A stretch of DNA of 64,000 bases from an uncultured Methanosarcinaceae archaeon (GTDB taxonomy: Archaea; Halobacteriota; Methanosarcinia; Methanosarcinales; Methanosarcinaceae). Position 1 is the stretch's first letter. Each line of letters opens with the position of its first letter. Below are positions 1 through 64,000 of the stretch, piece after piece. The translations under genes and the position numbers were made by a program. The stretch is from the NCBI GenBank assembly GCA_963721455.1, contig CAVRJG010000052.1, positions 128,001 to 192,000 on the forward strand. Direction: 5' to 3'. The notes under the pieces were generated by a model. That model did not search any database. It worked only from the letters and a program-made list of their open reading frames with translations, and had not been told where the DNA came from.

Positions 1-315
1 ATATCCGCCTACAGCCACTCCTTTGTCCCTGAGAAGAGTTGCTGCGTTTATGTCAAGAGAACCCGGAATTTCAAGGGATAAGGGTTTTGTCCCATCGCCT
101 TCTCCTCTCTTTCCAACAACCACGATGTCAGCCCCGGATTTATTGTCACGGCCAAAGGTTGCTACTGGAATATTTCCCAATTCCCGGACCTTTTCCACAT
201 CTCCTGGGTTTACAAGAACGCAGTCGGCTCCTGATTCAAGGCCTGTCGTGATCCTGTCTTTCTGTTCTTCCCATCCGCCATCATCGGCTTTTATCCAGAC
301 ACTTTTCTTTTTCAA
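1..315 (-). CDS. aroB': 3-dehydroquinate synthase II (archaeal type), 5' part; runs off the window start
   Basis: Manual translation from TTG at 315 gives MKKKSVWIKADDGGWEEQKDRITTGLESGADCVLV..., open to position 1. It lies directly downstream of the ADH synthase gene, the usual pairing. Confidence 0.8.
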   Translation of the reverse strand, partial: MKKKSVWIKADDGGWEEQKDRITTGLESGADCVLVNPGDVEKVRELGNIPVATFGRDNKSGADIVVVGKRGEGDGTKPLSLEIPGSLDINAATLLRDKGVAVGGY

Positions 316-410
316 GGCTTCAACCCCGGTATACTTTCTGTTTTTACTCCGGTCTTTTCCCTTTTTAACTTTTATTATGGGTTCTGATCTAGCTTTTCAA
401 TATCTCGTTT

Positions 411-1208
411 TCATTTCAGCTGTTCCAGGGCTTCTTCCACGGGTCTTCTATGGTGTATGATTTCGCAGATCGCCCGGGTAAGTCTGACAGGATCCTTGTG
501 CTGGAAAACGTTCCTTCCGATTGCAGCTCCTCTGGCTCCGGCTTCCATTGCCCCGTCAATCATTTCCAGGAGTTCCATGTCAGTTGAGGTTTTAGGGCCT
601 CCTGCAATAACTACAGGCACAGGGCAGCCCCTTACCACATCTCTGAAACTGTCCGGGTCTCCTGTGTATACGGTTTTTACAACGTCAGCCCCAAGCTCGG
701 CTCCGATTCTCGCAGCATGTGCAACATTTACAGGATCATGCGGATTGGTAATTTTCTTGCCTCTGGGGTACATCATAGTAAGAAGAGGCACGCCCCATTC
801 CGTACAGTCTCTGGAGATTTTTCCAAGCTGCTCAAGCTGGTCGGCTTCTGTTGCAGAGCCTATGTTAATGTGCATAGAAACAGCATCAGCTCCCATCTTA
901 ATTACCTCTTCCACTGTACAGACCTGGACTTTGGCATTAGGGTCCGGGCTCAGGGAAGAAGAGCCACTGATGTGCACGATAAGCCCTATATCATGGCCGT
1001 ATCCTCTGTGCCCGTATTTTACCATTCCTTTTTGCATGAGGACGGCATTTGCTCCTCCTTCGGCAACTCTGTTAACTGTATCGGTGATATTGATCAGCCC
1101 TTCGATAGGCCCGTCTGAGATTCCATGGTCCATCGGAATAATGACCATGTTTCTGCTTTCCCGGTTCATCAGCCTTTCTATCCGTATTTTTTTACCAATT
1201 TCTGACAT
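411..1208 (-). CDS. aroA': 2-amino-3,7-dideoxy-D-threo-hept-6-ulosonate synthase (DhnA-type class I aldolase)
   Basis: [14 protein letters not shown] (Schiff-base Lys), PVVIAGG and GRNVFQ motifs. Start placed at ATG 1208 (MSEIGKKIR). Confidence 0.85.
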
Positions 1209-1646
1209 TATAATCCCCTTCGAGTGTAAAATATTCCTCAAATTGTTATGACCGTTATTAATTGTTATGAACGATATTTATTCTGAAATAGCATGCTAGT
1301 ATGTGACATAGTAGCACACTTCGTATATTTAAAGGTATTCCATCTGGGTGCAAGATAATCTGTGCATTCTAATGCAAATGAATAGTCTTGAACCTTTCTG
1401 TATAACATTGTCCTATAATGCTCAGTTTGTGTGGCTCATTTTTTGCTGTATATGCAGAGTGCCATTGAAAATACATTCCCGTTTATAGAATTAAAATCCG
1501 GATTTGAAGCCTCGTGCTTTCGAAAAACTGCACAGGTTTTGAACTGCGGAAGGATGCGAGAATTAAAATAGGATAAGATTGGCTAATAGAGTAAACTCAG
1601 AGCATTAGAACAACATTATAATACTAAAACAGGAACGGAAGGAATT

Positions 1647-2216
1647 ATGAAAGAGCTGAAAATTCTTGTTGTTAATAACTACGGACAATTCTGCCACCTT
1701 ATTCACAGGGCTGTTCGGGATCTTGATATGGATACAAAGATAATTTCCAATACAATGCCTATCGAGGATATCCTGGCAGAAGAGCCGGACGGGCTGATCC
1801 TGAGCGGTGGGCCGGAAATGGATAGGGCAGGCTTATGTCTCGATTATGTCCGGGAAATTGACCTCCCTATCCTTGGAATCTGCCTCGGGCATCAGGCAAT
1901 TGCCCTGGCATATGGGGGACACGTTCATGCAGGGAAAAAAGGCGGGTATGCAGAGGTTGAAATAGAGGTGCTCGAAGAAGATGATATTCTGCGGGGACTT
2001 GGCCCAAAAACCACGGCGTGGGCTTCACATGCAGATGAAGTTGCAATTCTTCCTGAGGGGTTTATTCATCTCGCCCGTTCCGATATATGCGAGATCGAAG
2101 CCATGCGCCATCCTACAAAACCCATTTATGGTGTCCAGTGGCATCCCGAGGTTTCCCACACCGAACAGGGAGAAGAACTGCTTATGAACTTCTTTGAGGT
2201 CTGCGATCAATATTGA
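1647..2216 (+). CDS. guaAA: GMP synthase glutamine amidotransferase subunit A
   Basis: Class I GATase motifs [15 protein letters not shown] and QWHPE. Confidence 0.93.
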
Positions 2217-2310
2217 TTCATAAAAATTTTAAAAAATACCCGACAATTTCAAGGATTACAAAAAGAGACATAGCAGTTATATAAATGGTAGAAAAGAACT
2301 ATGGGATGGA

Positions 2311-3642
2311 TTACATCCCGAGTTTTTTCTTCATCATCTTCTGAATATTGAATTTTCCGCCTCTAAAACCTTTCAGAGCTGTCTGCATGGTTTTGTGATA
2401 TTTCAGAAGCTCCCTTACTTCTTCAGGGCTGCAGCCCGAACCTCTTGAGATCCTTTTGATCCGGGAGCCCCCTATGAGCTTGGGGTCAGTCATTTCCTCT
2501 TCTGTCATTGAGTCCATGATGATCTTATAATTCTTCATCTTGTCACTGGTAGCCTGGAACATTTCGTCTGAAAGCTTCATGCCTCCCATTCCCCCCATTC
2601 CCATGGGCAGCATGGACATAATCTGCTTGAGAGGTCCCATTTTGTTCATGGCTTGAAGTTGCTTGTACATGTCCTTGAGAGTAAAGCGCCCCTGCATTAA
2701 AGCTTCTACATTCACGTCTTCTTCGCTCAGGGTCTCTTCTGCTTTTTCCATCAAGCTTTTGAGGTCTCCCATGCCGAGAAGCCTTGAAATGAACCTGTCA
2801 GCTTCAAACTTTTCGAAATCTTCCGGTGTTTCCCCGACGCCGATAAACGCAATAGGAGCTTTTGTTTCGGAGACAGCCGAAAGGGCTCCGCCTCCTTTTG
2901 CGGTTCCGTCAAGTTTCGTTATAATAACGCCTGTGATCCCTACAGAATTATTAAAGGCGTGGGCCTGCTGGCTTGCCTGCTGTCCTATACCTGCATCCAG
3001 AACCATGAACTTGTGGTCTGGCTTTGCGACAGCATTGATCCGTTCCATCTCTTCTATCAATTCGGCTTCAAGGGCGTGCCGGCCTGCAGTGTCCACAATT
3101 TTCACGTCGTATTTTTCCAGGGTTTTGAGCCCGTTTCTGGTGATTTCGACGGCATCTGGATTATTTTCTTCTCCATAGAAAGCGACATTGAGCTTTTCAC
3201 AAAGAATTTTAAGCTGGTGATAGGCTCCGGGACGGAAGGTATCTGCGGCAATTACTCCTGCTTTGAGTCCTTTTCTCTGGAAGTAGCGGGCAAGCTTTGC
3301 AGTACTTGTGGTTTTTCCGCTCCCCTGAAGCCCCACCATCATGATGGTCTGGGGTTTGAGCTGGATCTCAGCTCCCTTGCCGATGATCTCCATCAGCTCC
3401 TGGTAAACGATGCGGATTACGTGCTCCCTCGGGTTCATACCTGCAGGAGGGTCTTCTTTCATTGCACGCTCTTTGATTCTCTGGGACATTCCCATAACAA
3501 GTTTTACATTCACATCGGCCTGGAGCAGAGCCCGCTGGATATCCTTTACTACTTCGTTGACCATACGCTCATCAATTCGCCCCGCGCCGATCAGCTTCTT
3601 GAGCGCCCCCTGTAAGGAGTCTCCGAGTTTTTCCATTACCAT
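2311..3642 (-). CDS. srp54: Signal recognition particle protein SRP54
   Basis: [14 protein letters not shown] and [11 protein letters not shown] GTPase motifs, followed by a Met-rich M domain. Confidence 0.97.
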
Positions 3643-3885
3643 ATGAAAGTCGTCCTGCTCAGTTTTGCTCAGTTTTTGAGGATGAATAAAAAGATACTCA
3701 CACTTTTTTTGACCTTGTGTAAGAAAGTAACCTTCCTTAATAAGCCTTGAGTTTTAGTAGCTTGAAAAAGGGATAAGTGAATCGATTGTAACATATAAAT
3801 CAGTAATTGGCTATAAAAAAGTTACCGGCTAATTAAAATCTGAAAAGGTGTTAAACACAAACAAATTCAGAAAAGAACTTTACTA

Positions 3886-3960
3886 TAGCGGGGGATGGAT
3901 TCGAACCATCGGTCTACGGGTTATGAGCCCGTCGGGATCTCCTGGCTACCCCACCCCGCT
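3886..3960 (-). tRNA. tRNA-Met (initiator, CAT), copy 1
   Basis: Reverse complement is AGCGGGGTGGGGTAGCCAGGAGATCCCGACGGGCTCATAACCCGTAGACCGATGGTTCGAATCCATCCCCCGCTA: A1:U72 pair, GGG/CCC anticodon stem, CAT anticodon, TTCGAAT T-loop. Confidence 0.95.
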
Positions 3961-4022
3961 ACCGGGTAATTAAAATCTGAAAAGGTGTTAAACACAAGCA
4001 AATTCAGAAAAGAACTTTACTA

Positions 4023-4097
4023 TAGCGGGGGATGGATTCGAACCATCGGTCTACGGGTTATGAGCCCGTCGGGATCTCCTGGCTACCCCACCCCGCT
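4023..4097 (-). tRNA. tRNA-Met (initiator, CAT), copy 2
   Basis: Identical to copy 1 and part of a 137-bp tandem duplication. Confidence 0.95.
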
Positions 4098-4331
4098 ACA
4101 GGGTTTTATTTGTCAGGCCACTTTGCCCAGGACAACTATCACAACATACAAACAATCATTTATATAGTTTTCGCCTGGCATTTTAATCTTCAGAGGTCTA
4201 TCGCGGAATTTAGGCGTTTCTCTAAAGGAATTCCTCAATTCACTGCGACTTTGTCATATTTCTTATTTTTCCCGTTATTTTCTCCGGTTTTTCCGGAAAT
4301 ATATTTGAAATCCGGAACCCTAAATCATATT

Positions 4332-4523
4332 ATGGCAAGGTGCTTATTCTGTGGAGCTTATTGTGAAGTGAAATGCGGAATTTACTGCGAAGGCTATCCG
4401 GGCAGCCAGGGGGAGAAAGAAAAGGAAGAAGGTGCAGAAGTTGTCGGATGCACGCAAGTTGGCACATCCTACATCTGCGATAACTGCCTTAAGGACCTGA
4501 AACAAGCTCTGGAAATCCTGTGA
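4332..4523 (+). CDS. Small Cys-rich putative zinc-binding protein (63 aa)
   Basis: MARCLFCGAYCEVKCGIYC...CTQ...ICDNCLKDLK contains CxxC pairs. A TATA-like ATATATTT lies about 30 bp upstream. Confidence 0.65.
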   Translation: MARCLFCGAYCEVKCGIYCEGYPGSQGEKEKEEGAEVVGCTQVGTSYICDNCLKDLKQALEIL

Positions 4524-4638
4524 GATTGCTGGAAAATAAAGCTGGAACTTGAAAGGGAGTAAATATTTTTCATGCCCCTGCTCGCTTACTGGAAAGAAGG
4601 TAAAAATGGAAGAAAGGCATGAAAAACGAGGCTGAACT

Positions 4639-5481
4639 TCAGACAACTTCAACATTCAGTGTGAATTTATCTTCTGTGCCTGTTTCATTCTCCCAGGATC
4701 TCTTATATATTCCTTTTACCTGCTGGCTGCCTTCATTTACGGCTTTTATTTCCCATAAATGGACTCCGCCAGCACCAACAAGAGGATGCTCGACTCCTTC
4801 AGGTTTCTTTGCAGGATAGTATTCTCCCCAGACATTGTTGAGTCCCTGGCTCAGGTTGAGTTCCCAGCCATAACCTGTGGATGGATTTTCAGGCAGTTTC
4901 AGGTAAAATGTGCTTCCATTTTCCAGACTTATGTTTGTTCCGTTGTTAGCTTCGGTTATTACCTGCTGTTTCGGCGGCATAGGAACGGGGGGCTCTTCCA
5001 GTACGTTATCTACCTGCAGTTCAAAATACCTTGTTACTCCGTTCACGTTTACAGTGTAATTCCCAGCTTTGAGGCCCTGGACGTCAAGAGGGATTGGTTC
5101 AGTCGTAAAGTTCTTTATAGCCTGCGTACAGACCGCATCTTTCGGGCGTTTTGTACTGATACTGACATTGAAGACGTTTCCTTCCCTTTCAGCCTTTGTT
5201 TCGTTGATCTCGGTGCACCCGTCAGGCAGGTAGCCTTTTGCTATCACCTTTACCTGTACGGGAAAAGATTCAAGGATCATAATCTGGATACTTTCTACGT
5301 TTGCAGTACCGTGTACGTATTCTTCCCCATTGGTCCCCTGACTATCGTTTGTCGTATTTCCAGGCTCTGTATTGTTCTGTCCCTCATCAATGCAGCCTGA
5401 AAGGATAACCGCACAGATCAGAGACAGAGCCGCAATAATTTTCACATCGTTCGCAGATTTATTATCTGGTACTCTTTTCAT
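4639..5481 (-). CDS. Lipoprotein with C-terminal protease inhibitor I42 (chagasin-like) domain
   Basis: Lipobox ILSGC, plus the chagasin motifs LPENPSTGYGW, VGAGG and YKRSWE. Confidence 0.8.
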   Translation of the reverse strand: MKRVPDNKSANDVKIIAALSLICAVILSGCIDEGQNNTEPGNTTNDSQGTNGEEYVHGTANVESIQIMILESFPVQVKVIAKGYLPDGCTEINETKAEREGNVFNVSISTKRPKDAVCTQAIKNFTTEPIPLDVQGLKAGNYTVNVNGVTRYFELQVDNVLEEPPVPMPPKQQVITEANNGTNISLENGSTFYLKLPENPSTGYGWELNLSQGLNNVWGEYYPAKKPEGVEHPLVGAGGVHLWEIKAVNEGSQQVKGIYKRSWENETGTEDKFTLNVEVV

Positions 5482-6074
5482 TTCTTCCCCTCTTATTCTT
5501 TCTGATAAGTTTATGAAAAGATGCGCCTGTTCGGATTTATCCTTTGCTTAGACTTCAGTTCTGTTTGAAGCTTTACAGGCTAGATTTCTTTTTTGTTAAT
5601 GCTTGTAAATCTATTAGAATTCTTGTTTGACGGCAAGTCTGCCAATTCCAATGATTCAAATGCTCTTAATGCATACTTCTAAACAAATTTTTATGACATT
5701 AAGGCTTTGTAAAAATCCTCTATATCTCGATATAAATAAGTTAAATTCAATCTTAAAGCCCAACTCTTTATCTTTAACAGAATTTACGGAAAATCATACC
5801 ATATTATCCATATAATTATTTTATTATCCATATAATCATTTATAACACAGTTAACTTTCTATCTTATGTCAAAAAGTATACAATTTGTACCTTCAAGTCT
5901 CAGAAATATCATTTCTTGTATAGAATAAAAAATATGTAGACTTGACATTTAAGGAGATTTCAATTTGAATTTGCAGAAAACAGCTAAAATAGGCACAATA
6001 TACAGGTTAAAAGAAGTGTTTAGAGCAGATTTTTTTCTTGTCCGGTCTCAAACAAAGATCCTGGTGGGATTTGA

Positions 6075-7031
6075 TTGAGAGTTGCAGTCATTACACAGGG
6101 CATTTCTAAAATTTTTGAATCCATTATTGAATCCGGGCATGAGGTAGTGGGAATTGTTGAGTGCGCCCCGGCGCAAGAACCGAACTCGTTCCTCAAAGCA
6201 ACAGGAAGGTTTCTTACAGGTGTTTATTATTCATTTACCTCGCATCCCTTAAATTTAAAAATTTTCTCCACAAAAATGAAGGTCCCTTATTACTACCTCA
6301 GGAAAGGGGATAGTAAGGGTCTGGAAGAATGGATGACGGATCTAGAACCCGATCTGGTAGTTGTGTATTCTATGTCTCATCTCTTGAAGGAAAACATGTT
6401 TAGCATTCCAAAAGTTGGGACTGTTAATATCCATTATTCGCATCTTCCGGAATACAGAGGACCAGCTCCACTTTTCTGGGAATATTATGATTATGTCCTG
6501 AATCCCGGAGTCACTCTTCATTATGTGGATAAGGGGGAGGATACCGGCGATATCATTTACCAGGAAAGGGCCCTCATACGCCCTGGTGAAAAACTCGAAG
6601 AAGTTAATCAAAAGTTATCTCTTATGGGAGAAAAATTGCTTTCAAAGATGATGGATGCCCTTGAAAAAGGAGATGTTCCCAGAATAAAGCAGCCCATAAC
6701 AACTCCAACGGTGAGAGCCAGAAAAATTAAACCTGATGAATACAGCGAACTTATAAAATGGAATGAGTGGGGTGTTGAGAGAGTATTTCATTTTTTAAAT
6801 GGGACTCCGAAGTATCATCCCACTCTGCTGAAGAAAAACAGTTTGCACAAATTCGGGTTCAGGATTAAAATTCTGGATAAGGAAAAATGTAATATTTCCG
6901 GATATAAACTAGGGGATCTTTATAAGGAAAATTCAAGGTATTTTTTCGTTTGCAAAGATGGGAAAATCTATGTTGACATCAGGCTCTCAACCGCGAATTT
7001 TCTTGCCCTGATTTACCCTTATATTTCCTGA
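6075..7031 (+). CDS. Methionyl-tRNA formyltransferase-like (formyl_trans_N) protein
   Basis: NIHYSHLPEYRGPAP and HYVDKGEDTGDII formyltransferase motifs. Confidence 0.8.
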   Translation: MRVAVITQGISKIFESIIESGHEVVGIVECAPAQEPNSFLKATGRFLTGVYYSFTSHPLNLKIFSTKMKVPYYYLRKGDSKGLEEWMTDLEPDLVVVYSMSHLLKENMFSIPKVGTVNIHYSHLPEYRGPAPLFWEYYDYVLNPGVTLHYVDKGEDTGDIIYQERALIRPGEKLEEVNQKLSLMGEKLLSKMMDALEKGDVPRIKQPITTPTVRARKIKPDEYSELIKWNEWGVERVFHFLNGTPKYHPTLLKKNSLHKFGFRIKILDKEKCNISGYKLGDLYKENSRYFFVCKDGKIYVDIRLSTANFLALIYPYIS

Positions 7032-7804
7032 GCCTGGTCTCTGTAATGCAGAATAAGGTCTTCAGCCCACTGCAGGGGAGCAGGCTCGAAGCCTATAATA
7101 GTCTCCTGGTCAAAAGCGCCTTTTGAAGTAAGAAAGTCAGCAGCCATGAAGCATTCGGTTTTGATCAGCATGGCTATCTTTATCTCGTCAATACAGATAA
7201 AAAGCCGCTTTTTTTCCCTCGCCAGATAAAGTTTCAGTTCTTTTTCGAAATCGTCTTTGAGTCTTTCATAGATTTTTTTTGTTACTATAAGGGTTATCTC
7301 GGTACCATCATCTTGATTTTCCAGAAATATTCCGGAAAATACCGGATGGAATATTGAAGAAAAAGAGAGTATTTTTTTTGATTTTCCTATGTTCTCCAGA
7401 AACACGGCAGGCGGTTCAAAAATATTATCCGGATCAGGTTTAACAAGGGAACAGGGTTTTAATTCATTAAGCCTTCCCAGGAATACTTTGGGTAAGCCGC
7501 TGAGATCGCGTTCCTGCCAGTAGTCCGCGTTTTCCTCAATGACCTGCAGAGTATCGAGCAGGGGCTCCATTTTTTCGACCAGGATTCCCGCAAGAGGAGT
7601 AAGCCTGTATTCCCTATCTTCCTGAAGAACCAGATGCTCATTTTTCAGTTTTTTGATTTGAGGGAGCATTCCTGTCGGGTTGACATGCAGAATATCTACA
7701 ATTTCTTCTATCGTTTTTTCTCCATTTTTGAGCAGGAGCAAGAGGTCTCTTCTTTTCTGGGACATAAAGAGCAGGTCTATCAGGGCTTTGTCCATTGATT
7801 TCAC
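7019..7804 (-). CDS. Winged-helix transcriptional regulator (Methanosarcina ArsR/DUF1724-like family)
   Basis: N-terminal SQKRRDLLLLLKNG...LPQIKKL HTH and C-terminal WAEDLILHY, typical of this family. Confidence 0.75.
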   Translation of the reverse strand: MKSMDKALIDLLFMSQKRRDLLLLLKNGEKTIEEIVDILHVNPTGMLPQIKKLKNEHLVLQEDREYRLTPLAGILVEKMEPLLDTLQVIEENADYWQERDLSGLPKVFLGRLNELKPCSLVKPDPDNIFEPPAVFLENIGKSKKILSFSSIFHPVFSGIFLENQDDGTEITLIVTKKIYERLKDDFEKELKLYLAREKKRLFICIDEIKIAMLIKTECFMAADFLTSKGAFDQETIIGFEPAPLQWAEDLILHYRDQAQEI

Positions 7805-8176
7805 TTTCCATGTCTCGCACTTCTGTGAAAGACTTATTTTTCCTTCGGTTTTTCAGGAAGAGTTCATAAAAGAACTTGCTACTTCTATGAGGGATGATTT
7901 AAAGACTTTCTGAAATGTAACTTTAATTGCATTCTATCAGGATAGCGAGAGTTTCTCATATACTTTTAAATATTTCTCTTTTAATCTTTTCCTGTATTTT
8001 CCTTTGACAAGATAAGAAACCTTAAAATCTATGATTTAAATTATATAGCTCGAAGATAGAATTTGGGAAGTACATACTCCTGAAATAGGAAGTGCATACT
8101 CCTGAAATAGTGAGTGTCCTGACCAAATTCGCAAATTCCGGATCAGGGAGGGCTTTGCATAGAATCATTCAAATGT

Positions 8177-8851
8177 GTGCTTACGAACTGGGATTACATT
8201 TATAATTTGTGCCGAAATATCTCCACGGAAATTAAACGTTCGGGATATGAACCGGAAGTAATTATTGCGCTTGCCCGGGGAGGCTGGTTTGCCGGGCGCG
8301 TACTCTGCGATTTTCTGGGACTTGACGACCTGTCCAGTCTGAAAATCGAGCATTATATCGGAACCGCGGCTATAGATAGCGGTGAGCCTTACATCAGATA
8401 CCCCCTTTCAGACAATGTGATGGAAGGCAAAAAAGTGCTTATCGTGGACGATATAGTTGATACCGGAGAAAGTATGCTGAGTGCCAGGGCTTATGTGGAA
8501 GGCCGGAATCCCACGGAAGTCAGGACTGCTTCATTACAGTACCTGGGAAGTTCGAAAATCGACCCCGACTACGTGGGCGAACGGCTCGAAGATTGGGCCT
8601 GGATCGTCTATCCCTGGAATTTTATGGAAGATATGATCAGCATCCTGACCAAATGTATGAGAAAAGACCCTCAAAAACAATGGAATCTTGAAGACCTCAA
8701 ACACAGCCTCTATATAAACCACGCAGTTGACTCTGTTGTCTTTGAAATCACCCAGCCAGGAAGGCTTCCGGAAGTCCTGGAGGAGATGGAGAGAGTCCGC
8801 AGGGTCAGTTCCGAAACCATAAATGGAATGAAGCACTGGAGGCTTTTATAA
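8177..8851 (+). CDS. Purine phosphoribosyltransferase family protein
   Basis: ALARGG, the PRPP-binding loop VLIVDDIVDTGES, and WIVYPW. Confidence 0.85.
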   Translation: MLTNWDYIYNLCRNISTEIKRSGYEPEVIIALARGGWFAGRVLCDFLGLDDLSSLKIEHYIGTAAIDSGEPYIRYPLSDNVMEGKKVLIVDDIVDTGESMLSARAYVEGRNPTEVRTASLQYLGSSKIDPDYVGERLEDWAWIVYPWNFMEDMISILTKCMRKDPQKQWNLEDLKHSLYINHAVDSVVFEITQPGRLPEVLEEMERVRRVSSETINGMKHWRLL

Positions 8852-9165
8852 AAACCTTTATTATAAATTTATATTCATCAGCAGGTTAATAATCAATGCT
8901 TCCCACTGGAAAGCCGGAAGAGATTTGCAACCCTACAGGGCTTTTTTGCCCTTGCCGGTTGGAGATTTCTCTTTCGCTTAAAAGTAAGTGTTAAACCGTA
9001 AATACAAATATACATATCTATTTAGGGTATCTGTTTAAAGTACCCATAGGGATATCATTTAAATTTGCTACTCTGGATACCCATTTAAAGTATCTGTTTA
9101 AGGTACTGACTTATGGTATATCAGTTACGACAAATTAGTTCATATTATCTATTACCGGTGAATTC

Positions 9166-9624
9166 ATGCCCCACAGATGCACCAGATGCGGAACCATTTT
9201 TGAAGACGGAGATACTGTCGTCCTAAGCGGCTGCCCGAACTGCGGCTGGAATAAATTCCTTTATGTAAAAAAGGAATTCGAAGGTTCGGAAAACCAGGGA
9301 AGGCCCGCTCTGGAAGAACAAAAACTGGATCTGGAATCCTCTCTGGATGAAGTTGTCAGAAATATTGATGAGGCTCTTGCTTCTGAACAGGAAAACAGGA
9401 ATCAGGAGCCAGAAGCCGAGAGGAACACAGATGAAGAAAGAGTAGAGTCCGTAAGGATTCTTGGGCCCGGCTCCTACGAGCTTAATCTGAACTCCCTTTT
9501 GGAAAGAAAAGAACTAGTTATGGCAATCAGAGAAGAAGGTTCTTACGCCCTTCATTTGCCCTCTGTTTTCAACCAGCAGAAGGAAAAACAAAAAAATAAA
9601 ACAAAGTCAAGAAAACAGAAATGA
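9166..9624 (+). CDS. Zn-ribbon protein (OapC/DUF2072-like)
   Basis: MPHRCTRCG...GCPNCGWNKF and ESVRILGPGSYELNL. Confidence 0.75.
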   Translation: MPHRCTRCGTIFEDGDTVVLSGCPNCGWNKFLYVKKEFEGSENQGRPALEEQKLDLESSLDEVVRNIDEALASEQENRNQEPEAERNTDEERVESVRILGPGSYELNLNSLLERKELVMAIREEGSYALHLPSVFNQQKEKQKNKTKSRKQK

Positions 9625-9915
9625 TTTTTAAATTGCCGGAAATTTCTTGCCTGGATATTTTTTAAAATACTTTTCCGGATAGTCCTCATATTATAATCGA
9701 TTTACTTCTATATTTTAATTACTCACTTAAATTCTCATACCAATGTTGGCTTTTTTTAACATGTGTATTTTGCATTCTAACTCTTTATATTCGCTTCTCA
9801 CTTCTTATATCATTTATTTTTCAGTTACACTACGATCTAATCTTATACGTTATCATACCATCCAGTCTTTCTAACCTGTTTAGTTATAAAATGAGCATAA
9901 CTCTCAATACAAATA

Positions 9916-9947
9916 TTTATATATAATAGGTGCTAACTATAGGTTAC
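9916..9947 (+). promoter_or_regulatory. TATA box plus HSR1/Phr-type operator CTAAC-N5-GTTAC
   Basis: TTTATATATA at 9916-9925 is followed by CTAACTATAGGTTAC at 9933-9947, a 9/10 match to the Archaeoglobus HSR1 motif CTAAC-N5-GTTAG. Confidence 0.65.
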
Positions 9948-10147
9948 TATCTTATGTGTACTCCTTTCCAGTTGGTCTTCTGGGCAAAGTTTCAAGCAGG
10001 GATTTTTCGTATTCCTGTCCGAATTTACTTAAGACTATGATGTATTATAATAATCTAAAATAATAATCTAAAAAACAGACAAAATGAAAAAGTCCGGCAT
10101 ACTGCCTTAATATCTCATAAAATTTAGACAATTATCTGAGGGGAAAA

Positions 10148-10840
10148 ATGGACCCAGCAAAATTACTTGACATCCTGGGGAATGAAAACCGCAGGAAGAT
10201 TATTCAACTTCTTGCAGACCGCCCCTGCTATGTCAGTGAGATTTCTGGCAGACTGGGAGTGGGGCCAAAAGCCATAATCAGTCATCTAAGCATGCTTGAA
10301 CAGGCAGGGCTTATAGAATGCAGCGTGGATGAGCAGAGGCGCAAGTACTTCAATATCGCAAATAACATGCGGCTTGAGGTGTCAGTGTCCCCATATGCCT
10401 ATACAGTGGCACTTTACGATATCGCTTTTGACAGGGAGAATAAAGGAGAGTCTCCGGTTACTGGAAAAAAAGAGATTCCTGCCAGAGAAGAGTCATCTGT
10501 TTTCTTTCTGAAACTGAGCAGCAGGCTTCAGGAACTGAAAACCAGGCAGGAAGAGCTTTCACAGATGCAGCAACAGCTCCAGGCAGAGTACACGGAACTG
10601 ATGGGCCGTTGCCTGGACTCAATTGAACATGTTGCCAGGAACCCCGGAGAATGCGAACTCCTGTTTGAGCTTCTAAAAAACGAAACCACTCTAGCTGCCC
10701 TATGTTACAACCTGCATCTGCACCCGAGTATCATCAATGCTAACCTGATAAACCTTGCAGAGAGGGGGTTTATTGAGTACAGTATCAAAAATAACCAGCA
10801 TTACTGGAAAATATGTGAGACCGGAGTTGAGAATAAATGA
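10148..10840 (+). CDS. ArsR-family heat-shock regulator (HSR1/Phr-like)
   Basis: [17 protein letters not shown]...[11 protein letters not shown] with a coiled coil. First gene of the cdc48-hsp20 cluster. Confidence 0.8.
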
Positions 10841-13101
10841 TTGAGGAAATGAATTTGAGAGTAGCTGAAGCTTATCATAAGGACGTGGGCAGGGGAATTG
10901 CGAGAATTGACACCCGGCTGATGCAGCAAATGGAACTTATAAGCGGGGATATAATTGAGATCTCGGGGAAAGCCAAGACTTATGCAATTGTCTGGCCAAA
11001 TGTAGAACGCGAGCAGGAAAACAGGATCCGGATAGACGGAAACCTGCGCAGCAATGCAAAAGTGGGGATTGACGACAGGGTCACGATCCAGAAAGTCCAG
11101 GCAAAACATGCTCAGAGGGTCACCCTCGCTCCTTCCCAGCCGGTAAGGCTAGTTGGAGGTGCACATTACATCCTCAGAATTATCGAGGGAAGGCCTTTGA
11201 ACAAAGGCCAGCAGATCAGGGTGGAAACTGTAAATAACCCGCTGACCTTCGTGGTCGCATCTACAAGACCTGCAGGGCCTGTTGTCGTTACCAAGGACAC
11301 TGAAATTGTAATTAAGGAAAAATCTGTTCAGGAAATCAAAACTCCAGAAGGTATCTCATATGAGGATATAGGTGGGCTCAGGCGGGAAATCCAGCTTGTC
11401 AGGGAAATGATCGAGCTGCCGTTGAGACACCCTGAACTCTTCCAGAAGCTTGGCATTGAGCCCCCGAAAGGAGTGCTTCTTCACGGGCCTCCCGGAACGG
11501 GCAAGACGCTGATCGCAAAGGCAGTTGCGAGTGAAACTGATGCCAATTTCATTACTATCAGCGGCCCTGAGATTGTTTCCAAGTATTACGGAGAAAGCGA
11601 GCAGAAGCTCCGTGAGATCTTCGAGGAAGCTGAGAAAGATGCACCTTCGATTATCTTCATAGACGAGATCGATTCCATCGCCCCCAAGCGCGGTGAAGTT
11701 ACAGGGGAAATGGAGCGCAGGGTAGTTGCCCAACTTCTTTCCCTGATGGACGGGCTTAAGTCCAGGGGTGAGGTGGTGGTGATCGCTGCTACAAACCGTC
11801 CGAACTCCATCGATGAGGCTCTCCGCCGCGGTGGAAGGTTTGACAGGGAGATCGAAATCGGAATTCCTGATCGGAATGGCAGGAAGCAGATTCTTCTCAT
11901 TCACACAAGAGGCATGCCCATTGAACAGGAGGTAAGCCTTGGTGAAATTGCCGATGTGACCCACGGTTTCGTCGGAGCTGATCTGTCTTCCCTCTGTAAG
12001 GAAGCTGCAATGCACGCCCTCAGAAGGATAACTCCCGAGATTGATATCGAAGAAGAAATTCCGCAGGAAATTCTTGATAACCTTGTGGTCACAAAAGAGG
12101 ATTTCAGGGAAGCTCTGAAGAACATCGAGCCTTCTGCCATGAGGGAGGTCTATGTTGAAGTTACGCATGTGGGCTGGGATGATATCGGAGGACTTGAAAA
12201 TGCAAAACAGGAACTTATTGAGGCTGTAGAGTGGCCCCTGAAGTATCCTGAAATATTCAAGATTGTCAGTATAAAGCCCCCCAGGGGAGTATTGCTGTTT
12301 GGGCCTCCGGGTACGGGTAAAACTCTGCTTGCAAAGGCTGTTGCCAGTGAAAGCGAAGCCAATTTCATCAGCATCAAAGGCCCCGAACTGCTCAGCAAGT
12401 ATGTGGGTGAATCCGAGCGTGCGATCAGGGAAACCTTCCGGAAAGCAAAACAGGCTGCACCGACTGTTATTTTCTTTGACGAGATCGACTCAATTGCCCC
12501 TCAAAGAAGTTCTGTTTCCGATACGCATGTCTCCGAAAGAGTTGTCAGCCAGATCCTTACCGAGCTGGATGGAGTAGAGGAACTCAAGGATGTGATAATT
12601 GTTGCGGCCACGAACCGGCCTGACATGGTAGATCCTGCTCTCCTAAGGCCTGGCCGCTTTGACAGGCTCATCTATATTAAGCCGCCTGAAAAAGCAGGCA
12701 GGGAAAAGATCTTTGAGATCCATACACAGGGAAAACCCCTTGCAGAGGATGTTAAACTCTCCGAACTCGCTGACATGACCGAAGGATACGTGGGTGCAGA
12801 TATCGAGGGCATTTGCAGGGAAGCTGCAATGCTGGCCCTGAGGGAGATAGTTACTCCAGGGATTGGCCGAAAGGATATTGAGGAACGGGCAGGAGAAGTC
12901 AAGATTTCGAAGAAGCACTTTGAACGTGCAATCCGGCGTGTGAAGCCAACAACATCCAGGGAATCTCTCGCGGCTTATGAACAAAGTGCCGAACTCTTTG
13001 CTAAATATGCAACCGAGTTTGGAGAAGAAGCTGCCGAAGACGTAGAGCAGGAAAAAGAAATCGAACATAAAAATGTCCCGGGTTTATCTCAGGCTGAATA
13101 A
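10837..13101 (+). CDS. cdc48: CDC48/VAT AAA+ ATPase
   Basis: Two AAA modules (GPPGTGKT twice, IIFIDEID / IFFDEID) and an N-domain [10 protein letters not shown]. Confidence 0.96.
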
Positions 13102-13243
13102 GCCTGCTTCCTGAAAGGCCGGCAAATCCCGGCATTTTCAATTTTGAAAGATTAAGGGACTACTCAAAGAATAATGGTTGATTTGATTAATACTCACCTG
13201 ATAATGAAATTACGAATGGATAAATTAATAATGGAGTGATTAT

Positions 13244-13771
13244 ATGGACAGAGACAGCAAAAAAAGAAGACATTTTTTCGGTGAAGTATTCGGAATTGAC
13301 CCCCTTCAGGATATGGACGAAATGTTTGGCCGCCTCAGCAGGGCAATGGGTATGAGCGTGGAAAATTTCGGACAGCATCCTTTTGTCTACGGATTTTCCG
13401 TAACTCAGCGGACAGGAGAAGATCCAGAAATCCGCGAATTCGGAAATATCCCTATGTTTGAGCAGAGGGAAACCGGAGAAAAGCGTTATCTTGACATAAG
13501 AACCCCCCTGATTGATATCCTGGAAACCGAAGAGACCGTGCATGTGATTGCCGAGATGCCTGGCATCGAGAAAGAAAACATCGTACTGAACGCAACTGAT
13601 TTAATACTTGACATCGAAACAATAGATGGGAATCCAAAATATTCCGAACGTGTGGAACTGCCCGTAAAGGTGGACCCCCAGAGTGCGAAAGCCACATACA
13701 AAAACGGTGTGCTGGAAGTTACCTTTAAGCGGCTGGAATCCAGTTCCCGAACCTCAATCAATGTTGAGTGA
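13244..13771 (+). CDS. Small heat-shock protein Hsp20
   Basis: PFVYGFS...IREFGN and the alpha-crystallin motif AKATYKNGVLEV. Confidence 0.9.
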   Translation: MDRDSKKRRHFFGEVFGIDPLQDMDEMFGRLSRAMGMSVENFGQHPFVYGFSVTQRTGEDPEIREFGNIPMFEQRETGEKRYLDIRTPLIDILETEETVHVIAEMPGIEKENIVLNATDLILDIETIDGNPKYSERVELPVKVDPQSAKATYKNGVLEVTFKRLESSSRTSINVE

Positions 13772-13849
13772 TTCTCGGGATCACAGGAAATCAGAGATTT
13801 TCTGGAAGTTGTGATAATCGCAACAACGCTAGGAAAAGAAGAGGTAATA

Positions 13850-14347
13850 ATGGTGGGCATAAGAAAAAAAAAGGATTTCTTTGACGATTTTGGATCTGAA
13901 CTTTTTGACAACCTGGAAGAAATGATTGAAGCCCTCCTGGAAGAAATGGGAGAGTCCGTTCCATTCGTTTACGGATTTTCTATCATTCGTCGCCCGGGGG
14001 AAGATCTGGAACTCCGGGAGTTTGGAAACGTTCCGGAAGATTCTCACGATGAAGAGGATCTCTTCTCCTCCGAAATACAAGACCCTTTAATTGATATCTT
14101 TGAAGACGACGAATTGGTACACGTACTTGCAGAGTTCCCGGAGATTGGAAAGGAAAATCTCCTGCTGCATGCGACTGCTCAAAATCTTGAAGTCAGGATA
14201 CTCGGGTCTTCCGAATATTCGGAAGATGTGGAGCTCCCGGTCCGTGTGGACCCGAAGAGTGCAAAAGCCAGCTATAAAAACGGAGTGCTTGAAGTTACCT
14301 TCAGACGTTGTGCTGAAGAAAAACCCGTTGAAATCGAAATTAATTGA
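13850..14347 (+). CDS. Small heat-shock protein Hsp20 (second paralogue)
   Basis: PFVYGFS and AKASYKNGVLEV. GAGGT RBS before ATG 13850. Confidence 0.88.
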   Translation: MVGIRKKKDFFDDFGSELFDNLEEMIEALLEEMGESVPFVYGFSIIRRPGEDLELREFGNVPEDSHDEEDLFSSEIQDPLIDIFEDDELVHVLAEFPEIGKENLLLHATAQNLEVRILGSSEYSEDVELPVRVDPKSAKASYKNGVLEVTFRRCAEEKPVEIEIN

Positions 14348-14816
14348 TGTCAACTAGCTTGAAGAATTAATTGAAACATTTATCTGAAGGCTTCGGATCA
14401 GAAAAATTGAGTCTGGAGGTCTGGATAAATACACATAGAATAGTATAAATTAAAAACAGATAGTATGCAGAATCTTTTACAGAGCAAAGCTTTTTTCTCG
14501 GTTAATCTAAAAAAATTTAACCTTTTTTGCGTGTACTATTTGTCTATCCTATTTGTACATCTTTGAATGCTCTTCTGACAATTCTTTGATTGATTTCTCT
14601 TATTACAAGGTTATTTTTCCTCTGATAAGGCATTTAAATCAATTTGGTGGATGGGGTTTTCTGGAAAACTATCTTTAATATACTCTTTTTCTTTTGGGGA
14701 ATATATTTTGGCAAAGATTCTTTTTTTTAGACAGAATTATTTGCAGCTTACCGAATTTTCTGTAAAACATGATTGACTCTCTATCCCTTTCCTTTTTCTC
14801 GGTCTGAGTAATCATA

Positions 14817-14930
14817 GAGCTGCTGAACAATAGCTGATTTAAATATGATTTCAGGTACGCGGAGGACGATATAGATTCCTTTTTCGACATTGAGCTACTG
14901 AACAATAGCTGATTTAAACATGATTTCAGG
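14817..14930. repeat. 39-bp direct repeat x2 (period 75 bp)
   Basis: GAGCTRCTGAACAATAGCTGATTTAAAYATGATTTCAGG at 14817 and 14892. Confidence 0.85.
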
Positions 14931-15456
14931 AGGGGTTTTTACAGTTTTTCTCCTATTTGCGAGTAGAGATTACAGTCTTCTTCATCTCGAAAGAGAAGTT
15001 TACTAACTCACTAATTTTGTATATAATTTGTTCTCTGAATACAATTTTTGATAACATCACGACCCTAAACGAAAATAGTATGTTTTTCTGGAAGAATCGA
15101 GAGTATAACTCAAAAAATATGTATTTTATGAGGTAAAATTATTAAATAAGATGATATAAAAACGATTTGATTCACTAAAAAGAAAAGTAAAAAGATGTTC
15201 AACTTCTTATTATAAGTCCCTAAGTTATGAACTTTTACGCCTCTCTCTACACTTTTGATAGAAACAAAAACACAAAATATATACGTATGCCCGTTTAACA
15301 GGAAATCTATAGTCTCGAAATAAAAGAAGTATGTGTTGTCCAGGACGATCGCTCAGGATATATTCCTGGCTGGAGGAGGGTTTGACTCCGCAACCTCTGA
15401 GACCAGTGTCAGTCCTGGTAGAAACTCCAGGATAACCATGCATGGACTTGAAAGAT

Positions 15457-15504
15457 AAAGCAGTTTTTCACGATAGAGAAAAAGCAGTTTTTCACGATAG
15501 AGAA
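15457..15504. repeat. 24-bp tandem duplication
   Basis: AAAGCAGTTTTTCACGATAGAGAA twice. Confidence 0.85.
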
Positions 15505-15914
15505 ATTTAATTTTATGTGAATGAGATGCATAAAAATGAAGAACGTAGATTTGAGGTTTTCTTATTGAGAATCAAATAAGAAAACAAATTGAACGTCTTT
15601 CTCAGACGCATGGAGATTGAATTGACCTATTGAAGAAAAACATTAAAGCAAGTCTTAATAATACCAAAATTCGAGACTTTGAAGCGTTTAATGGAAATAA
15701 ATTCTTTAAACATTTTGTAATCTACAGTGCTCGCAATTAACAATTGTACTTATTACTAAACACATATTTGTTACATATTTCATGTATTTATTCAGTTATT
15801 TCAGCCCTTAAAAACGGAGCTATATGCTGTTAAAAGGGGTTTAAATGTATATAATTTGTTAAATGTAACTTTAGTGTGAACACTATAGACTAAAATTAAA
15901 GGAGGAGATAAGTA

Positions 15915-17028
15915 ATGGCTCTTGAACCAGGAGTTTTAATTGGATTTCTTGTAATATTCCTGGCCGTATTACTCGGTCCTTTTAAAATACACGTTATTGA
16001 GGAAAATCTAGAAGTATTCCTGTTTATCTGCGGAGTGGCGGCAATGACAATTGCAGGTATGGTCGAAATTCCAGGTACAGAAACAGGCTGGAGGATGGAA
16101 ATCATCGAAGAAGCATTGACTTCGCCGCTGGCTTCTTTACATATTGGCGGTATTCCAATAGGCATATTCCAGATAGTGCTGGTTGTTGGTTTAATTATCT
16201 TTAAATGGCATGAGCCTATCCATAAAGCAATCCGGAAAATGGCTTCAGCGCTTTCTCTTAAGGTTATGGCTTTTATCCTTATTGCCGTGCTTGGTCTATT
16301 TTCCAGTGTAATGTCCGCCATTCTTGCGGCAATAATTCTCGTTGAGATGGTTAATGCACTGCCTCTCACACGAAAATCCAAGATAGACCTGACAGTTATT
16401 GCATGTTTCTCAATAGGACTTGGCGCTGCGCTTACTCCTCTCGGCGAACCTCTTTCGACAATCGCTATCTCAAAACTCTCCGGTGAGCCTTACAATGCCG
16501 ATTTCATGTTCTTATTTAACATGCTGGGTAAATACATCCTTCCAGGAATCCTTGTGTACGGTCTCGTTGGAATGTTCTTTTTGGGAAAAATTGATCCAAA
16601 AGACGCGGGAATGAAAGCAGCAGACTATAACGAGACTGTTAAGGACGTCGTAATGAGGGCTGTTAAGGTCTACGTGTTTATCATGGCTCTGATATTTCTC
16701 GGAGATGGTTTCAAGCCTATCATATTCGAGTACTTCACCCAAATCCCTTCCACGGTACTCTTACTGGGTAAACATGGTCTCGGCCATCCTGGATAATGCT
16801 ACTCTGGCAGCTGCTGAGATCGGACCTACTATGAGTGAATTACAGATAAAGAGTATACTTATGGGGCTTTTAATCGCAGGCGGAATGCTGATCCCAGGAA
16901 ATATCCCGAACATCATCTCTGCAGGCAAACTGGGTATAACCAGCAAAGAATGGGCAAGGCTCGGAGTACCCATGGGACTTGTCTCGATGGCTATCTATTA
17001 CGTCATCATCTTTGTGCTTAAGATCTAA
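15915..17028 (+). pseudogene. DUF1646-family membrane protein (putative cation transporter), frameshifted near 16761
   Basis: Hydrophobic ORF with GAALTPLGEPLST continues in another frame as YWVNMVSAILDNATLAAAE...GGMLIPGNIPN. One extra T in CTC-TTAC-TGG. May be a sequencing error. Confidence 0.75.
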
Positions 17029-17541
17029 GCTCAAAATATGCCCATCTAACTTAAGACAGATTCAGTTCCAAAATCCGGTGATGACGTATAAATTAAAAGT
17101 CGCTGGATTTTGAAACCGAATCACATTCTTCAAAACAGTATAAAACGGATTGTATTCTTACAGTATCTTCTTCAAATTCCATGGGAAAATTCTCCCTCTT
17201 ATTTGAAAAGGATACTTTTTGACCTTTTGATATTTCAAGTGGGTAAATCAAATTTGCCCCTTATTTTTTGTTTGTGAAATTTTGCTGAAGCTGAATCACA
17301 TTAGTTTTCTGTCCTCTTTTACCGAATTTCGAGCTTTGCAGATGTAAGAGGAGGGTATTTTCCCTGTCAGGAGGAGGGTATTTTCCCTGTTACTGAGGCT
17401 TTTGAGTTTTCATTTAAGATATCTTTTTCTATAGAATCTATAGATTATTTACTTAATATTTATTTTCTTTCACGTATATAGACTAAATCGAATAACTACT
17501 TATATTGCCCGGCGAATTCTAATCCCTAAAAAGCTAGAAAT

Positions 17542-18312
17542 GTGAACAAGCAGGACAGAGGAATAGATATCATAAGAATGGTACATCTTTCAGACATTCA
17601 TTTCTCAGAGGCATACTATATGCCTGAGATTGCAGATTCAATGCTTGAAAACATAAACCGTAGCGCTCCGGATATTGTAATTCTCACCGGCGACCTGACA
17701 GAAAACGGGCTTGCAGCCGAATATAATGGGGCAAAAAACTTCATTGACAGGATCGAATGTAAAAACAAGGTGATAGTTCCGGGAAACCATGACTCGAGGA
17801 ATGCCGGTTACCTCTTCTTCGAGGACATTTTCAAGGCCAGGTCGACCTTCGGGCACTTCGGCGAAGTCACTGTGGTAGGGCTTGATTCTTCCCAGCCGGA
17901 TCTTGAAGAAGGGCACATAGGAAGGGAAAATTATGGCTGGATAGAGAGGACTTTCTCAGGAAGCGGTTTCAAGGTTTTTGCCCTTCACCACCACCTTATT
18001 CCAATTCCCAGGACTGGCAGAGGAAATAATGTACTTGTAGATGCAGGAGACGTTCTGGAACTCCTGGACCGTTCCTGTGTGAACCTTGTCCTTTGCGGGC
18101 ACTGGCACATCCCCTGGGTCTGGAGATTAAATGACATGCTCGTCGTCAGTGCAGGAACGGTCTGCTCTTCCAAAATTCGTGGAAAAACCTCTCAGTGTTA
18201 CAACCTGATTGAACTTGATGCGCCAGAACCCGAATCCAGGCGCTGGCACGTGAAGGTTTACAGAGTTTTCTCAAATGGAGAAAAAGAACGAGTTGTTGAT
18301 AGTATAATATAA
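17542..18312 (+). CDS. Calcineurin-like metallophosphoesterase
   Basis: HLSDIH, TGDLT, PGNHD, LHHH and LCGHWH motifs. Confidence 0.9.
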   Translation: MNKQDRGIDIIRMVHLSDIHFSEAYYMPEIADSMLENINRSAPDIVILTGDLTENGLAAEYNGAKNFIDRIECKNKVIVPGNHDSRNAGYLFFEDIFKARSTFGHFGEVTVVGLDSSQPDLEEGHIGRENYGWIERTFSGSGFKVFALHHHLIPIPRTGRGNNVLVDAGDVLELLDRSCVNLVLCGHWHIPWVWRLNDMLVVSAGTVCSSKIRGKTSQCYNLIELDAPEPESRRWHVKVYRVFSNGEKERVVDSII

Positions 18313-18367
18313 TAGACCCCTGAGAACGCGAGTTGTTGATAGTATAATATAATAGACACCTGAGAAC
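18289..18367. repeat. 40-bp tandem duplication covering the phosphoesterase stop codon
   Basis: CGAGTTGTTGATAGTATAATATAATAGACMCCTGAGAAC at 18289 and 18329. Confidence 0.85.
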
Positions 18368-18620
18368 AGATAAGATCCCTAAGAACGAATCACTTACTTA
18401 GATAAGTTCTCCTTCAGAATACGGAATTCTGAAAAGCACTAACTGTTGTTCAGGCTCTTAAATCTGATTTTCATCAGGAATTCTTCAAAAAACTTTCAGT
18501 TTTTACCTTTTTCTGTTCCTCAAATTTTGTCCCCTCTATTATTTCATACCCTCAATATTTTACCCTCCTGCAAAATCCTTGTCGGCGATGTTATATTTTT
18601 TTGACAATAAATTATAGACT

Positions 18621-19443
18621 ATGAAACTCGGTTTAGGAATCGATACTGGTGGAACATACACCGATACCGTCTTAATGGACCTTTCAGATGGCAGGATTCT
18701 TGATTCTAACAAAGCGTTAACCACGCATTCGAATCTGGTTGAAGGGATAAAAAGTAATTTCAGGCCTGAAGCAGGGATACCTGAAGGACATAAAACTTGT
18801 CTCCGTGTCTACGACTCTTTCCACAAACTCCACACTGGAAGGCAAAGGACATCCCGCAGGGCTGATTCTGGCAGGCTACACGGTAAGCGGGGAAGTCCCT
18901 GCCCAGCACATGATTCCCATAGATGGGAGGCATGATTCAAAAGGAAACGAAATTAGCTGCCTTGACCTGAAATCCGTGGAAGAGTTCGTTAACAGCACCC
19001 GAGGCAGGCTCTTTTCCTATACCGTATCGTCTTTTACAACGGATTTCAAGCGTGAAGACCTTGAAAAACTGCTTGCTAGCTCCAGGTTCACAAAGTTCAA
19101 AATTAATGTCCCTCCGGTGATGATCGGAGCTCCTGTCAAAGCTTACGTGTCCGAACTCTGTAAATTCATTGATGCAGATATCCGGGTTCCCCAGTTCCAC
19201 GAAGTAGGTAATGCGGTGGGAGCCCTTATTGGCAACATTATCAAGAGAAGCGAAATCCTTATCCGGCCTGCAGGTTCCGGTACCGAACAGTACCATGTGT
19301 TCTCGGAAGTAGAGCGGAAAATTGCAGACAACTACCTGGAAGCCGTGGATTACGGGCTTGGGCTGATGGAGAAATTGATTTTTGACCATATGGGCGGGTA
19401 CGGGCTCCAGAAGGACCAGGTCCGTTATCATTCTCTATTATGA
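18621..19443 (+). pseudogene. Hydantoinase/oxoprolinase-family pseudogene (frameshift plus large internal deletion)
   Basis: GIDTGGTYTD, then a frameshift into VSTTLSTNSTLEG, then a jump to the C-terminal IGAPV...EVGNAVGA. Much shorter than the family. Confidence 0.8.
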
Positions 19444-19716
19444 GAGAATTCGCTTTATTTAAGGAAATTATGAAAGACTTTCGAAAAGACCTCAGTTCTC
19501 TCAATATTCTTTTTATTTCCCTTCCCTTTCTCTGCAGACAACAGGAAGGCCCTGTTTTCTTCTCTTTCCTGGCTCTTTTTCCCTTTCGGTTTGTTTTTCC
19601 GGCTCTGGATAAACAAGTTTTTATTTATGTTCAGTTACTTCCTTCAATCAGGACTATTATTCTATCTAACAAGATTCTATTCTGAAAATTAAACTATTTA
19701 TTCAGGAGTAACGAAA

Positions 19717-21003
19717 ATGCGCAGGGACTATATAGACAGGGGCTACAGCCCGAAGGATACGGATCTTATCTGTGAATTTCATATCGAACCGTCAGCAGGG
19801 GTGGATTTCGAAGAAGCTGCTACCCACATGGCAGGGGAAAGCTCTATTGACTCCTGGACTGAAATTGCCACATTGAGTCCCGAACTTGCAGCGAAACTGA
19901 AGCCCTACGTTTTTTACGTGGATGAGGAAGCGCAGACTGTAAGGGTGGCTTATTCCGAAGAACTCTTTGAGCTTGGCTCGGTCCCGCAGGTTCTCAGCGC
20001 TGTCGCAGGAAATATTCTGAGCATGAAGATTGTTGACAACCTCAGGCTGCAGGATATCGCTTTCCCGAAATCGATGCTTAACGAGTTCAAAGGCCCGAAC
20101 TTCGGGTTGTCAGGAATCAGGGAACTGGTAGGTGTGCGGGACCGGCCTCTTATAGGAACTATCGTCAAGCCGAAGGTTGGATTGACCTCCGAAAAACACG
20201 CTGACGTCGCTTACAATTCCTTTGCAGGGGGCTGCGATCTCGTTAAGGATGATGAGAACCTTACAGACCAGAAATTTAACGGCTTTGAAAAGAGAGCCGA
20301 ACTAACCCTCAAGCTTGCAGAAAAGGCAGAGTCTGAGACAGGAGAACGCAAAATGTATCTCTGCAACATCACTGCCCCGACCTGTAAGGAAATGGCCCGC
20401 CGAATGAACATTCTTAAAAATCTGGGTGCCAGCTATGCAATGATCGATGTCGTGCCTGCAGGTTGGACTGCCCTTCAGACCCTGAGGGAAGAAGCCGAAG
20501 ATGCGGGCCTGGTTCTCCATGCCCACCGCTGCATGCATTCAGCCTATACACGGAACCCACGCCACGGGATAAGCATGGTTGTCGTTGCCAAGCTCTGCAG
20601 GCTGATAGGGCTTGACCAGCTCCACATAGGCACGGTTGTCGGGAAGATGCACGGAGAAAAGCACGAGGTCCTGACCCTCAGGGACGAATGTGTGCTTGAT
20701 AAAGTGCCTGCGGATGAAAGCCAGCACGTCCTTGCCCAGGATTGGGGAGGATTAAAGCCCATGTTCCCTGTCGCGTCTGGGGGGCTTGCTCCTACAATGA
20801 TTCCTGACCTGTATTCTATTTTCGGCAAAGATGTTATTATGCAGTTCGGCGGCGGAATCCATGCCCATCCTATGGGCACGGCAGCCGGAGCTGCTGCTTG
20901 CAGGCAGGCACTTGAAGCAAGCCTTGAAGGAGTTACTCTGCAGGAGTACGCGAAAAGCCACAAAGAACTCGAAGCTGCCCTCGGCAAGTGGCTGCAGAAA
21001 TAA
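19717..21003 (+). CDS. rbcL: RuBisCO form III large subunit
   Basis: GTIVKPKVG, GGCDLVKDDE, HAHR, SGG and QFGGGIHAHP. Confidence 0.95.
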   Translation: MRRDYIDRGYSPKDTDLICEFHIEPSAGVDFEEAATHMAGESSIDSWTEIATLSPELAAKLKPYVFYVDEEAQTVRVAYSEELFELGSVPQVLSAVAGNILSMKIVDNLRLQDIAFPKSMLNEFKGPNFGLSGIRELVGVRDRPLIGTIVKPKVGLTSEKHADVAYNSFAGGCDLVKDDENLTDQKFNGFEKRAELTLKLAEKAESETGERKMYLCNITAPTCKEMARRMNILKNLGASYAMIDVVPAGWTALQTLREEAEDAGLVLHAHRCMHSAYTRNPRHGISMVVVAKLCRLIGLDQLHIGTVVGKMHGEKHEVLTLRDECVLDKVPADESQHVLAQDWGGLKPMFPVASGGLAPTMIPDLYSIFGKDVIMQFGGGIHAHPMGTAAGAAACRQALEASLEGVTLQEYAKSHKELEAALGKWLQK

Positions 21004-21052
21004 GCCGAAAAAGAGCAATAGGGAATCACAATCGGAAAGGAGTTTATCCCTG

Positions 21053-22144
21053 GTGCAGGCAGAAAACGGAACTAGAGTAAAGACCCTGGTTTTTCGGGTT
21101 TCCGAAGAAAACTTTAACGCCGTTCTTGACAAGGCGGCAGCTATCATCAGGAGTGGCGGGACTGTGGCTTTCCCTACGGAAACTGTCTACGGGCTTGGGG
21201 CTGACGGCCTGAACCCCGATGCAGTCCTGAAGATTTTCGAGGCTAAAGAGCGCCCTCCGGGAAATCCTCTTAGCCTGCTCGTTCACTCAAGGGAAGATCT
21301 CGGGAAGGTCGCAAGAAATATCCCGGAGAAAGCTTTCAGGCTCATGGACGCTTTCTGGCCTGGCCCTCTTACGATCGTTCTGGAAAAAAACAATATTGTC
21401 CCGGCAATTACCTCAGGAAACCTGCAATCAATAGGAGTCCGCATGCCTGACCATAAAATTCCTCTGGAACTCGTGAAGAGGGCAGGTACTCCTCTTGCTG
21501 CTCCCAGTGCCAACCTGTCTGGAAAGCCCAGTCCCAGCCTTGCATCCCACGTCATAGCCGATCTTACTGGCAGGATAGATGCAATTATTGACGGAGGGGA
21601 AGCTGCCATAGGCCTTGAGTCAACTGTAATTGATATGACTGTCGAACCGCCTGCTGTGCTCAGGCCAGGAGCCGTGGGAATTGAAGAGCTCGAAAGAATT
21701 ATAGGAAAAGTCAGGCCAGGATACAAAGATGGCGAAGCCGGGACTGATGCGGCTCTGCTGGAAAAGAGGGCAGGTCAGAAGTACGGACATTACACTCCTG
21801 ATACAAAGGTTGTGCTTGTGGAAGGGGAAAGCAAATCAGTTTCGGAAAAGATTGTCAAATTACTTGAAATTTACAGAAATGAAGGGCAGAAAGTCGGGCT
21901 CCTGCTCAGTGAGGAAACTGCAGGCTTCCCTGCTTTTAAAAAACTGGGCGCAGAAGGATTCTTTTTGCTGGGACCCAGGGAAGAACCAGAGGCTGCTGCC
22001 AGGAAACTTTTTGAAGGGCTAAGGAATCTGGATAGAAGAGGGCTGGATATTATCGTGGCCGACGGTTCCTTTAGCCGTTCAGGGCTTGGGGATGCGCTCA
22101 TTAACAGATTGAGGGAAGCATCTTCCGTAAGGTTTGCTGTTTAA
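21053..22144 (+). CDS. sua5: Threonylcarbamoyl-AMP synthase Sua5
   Basis: VAFPTETVYGLGA, FWPGPLT and APSANLSG motifs. GTG start after an AGGAG RBS. Confidence 0.92.
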   Translation: MQAENGTRVKTLVFRVSEENFNAVLDKAAAIIRSGGTVAFPTETVYGLGADGLNPDAVLKIFEAKERPPGNPLSLLVHSREDLGKVARNIPEKAFRLMDAFWPGPLTIVLEKNNIVPAITSGNLQSIGVRMPDHKIPLELVKRAGTPLAAPSANLSGKPSPSLASHVIADLTGRIDAIIDGGEAAIGLESTVIDMTVEPPAVLRPGAVGIEELERIIGKVRPGYKDGEAGTDAALLEKRAGQKYGHYTPDTKVVLVEGESKSVSEKIVKLLEIYRNEGQKVGLLLSEETAGFPAFKKLGAEGFFLLGPREEPEAAARKLFEGLRNLDRRGLDIIVADGSFSRSGLGDALINRLREASSVRFAV

Positions 22145-22231
22145 GTTCAATTGTAACGGCAGAATGAGGGTTTGGTTAAATATTTGAGAGGGATTTTTTT
22201 GAAAGCAGAAAAAAAAGAAAATCTGGTAAAA

Positions 22232-22432
22232 ATGCGGGCTTATAAAAAAGTCCTGGGGCAGAACAAGAAGGTAAACAAGATTAATTTTGTAATTCTGGCG
22301 GCAGGCCTGCTTTTAACAGTCCTTGGCATGGAGAAGGTAGGGAACTATCTTCTCTGGGTCGGTATGTTTGTCCTTTTTGCGACTGCCATTTCAAGCATCT
22401 TCGCCTCCGGGTCTTTGCGCAGGCAGAGATAA
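22232..22432 (+). CDS. Small membrane protein with two TM helices
   Basis: Hydrophobic 66-aa ORF between sua5 and the PolD gene. Confidence 0.55.
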   Translation: MRAYKKVLGQNKKVNKINFVILAAGLLLTVLGMEKVGNYLLWVGMFVLFATAISSIFASGSLRRQR

Positions 22433-22470
22433 ATCCGAATTTCCTAATATTCTGATAAAGGAGCTTCCAA

Positions 22471-25400
22471 ATGGGCGAAACGATTGCAAGTGAGGAGATG
22501 CATGAATACTTCAATGAACTTGAAGCTAGGCTTAAAGAAGCGATCGAGCTTGCAAATATGGCTCGAGCCCGCGGAGGAGATCCGAAACCTATTGTAGAAA
22601 TTCCCCTTGCCAAGGATCTTGCAGATAGGGTTGAAAACCTTATAGGAGTAGAGGGAGTCGCTGCAAAGATCCGTGAGCTTGAGATAAAGATGTCCAGGGA
22701 AGAAGCTGCTCTCGAAATCGGGCGCCAGGTCGCAGAAGGAGAAGTGGGAAGCTTCTCCACAAAAAAGGATGCAGTTGAAGCTGCGATCCGGGTTTCCATG
22801 GCTGTCCTTACAGAAGGAGTGGTTGCAGCTCCTATTGAAGGGATTGACAAGGTCGAACTTGGGAAAAACGACGACGGTTCTCAGTATATCAGGATCTTTT
22901 ATTCCGGGCCAATCCGGAGTGCAGGCGGGACAGCCCAGGCCCTTTCCGTGCTTGTCGGCGACTATGTAAGGCGCGGGATCGGAATTGACCGCTACAAACC
23001 AAGGCCAGAGGAAGTAGAGCGCTATGTGGAAGAAATCCTGCTTTACAAGAGAGTTGCAAGCTTGCAATACACGCCTTCTGAAGATGAGATCCGCCTGATA
23101 GTCAGGAATTGTCCTGTCTGTATTGATGGGGACCCAACCGAGGATGCCGAGGTGGAAGGGCACAGAGACCTTGAAAGGATAGGGACAAACCGTGTTAGAG
23201 GGGGAATGTGCCTTGTGCTTGCTGAGGGGCTAGCCCTCAAAGCCCCCAAGGTCAAGAAACATGTTAACAAACTGAATATGGATGGGTGGGAATGGCTGGA
23301 AACGCTCATAGGTGGTGCAAAAAGCGAAGGGGATGAAGAAAATGAGCAGAAAAACAAAATCAAGCCGAAGGATAAGTACATAAAAGACCTGATTGCAGGC
23401 AGGCCTGTTTTTTCCCATCCTTCGAGGCCAGGCGGGTTCAGGCTCCGCTACGGGCGTTCCAGAAATACCTCTTTTGCGGCTGCAGGGGTTAATCCGTCTA
23501 CTATGGCGTTGCTTGACGATTTTATTGCTAACGGGACCCAGCTTAAGGTTGAAAGGCCTGGAAAAGCGGCAGCCATGTCTGCCGTGGACTCGATTGAAGG
23601 GCCGACTGTGCGCCTCTTTTCTGGAGACCTTGTTCGCATAGATGATTTAAAGGAAGCCTATGAACTCCGCTCACAGATAGAGGAAATAGTGGACATCGGG
23701 GAGATCCTGATTAATTACGGCGATTTCCTGGAAAACAATCATCCTCTTATGCCTTCACCGTATGTTTTCGAATGGTGGCATTACGACTATGAAGCAGCCT
23801 GCCCTGAAACGATACCGGAAAGAGAATTGAAAAACCCTTCTGCAGCTCTGGCTCTCAGGCTTGTGGAAGAATTCGATGTCCCTCTGCATCCGAAGTTTAC
23901 CTATCTCTGGCATGACATAAACCGAAATGAATTCGAGGCTCTGAGGAAATTCGTGGCTGATGAGGGAAGTTTTTCGGCTGAAAACGGAATTCTCAGGTTA
24001 CCCCTGAAAGCCTGCCTGGAAAGGGGTATTAAATCCATACTTGAAAAACTTCTTGTACTTCATAGGGTAAAAGATGAGACGATCCTGATTGAAGAATCTC
24101 TTCCTTTTATTTCCTGCCTTGGGCTTGACAGCCGCTTGAAAGAGAAGGCCCAGATGCCTGATACTGATAATATGGTGGATGCTGCAGCTTTTCTGAGCGG
24201 GTTTAAGGTCCTCCCCAGGGCTCCTTCGAGAATAGGGGCAAGGATGGGGAGGCCGGAAAAATCTGACCTGCGGAAGATGTCTCCTGCAGCTCAGGTCCTC
24301 TTCCCGATAAACAATGCCGGAGGAATTACCCGGAACCTTGTATCTGCTTCCGATTACACAGCTTCCATGAATGGAAAGATCGGTGAAATTGAAGTGGAAC
24401 TGGGGCTCAGAGAATGTCCTGTCTGCAGAAAAGAAGCCTATTTCTGGCGATGTGACTGCGGAGAGTATACACATCCAAAACTTTCCTGTCCCCGCTGCAA
24501 GATAGATGTTCGAGGGGCAGAAACCTGTCCTAAATGCGGAAGAAAAGCAACTTCTGTTGCAACTGTTAAACTGGATTTCCGTTCCATTTACAAGCAGGCC
24601 TTTGAGAATGTAGGGGAAAGGGAAAAAACGGATCTAATTAAAGGGGTAAAGCGGCTCATGAATGGGCAGATGACTCCCGAACCCCTCGAAAAAGGAATCC
24701 TGCGGGCAAAACATGACGTCTTTATTTTTAAGGATGGGACTGTCAGGTATGATATGTCAGATATCCCTCTTACGCATATCCGGGCTGATGAACTGGGGAT
24801 TACGGCAGCCAAACTCCGGGAACTCGGTTACGTGGAGGATATTTACGGAAAATCCCTTGAAAGGGATGACCAGATTGTCTGCCTGAAGGTCCAGGACCTT
24901 GTGATTTCTTATGACGGCGGCGAGTACATGCTGCGTACTGCAAAGTACGTCGATGACCTGCTTGTGAAGTATTACAAAGTTGAGCCCTATTACAATGCTG
25001 AAAACATCCAGGATCTGGTAGGCGTACTGCTTATAGGGCTTGCTCCGCATACCTCTGCAGGAGTACTCGGGCGCCTGATAGGGTTCACAAAAGCTTCAGT
25101 CGGTTATGCTCATCCTTTTTTCCATGCTTCAAAACGCCGGAACTGCGATGGGGATGAGGACTGCATAATGCTCCTTATGGATGGGATCCTTAATTTTTCG
25201 AGGGCTTATCTTCCCGATAAAAGAGGGGGAAAAATGGATGCTCCTCTTGTACTCACCACCAGGATCGACCCCAAAGAAGTGGACAAGGAAGCACATAATA
25301 TAGATGTGTCTGCAAGGTACCCTCTTGAGTTTTATAAAGCCACTCAGGAAATCAAAAATCCCACTGAACTTGAAGGCATTATGGATCTGGTTAGCGGTCG

Positions 25401-25911
25401 GCTTGGAACGCCGGAGCAGTATGAGCATTTTATGTTTACACACGATACTACGGATATTGCTGCAGGCCCGCTCAACTCTTCATATAAGACTCTGGGAAGC
25501 ATGATCGATAAAATGGAGGCTCAGCTTTCCCTGGCTAGCAAGATAAGGGCAGTAGATGCTCCTGATGTGGCTGAAAGGGTGCTTAAGTCTCATTTCCTTC
25601 CTGACCTTATCGGAAACCTCCGCTCTTTTTCCAGGCAGCGGATGCGCTGTGTCAAGTGCGCAGAGAAGTTCAGGCGCCCTCCTCTGACCGGCACCTGCCC
25701 TAAATGCGGAGGCAATGTTATACTGACCGTGCATGAGGGATCTGTTCGTAAATATCTTGAAATTTCAAAAGAGATTGGGGAAAGATACGGAGTTTCCAGC
25801 TACACCCGACAAAGGGTCGAACTCCTGGATAAAGATATCTGTTCTCTGTTCGAAAATCACAGGGTTAAACAACTGGGACTTTCGGATTTCATGTCTGGAG
25901 CTCCGCGCTGA
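22471..25911 (+). CDS. polC: DNA polymerase D large subunit DP2
   Basis: [16 protein letters not shown], the catalytic [10 protein letters not shown], and Zn-finger clusters. No intein. Confidence 0.97.
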
Positions 25912-26277
25912 AAAAAGAACAAAATGAAATATTAATATTAAAAAAAAATTTATCATGATGGGCAGGGAGGGGATAGGGCAGTTTGAAAGCCCGAAGATAT
26001 AGAAGAATTTGTTAATTAATTCTCTAACCTTACTATGTCGAGCCCTACAATTCCTTTAGAAAACGATCATTTTCAGCTTTAATTTTCCCTTGCAGGCGAA
26101 ATACTGTCCGATTTGAACTGACACTTTTCTATATATTTCACCGGTAATTATATAATTATGGTATTATTTATGTAGTATCTGTCTGATTATCTGTACTTCC
26201 TTATGTGGCTATTTTTGAATAAAGTATGGGCTTTTCTTAGATCTGGATTGAAAGTTTTTTTCGTTTATCATTCGATT

Positions 26278-27513
26278 TTATTCCAGAGGCAGCCCAAGTG
26301 AGTTGATTTGCTGTATAAGCTCAGTAAAGTTTTCGATTTCCAGTTCCAGAACTTCCTCTCTCGTCATGCCTATTGACATTTCCCCATCTACGGAGAGGTA
26401 CTCCGGGCCCCTGCGAACAAGCCTGTCAACCCCGTCTCTTTTAAGGGTTTCTTTAACTTCCATATCATGGACAAAGGCCCTTCCAGGAATAAAAACAGTT
26501 TCATTCACCTCCGATAGATCCAGCGTTTTGAAGTCTTCCATCGTAATCAGGCATCCGATGTCCTTTTTTGGGGAAACTACATTTACAGAACCCCCAAGGG
26601 TCTCAAAGATTTCCCTCAATCTTGGGGCTGCTATCTGGCCTGTAATTACAGTGGCTTTTTTTGTAATTTTCGGAAGCTTTGCAAGGGCTTCGGGGACATT
26701 CCGGATGGCAAAAGGAGAACCAATCAAAGGGTCTTCAAGTGGGGTTCCCGTGACCCTCATGGAAGGATGTTTTGCTGCAGAACTGCGTACCAGCTCTGTG
26801 AAATCCTGAACACTATGCGGAGTTATGCCCGGAATGATAGGGGCATTGTTCAGGATCAGTCCGTTTTCCCGGAAGTTTGCAAACCTCATCAAAATAGTCC
26901 CCTTCGCACCCATGATCTCCAGATCACTCAGAGTTCTATCAAGGACTTCTCCGTCATTTACTCCAGGAATTAGTACGATTGCCCCGTATACGTCACAATG
27001 ATTACAGAAGTCTTTAAGAACCTGCAAAGAAGCCTCTGGCTCCGGGTCTTTCATATATTCAGCTCTTAAAGCCGGATCAGTTGCAAAGACTGTAAAACTC
27101 ACCTCTGTGACTCCATGGTCTATATAGAAAAGAGCATCTTCAGGCTTGCTGAAGCCTTTTCCGCTTGTATACCCCAGGTGTATGGGAGTCCTGAACTGAG
27201 ACAGGAAAGCGACAAGATTTTTCAGTTCAGGGTAGCAGCTTAAATCGCCTCCTCCGCTGATAGTGAATTTTCCTATTTCTCCACTTGCGAAAGAGAGCTT
27301 TCTTGCAGTTTCTTCCAGTACCATCTGAAGAGGTTTGAAGCCTGAGTATGATTCCTTTACACTGCGGGTACAATAGTCACATCCCTTTTTGAAAGGAAGA
27401 CAGTACTTGCAGCCAAGGGGCTGAGTATCTTTAACCTTTTTGAAATAGCAATATTTGCAAAAGCCTCTGCAGTCTGCCCCGGGATTTCCGCCTACGTCAA
27501 CAACTACTTCCAT
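26278..27513 (-). CDS. mmp10: Methanogenesis marker protein 10 (radical SAM MCR arginine methyltransferase)
   Basis: [24 protein letters not shown] (CxxxCxxC), divergent from mcrB as is known in Methanosarcina. Confidence 0.92.
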
Positions 27514-27783
27514 ATTAAACTTTCGTATTACTAGGATATTACTAAATCTTTTTGGTATGATTCTCAGGTGACAAATCAACATATGGAAAAATTTACAGTC
27601 ATTTTCTCAGGTTCTTAAAAAATATTTTTATTAAGTATCTTTGTATATTTTTGGCGGCTTTAAGTAACGTTGAAATTATATTTCTCTATTGATACCGTTT
27701 TTTTATATAATCATACAAAAATAGATTTCACATTAATAAAAACAATTTTAAAAAAATACATGAATTTATCTGGGGGAGAACAC

Positions 27784-27797
27784 AAAAGATTTAAGTA
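27784..27797 (+). promoter_or_regulatory. mcrB promoter BRE/TATA
   Basis: AAAAGATTTAAGTA about 140 bp upstream of mcrB, with a GGAGG RBS before the GTG start. Confidence 0.7.
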
Positions 27798-27932
27798 CCT
27801 TCTAAACGAATGAGATTTCATTGGGAAAGTGGACACTTAAAAACGATACGGTACTTGATTTATTGAGTGCAAAGTCACTCGAATAGGTGACCAGTCCCAA
27901 AATGATTTTAATAAATTAAGGAGGAAATTTAA

Positions 27933-29237
27933 GTGTCTGACACAGTAGACATCTACGACGACAGAGGAAAACTGCTCGAGAGCAAAGTCGACATCATGAA
28001 CCTTGCTCCAACAAGAAACGCAGCAATTAAAAAAATTATCTTGGACACCAAGAGGTCTGTTGCAATCTCCCTCGGAGGTATTCAGGGCGCACTTGCCAGC
28101 GGTAAGATGGGCGGAAAGGGCCGTCAGATCTTAGGTCGTGGACTTAACTACGATATCGTAGGCAATGTTGATGCCATTGCAGCAAGCGTTAAGAGTCTTA
28201 TCCAGGTCGATGAAGGCGACGACTCAAATGTAAAGATCCTAAAAGGCGGAAAGAGCCTGCTCGTCCAGGTCCCAGAGTCCAGGATGATTGCCGGTGCCGA
28301 TTACATGTCCGCAACCACAGTCGGTGCAGCAGCAGTCACCCAGACGATTCTGGATATGTTCAAGACCGATATGTATGATGCACCCATAGTGAAGGGCGCT
28401 GTCTGGGGAAGCTATCCGCAGACAATGGACCTCATGGGCGGAAACGTTGCAGGTATCCTGAGCATTCCCCAGAACAACGAAGGTCTCGGCTTCTCCCTCA
28501 GGAACATCATGGCAAACCACGTTGCAGCGATCACCAACCGCTCTGCAATGAACTCAGCTGCTCTCTCTTCTATCTATGAGCAGGCTGGTATCTTCGAGAT
28601 GGGTGGCGCAGTCGGTATGTTCGAGAGGCATCAGCTCCTCGGTCTCGCATGCCAGGGTCTCAACGCCAACAATGTCGTATATGACGTTGTAAAGGAAAAC
28701 GGCAAGAATGGTACCATTGGAACCGTTATCCAGTCCATCGTTGGCAGGGCAATTGAAGACGGCGTTATTTCCGTTGACAAGACAGCTCCCTCCGGATACA
28801 AATTCTACAAGGCAAATGACGTCCCCATGTGGAACGCCTATGCAGCAGCCGGTACACTTGCAGCCACTCTCGTGAACTGTGGTGCAGGACGTGCAGCTCA
28901 GAACGTTTCCTCAACACTTCTCTACTTCAACGACATACTTGAGAAGGAAACCGGTCTCCCAGGATGCGACTACGGTAAAGTACAGGGTGTCGCAGTAGGG
29001 TTCTCATTCTTCAGCCACTCCATTTATGGTGGCGGTGGACCTGGTGTCTTCAACGGTAACCACGTCGTTACCAGGCACTCCAGAGGATTTGCAATCCCCT
29101 GCGTATGCGCAGCAGTAGCCCTTGATGCAGGTACCCAGATGTTCACAATTGAATCAACATCCGGCCTCATTGGCGATGTGTTTGGTGGAATCAAGGAATT
29201 CCGCGAGCCTATTAAGGCAGTTGCAGGAGCGCTCTAA
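27933..29237 (+). CDS. mcrB: Methyl-coenzyme M reductase beta subunit
   Basis: [11 protein letters not shown] and [13 protein letters not shown]. Confidence 0.98.
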
Positions 29238-29261
29238 ACATATAACTCGAAAGGTCTAACG

Positions 29262-29765
29262 ATGTCAGACTCTGCTTCAAATAAGGAAGATTCTATTCAA
29301 ATCGAAATCTTTCCCAGTAGAATCCTGTCTCCTGAAACAGCTCAGAAGCTCATATCTGAGATCTACAAGGTTGACGGGGTAATCCGCGTTTTGGTGCAAG
29401 GCAACAGATTGCCTGAAAGGGTATCTGCAGGCCCCGGCACCGGGGAAAAAGTGGAACATCCACTACGAAAGCCTATTCAGATTGGAGATCAGGTTATTGA
29501 ATTGAAGATCTGTGCAGGCAGGATCAGGATTGAACTTTCAAACGCCGAAGCTAAAGAAAATATCAGGGAACTGTGCGAAAAACTGCTCCCCTTTCCCTTT
29601 GAATTTAGGGAAGGACACTTTTTCCGGAAAAAGCCTACAGTAACTGACTATGCAAAACTTGGTCCTGAAGCAGACCCTCGCTTGCTTGGTATGGTAGATC
29701 CGAAAGCTAAGACAAATCAACTCGTCTTCATCGAGAAGCAAGAGAAAATGGATAAAGATGAGTGA
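29262..29765 (+). CDS. mcrD: MCR operon protein D
   Basis: IEIFPSRIL...KPTVTDYAKLG and operon position. Confidence 0.95.
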   Translation: MSDSASNKEDSIQIEIFPSRILSPETAQKLISEIYKVDGVIRVLVQGNRLPERVSAGPGTGEKVEHPLRKPIQIGDQVIELKICAGRIRIELSNAEAKENIRELCEKLLPFPFEFREGHFFRKKPTVTDYAKLGPEADPRLLGMVDPKAKTNQLVFIEKQEKMDKDE

Positions 29766-29771
29766 AAAAGT

Positions 29772-30392
29772 ATGATGATCGATCGGGAAACGCAGGTAGT
29801 TGACTGCAGATGTGGTGCGGGACTTGGCAGAGGAGGAGGACTTGCTCAGCGAGGCACTCTCTCGGAAGCCGGCCGTGCTGAGGTCGTAGCCATTGCCATG
29901 AGTCCCGGCCAGAGACACATCACAAAACCGGTGTGTGAGATCACATACGGCATGAGGAAAGAAAACATTCAGGTCAGTGTGCTGGTACTCTATTCAGGTT
30001 CCGGAATCCCTGAATCAGGTATGAGGACCGGATCTTTTGTATTGAGTCCAGTAGAAGTCTCACAGATTGAAATGCACAAACTGGCTGTTATTCACCTCGG
30101 AAATATCAAGGACCATGTAGTTAGGAAAGCCAGGGAAATCTTGAGCCAGGCTAATATTCCGGCAATTGTAGTCAGTCAGATCCCGGTAGATTTTGAAGAT
30201 TTTGCAGAAGCAGGGATAAAGACGAGATTAGTGATGCCAAGGGATGAAAATATTCGTACGAAAGGAATTGTGATGGATATGGTGAGTGGAGTTACACGCG
30301 GTGATTCCTGTCCCAGGGATAAACTAAATTCAATCGTTAAATACGTCAAGACTACATTAGACCAGTTAGAAGATCACAAAGGAGTTGCATGA
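29772..30392 (+). CDS. mcrC: MCR operon protein C
   Basis: VVDCRCGAGLGRGGGLAQRGT. Confidence 0.95.
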   Translation: MMIDRETQVVDCRCGAGLGRGGGLAQRGTLSEAGRAEVVAIAMSPGQRHITKPVCEITYGMRKENIQVSVLVLYSGSGIPESGMRTGSFVLSPVEVSQIEMHKLAVIHLGNIKDHVVRKAREILSQANIPAIVVSQIPVDFEDFAEAGIKTRLVMPRDENIRTKGIVMDMVSGVTRGDSCPRDKLNSIVKYVKTTLDQLEDHKGVA

Positions 30393-30393
30393 G

Positions 30394-31140
30394 ATGGCTT
30401 ACAAAGCACAATTTTATCCAGGCGCAACATCAGTTGGCGTTAACAGAAGAAAGCATATGTCTGGGAAACTTGAGAAACTCAGGGAAATCTCAGATGAAGA
30501 CTTAACTGCAATCCTCGGACACCGTGCCCCAGGGAGCGACTACCCGAGCACCCACCCACCACTTGCAGAGATGGGAGAGCCCGCATGCTCGACCCGTGAG
30601 ATCGTTGAAGCTACACCCGGTGCAAAGGCAGGTGACAGGGTCAGGTACGTTCAGTTCGCTGACTCCATGTACAACGCGCCTGCAACCCCGTACTTCAGAT
30701 CATACTTTGCAGCAATAAACTTCAGAGGCGTAGACCCAGGTACCCTTTCCGGTCGTCAGATCGTTGAAGCCCGTGAAAGAGACATGGAAAAGTGCGCAAA
30801 GGTCCAGCTGGAAACCGAAATGAGCTGCCCTGCACTTTCCGGTATGCGCGGTGCAACAGTTCACGGTCACTCCGTCCGTCTCCAGGAAGACGGTGTAATG
30901 TTCGACATGGTCGACAGGAGAAGACTCGAAGGCGGCACTATCATTATGGACAAGGACCAGGTTGCAATTCCTCTCGACAGGAAAGTAGACCTCGGCAAGC
31001 CTATGTCCAGTGAAGAAGCTGCAAAGAGGACCACCATTTACCGTGTGGACAATGTAGCCTTCAGGGCCGATGCAGAGGTCATTGAATGGGTACAGAGAGT
31101 ATTCGATGAGAGAACAATATACGGATTCCAGCCGAAATGA
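30394..31140 (+). CDS. mcrG: Methyl-coenzyme M reductase gamma subunit
   Basis: [17 protein letters not shown] and RGATVHGHS. Confidence 0.98.
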
Positions 31141-31150
31141 GGTGACCACA

Positions 31151-32866
31151 ATGGCAGCAGATATTTTCTCAAAATTCAAAAAGTCAATGGAAGTTAAGTT
31201 CACACAGGAATTTGGTACAAACAAGCAGTCTACCACGGACATCACCGGCAAGACAGAAAAATTCCTGAGGCTTGGGCCTGAGCAGGACCCCCGAAAGGTC
31301 GAAATGATTAAGGCCGGAAAGGAAATCGCAGAGAAAAGAGGTATTGCATTCTACAACCCAATGATGCACTCCGGTGCTCCACTCGGTCAGCGTGCAATTA
31401 CTCCTTACGTTATCTCTGGCACTGATATTGTTGCAGAACCTGACGACCTCCACTATGTAAACAACGCTGCAATGCAGCAGATGTGGGATGACATCAGGAG
31501 AACCTGTATTGTCGGTCTTGACCTTGCTCACGAGACCCTTGAGAAGAGGTTGGGTAAGGAAGTTACCCCTGAAACCATCAACCACTACCTTGAAGTCCTC
31601 AACCACGCCATGCCCGGTGCAGCAGTGGTTCAGGAAATGATGGTCGAGACACACCCAGCACTTGTTGACGACTGTTACGTCAAAATCTTCACAGGCGATG
31701 ACGAGCTTGCAGACGAAATCGACAAGCAGTTCTTGATCGACATCAACAAGGAGTTCAATTCAGAACAGGCAGCCCAGATTAAGGCCTCCATCGGCAAGAC
31801 CTCCTGGCAGGCAATCCACATCCCAACAATTGTCTCCAGAACAACTGACGGTGCACAGACCTCCAGATGGGCAGCCATGCAGATCGGTATGTCCTTCATC
31901 TCCGCATACTCAATGTGCGCCGGTGAAGCAGCAGTCGCTGACCTGTCCTTCGCTGCAAAGCACGCAGCTCTCGTCTCCATGGGTGAAATGCTCCCCGCAA
32001 GGCGTGCACGTGGCCCTAACGAGCCAGGTGGACTTTCCTTCGGTCACCTCTCAGACATCATCCAGACAAGCCGCACAGTCGCTGACGACCCAGCAAAGGT
32101 TTCCCTTGAAGTTGTCGGCGCAGGCTGCATGCTCTACGACCAGATCTGGCTCGGATCCTACATGTCCGGTGGTGTCGGCTTTACTCAGTATGCAACAGCT
32201 GCATACACCGACGATATCCTCGACAACAACGTGTACTATAACATCGACTACATCAACGACAAGTACAACGGTGCTGCAAATGTAGGCAAGGACAACAAGG
32301 TAAAGGCAACCCTCGACGTCGTAAAGGACATTGCAACCGAGTCCACACTCTACGGTATCGAGACCTACGAAAAGTTCCCGACTGCCCTTGAAGACCACTT
32401 CGGTGGGTCCCAGAGAGCAACCGTGCTTGCAGCAGCAGCCGGTGTCTGTACTGCAATCGCAACCGCAAACGCAAATGCCGGTCTCTCCGGCTGGTACCTC
32501 TCCATGTACCTGCACAAGGAAGCATGGGGCCGTCTCGGCTTCTTCGGATACGACCTGCAGGACCAGTGTGGTGCCACAAACGTTCTGTCCTACCAGGGCG
32601 ACGAAGGTCTCCCAGACGAACTCCGTGGTCCAAACTACCCCAACTATGCAATGAACGTCGGCCACCAGGGTGGATACGCAGGTATCGCTCAGGGAGCCCA
32701 CGCAGGCCGCGGCGACGCATTCACCGTCAACCCGCTCATCAAGGTCTGCTTCGCTGACGACCTCATGCCCTTCAACTTCGCTGAGCCCAGGAGAGAGTTC
32801 GGCCGCGGTGCCATGAGAGAGTTCGTGCCTGCTGGTGAGAGATCCCTCGTCATTCCGGCAAAATAA
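31151..32866 (+). CDS. mcrA: Methyl-coenzyme M reductase alpha subunit
   Basis: [27 protein letters not shown] and NYAMNVGH. Confidence 0.99.
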
Positions 32867-32893
32867 ACTCAACAACTAAACATATTAAAACAG

Positions 32894-32928
32894 AGTAGGC
32901 CTTCTGGCCTACTTTTTATCTTTTTTTT
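32894..32928 (+). terminator. mcr operon terminator
   Basis: AGTAGGCC-TTCT-GGCCTACT hairpin followed by T-tracts. Confidence 0.8.
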
Positions 32929-33301
32929 CGATACCTGCTTTTCTGCACTGCTTTTCCTGAAATCGCTTCGTTTCATTAAGGTTATATATTCCACTTTCTC
33001 GTTATCTCCGGACTCTGGTTTTCTTCCTTTGCTTTTTCCAATTGTTCATTCCCAGGAAACGGCCTTTTTGAATTTTTGAAAGGTCAATTAAAAAAGGGAG
33101 CTTTGAAAGCTCTAATCAGAAATTAAAGCCCGAATAAATAGTATATCCATAAAATAGTCAAAGTAATGAACAAAACGCCTGAAAAGCATGTAATACGAGG
33201 AAAAAGGTGTAATTCGGGTCCTCCTGTCCGGATAGTTGCCTCAAAATTAAAGACGAGTCCTGCAGTTGGAGATCCTGCAAGTCTCAATTCCGGATGCCGA
33301 C

Positions 33302-34594
33302 TTATTCTTCCGAAATATTCTCAATTTTTGCTCCAAGGTTGCACATATCTTTAAAGAAATCCGGGTAAGAGATAGATACGGACTCTGTCGTGTCAATTGT
33401 TGTATTTCCTGCCACCATTCCTGCCATTGCAAGAGCCATGACAATCCTGTGGTCATGCCAGCCATGGACATCTGCTCCCTGCAGTTTTCCTCCGGTGATG
33501 GTCAGACTGTCCCTTTCTTCTTTAAGGCGGACTCCGAGTTTCGGAAGTTCGGTTGCAAGGGCGCAAAGCCTGTCCGTTTCCTTATATCGTACATGCTCGG
33601 CATTTTCAATTCTGCTTGTTCCTTCAGCAACTGCAGCCAGGACAGCAACTGTCGGGACAAGGTCAGGGGTTGCCCCGGCGTCAAAGGTTATGGCTTTTAG
33701 TGGTTTTCCTCCCCTGACGACTACAATACCGGCTTCCCTGTCCCAGGTGATGTCTGCTCCCATTTGTTTCAGAGTTTCAATAATTACCCTGTCTCCCTGT
33801 TTGGAGGGAAAGAGGTTTTTAACCGCAATTTCGGACCCATCTGTCATGGCTGCAGCTGCAAGCAGGTAGGATGCAGAGGAAAAGTCGCCCGGAATGGTAT
33901 ACTCTTTGAGATCATACTTCTGTTTTCCAGGGATAATGAACCTTATATTGTCGTTATCATCTGTATGGATTTTGACTCCTGCCAGTTCAAGCATCTCAAT
34001 GGTTACGTCCACGTAAGGTCTTGACTTCAGTCTCCCTGTGATGGAAAGGGTGGTGCTGCTTTCGGCAAGTGGGCAGGTTATGAGAAGGGCAGAAATAAAC
34101 TGGGAACTGATAGAGCCGTTAATATTCACCTCCGCTCCCTCAAGTCCGCCTTTAACTACAAGCGGAGCCCTTTCGTTTCCCCTGGTAGAGCAGGCTTTTA
34201 CCCCCAACCTGTTGAGAACTTCGAGAAGAGGGCCGTTTGGCCGGGTGCGAAGGGAGGCATCTCCTGTAAGCACTGTAATCCCATCAGTAAGGGAGGCTAT
34301 TGCGGTCATGAAGCGAAGGGTTGTCCCTGAATTCGCAGCATCAATTACATCTTCCGGAACACTGGGTTTTCCATTAACTCCATGAATGATGAGGTTCTCT
34401 TCCTCCCTTTCAATCGAAGCCCCGAACATCTCGGAAGCCCGGATTGTAGCAAGAGTATCTGCAGAAATCAGGGGCCTCCTGATGATTGACTCTTTTGAGA
34501 GAGCTGCCAGGGTTATAGCCCTGTGAGTATAACTCTTTGAAGGCGGGGCAAAGACTTCCCCTTTGATTGAGGATTTGTTGATAGAAATACGCAT
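33302..34594 (-). CDS. aroA: 3-phosphoshikimate 1-carboxyvinyltransferase (EPSP synthase)
   Basis: PPSKSYTHR, NSGTTLRF, SSQFISALL, KETDR and DHRIVMA. Confidence 0.96.
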   Translation of the reverse strand: MRISINKSSIKGEVFAPPSKSYTHRAITLAALSKESIIRRPLISADTLATIRASEMFGASIEREEENLIIHGVNGKPSVPEDVIDAANSGTTLRFMTAIASLTDGITVLTGDASLRTRPNGPLLEVLNRLGVKACSTRGNERAPLVVKGGLEGAEVNINGSISSQFISALLITCPLAESSTTLSITGRLKSRPYVDVTIEMLELAGVKIHTDDNDNIRFIIPGKQKYDLKEYTIPGDFSSASYLLAAAAMTDGSEIAVKNLFPSKQGDRVIIETLKQMGADITWDREAGIVVVRGGKPLKAITFDAGATPDLVPTVAVLAAVAEGTSRIENAEHVRYKETDRLCALATELPKLGVRLKEERDSLTITGGKLQGADVHGWHDHRIVMALAMAGMVAGNTTIDTTESVSISYPDFFKDMCNLGAKIENISEE

Positions 34595-34696
34595 ATGTAC
34601 CAGAACTCTTCTATTTTTTTACGTTGGACTTTTTCCTGAGATTCAAGTGCTTACTTCTAGTCTTCTGAATACGATTATTTTGAATACGACTAAAAC

Positions 34697-35350
34697 TCAA
34701 TTCACCCCTTTTACGATACTTTCCACCAGATCCCAATCATGGTCATAGACATGCGCTGAAATGCTGATAGTAGTGATCGTTCCGGGTTCTGTTCCTACCC
34801 TGTCAGCCACGTACTCGAGGAGTTTCGAGAGCCCGTAAAGGTTTGCCGGGTAAGCTCCTCCGAAATCATGGCTTCTGAAGAGAGTCGTGAGATGCACTTT
34901 TCCATCCCTGATCTTAAAATCATCGAGCATCATGCAGGGAACTTCATTAACTTTCGTATCTACAGGAGGAATCCAGGTGATGGCTATTGCTCGCCTGGAG
35001 GTAGGGCTTTCCTGCAGCTTTTCGATCACGTACTCTATCTGGTCTACTTTTCCGTTCCAGTTCCTAAGACGCTGCCCATACGTGTACTCGAAGTCCTGTG
35101 CGTTTTCTCCCGAGATAAGCTGTTTTGCGTACTCTTCAAGCCTTTCCTCATTCCAGGCAGTATCTTCAGGAATCCTGTCCGTATAGGGATCTTCAATTAC
35201 CACCATCAAGTCCATGAATTCCCTGATCTGGCTTCCTCTCTCATCAGTAATCACAGTCCCGTGATTCCAGATGATATTAAGCCCGCGGTACCATGCATCA
35301 GAGATGCTTTTTGCCCTGATGATCCTGCCAATCTCAAACCTGTCTTCCAT
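34697..35350 (-). CDS. thyA: Thymidylate synthase (archaeal ThyA type)
   Basis: YTYGQRL, SRRA, VPC, FRSHD, PANLYGL and SAHVY. Confidence 0.88.
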   Translation of the reverse strand: MEDRFEIGRIIRAKSISDAWYRGLNIIWNHGTVITDERGSQIREFMDLMVVIEDPYTDRIPEDTAWNEERLEEYAKQLISGENAQDFEYTYGQRLRNWNGKVDQIEYVIEKLQESPTSRRAIAITWIPPVDTKVNEVPCMMLDDFKIRDGKVHLTTLFRSHDFGGAYPANLYGLSKLLEYVADRVGTEPGTITTISISAHVYDHDWDLVESIVKGVN

Positions 35351-35696
35351 TGAAAACTCCCCGATAAAATCAGGATAGGGTGTGGACAATTAATATCATA
35401 ATTCAATTACAAAAATATCCTTCTGATTTTTGCCAGCTTTTTTCCCTTCGAGTTGCTATTTTTATGTCTATTCTTTATCCGTTTTCTTTATCTAAAACTT
35501 TCTTTTATAAGTGCTTTTTCTCAAGTACAATCTGAAAATCTCACTATGTATATTGGTAGCATATATCACGCTTATCTTAAAAAAATTCCGGATAAAAAGA
35601 AGATCTGGAGAAAAGGAGTCAGATAATAAATTGAAGAACAGGAATTGAAGAAAAAAGTGAAGGAAAAGAAAAGAAATAAAGGTCCGAGAAATATTC

Positions 35697-36557
35697 TCAG
35701 AACCTCATTGCTCTCAGACGCTTTACCCTCTCCTCGGTTACCGGGTGGGTCCTGAAGAGAGACTGAATCGCCCCGCCCTTGAGGGGGTTGACGATAAACA
35801 TATGGGCGCTGCTTTCCTTTGCCTGCACATCTGAGACGCTTGGCTTGTAATGGGAATTCCCATATTCGAGTTTTTCAAGGGCACTGGCAAGAGCCCAGGG
35901 TTTTCTGCAAATGCTGGCTCCTTCTGCATCAGCTGCATATTCTCTTGACCTTGAGATTGCAAGCTGGATCAGAGTTGCAGCAATCGGTGCCACAATGGCC
36001 ATAGCGATAAGGCCTACGATTCCGCCGTTGTCATCGTCCCTGCCGCCAAAGCCGCCAAATATTGCAGCCCACTGCGCCATATTAGCCATCATTGTGACAA
36101 CACCTGCAAGGGTTGCAGCTATTGCACTTATCAGGGTGTCCCTGTTCTTTACATGTGCCAGCTCGTGTGCCAGCACGCCTTCCAGCTCTTCATAAGAGAG
36201 CAACTCAAGAATTCCGGTCGTAGCAGCCACAGCCGCATGTTTTGGGTCTCTGCCGGTTGCAAAGGCATTTGGCATTCCAGACTCAACGATGTACACTTTG
36301 GGTTTTGGTAGTCCTGATTTCATAACCAGTCCATCCACGATCCTGTGCAGGTTCGGGGCTTCCGCAGGGGAAACTTCCTTTGCTTTGTACATCTTGAGGA
36401 CTATCTTGTCGCTGTACCAGTAGCTTCCGAAATTGAGGATTACTGCAAACGCGAATGCAATGATCATTCCGCCTCTACCACCGAAGTAATCTCCTATCAG
36501 AACCAGGAGACCTGTAAGGGCAGCAAGCAAAATTGTAGTTTTAAACATGTTCTTCAT
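35697..36557 (-). CDS. htpX: Zinc metalloprotease HtpX
   Basis: [21 protein letters not shown] and THP. Confidence 0.93.
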
Positions 36558-37037
36558 GACTTCTCACACGACGTCCTCCCAGGCTAATGTCTGGGTTTTC
36601 GGTCTTTGATTTCTATGCTCTGAACTTTTTTGTTAAGTTGGATCAAGTAAAATCAGCAGTATATATTCTGACTACAGGTATATATTTTTTTATCCTGCAT
36701 CAGGTAAGTTGATACAATTGTGTTATTCTGGTTTCCTTATTTATCTATAATTAATTTGGAATTCTATGAAATGGAAAAATTGTTCTCAAAATGGGGAAAT
36801 TCAGATTTTATATAACATATTTTATCCTTCCCTCCAGAAATGCCCCGATGTTTTAAACTTATAATACCCAGTAATATTTCTGTTCTGGTATATTTATATT
36901 TGGTCTATTTTGAGTAGTGATTTTGATTTGAAATCAAACTAATTATTAAACCCCGTATATATGTATTTATTGAAAGATATTTTTTATGGGGTTGATTTCT
37001 TCAGTAAATGGAGACGGAGGACCAATCCATCAAATGT

Positions 37038-37946
37038 TCATATCACTCCGTCTTCAAAATAATCCGTATCCATCTTTTTAACGTCGTAAGACTTTACTTT
37101 CGAAACTCCTACGTCATATTCAATCATTAGCCTTGCAAGCGTTTCCCCATCAACCAAAACAATGTTCCCCGTAAGATCGGCATATTCAATAGCTTCTTTT
37201 GAAAAACTCGAGGTCGTTATGAAAACTCCCTTCTTCGCCTTCTTTCCTATCAGGGCTCCGGCAAATTTCTGGATCTCAGGTCTTGCGACTGTACCTTCCC
37301 AGCGTTTTGCTTGGATATAAATGACATCAAGCCCAAGCCTGTCTTCCTTTATGATTCCATCGATCCCACCATCGTGGCTTTTGCCGACTGCTCTTCCTGC
37401 ATCTGTTCTTGATCCTCCATATCCCATTTTTGTCAGGATATCGATTACCGTGGACTCAAAAAAAGTTGGAGAACATTTTTTTACTGCTGAAAGTATTTCT
37501 AAAACGAGCTCATTGTGAAGTTGCTGGTAAGAGAGTTCAAGGTTTTCTCTTGGATCTAGCTGTTCGGTTTCGCCTTTATCGAGATCAGTAATTTCAGCTT
37601 GTTTCCCTCGGCGAAACTCGTTAAATTCTTCGTATCGTGTTAAAAAATTAACATCTATTGATACAGGATTTTCTCTCAATACAGCCAGTCCTTTTTGGGT
37701 AATGGAAAAATACCCCTTCTTTCCGGAATTCAATAATCCGGCTTTTTTCAGATAAGTGCTAGCCCATCCGACTCTGTTCTTAAAAACAGCTTGCTGGCCG
37801 CTTGGCAGTAGCTCCTTTCTTTCCTCTTCACTTAGCCTGAATTCTTCAGCTAACTTTTCTACTGCATCGCGGATTCGATGCTCTTTGCCGTCTCCCGCAT
37901 ATTTTAGCAAAGGGAGCATTACGGATTGATAATCGGGAATTACCAT
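37038..37946 (-). CDS. mrr: Mrr-type (type IV) restriction endonuclease
   Basis: IPDYQSVMLPLL Mrr_N domain and DGGIDG...IYIQAKRW catalytic motif. Confidence 0.92.
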   Translation of the reverse strand: MVIPDYQSVMLPLLKYAGDGKEHRIRDAVEKLAEEFRLSEEERKELLPSGQQAVFKNRVGWASTYLKKAGLLNSGKKGYFSITQKGLAVLRENPVSIDVNFLTRYEEFNEFRRGKQAEITDLDKGETEQLDPRENLELSYQQLHNELVLEILSAVKKCSPTFFESTVIDILTKMGYGGSRTDAGRAVGKSHDGGIDGIIKEDRLGLDVIYIQAKRWEGTVARPEIQKFAGALIGKKAKKGVFITTSSFSKEAIEYADLTGNIVLVDGETLARLMIEYDVGVSKVKSYDVKKMDTDYFEDGVI

Positions 37947-38023
37947 TAGATCACTCGAAATCTGGATTAATTTTGTTCAGAACTTTGAGTGACTCTCTTT
38001 TTATAGTTTATTATTTTGTTATA

Positions 38024-38584
38024 TCATTCCTCGACTTTATACTCCAACCTCACCAGTCCATTTTCGTACCTTTCTACCTTGCCAGTCGTGAGTCTGATCT
38101 CTTTCCCGATGCGGTCAAACAGCGGAATCCCACTCCCGAGAATTATGGGAACCACGAAAATAATAAGATCCTGCACAAGGTTTTCTTCGAGAAACACTTT
38201 AATAAGCTGCGAACCGCCTACGAGCCAGATATCCTCTTCAGTATTCTCCTTTAGATCACGCACAAATTTCCCGATGTCCCCGGAAACGAATTCTACGTTA
38301 TTTTCGCGGCGCAGGGGTTCTTTTTGCCTGGTAAATACGTATGACTTCTTCTCTCCGTAAGGCCAGTCTCCGAATCCAAGAACCTGCTCGTAGGTCTTCC
38401 TACCCATAAGGACTGTGCCGATTGATGCGTAAAACTCGGAATAGCCGTAATCTGTTTCAGGGTTGTTTTCATATTCGGTTAACCAGTTGATGCTGCCGTC
38501 TTCTCGGGCGATAAAACTGTCAAGACTTGTTGCTATGTAGAGTTTTATTATGGGTGTGTTTTCTTTCATTGTCATGCTCCCCAT
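38024..38584 (-). CDS. Dihydrofolate reductase family (RibD C-terminal-like) protein
   Basis: IATSLDSFIA, MGRKTY, IWLVGG and PIILGSGIPLF. Confidence 0.87.
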   Translation of the reverse strand: MGSMTMKENTPIIKLYIATSLDSFIAREDGSINWLTEYENNPETDYGYSEFYASIGTVLMGRKTYEQVLGFGDWPYGEKKSYVFTRQKEPLRRENNVEFVSGDIGKFVRDLKENTEEDIWLVGGSQLIKVFLEENLVQDLIIFVVPIILGSGIPLFDRIGKEIRLTTGKVERYENGLVRLEYKVEE

Positions 38585-39056
38585 TTTAGTGAAATATATG
38601 GTTTTATGTTGATTTCACTTCTTATTTATTGTTTCATTTCAGGCTTTGTATGGTTCAGGCCGTTCGCAAGCGAACGGAAAAAGAAAGGTTTGGTACGGCA
38701 TTCACGCAGCTCATGTGAAGTTTTTGGGCTTGTTTTTCGCCTGCCTTTTACAGAATCCAGTTGGGTTTCCTCACAATATCATATTTTTCTCATAATGGTC
38801 TCCTATAGAGGACCAGAATATCGTGAAATTGGTCTTCTATACAGGACCACTTACCGCAAGCTTACCCAGAAATCATAAGCTTTCTACCTTCCCCTTTCAT
38901 CCACTGCATCAATTTTGAATGCTCAATGAACAGAGTTCCGGTTGAAGTGAGTAAGAAGTTTGAAGGGAAAAAAGGGAGTTAAATGAGAGTTTGGGGGAAA
39001 TCAAAAGGAGCTTAGCAGCAGTTAAATGAGAGTTTAAAAAAAGGGGAGTTCCTCTT

Positions 39057-39968
39057 TCAATAATAATGGATTTTTGCGAGATTTCTTCGAATAGCACGCC
39101 TGTACTTTACTGCAGGGTAACCGAAAATGACTACTATTCCCGGTTGGTTTCGGGGATTGATTCCGTACTTTTCTTTCACTTCTTTTCCTCCATTTTTCAG
39201 CATTGGGCCGATGGTTCCTATCATGCAGCTTCCAAGGTCCAGAGTTTCGGCGGCAAGCATTGCATAGGTGGCTGTGATAAAGGGATCTGCTGGGTCAGCA
39301 TAAGGAGAGGCGTGGAAGTACATGGCAAGGGGGGCTCCGTAGAGCAGGTAATCAGTGTCTTCTGTTCTCATTTCTTCAAAGATTTCGATCGCCGGATACA
39401 TGAATTTGTCCATGACTTCATACTCTTCCTTCTTCATGAAAGGCCGCATCAGGAGAAGTGCGGGTTTTGAAAATATCCATTTCTGGCTTTTCATGTGCTC
39501 TAACATGTCATCGGAAAATTCCCTTACTTTTTCTTTTCCGTTTATAACCAGGACCTCAACATCGGAAGGTGGAATTCCCATGGGTGCCGTGCTTGCTGCT
39601 GCCAGGATCCTGTCTATTTTCTCATGTTCAACTTCCCTGTCCTCGAATTCCCGGATGCTGCGCCTGGCAAGCATGAGAGCCATAAGTTCTTCGTACCCGG
39701 CTCGGTTTTCTTTCGCCGGGATATCCATAAAGGAAGTCTGGGATATATCTCTTCCTTCAACCGTGATGGCTCCTGTGGGGCAAACTGCAACACAGTGCCC
39801 GCAGCCGATGCAGCCGAAATAGCGGGTTTGGTCGACCCTTACTTTATCGTTTTCAAGGTAGAGAGGGGCTCCTTTGCAGACTTTGACACAGAGGCCGCAG
39901 GCCTTACACTTCTCATAATCGATCCTGACGGTTGCGGTTTCAGAGTGTCTGGCTGTGGGGATGGCCAT
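39057..39968 (-). CDS. Nitroreductase with N-terminal 2x[4Fe-4S] ferredoxin domain
   Basis: CKACGLCVKVC and CIGCGHCVAVCP, then RRSIREF and LGSCMIG. Confidence 0.88.
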   Translation of the reverse strand: MAIPTARHSETATVRIDYEKCKACGLCVKVCKGAPLYLENDKVRVDQTRYFGCIGCGHCVAVCPTGAITVEGRDISQTSFMDIPAKENRAGYEELMALMLARRSIREFEDREVEHEKIDRILAAASTAPMGIPPSDVEVLVINGKEKVREFSDDMLEHMKSQKWIFSKPALLLMRPFMKKEEYEVMDKFMYPAIEIFEEMRTEDTDYLLYGAPLAMYFHASPYADPADPFITATYAMLAAETLDLGSCMIGTIGPMLKNGGKEVKEKYGINPRNQPGIVVIFGYPAVKYRRAIRRNLAKIHYY

Positions 39969-40225
39969 ACGTTTTATTCTGAACGACAGTTATAAAAATC
40001 TTTTGTTGAATGTGGGTTGACTAGAACTGAAAATATCTTTCCTGTCAGTTTGAGCATCTCTTTTTAAGGATTTGGGACAGTTGTGATCTGCATACAGTGT
40101 GAAAACTTTTCTAGATTAAATCATTCAATTCAACCAAAATCTATTTATAGTAAAATACGGTAATAGATTTCCGTAGCCACAATATTAAATAAGGGACTAC
40201 AGCAAAAGAAAAGGAGATCCGGAAG

Positions 40226-40360
40226 ATGAAAAAAGCAACCCAGAAGACTTCTCTCAAGCCCGTTTTACATGGGTTTTTGTTGAGCAACGGCAAGTTCCTC
40301 ACTCCCGCGGAAATGGAAATCATGGAAAGCCTCGGGGTTGTGCGGACAACAAAAATTTAA
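40226..40360 (+). CDS. Putative small protein (44 aa)
   Basis: MKKATQKTSLKPVLHGFLLSNGKFLTPAEMEIMESLGVVRTTKI, with an AAGGAG RBS and an upstream TATA-like ATTAAATA. Confidence 0.45.
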   Translation: MKKATQKTSLKPVLHGFLLSNGKFLTPAEMEIMESLGVVRTTKI

Positions 40361-40762
40361 GATTCAAAATTACAGGAAAAGGACACACGGTTAAAAGGTC
40401 AAAAAACGCTTCAAGAAAAATCTGAAAATAACTCCTCAAAAGTCGTCAATCTATTAAATAACCTCCAGAAATCCAACAAAACAACCTCTAATAAAAATCC
40501 AGCAAAAGAACTTCTGATAAAAGTTCAGCAAAACAACCTCCAATATCCAATAAAAAACTGCAAAAAGCCAGAGAAGTTATTTAAATACTGATTCACGCCA
40601 GAAACTATTAAGCTCAAAAATAGTCATGGAAGCCGAATCGATAAATAAAAAAGCAAATTGAATAATTTATTAAAAATTATCCGGTTGACCTGTTAATCTC
40701 TGTGTCCTTTCTGTATTTAAATTCCTTATTTTCTATCTCTTTTTAGCAGACATTTTAGCAAA

Positions 40763-40884
40763 GAGCTTATCCCAAAACTCGAAATTAAGTCCGAATCTAA
40801 ATTCGATGGACAATTGATTTCTGATTATGAGAATGGTTCTAATTTCTTATTGGTATGAAAATAAATTGGTTTTGGGATAAGCTC
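40763..40884. mobile_element. MITE (122 bp) with 16-bp perfect TIRs
   Basis: GAGCTTATCCCAAAAC ... GTTTTGGGATAAGCTC, with no ORF inside. Confidence 0.75.
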
Positions 40885-40918
40885 AAACATAAAATGCAGG
40901 CAAACACTTGCATCGGAA

Positions 40919-41440
40919 TTAATTTCCGTTCTTTCTAAACAAATATGTTCTTTTTCCTTTCTTTTTCAGCCTGAAAAGCCTTTTTCTGGTTACCTTCTCA
41001 ATTATTTCGTCCTCTCTCATATGGTGGTCACTAAAAGACAGGACGCCGTCAGTTTTCAAGACGCGGTGAAGTTCTCTCAAGACAACTTCCGGTTTGTTAA
41101 GGGTATGGTACGTATCATAGAAAAGGACTGCATCAAGGCTTGCGTCGGGAAGACCTGTATCGTAATCGGAAAGGATAGTTTCTATGTTTGTCAGGTGTCT
41201 TATGGATGCCAGGCTCCTGACCATTTCAAGCGCAACCGGATTGATATCAAGGGCATAGACCTTCCCTGAAGGGCCAACCATTTCGGAGGTATCAGGAATA
41301 TAGGACCCCGAGCCGCAGCCATAATCCAGAACCCTGAAACCGGGTTTTATTCCGGCTTCTTCCAGGACCCTTCTGCGGGGAAAAAAGAAATCCCTGAACC
41401 TGAACATAAGCGTGATTGCATGAAATTGAAAGTCAGACAT
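40919..41440 (-). CDS. Class I SAM-dependent methyltransferase
   Basis: VLDYGCGSG, VYALDI and LRELHRVLKTDG. Confidence 0.88.
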   Translation of the reverse strand: MSDFQFHAITLMFRFRDFFFPRRRVLEEAGIKPGFRVLDYGCGSGSYIPDTSEMVGPSGKVYALDINPVALEMVRSLASIRHLTNIETILSDYDTGLPDASLDAVLFYDTYHTLNKPEVVLRELHRVLKTDGVLSFSDHHMREDEIIEKVTRKRLFRLKKKGKRTYLFRKNGN

Positions 41441-41677
41441 CGGCTTTTCCGTGATGATCCCTTCCTTTGCGGTGATTGATAGTCCAGATTTTTCTTTTGC
41501 AGGCAGTTATTTCACTTCAAATCTATTTTGAAATTCACATGTCTTATATTTTGCCTGTAAAAGGCTATCTTATTTTTACCTCAGAAATACTCTGAAACTC
41601 GACCCGGAATTCCTCTCTAAAATATGACTGGAGTAACTTTATGAAGTAGGGCGACTTATACGTCGTGCAAGGAAAGA

Positions 41678-42493
41678 GTGACAACCATGAAAGCCGCCTG
41701 CATCCAGATGAATATCTCCCTTTGCTCAAAGCATGAAAACCTTGAACGTGCCCTCTTCCTGGCAGAAGAAGCGGTTTCAAAAGAAGCTGAGTTACTTGTC
41801 TTTCCGGAAGTTTTCTCAACAGGTTTTTGTTATGACCGCATAAGGGAGGTGGCTGAAACTGCTTCCGGTCCCACTCTCGAAGCTTTATGTGATTTTTCAA
41901 AGGAACATGGGTGTATTCTTGCAGGTTCAATGATCGAACAGAGAGAAAGGGATGCAATAAGTACAGAAAAGCAGGTTCCTTCTCAGTTCAACCTGGGTTT
42001 CTGCATCGAATCCGGAAAGCTAGCCGGTATCCACCGGAAAACCCAGCTTTATGGTTCAGAAAAAGAACACTTTGCACTTGGAGACCGGATCTCCCCTATC
42101 AGGCTGCAAAAATACGGGCTTTCAATCGGGCTCATAGTTTGTAACGAACTCCGGTATCCTGAAGTTGCCCGAAAACTGGCTCTTGAAGGAGCAGATTTGC
42201 TTGTTTCGGCTGCCGACATTCCTGACTTTTATATATATCCCTGGCGCATTATGTCCATTTCCCGAGCGCTTGAAAACCAGCTGCCGCATATCGCCTGCAA
42301 CAGGGTTGGGAAAGACAGGTATTCGACTTATCCGGGCAGCTCTTTTATTGCCGACGGCTGGGGCCGGATTCTGGCAGAAGCCGGAAAGGAAGAATGCGTC
42401 CTGATAGGGGAAATCGATCTTGACGAGGCAAAGGAAATCAGGCAAACTGGCTCAATTCTCGAAGACCGCAGAACTGACCTTTATTTAATCTAG
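41678..42493 (+). CDS. Carbon-nitrogen hydrolase (nitrilase family)
   Basis: E-K-C triad: VFPE, HRKTQL, IVCNELRYPE. Confidence 0.9.
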   Translation: MTTMKAACIQMNISLCSKHENLERALFLAEEAVSKEAELLVFPEVFSTGFCYDRIREVAETASGPTLEALCDFSKEHGCILAGSMIEQRERDAISTEKQVPSQFNLGFCIESGKLAGIHRKTQLYGSEKEHFALGDRISPIRLQKYGLSIGLIVCNELRYPEVARKLALEGADLLVSAADIPDFYIYPWRIMSISRALENQLPHIACNRVGKDRYSTYPGSSFIADGWGRILAEAGKEECVLIGEIDLDEAKEIRQTGSILEDRRTDLYLI

Positions 42494-42690
42494 AGTCTTT
42501 TTAATTTTTTCTGGTTTTTCTTCAATTTCGAAAAAATCATGAAATTTCATCGTAATTTGAGTAAACCAATTGACTCATTTTGGAAAAGTTGATTCATTCC
42601 TGCAAAATTTTATACAATTATTCACTACGTTACTTATTTTTGTGGAAATTTTCATTAGCTACCGCTATAGGAATCCAAGTTTGGATTGAA

Positions 42691-43588
42691 TCCACTTTCC
42701 GCAGGTGCGACAAGAAGCTATACTATGAATCGCGCCATTACGCTACCTCTTCCATTTGAGGTAATCCTATTGTGACATGCATAAATGGTAACGTTTGTGT
42801 GTGGAGCTTCACATGACAATATCAAGAAATCAAGGAGCCTGACTTTGATAATTGGTTAGGATAAGAATACTATGAAGAACGTAAAGTGAACCATCGTAAG
42901 AATCGTGAAGTGGGATAAGCGCAAAGCAGGTTGATGCGCTTAACCAAAAGGTACAGAATCGGGCTATAATGGGTCTGCGGACATTATGGCAAATGGACAA
43001 ATGATTCTCGGTTTATAGATGGCTTCTAAGGTATTCACATTATTTGTAGTATAGAACTTGGTAAGCCCTAAATGCTCCCATAATGGGTATGACTCCCGCG
43101 AGGGATAACGATGGCATTGAGGGTGAGAGGATTCAGTAAAAAGCGAATGCCAATCTGTAATGGATTGGACAGAGGTTCAAACTTTGCCTCAATCCGAAAG
43201 GATGCAGACTTACTGATGGTGTTTTTTTTTGTGTGAATGGAAACAAACCTACAAATGTAAGATACTCAACGACACCAATAGGTGAGAGGCTTACAGACAA
43301 TTATGTTAGTGGGCTGTTATCCGGAATCACAAAATCAGTTATGCAAATAACTGGTGCCTGATACAGAAAGGGTTTGAAAACACTCGAGCCGTATGAAGGG
43401 AAACTTTCAAGTACGGTTCCTAGGGGAGAAAGGAGGAGTAATCCTCCCTACTTACCCGACATGTACACAAGAATGCCACCGATTTTCCCTATCTGGCAGT
43501 CGTTCAAAAATTAACTCCTCATTTGATAAGTTATTTTGGACAAGTCGGCAAATTAATTCTACATCTGTGTACATCTGCGGAATGTCGG
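42691..43588. mobile_element. IS1634-related MITE (about 142 bp when empty) interrupted in its left TIR by a group II intron
   Basis: Joining the intron flanks gives TTCCGCAG|ATGTACACA, the exact inverted repeat of TGTGTACATCTGCGGAA (43566-43582). The right end matches the IS1634 right end at 47770-47792 at 21/23 nt. Confidence 0.8.
42705..43460 (+). ncRNA. ORF-less group II intron (IIB-like)
   Basis: 5' end GTGCGA. Domain V GAGCCGTATGAAGGGAAACTTTCAAGTACGGTTC with AGC triad. Domain VI ends ...CTTACCCGAC. The EBS1 loop CTGCGGA pairs with exon TCCGCAG. No RT ORF. Confidence 0.92.
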
Positions 43589-43715
43589 TTTTACACTGTA
43601 CTTATCTATTTTCACAAACAGACTCATCGATTTAATTCCAAAATAATTATATGTTGCCTAGGTTATTTCGTAACCGGTCCTAAGTAAATTGAAATTGCCT
43701 CATCATCAAAAATAA

Positions 43716-44495
43716 TTAATTTTTCAATTTTACATATACTGAAGTATCTTCGATCTTTGTTTCCAGAATCTCGTTGCATTCATTTTTTATAAGGTTCATC
43801 AATTTTTTATGACCATAGGTGCGGGGATCAAAGGAGGACTTTATTTTCTGAAGGTTCTGGTTTAGTAAGGAAAGGTGAATCCAACTGTCTGCAGTATCTG
43901 CCATTTCATAGGCTGTTCTGATCAAGGAAAATAGCTCTTCCTTGTCGTTTATTCCCTGTTTTTCAGATGTTTCTATTATCTCATTCTCTTTCTCGTTTTC
44001 TGTAGGGTTCATCAGGTTTTCTACATACACAAAAAGTTCACAAGCATTGCTAAAAGCTTCAGGAGTCTGTTTTTTCCCTATTCCCATGACAAATTTGTTA
44101 TCTTCCCTGAAACGGGTGGCAAGCCGGGTATAGTCACTGTCACTTGAGACGATTGCAATACCGTCTATGTTTCCTTTATGGAGAATGTCCATCGCATCTA
44201 TTATCAGAGAACTGTCCGTTGAGTTCTTCCCAGTGGTATACGCAAATTGCTGTTGAGGTGTGATCGCCTTCTTGTGCAGGTATTGTTTCCAGGAACTCAT
44301 TTGTTGGTTTGTCCAGTCTCCATAAATCCTTTTAACGGTTACGATCCCGTATTTTGAAACTTCTGTTAGAATCGGTTCTAAAGAATCAGGCTGAGCATTG
44401 TCTCCATCAATTAGGACGGCAATTTTCCGTTCAGTTATATGGTAGTAGTTTCCGCGCTCCTCTATCCAGGTTTTAGCACCTACTTCAGAACTCAT
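43716..44495 (-). CDS. NYN domain (LabA/DUF88 PIN-like) protein with C-terminal OST-HTH/LOTUS domain
   Basis: AVLIDGDN, GKNSTD, IVSSDSDY and FDPRTYGHKKL. Confidence 0.88.
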   Translation of the reverse strand: MSSEVGAKTWIEERGNYYHITERKIAVLIDGDNAQPDSLEPILTEVSKYGIVTVKRIYGDWTNQQMSSWKQYLHKKAITPQQQFAYTTGKNSTDSSLIIDAMDILHKGNIDGIAIVSSDSDYTRLATRFREDNKFVMGIGKKQTPEAFSNACELFVYVENLMNPTENEKENEIIETSEKQGINDKEELFSLIRTAYEMADTADSWIHLSLLNQNLQKIKSSFDPRTYGHKKLMNLIKNECNEILETKIEDTSVYVKLKN

Positions 44496-44617
44496 AAATT
44501 AAGTAATATTTCTATCTTTTATTTATACCATATAGTTTTAAAGTCAGACTGTTGGCTGGAGGCGGTTTTTGTCGTTTTATTTGTATCCTCTTCAAATTGA
44601 GTGGAAAGCTTTCAATT

Positions 44618-45865
44618 TCAACTCAATGAGCTTTTTTCTCTAATGAGTTGAGCCAAAGATGGCATCTCAAATGTATTGCTCACTCTATCACATATGTACT
44701 GATATGCACTTATACTCAGTTTCTTTGCAGTCTGAACAATCGTCATAAATGTGTCGTTTGCCTTTGTCCCTTCATCTGTTATGGTTTGAAGGCTCACATC
44801 TCTTTTTCTAACCTTTGCTCTCGCCGCTAGTTCCGCTGCATTGTTATGCAGTGGAACTTCTGGTAAAACCAGTACTTTTAACAGATGTCCCTTGTTCTCT
44901 TTCGTCTTACCTATTCTTTCATCCAACTGTTCATATCCTGTTATAGTCGAAAACAATTGATCAAACTTAATGGATAATTGCTCCGCTACCTCTGAATCTG
45001 GTTTTATTCTAAACTCACAAAGTTCCCCATAAAAGTCCCAGTACCTGTCCAGAAAAGCTTCCAGCTTTTCTTTAAAATAAGGTACTATTGGCCTCAATTT
45101 CTTGTAGTTTCTCCCATCATGAATCCAACAAAGAGCATGATGTGATGCAATCTGCTTGAATTGACGTGCATCATCACTCAGAAGTGTGGTAACCACAGGT
45201 ATGTCTGTACTTTGATGATATGCCGCAATTGCACAGGCTTCAAGAACTTTCTTCTTAGTAGTTTTATACCCTTTGAGTGAGAAAACACAATCCAGTTTTC
45301 GACGCATTTCTTCATCACTGAATATTTTGTTTTTAAAAGAAGAGAGCTTTTCCATCCAGATTTGGGAAACATTAAACGTTTCCATCAGATCAAATGCTTC
45401 ATCATTAAAGCAGTACGTTTTTTCTTTTCCACATAGAAGTATATCTAAAATGGTTTCCCTATTCTTATTGGGAACTGTAAAATAAGCAGCATAATAAGGA
45501 TTACAAAGAATTTGAGTATAGTGATTGACACCATTGACTCTTGCACCTGTATCATCAATCTGCTGATAAGGCGTAGCCTTAAGACCCTCAAGAAAAATCT
45601 CAGCTTTTTCCTGATGGAAGATATCAGTATCTTTTGTCAAAATTCGAGAAATAGTGGCTCTGGATATATGAACACCAATATTTTCCAGAAATTCATGTAT
45701 TTTGGGCTCTGAAACATTAGCAACATGGTTAAGAGTGATTATAAGAGATTTGATTCCAGGGCCAAATTCACCTTTGATACCATGTGGCAATTCTCCTGAA
45801 TATGTTTTATGCTCAGAAGGAGAATAAAATATCTCTATCCTGTAGTTGGTGTTCACAGGCTTTAT
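44618..45865 (-). pseudogene. IS66-like transposase, 5'-truncated by the IS1634 element
   Basis: QIDDTGARVNG, LSDDARQF, HALCWIHDGR and PLHNNAAE. The reading frame begins abruptly at the IS1634 left end. Confidence 0.8.
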
Positions 45866-47792
45866 CAGACTTTCCGCATATCTCGGATTATTATTCAGAC
45901 ATTTTTATTGGAAAACTGTAAATAATGTAACTCGCTATTGAATTTTTGAATTTTTATGCACATTACTACTAACGCCCTGGACCATCACGGTATAGTTTGT
46001 GGAATTTTCGATGAACTTGAAATTGGAAGTATTATCGATGAAGTGTTTCCCAAAGTTGGGCAGCATAAGTTAGCTCATTCAATAGTGATAAAGGCAATGA
46101 TTCTTAATTGCCTTGGATTCACTGACAGTCGACTTTACCTGTACTCTCAATATTTCGAAAACCTTCCAGTTGAAAGGTTACTTGGTCCTGGAGTTAGTGC
46201 ATCAGATCTTAATGACGATGTTTTAGGGCGAACTCTTGATAAGATATACGAAGTAGATCCTACTCAACTGTTCATGAAACTTTCCATGAGAATGATGGAA
46301 ATTGTGAACCTTAAGGTTATACAACTTCATTGTGATGATACCAATTTCAGCGTTCATGGAGACTATGAACCTGAAGACGGTAGTTCTGCCATAGAACTCA
46401 CTTATGGTCACGCGAAAGATAAGAGATATGATTTGAAGCGTTTTTCAATGGGGATGATTGTAAACCAGTATGGTATGCCATTATTTACACAGGCTTATTC
46501 TGGAAATTCATCCGACAAAGAAACCATAGTAGAAGCCATGAAAAGACTTAAAGAAAACATAGAGTTCCCTGATGATGTTTATTTCATAGCTGATAGCTCT
46601 CTGTATTCTGAAGATAATATCAAAGCATTAAAAGACATGAAATGGATCACTCGCGTTCCCTCAACTCTGAATCTTTGTAAAGAGCTACTGACTTCTGATC
46701 TTGAGTTTAAACAGGGAGAAGACCCACGCTACTCATTTTATGAAACGATGGTTGAATATGGTGGCATAAAACAAAAATGGATAGTTGTTCACTCTGCCGA
46801 GATGCATAAAAGAAAGGAAATTACGTTTGAAAAGAAAATAAAAAAGATAGTCAAGGAAGCTCAGAAAGAGCTTAAAGAGCTGAAAAAAATAGAGTTTGCA
46901 TGTGAAGAGGACGCAAGAACAGCCCTGGAAAGATGGAAAAAGGAAAACCCTTACTGTTTGCTGGAAACGGTGGAGACCTCCACAATCTCAAAAAGAGAAA
47001 ACGGTAAGAAGGGAAGGCCAAAAAAGGGTGAAAAGCTTGTCATTCATTATGTTGTAGATGCAAAGGCTATCAGAAATGAAGAAATCGTACAGCATGAAAA
47101 TGAGTATCATGGTAGATTTATAATCGGCAGCAGTGACCCCAATCTTGATGCTGACGATATGCTGGAAAAATACAAAAACCAGAGTAAAGTGGAAAAAGGA
47201 TTCAGGTTCATAAAGGACAAAAGTTTCAGGGTTTCTGAGGTTTATCTTAAGAAACCCGAAAGAATTGAAGCGTTATCAATGATCATGGTTTTAACTCTGA
47301 TGGTTTACTCGGTAGCAGAATGGAAGCTGAGAGAAAAACTAAAAGAAACAGGGGAATCAATACCGAACCAAGTTAAGAAACAAACTCAAAAGCCGACATT
47401 GAAATGGGTTTTCATGCTGATGAGGGGGATTACGGAAGTGGAAGTAAAAACGAAATCAAAAACTAAAATTCAAATTACCAACTTGGATGAAATTAAAGAG
47501 AAGTTAATAAGGTTGATGGGAAAGAGTTGTGAAAAATACTATTTTTGAGATGAGGGTATAAGCTCTTTAAATAAAATATTTCAAGGGTTTCAGATAGCAC
47601 AAGTAGCGGATGCTGTTATATAATTCAGGAAATACCAGTTATACAATTATGAAAAATATGGGCATAGTGACAAATTCAGTTTGTGCTGTGTTTAAGAATC
47701 AACTAACTTGCCATAACAAAGGTCAATTATTATTGAACAGTAAAATATGTAATAAAATAATTTTATTTTTGTGGACATTTGCGGAATGTCGG
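45866..47792 (+). mobile_element. IS1634-family insertion sequence
   Basis: Imperfect TIRs CAGACTTTCCGCA / TGCGGAATGTCGG flank the transposase. No target-site duplication is visible. Confidence 0.85.
45956..47548 (+). CDS. IS1634-family DDE transposase (intact, 530 aa)
   Basis: LDHHGIVCGI, HCDDTNFSVHG, YGHAKDKRYDLK, IADSSLYS and VEKGFRFIK. Confidence 0.92.
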   Translation: MHITTNALDHHGIVCGIFDELEIGSIIDEVFPKVGQHKLAHSIVIKAMILNCLGFTDSRLYLYSQYFENLPVERLLGPGVSASDLNDDVLGRTLDKIYEVDPTQLFMKLSMRMMEIVNLKVIQLHCDDTNFSVHGDYEPEDGSSAIELTYGHAKDKRYDLKRFSMGMIVNQYGMPLFTQAYSGNSSDKETIVEAMKRLKENIEFPDDVYFIADSSLYSEDNIKALKDMKWITRVPSTLNLCKELLTSDLEFKQGEDPRYSFYETMVEYGGIKQKWIVVHSAEMHKRKEITFEKKIKKIVKEAQKELKELKKIEFACEEDARTALERWKKENPYCLLETVETSTISKRENGKKGRPKKGEKLVIHYVVDAKAIRNEEIVQHENEYHGRFIIGSSDPNLDADDMLEKYKNQSKVEKGFRFIKDKSFRVSEVYLKKPERIEALSMIMVLTLMVYSVAEWKLREKLKETGESIPNQVKKQTQKPTLKWVFMLMRGITEVEVKTKSKTKIQITNLDEIKEKLIRLMGKSCEKYYF

Positions 47793-48317
47793 TGATATAC
47801 ACAGGTTCAGGAAAAATTCTGCGAAATATCGCAGGAACAAGGATCTTCTGTACCTGGAAATGAATAGAACACTTATGAATCCGATTATGTAAATTTTTAT
47901 TTCTATTATGGGAATTACATCTCAATTATAAATAGTCTGCTATTATTATGTAACAGATTTTTAACTGTGTATATTCCTGCACAAATTGTTGTTATTCTTC
48001 AAAAATTTCCTTCCTATTCCTGTCTTTGAATTGCTCTGTTTTTAACTGTTCTGTTATATCCTGATTATTTATTTTTTCTTTTGAGCTGCAGATCAAATTC
48101 GGAAAGTCTTGATTTTTCAACAGTAGAGGAAAGAATTTAAATCTTTGAGGAAATGTTTTATTGGGGAGAGAAATAAGTCAGTTTTCGTTTTGAATGAATA
48201 TTGGCTATACGTTACTCATATCGCCGTTGTCCGAATTTTTCTTGAATTATTCATTACAGTTTTATTTAAGGATTCATTTAATCTACAGGCGAATTCATCT
48301 ATAGGTTCATTGAACCT

Positions 48318-48472
48318 GGACTTAATTACCATTTAATGTAGACTTAATCACATTTAATGTAGACTTAATTACATTTAATGTAGACTTAATCACATTTAAT
48401 GTAGACTTAATTACCATTTAACTTAGATTTAATCACATTTAATGTAGACTTAATTATCATTCAAGCTGGACT
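48318..48472. repeat. 21-22-bp tandem repeat, about 7 units
   Basis: Consensus CATTTAATGTAGACTTAAT(C/T)A(C), directly upstream of the second htpX. Confidence 0.9.
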
Positions 48473-48512
48473 AAACTATAGTTTTATCTATCAAGTGTAG
48501 GCGGAATAACAT

Positions 48513-49397
48513 ATGAAAAGAAAGTGGGATCGGGACTTAGGACTTCAGGGACGGATGCTTCTCACAATGTTTCTTCTGGCAGTAGTTTACATTTCATTCC
48601 TGGTATTTCTTTCGTACTATGGAACGCCTCCGGTCTTCATGATTTTATTTATTAGTCTTTTCATGGGTATTCAATACTTTTATTCGGACAAGTTGGTTCT
48701 CTGGACAATGGGGGCACATGTAGTCTCAGAAAGTGAAGAACCACAGTTGCATGGGATGATCACCAGGCTCTGCGCAATAGCAGATCTTCCGAAACCGCAG
48801 GTGGCAATTGTCAGGACTCAGGTCCCAAACGCCTTTGCGACAGGCAGGAGCCCGAATAAAGCTGTTGTTGCAGTTACGACAGGGATTATGGATAAACTCT
48901 CTCCAGCCGAGCTTGAGGCAGTGCTTGCCCACGAGCTAAGCCATGTCAAGAACAGGGATATGGCTGTCATGACAATTGCCAGTTTCATCTCAACACTTGC
49001 TTTCTACTTTGTCCGTTACAGCCTTTACTTCGGAAACATGGGAGGAGACAGAAAGAGAGAAGGCGGAGGCATTATGCTTGTCTGGTTGGTTTCAATTGCA
49101 GTCTGGGTTGTCAGTTTCCTGCTGATCCGTGCCCTTTCCCGCTATAGAGAATATTCTGCAGATAGGGGTGCGGCCATCATCACCGGGCAGCCGTCTGATC
49201 TTGCGTCTGCTCTTATGAAAATAAGCGGGGTTATGGCCAGGGTCCCGAGTGAAGACCTCAGGAAAGTAGAGGGAATGAATGCTTTTTTCATCATTCCTGC
49301 AATCTCAGGTTCTTCTATAATGGACATCTTTTCCACTCACCCATCTGTGGAAAAAAGAATAGCCAGGCTTGAAAAGATGCAACAGGATATGAGTTAA
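48513..49397 (+). CDS. htpX: Zinc metalloprotease HtpX (second paralogue)
   Basis: PNAFATG, HELSH, SRYREYSAD and STHP. Confidence 0.92.
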   Translation: MKRKWDRDLGLQGRMLLTMFLLAVVYISFLVFLSYYGTPPVFMILFISLFMGIQYFYSDKLVLWTMGAHVVSESEEPQLHGMITRLCAIADLPKPQVAIVRTQVPNAFATGRSPNKAVVAVTTGIMDKLSPAELEAVLAHELSHVKNRDMAVMTIASFISTLAFYFVRYSLYFGNMGGDRKREGGGIMLVWLVSIAVWVVSFLLIRALSRYREYSADRGAAIITGQPSDLASALMKISGVMARVPSEDLRKVEGMNAFFIIPAISGSSIMDIFSTHPSVEKRIARLEKMQQDMS

Positions 49398-49445
49398 AGA
49401 ATGAAATTAGTTAAAAAAATGAAATAAATTAAGGGGATAAGTTAA

Positions 49446-50063
49446 ATGGGTTTCCGGAATTTTATGGATGCGGTCCTCGGGAGGAGCAGCCTTCCGAAAG
49501 CAAAAAGCGACAAGCTCTTTGCAATTTCTACTGCCAGCATTACTCTGGAAAGCAATCTCGGCCTAAAACCATCAGGATCGGCAGGGGTCTGCTTTAAGCC
49601 AATAGGGGCTTCAGCCTATGAATCCGCACGAAAGGAGATTCAGGAGCTTCTGGAGTACAGTTCAAAGGAAACGGAAACCGAATTCAGGCTGGAAAAAGAC
49701 GAGTTCAACTTCCTGTGGGCTATTTTTAAAGACCCGGACTTCGAAGACCTTGTTGCAAACATTCACCTGGTAAGCGAAACCCTTGAAGGATATGGTTTTG
49801 GCGAGCAGATCCTCTGTGCCATTTACAGGTTTGACAGCGAACCCGAAGCCGGAACAACCGGGCGTGAAGGAAAAACCGGCGGCAGAAAAGCAGTTTACTG
49901 GATTTATAATTTTAAACAGGGGACCTATTACCCCTTTATTCCGCTTTCTGGCAAGCAGAGGGACAGCCCCTTCGAATTCAGGCTCAGGGCAGAAATGGAG
50001 AGGGAAATGCCTGTAGAAAAAAATGTGGAAAAATGGTATCCTCTCTGGGGAATTCCGTTCTAA
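49446..50063 (+). CDS. PspA-associated protein PspAB-like
   Basis: LFAISTASITL, YWIYNFKQGTYYPF and WYPLWGIPF, in the usual position after htpX. Confidence 0.7.
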   Translation: MGFRNFMDAVLGRSSLPKAKSDKLFAISTASITLESNLGLKPSGSAGVCFKPIGASAYESARKEIQELLEYSSKETETEFRLEKDEFNFLWAIFKDPDFEDLVANIHLVSETLEGYGFGEQILCAIYRFDSEPEAGTTGREGKTGGRKAVYWIYNFKQGTYYPFIPLSGKQRDSPFEFRLRAEMEREMPVEKNVEKWYPLWGIPF

Positions 50064-50151
50064 AAAACTGCCATGCCAGTAAATTAAATTCTTTCAATTC
50101 TTAATTGAGTTCATTTTGATTGAGTTAAAGTCTAAACCCTCAGCTTTTAAT

Positions 50152-51418
50152 GGCAGTGTACCGAAAGTTCTGTAAAATATGATTGACTCTGTATCCTTTT
50201 CTTTTCACCACAAAAAAACAGGATGCAGAGTCAATGGTTAATTTATTCTCACTTATAAAAGATTATCTTGTCGATCAGGAAGATGGAATTCGCCAGCTAA
50301 TTACCTGGTTTTTAAACCTTATAATGGAGGAGGAAGCCCTCCTCCAAGCTGGCGCACAACGTTATGAGCGGATTGATTCACGTAAAGCCAGTAGAAATGG
50401 CTACAAACCCCGAACTCTTCTGACCAAGCATGGAAAACTTGAATTGTCAAAGCCTCAATTCCGTGAGTTTCCCTTTGAAACCCAGGTTTTTGAGAAATAT
50501 TCGAGAGTTGAAAAGGCCATCTTAACCGCTATAGCGGAATCTTACCTTCAGGGTGTTTCCACCCGAAGGGTGGAAAAGATCATGATCGCTTTAGGAGTAG
50601 GTGAAATCTCAGCCTCTTCTGTTTCCAGGATTACTAAAGAACTGGATGAAAAGGTTGAAGAATTCCTCTCAAAACGAATAGAACATGAAATTCCTTACTT
50701 GTTATTGATGCGACTTATTTCAAGGTAAGAGATGGGCTTCATTATGAAAACAAAGCTCTCTTCGTAGTTGCTGGAATCAGGGATGACGGTTACCGAGAGA
50801 TACTTGGAACAAGATTGGCAGACAGTGAAGCTTCTATGTTCTGGGAAGATCTATTCGAGGATCTGAAAGAAAGAGGGTTAAGAGGTGTCAAGTTAATCGT
50901 TTCTGATGGTCATAAAGGAATACAGAAAGCAGTCAGAGAATCCTTTATTGGATCAAGTTGGCAGATGTGTCATGTACATCTGACAAGACAAGTTCTCAAG
51001 AAGGTGCCAAAAAAGAAGCAGAAAGAAGTGGCTGAGAAGATAAAAGAAGCATTAGTCGACCGTCAGAACTTGAATCACCTGATTAGGGAACTGGACAGTA
51101 TGGGGTATAAAAGCGCAGCTGATACCCTTGAAAGTTTTCAATATGATGTAATGAACTATATGCAGTTTCCAGAAAAACACTGGAAAAAAATAAGGACAAC
51201 AAATATGATGGAAAGGACTAACAAGGAACTCAAAAGAAGAAGCAAGGTAGTTGGAGCATTTCCTAACCAGGACTCAGTATTGAGACTTGTAGTCTCAATA
51301 CTAATTGATATAAATGAAGACTGGATCACAGGAAACAAGTATATAGTAATGGAACAGTAATCAAAAAAGAAGACGAAGGGGTAGAGAGTAGATTTTACAG
51401 AAAATTAGGCACACTGCC
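50152..51418 (+). mobile_element. IS256-family element with frameshifted transposase (50234-51360)
   Basis: TIRs GGCAGTGTACCGAAAGTTCTGTAAAAT / ATTTTACAGAAAATTAGGCACACTGCC. RNGYKPR, GVSTRRV, VSDGHKG and RTTNMMER motifs. Frameshift near 50703. Confidence 0.9.
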
Positions 51419-51664
51419 TAAAATGGTGACTATATATTCCACATTATAACATATACAAATAATTAAATATCCAACGCTCTTAAAACACTTCATAGAAAAA
51501 GAGTAATTAAAAAGAGGTGAAAATTGATATGATGCTTTTTTTCGATTTTAGTCAACTTTTTGCATTTATGATCGAGTATTTTCCATTCGTACTGCAATAA
51601 CTCAGCTATATCATATCAGGAACGTGTATTTCACATTTCCTGATACTAATTTTTAAGAGAAATT

Positions 51665-51742
51665 CAGGTTCAAACGTTGATTAATCAGAAGGCAATTGAG
51701 GCACCTGGAGAAAAGAAAAAGCCTTTCTGGAAATTTTGGTAA
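51665..51742 (+). repeat. WKFW-type repeat copy 1 (encodes QVQTLINQKAIEAPGEKKKPFWKFW*)
   Basis: First 61 nt are identical to 54278-54338. Confidence 0.9.
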
Positions 51743-51815
51743 CTTCATTTATCCAGATTTATCCTAAAATAAAAAGTTAAGGAAAAGGTTTTTTCCCAAC
51801 TTTCAACTTCTGAAA

Positions 51816-54033
51816 TCATTTTTCCTTATGAATAATTATAGAGCCACCATTAATGGCAGTTGATGGTTCTGAGTCTTCTTCTGTTCCAATCTCATTGTCG
51901 TAAATAATATTCTCACTTTCTTTATCCCATATTTTTATTCTGAACTTATCAACTGCACCATCAACGGCACTCAACATGAATGCGTAGTTTCCTTCGCCAT
52001 TGATAGTTCCAGTGCCTTTGTACTTAGCCTGTGATCCAGCAACGACAAGCCAATCATAGCTCTCTGAGTGGAAGTTCAGGTCTGCAACTTTGAACTGGAA
52101 TTCTGTCTTTCCAGTTGGTACTGTAGCACCTTTCTCATACTTAGAAACGAATCCAAATGTTGCTTTGCCTGCCAAGGTATTATCTGGAACATATGCTCCT
52201 GCTGGTGAGTTGATCCAGCCACCGCCTGTTACAAATCCTCCTTGAGGATCATACACGACAACATAGTCGAGTGCTTTTTTTGTCTCAGATCTGCCTTCAG
52301 CATCTGTTATTGTGAAGGTAACAGTATAGATCCCTGGTGAATTATACACATGAGACGTTTCAAAATTGGATAAAATTTGAGATTTAGATGTACTTCCATC
52401 TCCCCAATTCCATTCAGCAGTCAATGTGTCCAGATTTCCTAGATATGCAACATCCGCGCTGGTTGTAATAGAGGTGCTTACTGGTATTGGGGCAAGAGGA
52501 ACTATAATAGAGTTGATAGTAGGAGCAGGGACTAAAACATTGATTGTAACATCTTTTGAAGCCGCGCTGTATTTTGTAGTATCTGAGGGTACAAAATCAA
52601 CATGTAGTGTTTGCCCCATACCTGCACTCAAGACATTTCCTGCTGCTGGATTGTAAGTAAATGTTCCGGCTACTGGAACTCCACTTACTGGATCAGTTGC
52701 AGCTGCATTCAACTGAGTATCCCACAATGCTGTTCCAATGGTTATGTCAGCTGGGTTATTCCAGGTAATTGTAGGAGTTTTAAGAGGTTCTGGCAAGACA
52801 TTTATTTGAACATCCGCTGATGATATGTTATAGTTTGCAGTATCTATGGGTGTAAAATCTACATGCAAGATCTGTGTACCTATATCTAGTAAAGTTCCTG
52901 AAGGTGGAGTATAGACAAAGGTACCAGGTACTGAAGCTTCTGCATTAAATTGAGTATTGCTCAGTGCTGTACCATAAATTATGTCAGCAGGTTTACTCCA
53001 GATAATTGTAGGAACGATTTTTTTCTTTAGAAAATTTCTGAATGCGATGATTGCCACAATCAGCAACATATACATTGCCCGACGAATCAACAACAATATC
53101 CCTTGGACTATGAAATTGTCCTTCGCCGTTACCATAAGAACCCCATTTAGTAATAAATGCACCACTACTGTCAAACTTCTGAATGCGATTATTTCCCGTA
53201 TCGGTCACATAAACATTGCCAGATGAATCGACAGCAACACCATATGGATAATAAAATTGTCCGTCGCCAATATCATGAGAACCCCATTTGGTAATAAATG
53301 CACCATTACTGTCAAACTTTTGAACGCGATGATAGCCAGTATCAATAACATATACATTGCCAGATGAATCGACAGCAACACCGGATGGCCCAGAAAATTG
53401 TCCATCACCACTGCCCTGAGAACCCCATTTGGTAATAAACATACCACGACTGTTAAACTTCTGAATACGATAATTGGATGTATCGGTCACATAAACATTG
53501 CCAGATGAATCGACAGCAACATCATATGGATTAGCAAGTTGTCCGTCGCCACTACCGTAAGAACCCCATTTAGTAATAAACATACCACTACTGTCAAACT
53601 TTTGAACGCGACTATTTGGCCAATCGACAACATATACATTGCCTGGTGAATCGACAGCAATACCATATGGATTAGCAAGTTGTCCGTCGCCGCTACCGAA
53701 AGAACCCCATTTGGTAATAAACATACCACTATTGTCAAACTTCTGAATACGATGATTGGATGTATCGGTCACATAAACATTGCCAGATGAATCGACAGCA
53801 ACATCATATGGATTATAAAATTGTCCATCACCACTGCCCTGAGAACCCCACTTTGTAACAAAAGTATAATTTTCAGCATGCGTAACAGAAGCGCTCATCA
53901 ATCCAAGGAAAAATAAAATCAAAAAAAACAGTATTTTCTTAGAAACATTAACCTGTTGATAATTCGTTTTCAAATCCTCCTTATAGGTTATGATATATTC
54001 ACTTTTCATCACGTTTCGTTTCTTCCGTTTCAA
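51816..54033 (-). pseudogene. Secreted NHL-repeat beta-propeller plus Ig/PKD surface protein, split by a frameshift in an A7 run (53018-53024)
   Basis: Signal peptide and six FITKWGS.G.GDGQF..P..VAVDSSGNVYV repeats. A second frame carries PTITW.PADI Ig-like repeats, PKD WNWGDGS and the GFVTGGGWI domain. Confidence 0.8.
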
Positions 54034-54277
54034 ACCTCAGTAAATTAATTTTGAATTTAGAATGAAACATAGTTAATAAGTAAAACAGATAATATTTTTC
54101 TCTATAAAGAAAATGATTTGAATAAAAAAGAGCGTTTTTCGAATTATCAACAGAATTTATATTAATTTTAGTTCTTTCAATGATACAGAGCTCTTCAAAC
54201 TTATCAAACTTGTAGATCTCGAGAAGGCCAGCTAGGACAAAGAGGACCTTAAGCAAATGCATAATAATTATTTCCTG

Positions 54278-54355
54278 CAGGTTCAAACGTTGATTAATCA
54301 GAAGGCAATTGAGGCACCTGGAGAAAAGAAAAAGCCTTGGTATAAGTTTTGGTAA
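54278..54355 (+). repeat. WKFW-type repeat copy 2 (end of the remnant ...DKEDLKQMHNNYFLQVQTLINQKAIEAPGEKKKPWYKFW*)
   Basis: Direct repeat of 51665-51742. Confidence 0.9.
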
Positions 54356-54471
54356 TATCCGCAAGGTATTAAATTCGCAGCTTCAAGACCTCACAGGCAT
54401 GGAACCTGCAAACTTCCATGCCTACAAGAAAAAAATCACCGAAAAAATAAGAGCTTTCCAGGCTTCTTATA

Positions 54472-54966
54472 TCATACTGTTCCTTGAGCAATCTTTGCTA
54501 AAGTAGATGCTCTGTTCATATGAAGCAACATTGAACTTACAAGTGATTGAATGTTTTTAAGCTCTTCGTTTAGAGCAGTTTCATTATTATTTTTGCTATT
54601 ATTTGACATATTTAACAAACATTTTCCGTAGGATGTGCTGTCATTGAGTCCCAAAACCCACTCTTTCTGTGCTTCCTGCAAGTCAGGAGATACAGTAAAT
54701 TGGTTATTTTCGTTTAGTGCGTTCTGAGAATCATCAATGATATTTTGTCCCGCCATTATAAAGGAGGTATCATTTAAATCATCTGTTAGATCCAGTGCAT
54801 TGTCCGTATTATTCATATCGGTGTGTAATAATGCTAAATTGTTATGAAAACTTTCGTTCCATTCAGCATCTTGATAAGCAGTTTTCTCATTGTTTGATCC
54901 AGTACACCCAACTGCCAGCATTGAAGCAAGCAAAATAAACGAAATAATATAAATATATTTTTTCAA
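54472..54966 (-). CDS. Lipoprotein of unknown function
   Basis: GAGGTG RBS, TTG start, and MKKYIYIISFILLASMLAVGC lipobox. Confidence 0.7.
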   Translation of the reverse strand: MKKYIYIISFILLASMLAVGCTGSNNEKTAYQDAEWNESFHNNLALLHTDMNNTDNALDLTDDLNDTSFIMAGQNIIDDSQNALNENNQFTVSPDLQEAQKEWVLGLNDSTSYGKCLLNMSNNSKNNNETALNEELKNIQSLVSSMLLHMNRASTLAKIAQGTV

Positions 54967-55100
54967 ATCATCACCTCGAAATATCAAGTTACAACATAGA
55001 AATTCCAAGGTTATATATCACAATGATTTTATTCAATTTAATATAAAAAAGGGCATTTTTTAGTAAAAAGAGCATAAAATCCGTGTCTTAGCTGAATATT

Positions 55101-55161
55101 TTAATCAGTTAGAAGGCAATAGGCACCTGGAGAAAAAAAGAAATGGTGGAAAATTTGGTAA
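55101..55161 (+). repeat. WKFW-type repeat copy 3 (degenerate; ...APGEKKKWWKIW*)
   Basis: TTAATCAG...AGAAGGCAAT.AGGCACCTGGAGAAAA...TTGGTAA. Confidence 0.75.
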
Positions 55162-55326
55162 TTATTCTATTTCTTAAAGAGCCCCGCCACTCCGTTGTAA
55201 ACTGCCATGCCAACGACTACAGCCATAACTAACCAAATAAAGTTGTATAAATCTTCATACATCAGATAACATATGGCACACAGATATAATAAGTTAATTA
55301 AGTGTGGGAAAAGGTAGAAATTAAAT

Positions 55327-55515
55327 TTAATATATGGTCAGTAATCCAAGATTCCGGCCATTATCAGGAATAAAGATCCGGACCATATCACCGTTTAAGA
55401 GTTCTGCAGGTATCGCCTTTGCAGGATCGTAAATAATAATACTCTCAAATGCATTTCCGGGCTTTAGTGTTTCCCTGATCCCGGCTAATTCTTTTCTGAT
55501 TCGTTGAAGAGTCAT
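55327..55515 (-). CDS. Small hypothetical protein, probably from an integrated element
   Basis: MTLQRIRKELAGIRETLKP...IFIPDNGR. The start overlaps an upstream remnant ending LEQQEGL* (TAATG). Confidence 0.5.
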   Translation of the reverse strand: MTLQRIRKELAGIRETLKPGNAFESIIIYDPAKAIPAELLNGDMVRIFIPDNGRNLGLLTIY

Positions 55516-56022
55516 TATAGGCCTTCCTGTTGCTCCAGATCAAACATATATTTTATATTACATTGTGGACCTTCTGGTTTATTTGCGTTCCATGCAGCCC
55601 TTAAAAGATTGTGATGTGCTTGAAGGACAATACCGTCACATGTTAAACCATTCTTTTCTTTTACCTGTGGGTCCTTAATCGTTTGGACATGGAACGTCAG
55701 TAAACTTTGGTTTTGCTCCTCTTTTTCCCGCCAAGTACAAATTATTGTTACTATTATATAATCTCAACTCAATATTATGGGAGCACCGGGCATGCAAATA
55801 ACTCAATTTTTCATTGCCAAAGTTACACAAAGATTTTTCAATGTTTAACTCATTTATTTTTATGGAGTTGCTCTTCTTTGAGACTCTTGTACCTATCACA
55901 AGTCCTTTAGATTCGAGAATTCAATCCTCTTACTTATCTAAGATATCGACAGAGACCGATTATTTTTAGGGGGTCAAATTCACTTTGATTAAACAAAATT
56001 TTATCCAGGTGGGGGTTCATAT

Positions 56023-56718
56023 ATGCTAAATTTTTTTCGGAATAATTCAAATGTAAATGAAAAATCAGAAGATGTAAGTAAAGAAATTGCAGAACTTATT
56101 CTCAAGCAAGAGGATAAATTACTCACTGTGTGCCAGGTATTTGAGCATTTGGAACCTGATCTTGCTTCCTGGCTTTTAGATACGATGAAGGCTCGTAAAT
56201 CCACAAAATCTTTCACCGAAATTGACATCTCGGAAATAGTAGCAAGCGGCAACATAATTCTGCCTGGGGATGTAATTATAAAAAAGAATAGAGATCCACG
56301 TCAAGGAGATTTTGTGGAAATCAGATTCAGAAGCAACGATGGTTATGTGACTGAGATTGATAGAGTTCTGAAAATCAATATTAAGGAAGGCAGTTTGTTC
56401 GTTCAGGATGGATTGTATCCTGAAATAAAAGGTAACATTCATCTGGTAAATGTCATTTGGGTAATAGACAAGATAATTAAATATGAAGATCCTGAATGGG
56501 AAAAAATTACTCAGGCACTTGAAATCGAATATTATTTGGAGGACATTAAGATGAATTTGGAAGGGAGTATTGAATTTCTGGAAAAAAACGATAGTTTTTA
56601 TGATAGAGAAAATACCTTAAAAAAATTATATGAAAGACTTGAGTTAGTAAATAGACATAGTTGTGAATTACCCCCGACTAAAGTCGGAGGCTTCCTGTTT
56701 CATTCCCCTCTCTTTTGA
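56023..56718 (+). CDS. Hypothetical protein whose C-terminus reads into the IS605 right end
   Basis: 231-aa ORF with a GGGGG RBS. Codons after about 56662 come from the IS end hairpin. Confidence 0.65.
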   Translation: MLNFFRNNSNVNEKSEDVSKEIAELILKQEDKLLTVCQVFEHLEPDLASWLLDTMKARKSTKSFTEIDISEIVASGNIILPGDVIIKKNRDPRQGDFVEIRFRSNDGYVTEIDRVLKINIKEGSLFVQDGLYPEIKGNIHLVNVIWVIDKIIKYEDPEWEKITQALEIEYYLEDIKMNLEGSIEFLEKNDSFYDRENTLKKLYERLELVNRHSCELPPTKVGGFLFHSPLF

Positions 56719-57135
56719 GAGCGAGTCCACAGGCTCAATCCGCTATTCCGGCGGTGATTAATGCAAATTTTTTAATGTTGATAGCGGCGTTAATGTCCCG
56801 ATCATGTTCTGCATTACATTCAGGACATTTCCAATCTCTATCAATTAACGTTAATTCGGAATTATGATAACCACAAACATTGCAGTTCTTAGAAGAAGGT
56901 TCAAACATGCCGATTTTCAATATAGTTTTCCCAAACTGTTCAGCTTTATATGTTAGTTTCAGTACAAAACTACTCCATGCTGAATCTCCAATAGCTTGTG
57001 CAAGTTTGTGATTTCGCATCATTCCACGAACATTTAAAGTTTCAACAGCTATTGCTTGGTTTTCGCTGATTAGCTTATTTGAAACTTTATGCTGGAAATC
57101 ATGTCTCTGGTTAGAAATTTTTTCATGGATTAACT
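56663..57135 (-). mobile_element. tnpB: IS200/IS605 remnant: 3' part of tnpB plus right-end hairpin
   Basis: HEKISNQRHDFQHK...IAVETLNV...SSKNCNVCG...WKCPEC...DRDINAAINI. End hairpin CCGACTAAAGTCGG and TTCAC terminus. Confidence 0.85.
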
Positions 57136-57185
57136 AATAATCACTTTACAGAAACTCTATCCTGTAGAAATCTGTAATGTATATT

Positions 57186-57305
57186 ATAGGACTTACGCGG
57201 TTGAACTGAGAAATCAATAGTATTAAACCTTCAACTGTATAAAACACTAACCCAATCACAACGCCTAATGTGCTTGATTTTGTACCTTACATGCGTAAGT
57301 CCTAT
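57186..57305. mobile_element. MITE (about 120 bp)
   Basis: 13-bp inverted repeat ATAGGACTTACGC ... GCGTAAGTCCTAT (possibly including a TA target duplication), no ORF. Confidence 0.7.
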
Positions 57306-57762
57306 GTTATTTAAAAGACTTGCGCGTTATCTTAATATTTGAATTTTCTTACTCCCACCCCAGATAACAATCAACAGCTTATGCTTAATATGCGCACTTC
57401 TCCGCAATTTTCGTTATCTTCTTTCTGGATTTCTTACATATTTCCGGGTTACCTGTTATCTTATCGATTTTTTCATATCCAGCCTGGATGAACGGGCAGT
57501 TGAATCTATAAATGTCGCAGCCGGCCTCTATTTTAATCCCTGTAGGTGTATATTTTGCACTGCCATGCTTTCACGCACTGACTCAACATAAATAAACAGA
57601 CAAATTATTCTATAAATATACGATTTAGACCAAATATTAATCTTTATTAATATAGTTTATTAAATTCTTATATAAACTTCATATTCTTTAATATATGCTA
57701 AAGTAAATATTACAGTGCCTGGAAACGTAATCTCCAGACAGCTTTATCTTAGGGGGAATATT

Positions 57763-59208
57763 ATGAAAATTAAAAATATGTTAATGATTTGTTTTTTAAT
57801 TTCTTTGATATTAATATGTGCAGGAACGGCAACTGCAGCTGTAGCAGAGGGAAACGAGACTCAGATCACTACTGATGAAGCCGATCAAAGAAACTCTGCT
57901 ATATCCGGTGACATGATAGTGTGGGAGGATTATCGCAATGGGGAAAGCTATGAAAATACTGATATCTATGCATACAACCTCTCCACTGGCCAGGAAATGA
58001 AGATAACCACCAATAAGTCATTGAAGTACTCACCTGTTATCTATGGAGACAGGATAGCCTGGGAGGATAACCGCAATGGGAACTGGGATATCTACATTTA
58101 CAACCTCTCCACTTCCAGAGAAACTCAGATCACTCTTAATGAATTAGATCAGTACTCTCCTGCTCTTTATGAGGACAGGATAGTCTGGCTGGATGGGCGC
58201 AACGGAGGAGGAAAACTGGATGTTGACCACTGGCCTGGAGGAAACTGGGATGTCTACATGTACAACCTTTCCACTTCAAAGGGGACTCGAATAACTGCGA
58301 ATGTATCCTGGAAGACTTCCCCTGCAATCTATGGAGACAAAATACTGTGGATAGATGGGCGTAACGGAGAGGGGCTGTATTCACATCAGATTGTGGATGG
58401 GGATATCTACATGTATGATCCCTCTACGTCGGAGGAAACTCAACTTGTTACTAATGTATCTTCTGACACCAGGCCTGATATCTATGGTGACAGATTTGTG
58501 TGGGAAGATAAGCGCAATCAAAACTCTGACATCTATATGTACGACCTTGTAAACTCTACGAAGGTTCAGATAACCGACAATGAATCCGAGCAGCGGTATC
58601 CTGCCATCTATGAAGACAGGATCGTATGGACGGATTATCGCAATGGCAATGGATGGGATAATCCTGATGTCTATATGTACAACCTCTCCACTCCCAAAGA
58701 AATACAGATAACGACCAACGGATCTGAGCAGAGGGCAGATGATATCCACGGTGACAACATTGTATGGACAGATAACCGCAATGGGAACTACGATATCTAT
58801 ATGTTCACACCAGGGGCTTCTGAAGAAGAGCCTGTGAAGGAAGAACCTGTGAAGGAAGAACCTGTGAAGGAAGAACCTGTGGAAAAACAGTCGGTTGAAG
58901 CGAGTTATGTAGAAGAAACTGTGGAGCATGAGGCTGTTGAAGCAGATTCTATAGAAGAACTGAAAAAACTCAAAACACATGTGAACTTTTTAGACATAGA
59001 GCCATCTGCAAAGGATCTTCTCAATGCAAAACTCGGGTATGTTATCCAGTATCTTGAAGCTGGAGATACCGAGGCTGCCCTGGATAAGCTTGGTTTTTAT
59101 ATTGAATGTGTCTCAAAAATGGAAATGAAAGGTAGAATCGAAAGCGGAGAGGCATATTATATAATCAGCGAGGCAGAGAGAATTTTCGATATGATAAGGA
59201 GTTCTTGA
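57763..59208 (+). CDS. Cell-surface beta-propeller repeat protein (TolB-like) with EEPVK linker and helical C-terminal domain
   Basis: Signal peptide and about 7 repeats of PAIYGDRIVW.D.RNGN.DIYMYNLST. The 15-bp repeat GAAGAACCTGTGAAG occurs about 4 times at 58825-58885. Confidence 0.85.
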   Translation: MKIKNMLMICFLISLILICAGTATAAVAEGNETQITTDEADQRNSAISGDMIVWEDYRNGESYENTDIYAYNLSTGQEMKITTNKSLKYSPVIYGDRIAWEDNRNGNWDIYIYNLSTSRETQITLNELDQYSPALYEDRIVWLDGRNGGGKLDVDHWPGGNWDVYMYNLSTSKGTRITANVSWKTSPAIYGDKILWIDGRNGEGLYSHQIVDGDIYMYDPSTSEETQLVTNVSSDTRPDIYGDRFVWEDKRNQNSDIYMYDLVNSTKVQITDNESEQRYPAIYEDRIVWTDYRNGNGWDNPDVYMYNLSTPKEIQITTNGSEQRADDIHGDNIVWTDNRNGNYDIYMFTPGASEEEPVKEEPVKEEPVKEEPVEKQSVEASYVEETVEHEAVEADSIEELKKLKTHVNFLDIEPSAKDLLNAKLGYVIQYLEAGDTEAALDKLGFYIECVSKMEMKGRIESGEAYYIISEAERIFDMIRSS

Positions 59209-59487
59209 AGATTTCACAGGATAAGATACAGCATTTGTGTATAACAAGGCGTTTGTTTATAACAAGGCGTTTGTTTATAACATGCAGCGTTTATAGAATA
59301 TACACTGTTTGTCTAAATTATACGTGGTGTATCCCTTGCGGTTCACCACCTTCTATTTCTCTCAACTCAGGCATTTCAGTACTGAAAATTATTTCATAAA
59401 ACCATACTGTTCTTCCTTACCGGCATGCCAGGTGCTCAAGTATCCTGTCATCCTGATACCAGGTTCTATCAGGCATGTCTGTTGACA

Positions 59488-59676
59488 TTACATGAACTTT
59501 CTTACTAACAAGTAAAATAAAACGATAAAGCAAAGAATAAGGAATAAATGCATCAATACTCCAAGCATTACTTCAGAACTTACGTTGCGGTCTTTTAAAT
59601 ATGGAACATTTTGTTTCAAACTGGAGAGGAAATTTCCAAGAAAGTTTGCCATAGTTATACAATAATTTTTTCCCAT
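59488..59676 (-). CDS. Small membrane protein
   Basis: 62-aa ORF with a C-terminal TM helix. Confidence 0.4.
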   Translation of the reverse strand: MGKNYCITMANFLGNFLSSLKQNVPYLKDRNVSSEVMLGVLMHLFLILCFIVLFYLLVRKFM

Positions 59677-59757
59677 ATATAGAATTATAGTTTTGAACCA
59701 GTGCAGCCTCTCCGGAAATAAATAATTTGGTTTACTTTAACATCGCTACCTTTTTCC

Positions 59758-60953
59758 GGTAGTGTCCCCAAATCATTGACTTAATTTTATATAATCTTGA
59801 ATCTGTTATTATTTGGGGCATTGGAATCACTTCTGAAATCGATTTTTCACAATTTTTTTGCTGGAACAAAGATTGTCCTGATTATGGAATCAAAAATCAA
59901 GGGAATATAGTCCTTAAAGAGAGATACGGTAAAAATAATCATGCACTCCTTAAATGTAAAACCTGTAATCACTGCTTAGTGAAACTAGAGGTACAGTATT
60001 TTTCGGACTTGATACTCCTGAGGAAGAAGTTCTAAGAACCTTGGCTATGATTCCTGAGAAAGGAAGTATTCGTGGAGTTGCAAGAGCTACTGGACATAGT
60101 AAAAACACAATTTGTAGATGGCTCGATATTGCGGGAACTCATTCAAAAGAAGTTACAACTTATTTCCTCACAAATCTTAATCTTAAGGAAGTAGAGGTTG
60201 ATGAGATCTGGTCATATATAAAAAAAGCAAAAAAATGTAACTGAAGAGGATCCTGAAGAGTATGGTGACGTATACTCACTTACAGCAATAAAAAGTGACA
60301 CAAGATTGTTCCTTTTCCATCATGAAGGAAAACGTAGTACAGAGGATGCTATAGAATTATTTGACGAAGTTGAGAAGATGCGTTCCACATCTTCACCTAT
60401 TCCTGTATTTTCCTCGGATGATTGGGATGCCTTTGAAGAAGGGCTTATAAATGTTTATGGTAAAATTGAGTTGCCACAATACAAAGGTATTGGGAGAAGA
60501 CCACTACCGAAACTGGTTCCACTTGACGATTTAAAATATGTCAAGGTATTAAAGAAAAAGATAAAAAATTATGTAGTTGGAACACTTCAAAGTATCATTT
60601 TTGGAGATCCTGAAGAAATATTCGAAATGCTTGGAGCGAATTCGGATAGTTATATTGGTACTTCATATGTAGAAAGGATAAATCTTACAATTCGGACATC
60701 TCTTGCAAGATTTATACGGAAAGGAATGAATTTCAGTAAAACCATAAAGATGCATCAGAAGGCTTTTGATTTTTTCCAGGCATGGTATAACTTTATAAAA
60801 CCCCATAAGTCTCTAAAATTAAAAATAGACTCTGGAAATAGAAAATGGTTCCAAAGAACTCCAGCAATGGCAGAAGGAATAACTGATCACATGTGGAATT
60901 TAAAGGAATTACTAACTTATAGGGTTCCTGTTCAATAACTTGGGGACACGACC
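59758..60953 (+). mobile_element. IS1-family element (InsA/InsB) with 8-bp TSD CTTTTTCC
   Basis: TIRs GGTAGTGTCCCCAA / TTGGGGACACGACC and TSD at 59750-59757 and 60954-60961. InsA Zn finger CWNKDC...CKTC, EVDEIWSY followed by an A-rich slip site, and VERINLTIR. Confidence 0.92.
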
Positions 60954-60962
60954 CTTTTTCCT

Positions 60963-61616
60963 TCAATCAAGCAATATCAGTGTGAAAGGCGAGGGAGCTG
61001 TATCATCCATTGGGAATTTCTGCAGGGGAGTACCGATTTTTTCAAGGGTTCTATCCATTCTGATGCCAAGTCCCATAAGGCACGGCCTGCGGAGAGTCGG
61101 GTGGTGGCAGGGACCTTTCTCTCCGGCGCATTTTACGCTCGAGTAGTCGCTTGTAGCGCACCAGGTACACATGCCTGGAAAGGTTGCGAGAGCAGTATTA
61201 TAACCAAGTGTCCATGCGAGCTTTTCAAGCTCCAGAACTCCGGGCTGGATCGTTTCTTTGCGGTCTTTCAATATTGTTTTCAGATTATTCTGGAATTTTT
61301 GTTTTACGGTTTCATCTTCAGGTGTTTCGACGCTGAATTTTACGAAGTTCTCGCTGACCTCCTTGGAAAAAACGTTCTCAGACTTCCACTCAACAAGAAG
61401 GGCAGATTTATAGTCTGCAAGCATTTTTTTAAATTCACTTACTGTGGGGATATAAGGAGGACAGACCCGGCTTCCGTAACCATTGCATCCGAAAATACAT
61501 TTTAAAACGGTTCGGTCTTCGACCACGATATCTTCTGCAGGAAACAGCTTTACACTCTTTGCTCCCAGTTCTTTTGCCTTTTCTTCCAGCTTCTCGTAAT
61601 TTTCGTTACTTATCAT
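60963..61616 (-). CDS. DUF2284-family predicted metal-binding protein
   Basis: KCIFGCNGYGSRVCPP, GMCTWC, PCHHP and GLGI. Confidence 0.78.
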   Translation of the reverse strand: MISNENYEKLEEKAKELGAKSVKLFPAEDIVVEDRTVLKCIFGCNGYGSRVCPPYIPTVSEFKKMLADYKSALLVEWKSENVFSKEVSENFVKFSVETPEDETVKQKFQNNLKTILKDRKETIQPGVLELEKLAWTLGYNTALATFPGMCTWCATSDYSSVKCAGEKGPCHHPTLRRPCLMGLGIRMDRTLEKIGTPLQKFPMDDTAPSPFTLILLD

Positions 61617-61766
61617 TATCTTTATATTATAATTTTTAGGGAAAAATAGTTTTGCAGTATAAACCGATTTTTCAGGTCAACTTTTTCATGTTAGCTGAGC
61701 TTTTCACTTCCCAAACCCCGATGCTGTTATATTTCTTGCGGGAAAATAAAGTAATTGGGATTCTGC

Positions 61767-62216
61767 ATGGGGAACGTTAGTTTTAAGAAAATAATGGTTG
61801 CAACCGACGGCTCGGTCTGCTCAAGGCTTGCTGCCAACAAAGGGATAGAACTTGCCAGGTTGAGCGGAGGGACGGTTTACGCAGTTTATGTAGTATCAAC
61901 TGAATACTTTTCTTCGATGGCTGTGGATTTTGACTGGGAGAGAATGCATGAGGCGTTGAAAAAAGATGGATGCAAAGCCGTAAATTATGTAAAAGGAATA
62001 GGAGAGCTGGAAAACGTCAATGTAAAGTCTATCCTGCTTGAAGGACATCCTGCGGATGAACTTATCCGGTACGCAGGAGAAAATGAGATGGATATCATTG
62101 TTATGGGCACTCTGGGCAAAACAGGATTGGACAGGCTGCTTCTGGGCAGCGTTGCTGGAAACGTGGTCAGGCACTCGAAAGTGCCTGTTATGGTTGTAAG
62201 AGAAAAGTGTAAGTAA
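61767..62216 (+). CDS. Universal stress protein
   Basis: KKIMVATDGS, GHPADEL and DIIVMGTLG...LLGSVAGNVVRHSKVPV. Confidence 0.92.
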   Translation: MGNVSFKKIMVATDGSVCSRLAANKGIELARLSGGTVYAVYVVSTEYFSSMAVDFDWERMHEALKKDGCKAVNYVKGIGELENVNVKSILLEGHPADELIRYAGENEMDIIVMGTLGKTGLDRLLLGSVAGNVVRHSKVPVMVVREKCK

Positions 62217-62326
62217 TGGTGAGTCTTTTGGCCGGATAAATCCTGAGGCTGGGCCCATGAAAACTATAACTTGCAGCCTCTGGATTTTGAATTTCCTCTT
62301 ACTTCTTTTCTTCGGCTTTTTGCTTC

Positions 62327-63784
62327 TCACCCTTCAATTTTCTTTTTCACGGCTGCAGCGGCGTTTTCCGGGGAGCCGGTTTCCCAGAGTTTCCTGACTT
62401 TAGCACTCCTGAGTGCCGGCGTTAAGGCATCAAGCTTTGCCTGCACGGCTGCAAGCATTTCCTCATTAATGCAAGGGGGCTCGATTCCCATGAATTTCTG
62501 GGCTTTAAGTGTCTCGGTTTCCCTGAAAACCGCACGATCGACTCCTGTTCTGACTCCTGTCTTCAGGGACTCGATTGCATCCTTCCACTGGGCAGCCCAG
62601 GGAGTATCAGGAATTTCGGTATGGTGGACATCAGTCCTTTCCACTTTGATAGCCGCAAGGTGGCACGCTTTTACGCAGGCTCCGCAGTAGGTGCAGAAAT
62701 CTGCCGCAAACGCAATCTTTCGCGGGTCTTCAGGATCTTTGGGCACGTACCAGAGATTCGAGGGGCAAACATTGAAGCAGCCACGGCAGCCCTGAGGATC
62801 GCACTCTTTCAGATTAACTTCTATAAGGCTCAGTTCCCCTTCCATGGGTTTTTGCAGGTCCACGGCTTCGTAGGGACAGACAGCCTTACAACGGGCACAC
62901 TGCGTACATTTCAGTTCGTCCACCTTGACTTTCCCCTCAACTTTCGGAGCCTCGCAGGGGCGTTCCCCTTTGACCTTTATTGCCTCTTCCGGGCAGAGGT
63001 CCTGGCAGAGCACACAGTAGTCGCATTTGTCCTCATCCACAAGGATTTGCTCAAAGGGCACAGGATTTTCAGGAGTTGGTTCGCGTTCGAGCAGGATAAA
63101 AGCATCACAGAAACGAGCACAGATCCCACAGAAATTACATTTATCAGTGTCAATTTCGATCTCTCCTTCTGCCCCTTCCTTGAAGGGGGCTATCTCCTCT
63201 TTTTTCGGAAAGGTGAACTCAACTTCGATTGCGTCCTGAGGGCACGCTCCCTCACAGAGAGCACAGGGAAGGCATTTTTCATTGATCTTTACATACGTGT
63301 CGTACTTTGGGTACTGCTTTTCATCAGGGACTTCTCCGATAGCCTCAAAGGTGATGGCGTGGACAGGGCAGAGATTTGAACACATCCTGCAGAAGGTGCA
63401 CTTTTCAAGGTCCATCATTACTGGAGGAGCGTCAAGCCCGGTTGCAATTTCATGTATGGGCCCGAGTTCAAGGGCTTTCGTGGGGCAGATTTCTACACAG
63501 ATTCCGCAGCCGTTGCAGCGCTTGTAGTCATAGTCAAGATTCTTGATGGACTTCTCGGTTGACTGGGTATAGATAAAATGGGAACCCTGAAGGTCCATGC
63601 CGGTTGTAACAGTAATCTTTTCCTGATTTTTTTCCTGTTTTTCACTCTCTACAGTATCGGGCCCTTCGGCTTCGGACTCCCCTGCCTCGAATTCTTCGGT
63701 CTCGGGCTCCTCAGCTTCATTTTCTCCGGCTCCGCAGCATCCTCTGCATACGTGAACCTCCTGTTCAGGGTGTTCCTCGCTCAC
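62327..63784 (-). CDS. Polyferredoxin (multiple [4Fe-4S] clusters)
   Basis: About eight CxxCxxCxxxC(P) motifs. Confidence 0.9.
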   Translation of the reverse strand: MSEEHPEQEVHVCRGCCGAGENEAEEPETEEFEAGESEAEGPDTVESEKQEKNQEKITVTTGMDLQGSHFIYTQSTEKSIKNLDYDYKRCNGCGICVEICPTKALELGPIHEIATGLDAPPVMMDLEKCTFCRMCSNLCPVHAITFEAIGEVPDEKQYPKYDTYVKINEKCLPCALCEGACPQDAIEVEFTFPKKEEIAPFKEGAEGEIEIDTDKCNFCGICARFCDAFILLEREPTPENPVPFEQILVDEDKCDYCVLCQDLCPEEAIKVKGERPCEAPKVEGKVKVDELKCTQCARCKAVCPYEAVDLQKPMEGELSLIEVNLKECDPQGCRGCFNVCPSNLWYVPKDPEDPRKIAFAADFCTYCGACVKACHLAAIKVERTDVHHTEIPDTPWAAQWKDAIESLKTGVRTGVDRAVFRETETLKAQKFMGIEPPCINEEMLAAVQAKLDALTPALRSAKVRKLWETGSPENAAAAVKKKIEG

Positions 63785-64000
63785 TGTGCCACCTCCCCAA
63801 GTTCGGTTCCGGTTTCATCATGTCTGAGCTCGGTGCCTATTGGCCCGATTTCTTCAAGTTCCTTTACAAACTCAGTAATCGTGTTCGAGAAGCGTTCTCC
63901 TTCGGCAGCCGAGATCCAGAGGGTTCTGAGCCTTCTCGGATCAAGCCCGACTTCCTTTATAACTTCTTTTAAGACATCCATCCTTTGTTTTGCATCAAAA
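63781..64000 (-). CDS. C-terminal MvhD-like domain, probably the end of HdrA2 (HdrA-MvhD fusion); partial
   Basis: GLDPRRLRTLWISAAEGERF is an MvhD signature. It lies upstream of a polyferredoxin, as in the Methanosarcina hdrA2 operon. Confidence 0.75.
   Translation of the reverse strand, partial: FDAKQRMDVLKEVIKEVGLDPRRLRTLWISAAEGERFSNTITEFVKELEEIGPIGTELRHDETGTELGEVAQ

What the first reader, a model, noticed from the sequence alone, without database searches (positions are those of the whole stretch)
42691..43588. ORF-less group II intron whose exon-binding sites target the terminal inverted repeat of an IS1634-derived MITE
Seen in sequence: the intron runs from GTGCGA (42705) to CCCGAC (43460). 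Splicing it out restores TTCCGCAG|ATGTACACA, a perfect 17-bp inverted repeat of TGTGTACATCTGCGGAA at 43566-43582, so the host is a ~142-bp MITE. The MITE right end matches the right end of the intact IS1634 at 47770-47792 (21/23 nt). The hairpin GCTATAATG-GGTCTGCGGA-CATTATGGC (42963-42990) presents EBS1 CTGCGGA, exactly complementary to the last 7 exon nt TCCGCAG. AAGTGG (42908-42913) is complementary to the adjacent CCACTT (IBS2). Established: ORF-less group II introns occur in Methanosarcina and were described homing into related intron ORFs. Inference: this ribozyme has been retargeted to a multicopy transposon end. It would be a retroelement parasitising or hitch-hiking on a DNA transposon family, and insertion would break the TIR at DNA level. 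The opposite MITE end (CCGACATTCCGCAG) keeps IBS1 but mismatches IBS2, which may explain the choice of end.
Basis: partly seen in the sequence, partly recalled or inferred. Interest (0 to 1): 0.88.

Follow-up and report, generated by a model that had tools for sequence, protein, structure and literature searches.

The report
Intron homing into transposon end repeats
A self-splicing group II intron that has lost its own reverse transcriptase sits 14 bases inside the end repeat of a 142-base miniature transposon, and its relatives across this archaeal genus use the same site, a lifestyle already described once in bacteria.

Summary
Window 42705-43460 is a 756-nt ORF-less group II intron with Rfam D1 and D5/D6 hits. 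It lies 14 nt inside the left terminal inverted repeat of a 142-bp MITE. Uninterrupted copies of that MITE exist in this genome and in other species.

All 13 full-length ORF-less copies and all 3 RT-encoding copies in the genome sit inside transposon end repeats. Fifteen of the 16 are exactly 14 nt inside IS1634-family ends. One is 23 nt inside an IS256-family end.

EBS1 and EBS2 covary with the end-repeat variants. Ends that pair fully with EBS2 are preferentially occupied. The same junction occurs in 15 of 59 genomes of the genus.

Caveats:
- The window copy carries 9 private changes.
- Its MITE has no target-site duplication.
- Flanks of several copies are shuffled, by recombination or misassembly.
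- Splicing and mobility were not tested directly.

Novelty is limited. RmInt2 in Sinorhizobium meliloti already targets the inverted repeats of ISRm17. Thermosynechococcus ORF-less introns home into an IS. This is a new variant: archaeal, CL-like, ORF-less, with MITE hosts and two IS families.

The parts
42691..42704 (+). Left terminus of the MITE (14 nt), which is the 5' exon recognised by the intron. IBS2 CCACTT is at 42692-42697 and IBS1 TCCGCAG at 42698-42704.
   Evidence: Sequence. The same 14-nt terminus class lies on about 100 IS/MITE ends in the genome. It pairs 6/6 with EBS2 and 7/7 with EBS1 (read; EBS1 7/7 also, whose automatic EBS2 parse failed for this copy).
42705..43460 (+). ORF-less group II intron, 756 nt
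   Evidence: Rfam RF02012 and RF00029 hits. Starts with GTGCG. Twelve further full-length paralogs in the genome.
42744..42855 (+). Domain 1 core segment
   Evidence: RF02012 group-II-D1D4-7, 63.1 bits, E = 1.3e-10.
42908..42913 (+). EBS2 (AAGTGG)
   Evidence: Complementary to 42692-42697. Paralogs and orthologs with AAGCAG or AAGTCA sit at termini with the matching IBS2.
42963..42990 (+). EBS1 hairpin. EBS1 CTGCGGA is at 42975-42981 in the loop.
   Evidence: Fold. Compensatory changes: CTGCCGA with TCGGCAG, and TACAGAA with TTCTGTA.
43016..43016 (+). Candidate EBS3, with 42935 as the alternative. It is T where the first 3'-exon base is A, and C where it is G.
   Evidence: Column comparison of six intron variants. 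Inference only; no structure model places it.
43384..43460 (+). Domains 5 and 6, with the bulged branch-point A at 43454
   Evidence: RF00029, 63.5 bits. Fold -33.2 kcal/mol, z = -3.79.
43461..43588 (+). Remainder of the 142-bp MITE (3' exon), with the right inverted repeat at about 43565-43588
   Evidence: Empty relatives are 81-94% identical.
45866..47792 (+). IS1634-family insertion sequence with related termini. These termini end in ...GCAT and ...GCAA, so each has a mismatch to EBS1 at position -1. Both ends are unoccupied.
   Evidence: Transposase 45956-47548: NCBIfam IS1634, 404 bits; Pfam DUF4277 plus DDE_Tnp_1. Ends read.
50152..51418 (+). IS256-family element. Its end repeats carry the unoccupied target of a second intron lineage of the same family.
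   Evidence: NCBIfam IS256 on two ORF pieces. Ends. An intron sits at this position in C49.

Best explanation
The window holds one copy of a family of group II introns. Their natural homing site is the outermost part of the terminal inverted repeat of DNA transposons.

Target recognition:
- The intron RNA recognises nucleotides 2-14 of the IS1634-family end. EBS2 pairs with 6 nt and EBS1 with 7 nt.
- It reverse-splices between positions 14 and 15, always reading inward.
- Any element carrying that end is a target, whether a 1.7-1.9 kb IS or a 140-280 bp MITE.

Mobilisation:
- The 756-nt copy here has lost the reverse-transcriptase ORF of domain 4.
- I infer that it and its ORF-less paralogs are, or were, mobilised in trans by the RT/maturase of the three RT-encoding relatives in the same genome.
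- That RT has no detectable endonuclease domain. Priming would therefore come from replication forks, as in RmInt1 (inferred).

Consequences (inferred):
- Insertion separates the outer 14 nt of the repeat from the rest and so probably disables that transposon end at DNA level.
- The intron needs read-through transcription from outside the element. Here that could come from the same-strand nitrilase-family gene ending 197 nt upstream.

What is shown: anatomy, copy distribution, covariation, empty sites and conservation across species.
What is inferred: splicing, trans-mobilisation, En-independent priming and loss of transposon function.
For: Where the copies sit:
- All 16 full-length copies in the genome lie at transposon ends. 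Ten ORF-less copies follow ...TTCCGCAG. Two ORF-less and three RT-encoding copies follow ...TTCGGCAG. One ORF-less copy lies 23 nt inside an IS256-family end.
- Uninterrupted elements with 6-bp target duplications define these 14 nt as the true element terminus. Examples are C39:262326-262575 (AAACAT), C53:121977-122227 (ATGAAA), C39:235355-235602 (TTAGAA) and C61:12185-12444 (CTATAG).
- Three intron-bearing elements keep intact duplications: C71:26844-27844 (TAATAT), C15:59908-62310 (TTTTAT, RT intron) and L011 from another species (ATCTAA).

Covariation between intron and target:
- EBS1 CTGCGGA pairs with IBS1 TCCGCAG, CTGCCGA with TCGGCAG, TACAGAA with TTCTGTA and TTACAGA with TCTGTAA.
- EBS2 AAGTGG pairs with IBS2 CCACTT, AAGCAG with CTGCTT and AAGTCA with TGACTT.
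- Of 25 parsed junctions, 23 give 7/7 EBS1 pairs.

Site choice follows EBS2 pairing:
- For the ORF-less introns, 8 of 9 unique occupied ends give 6/6 pairs, against 3 of 18 empty ends (p = 5.8e-4).
- For the RT intron, 3 of 3 occupied ends do, against 12 of 68 empty ends (p = 0.008).

Recent spread: eight ORF-less copies are identical or differ by 1 nt. They lie in different hosts: two MITE families, both ends of one of them, and an IS. This indicates recent independent insertions.

Source of RT:
- The RT ORFs are open in all three copies. They carry RVT_N, RVT_1 and GIIM and no HNH domain. TIGR04416 scores 353.7 bits.
- The best solved relative is 6ME0 chain C, 508.7 bits.
- The ORF-less RNAs keep homology to the RT intron through about nt 599. 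That reaches past the ORF start at about nt 516.

Distribution: the junction occurs in 15 of 59 genomes of the genus and 2 of 6 of a sister genus. The MITE family is widespread.

Environmental reads: contigs from three metatranscriptome studies cover the intron. A head-to-tail joint of exactly 43460 to 42705 stands in one RNA contig and one probable-DNA contig. Head-to-tail copies were also reported for RmInt2.
Against: - No direct evidence of splicing or mobility. No read spans ligated exons.
- The window MITE has no target-site duplication. Its left flank is a truncated copy of another roughly 200-bp repeat. The 14-nt left terminus may therefore have arrived by recombination between intron copies or by misassembly.
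- The assembly is a 73-contig draft with eight near-identical 749-nt repeats. C44 and C71 share flanks but hold different intron variants.
- The C30 left junction and the C52:225384 right junction belong to one insertion but lie on different contigs.
- The window copy differs from its closest paralog at 9 positions. At all 9 the other copies agree with each other. It may be decaying.
- For three copies (C30, C13, C8) I could not assign the 3' flank to any element.
- The resident RT introns are only about 83% identical in RNA to the ORF-less family, so trans-mobilisation by their protein is unproven.
- Three perfectly matching ends remain empty for the ORF-less introns, and 12 remain empty for the RT intron.
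- The head-to-tail joint also stands in a run guessed to be DNA, so it does not show RNA circles.
Confidence: 0.85

Rival explanations
1. The window copy is an inactive relic. The lineage targets transposon ends, but this copy no longer splices or moves. Its present flanks result from later recombination or assembly error, not from insertion into this very MITE.
For: - Nine private differences from the nearest paralog, including four indel columns in D1-D3.
- No target-site duplication, and a left flank that is a truncated unrelated repeat.
- Demonstrated flank shuffling at other copies.
Against: - The 5' GTGCG, EBS1, EBS2, D5 and D6 with its bulged A are all intact.
- The spliced element is a full-length 142-bp MITE, 94% identical to an empty copy in another species. 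That is not expected from a random join.
- The left terminus fits the MITE family's left-end pattern.
Confidence: 0.35
2. The intron copies spread passively as cargo, by DNA transposition of intron-bearing MITEs or ISs, rather than by retrohoming.
For: The intron lies between two inverted repeats, so an element that still transposed would carry it. C71 and C44 share both flanks.
Against: - Identical introns lie in unrelated hosts and at either end of one MITE family.
- The two intron-bearing copies of the window's MITE family are about 74% alike in their MITE part, while their introns are 96% alike.
- EBS/IBS covariation and the bias towards good IBS2 matches are expected from reverse splicing, not from transposition.
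- C71 and C44 share 286 nt beyond the MITE, which indicates a duplication or alleles rather than transposition.
Confidence: 0.05
3. The conserved 14 nt upstream are carried along with the intron, by exon co-conversion or read-through, and are not a pre-existing transposon end.
For: Occupied ends are enriched for one terminus variant, CCCACT. Four copies also share AAT just upstream.
Against: - The same 14 nt end dozens of intron-free elements bounded by target duplications.
- C71 keeps its MITE family's own mismatched terminus, CCGACC.
- Empty ends with the CCCACT variant exist.
Confidence: 0.04
4. The intron has been recruited by the host or by the transposon as a regulator. For example, it could act as a switch that disables ends at DNA level while transcripts stay intact.
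For: Eleven of 29 TTCCGCAG-type ends are occupied. Insertion splits the repeat.
Against: There is no evidence of selection for occupancy. Copies decay (C25 and C12 have a mutated 5' splice site). MITEs encode nothing to regulate. Ordinary selfish spread explains everything seen.
Confidence: 0.05

Closest known systems
RmInt2 of Sinorhizobium meliloti GR4, which targets the inverted repeats of ISRm17 (PMC4615759; passages read)
   Same: - A group II intron whose copies all lie within the inverted repeats of a multicopy IS, giving two sites per element.
- Recognition is by EBS1, EBS2 and EBS3, and EBS2 mismatches are tolerated.
- The RT has no endonuclease domain.
- Head-to-tail intron copies occur, explained there by an EBS3 U pairing with the intron's first G. 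That fits the joint seen.
   Different: - RmInt2 is bacterial, class D and RT-encoding.
- Here the RT's best solved relative is 6ME0 chain C. That this chain is the chloroplast-like TeI4h protein is my recollection, not a tool result.
- Here most copies are ORF-less, hosts include MITEs, and two end variants plus a second IS family are tracked by EBS changes.
- The host is an archaeon.
- I did not see where within the ISRm17 repeat the RmInt2 site lies.
Thermosynechococcus elongatus TeI3/TeI4 introns (PMC2882425; passages read)
   Same: - ORF-less derivatives are mobilised by the RTs of related introns.
- One ORF-less family sits at a conserved site in an IS (ISEL1, IS200 family).
- Targets are recognised almost entirely by RNA pairing.
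- Exon shuffling by recombination between intron copies is reported.
- The RT of the present family scores 508.7 bits against 6ME0 chain C.
   Different: - The passages I read say only 'a conserved site' in ISEL1, not an end repeat.
- The host is a thermophilic cyanobacterium.
- No MITE hosts are reported.
RmInt1 and ISRm2011-2 (PMC1802570; passages read)
   Same: The natural homing site is a multicopy IS. The RT lacks an endonuclease domain. The intron is found in related species in ISs of the same group.
   Different: The passages I read call the IS itself the homing site and give no position within it. No terminal repeat or MITE is mentioned.
Nested group II introns of Methanosarcina acetivorans (Dai and Zimmerly 2003; paper not held, known only from the review PMC4424553)
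   Same: The same genus, ORF-less and RT-encoding relatives, and site-specific homing into other mobile DNA. The review notes that the flanking exons hold no coding ORFs.
   Different: The behaviour described there is homing into related intron ORFs. The review does not mention transposon ends. A genome of the genus with 5.8 Mb in one contig (G001) has two of the end/intron junctions. I do not know whether that genome is M. acetivorans.

Membership tests
Group II intron ribozyme | Conserved 5' end GUGYG and 3' end AY | tested here: met
   GTGCG at 42705-42709 and ...GAC ending at 43460.
Group II intron ribozyme | Domain 5 with catalytic AGC, and domain 6 with a bulged branch-point A | tested here: met
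   RF00029, 63.5 bits against a gathering score of 40. The fold shows a bulged A at 43454.
Group II intron ribozyme | Domain 1 core structure | tested here: met
   RF02012, 63.1 bits against a gathering score of 34. The same hit occurs in paralogs.
Group II intron ribozyme | EBS1-IBS1 and EBS2-IBS2 pairing with the 5' exon | tested here: met
   7/7 and 6/6 pairs here (read; EBS1 7/7). Compensatory changes occur across paralogs and species.
Group II intron ribozyme | Self-splicing or protein-assisted splicing activity | not testable with these tools
   Only indirect evidence: intron-covering RNA contigs and a head-to-tail joint at the exact intron ends.
Mobile (RT-encoding) group II intron | RT/maturase ORF in domain 4 | tested here: not met
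   No ORF in the window copy. About 1.39 kb is missing relative to the 2143-nt relatives. The copy is therefore an ORF-less derivative.
Chloroplast-like (CL) / IIB intron class | RT groups with CL-class proteins | tested here: inconclusive
   The relatives' RT scores 508.7 bits against 6ME0 chain C, and 153 bits against LtrA. No phylogeny was made. The class of 6ME0 is recalled, not taken from a tool.
Chloroplast-like (CL) / IIB intron class | EBS3-IBS3 pair with the first 3'-exon base | tested here: inconclusive
   Two candidate positions (43016 and 42935) covary with the +1 base. They are not placed in a structure.
MITE | Terminal inverted repeats, small size, no ORF | tested here: met
   142 bp after removal of the intron, with a 17-nt perfect repeat.
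MITE | Multicopy family with uninterrupted members | tested here: met
MITE | Target-site duplication | tested here: not met
   None at the window copy. Present in the paralog at C15 and in 4 of 7 copies from other species.
MITE | Ends shared with an autonomous IS | tested here: met
   21 of 23 positions match the IS at 45866-47792. The same terminus class lies on elements L001, L003 and L005, which encode IS1634-type transposases.
IS1634 family | Transposase matches the family model | tested here: met
   NF033559 scores 404 and 390 bits against a cut-off of 100.
Introns homing to IS inverted repeats (RmInt2 type) | All or most copies lie within the inverted repeats of a multicopy IS, at a fixed position set by EBS/IBS pairing | tested here: met
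   16 of 16 full-length copies.
Introns homing to IS inverted repeats (RmInt2 type) | Demonstrated retrohoming into the cloned repeat | not testable with these tools
   Shown for RmInt2, not here.

The most novel reading that the evidence does not exclude
The retroelement and the DNA transposons are in a co-evolutionary chase. Insertion splits the end repeat 14 nt from the tip and disables that end. The intron would then act as a hyperparasite that selects for escape variants of the transposon terminus (TTCCGCAG, TTCGGCAG, TTCTGTAG, and the ...GCAT/...GCAA ends of the still-intact IS in the window). Intron sublineages follow by single EBS1/EBS2 changes. They have even jumped to the end repeat of an unrelated IS256-family element. 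Transposon-end diversity in this genus would then be shaped in part by group II introns.
Probability: 0.2. Interest if true: 0.75.

Novelty: new variant of a known kind. Interest (0 to 1): 0.5.

Why it matters
The case shows, with many natural replicates in one genome, how a group II intron family lives on other mobile DNA. The target is the one part of a transposon that must stay conserved, and MITEs share it with ISs. A non-autonomous retroelement can therefore multiply inside non-autonomous DNA transposons.

The matched EBS and end-repeat variants form a natural series for studying retargeting by RNA pairing alone. The DNA upstream of position -14 is random flank, so the protein can contribute little there.

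If the split repeat really disables the end, the introns also limit these transposons.

For annotation it explains two things. Exons flanking Methanosarcina introns look non-coding. Intron repeats can also shuffle flanks or break assemblies.

I found no report of this in archaea in the searches. The principle itself is in print for bacteria.

Tried and rejected
- Orthologous empty site. I searched the genus with the 3' exon plus 612 nt of right flank. Only the MITE part and a second repeat matched, and no locus matched throughout.

- Target-site duplication of the window MITE. None was found under any choice of end. A 7-nt resemblance of the right flank to the continuation of the left-flank repeat was too weak to use.

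- Ligated-exon reads. Four runs were laid and none joins 42704 to 43461. These are contigs from environmental samples whose flanks differ, so this says nothing either way. The parts without cover are not evidence.

- Tandem intron DNA. A search in this genome and in the fetched loci found none.

- EBS3. Only candidates were found.

- RT class. I made no tree, only a comparison with solved structures.

- Promoters. The scan tool covers bacterial sigma-70 sites only and was not run.

- Automatic EBS parsing. It failed for 27 of 52 junction candidates, and it picked the wrong EBS2 for the window copy. The window values come from reading.

- Literature. Dai and Zimmerly 2003 is not held. Supplementary files were not consulted. 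Figure S1 of PMC4615759, which shows the ISRm17 sites, was not seen and may bear on how similar the two cases are.

Full report
WHAT IS THERE

A 756-nt stretch, 42705-43460, starts with GTGCG and ends with ...CCCGAC. Rfam places a group II domain-1 model at 42744-42855 (RF02012, 63.1 bits) and the domain 5/6 model at 43384-43460 (RF00029, 63.5 bits). Both are far above their gathering scores.

Domains 5 and 6 fold as expected, with a bulged A at 43454, 7 nt from the 3' end. The proposed EBS1 lies in the loop of a stable hairpin. The intron holds no ORF of 60 aa or more, apart from an 80-aa frame that starts near its 3' end and runs on into the MITE.

Removing the intron leaves a 142-bp element, 42691-42704 plus 43461-43588. 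Its ends are a 17-nt perfect inverted repeat, 20 of 24 when extended. Its right end matches the right end of the nearby insertion sequence in 21 of 23 positions. That IS (45866-47792) encodes an IS1634-family transposase: NCBIfam 404 bits, and Pfam DUF4277 plus DDE_Tnp_1.

THE HOST IS A REAL MITE

- The window's own genome holds an uninterrupted paralog about 80% identical, bounded by a 6-bp duplication.
- Other species of the genus hold many copies.
- Seven that I inspected are 141-143 bp and 81-94% identical to the intron-less window element. Four of the 7 have perfect 6-bp duplications.
- I found no orthologous empty site.

EVERY COPY SITS IN A TRANSPOSON END

The genome is 3.94 Mb in 73 contigs. 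It holds 13 full-length ORF-less copies, two fragments, and three 2143-2148-nt copies with an open RT/maturase frame.

- Ten ORF-less copies follow a terminus ending in TTCCGCAG.
- Two ORF-less copies (one duplicated locus) and all three RT copies follow the variant TTCGGCAG.
- In each case the intron starts exactly 14 nt inside a sequence that ends about a hundred intron-free elements elsewhere in the genome.
- Those elements are 1.7-1.9 kb ISs with IS1634-type transposases and several MITE families of 140-280 bp. Many have 6-bp duplications that fix the terminus.
- Three intron-bearing elements keep intact duplications. Two are in this genome, one of them with the RT intron. The third is in another species.
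- The thirteenth ORF-less copy is 80% identical to the window copy. It lies 23 nt inside the end repeat of an IS256-family element. An unoccupied member of that family lies in the window at 50152-51418.

COVARIATION BETWEEN INTRON AND TARGET

| Intron site | Intron sequence | Target sequence |
|---|---|---|
| EBS1 | CTGCGGA | TCCGCAG |
| EBS1 | CTGCCGA | TCGGCAG |
| EBS1 | TACAGAA | TTCTGTA |
| EBS2 | AAGTGG | CCACTT |
| EBS2 | AAGCAG | CTGCTT |
| EBS2 (one other species) | AAGTCA | TGACTT |

Among 25 junctions that my script could parse, out of 52 candidates, 23 give 7 of 7 EBS1 pairs.

- For the ORF-less introns, 8 of 9 unique occupied TTCCGCAG-type ends pair 6/6 with EBS2, against 3 of 18 empty ones (p = 5.8e-4).
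- For the RT intron the figures are 3 of 3 against 12 of 68 (p = 0.008).
- The empty right end of the window MITE pairs only 4/6.

Kin are not independent, so these p values are rough.

SPREAD BY RETROHOMING, NOT AS CARGO

Eight ORF-less copies are identical or differ by one base. They lie in different hosts: two MITE families, both ends of one of them, and an IS. The two intron-bearing copies of the window's MITE family are about 74% alike as MITEs, while their introns are 96% alike. This fits a recent burst of independent insertions.

The ORF-less RNAs keep homology to the RT intron past the ORF start. That region usually holds the protein's binding site; this point is recalled, not tested.

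The RT has RVT_N, RVT_1 and GIIM domains and no HNH domain. Its best solved relative is 6ME0 chain C at 508.7 bits. I recall that chain as the Thermosynechococcus TeI4h protein.

Trans-mobilisation by this protein is an inference. The RT introns are only about 83% identical in RNA to the ORF-less family.

DISTRIBUTION

- Some match to the intron occurs in 45 of 59 genomes of the genus.
- The exact end/intron junction occurs in 15 of 59, and in 2 of 6 genomes of one sister genus. It occurs in none of the other 14 genera of the family. The reversed control gave 0 hits.
- Among loci fetched from other species, 10 of 17 with a 5' junction carry the TTC[C/G]GCA[G/C] terminus and two more carry a TTTTGGCAG variant. 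The 5 with other targets are relatives at 79% identity or less.
- RT relatives 85-93% identical in protein sit at the IS1634-type end, at the IS256-type end or at other sites. Retargeting is therefore fast.
- Record titles of these relatives name Methanosarcina and allied genera.

ENVIRONMENTAL READS

Contigs from three metatranscriptome studies cover the intron but hardly its flanks. One RNA contig and one contig of a run guessed to be DNA join 43460 directly to 42705. This genome has no such tandem copy.

The RmInt2 paper reports head-to-tail intron copies. It explains them by an EBS3 U pairing with the intron's first G. That fits the A at +1 of most targets here and my two candidate EBS3 positions. 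RNA circles would give the same joint. Either way the joint marks the same two intron ends. It is a hint, not a mapped splice site.

WHAT DOES NOT FIT

- The window MITE has no target duplication, and its left flank is a truncated copy of another repeat.
- The left junction on C30 and the right junction at C52:225384 are the two halves of one insertion into a third repeat, sharing the duplication ATTGAA. They now lie on different contigs.
- C44 and C71 share flanks but hold different intron variants.
- C59 has a duplicated flank plus the first 166 nt of the intron.
- Recombination between near-identical intron copies would explain all four. Such recombination is reported for Thermosynechococcus and for M. 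acetivorans. Misassembly of a draft genome across 749-nt repeats would explain them as well. I cannot tell which applies.
- The window copy differs from its nearest paralog at 9 positions where all other copies agree. It may be an old, decaying copy even though its known functional motifs are intact.

COMPARISON WITH WHAT IS KNOWN

The principle is in print. All copies of RmInt2 in S. meliloti GR4 lie in the inverted repeats of ISRm17. The authors note that this doubles the number of sites. RmInt1 homes to ISRm2011-2. In T. elongatus, ORF-less introns are mobilised in trans, one family sits at a conserved site of an IS, and targets are read almost wholly by RNA pairing.

New here, as far as my searches show:
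- the archaeal host;
- the CL-like lineage;
- the predominance of ORF-less copies;
- MITEs as hosts;
- the position at the very tip of the repeat, so that the protein sees only random flank upstream;
- a set of sublineages matched to end variants and to two unrelated IS families.

A review says the exons flanking the M. acetivorans introns hold no coding ORFs. I could not read the original paper.

VERDICT

The finding is a new variant of a known kind, of moderate interest.

Noticed in passing
window 50152-51418: An IS256-family element whose transposase is split into two ORFs. Its roughly 27-nt end repeats hold the unoccupied target of a second intron lineage with EBS1 TACAGAA. That lineage sits 23 nt inside such an end at C49:4669, with a 46-nt fragment at C50:20012. 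Eighteen further ends in the genome are empty. RT-encoding relatives in other genomes (L027, L029, L085, L087, L088) use the same site, shifted by one base.
   Followed up: yes
G000 C30:14368 and C52:225384 (outside the window): The left junction of one intron-bearing element and the right junction of another are the two halves of a single insertion into a third repeat, sharing the duplication ATTGAA. The cause is either recombination between intron copies or an assembly chimera.
   Followed up: partly
G000 C44:153336-154614 and C71:26851-28130: Flanks that are identical on the 5' side (286 nt, 100%) and about 98% alike on the 3' side (230 nt) surround two different intron variants. One differs from the window copy at 31 positions, the other at 9. 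Possible causes are alleles of a mixed population, conversion or misassembly. Beyond the intron, C44 continues into GC-rich DNA.
   Followed up: no
G000 C59:1250-2600: A tandem duplication of 204 nt of flank, the 14-nt terminus and the first 166 nt of the intron lies ahead of the full copy.
   Followed up: no
window 42705/43460, in runs X19 (RNA) and X1 (guessed DNA): Contigs join the last intron base directly to the first. These are head-to-tail copies or circles in environmental relatives. No such junction exists in this genome.
   Followed up: partly
window about 42490-42690 and 43589-43684: Both flanks of the MITE are themselves members of other short repeat families. The left one is 87% identical to C39:145198-145402. 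The right one is found in many species of the genus. The region is a nest of small repeats.
   Followed up: partly
window 45866-47792: The intact IS1634-family element next to the MITE has termini ending in ...GCAT and ...GCAA, not ...GCAG. Each would mismatch EBS1 at the base next to the insertion site, and both ends are empty.
   Followed up: no
L040 (Methanomethylovorans MAG) and L024 (G010): In L040 an RT intron follows a terminus ending in TTCTGTAG, which still pairs 7/7 with EBS1 CTGCGGA through two G-U pairs. In L024 the EBS2 is AAGTCA, which matches that element's CTGACT terminus exactly.
   Followed up: partly
window 3886-3960 and 4023-4097, minus strand: Two tRNA genes with identical score and length lie 62 nt apart.
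   Followed up: no
window 43716-45856, minus strand: A NYN plus OST-HTH/LOTUS domain protein (43716-44495) and an IS66-family transposase ORF (44618-45856) lie between the MITE and the IS1634 element.
   Followed up: no
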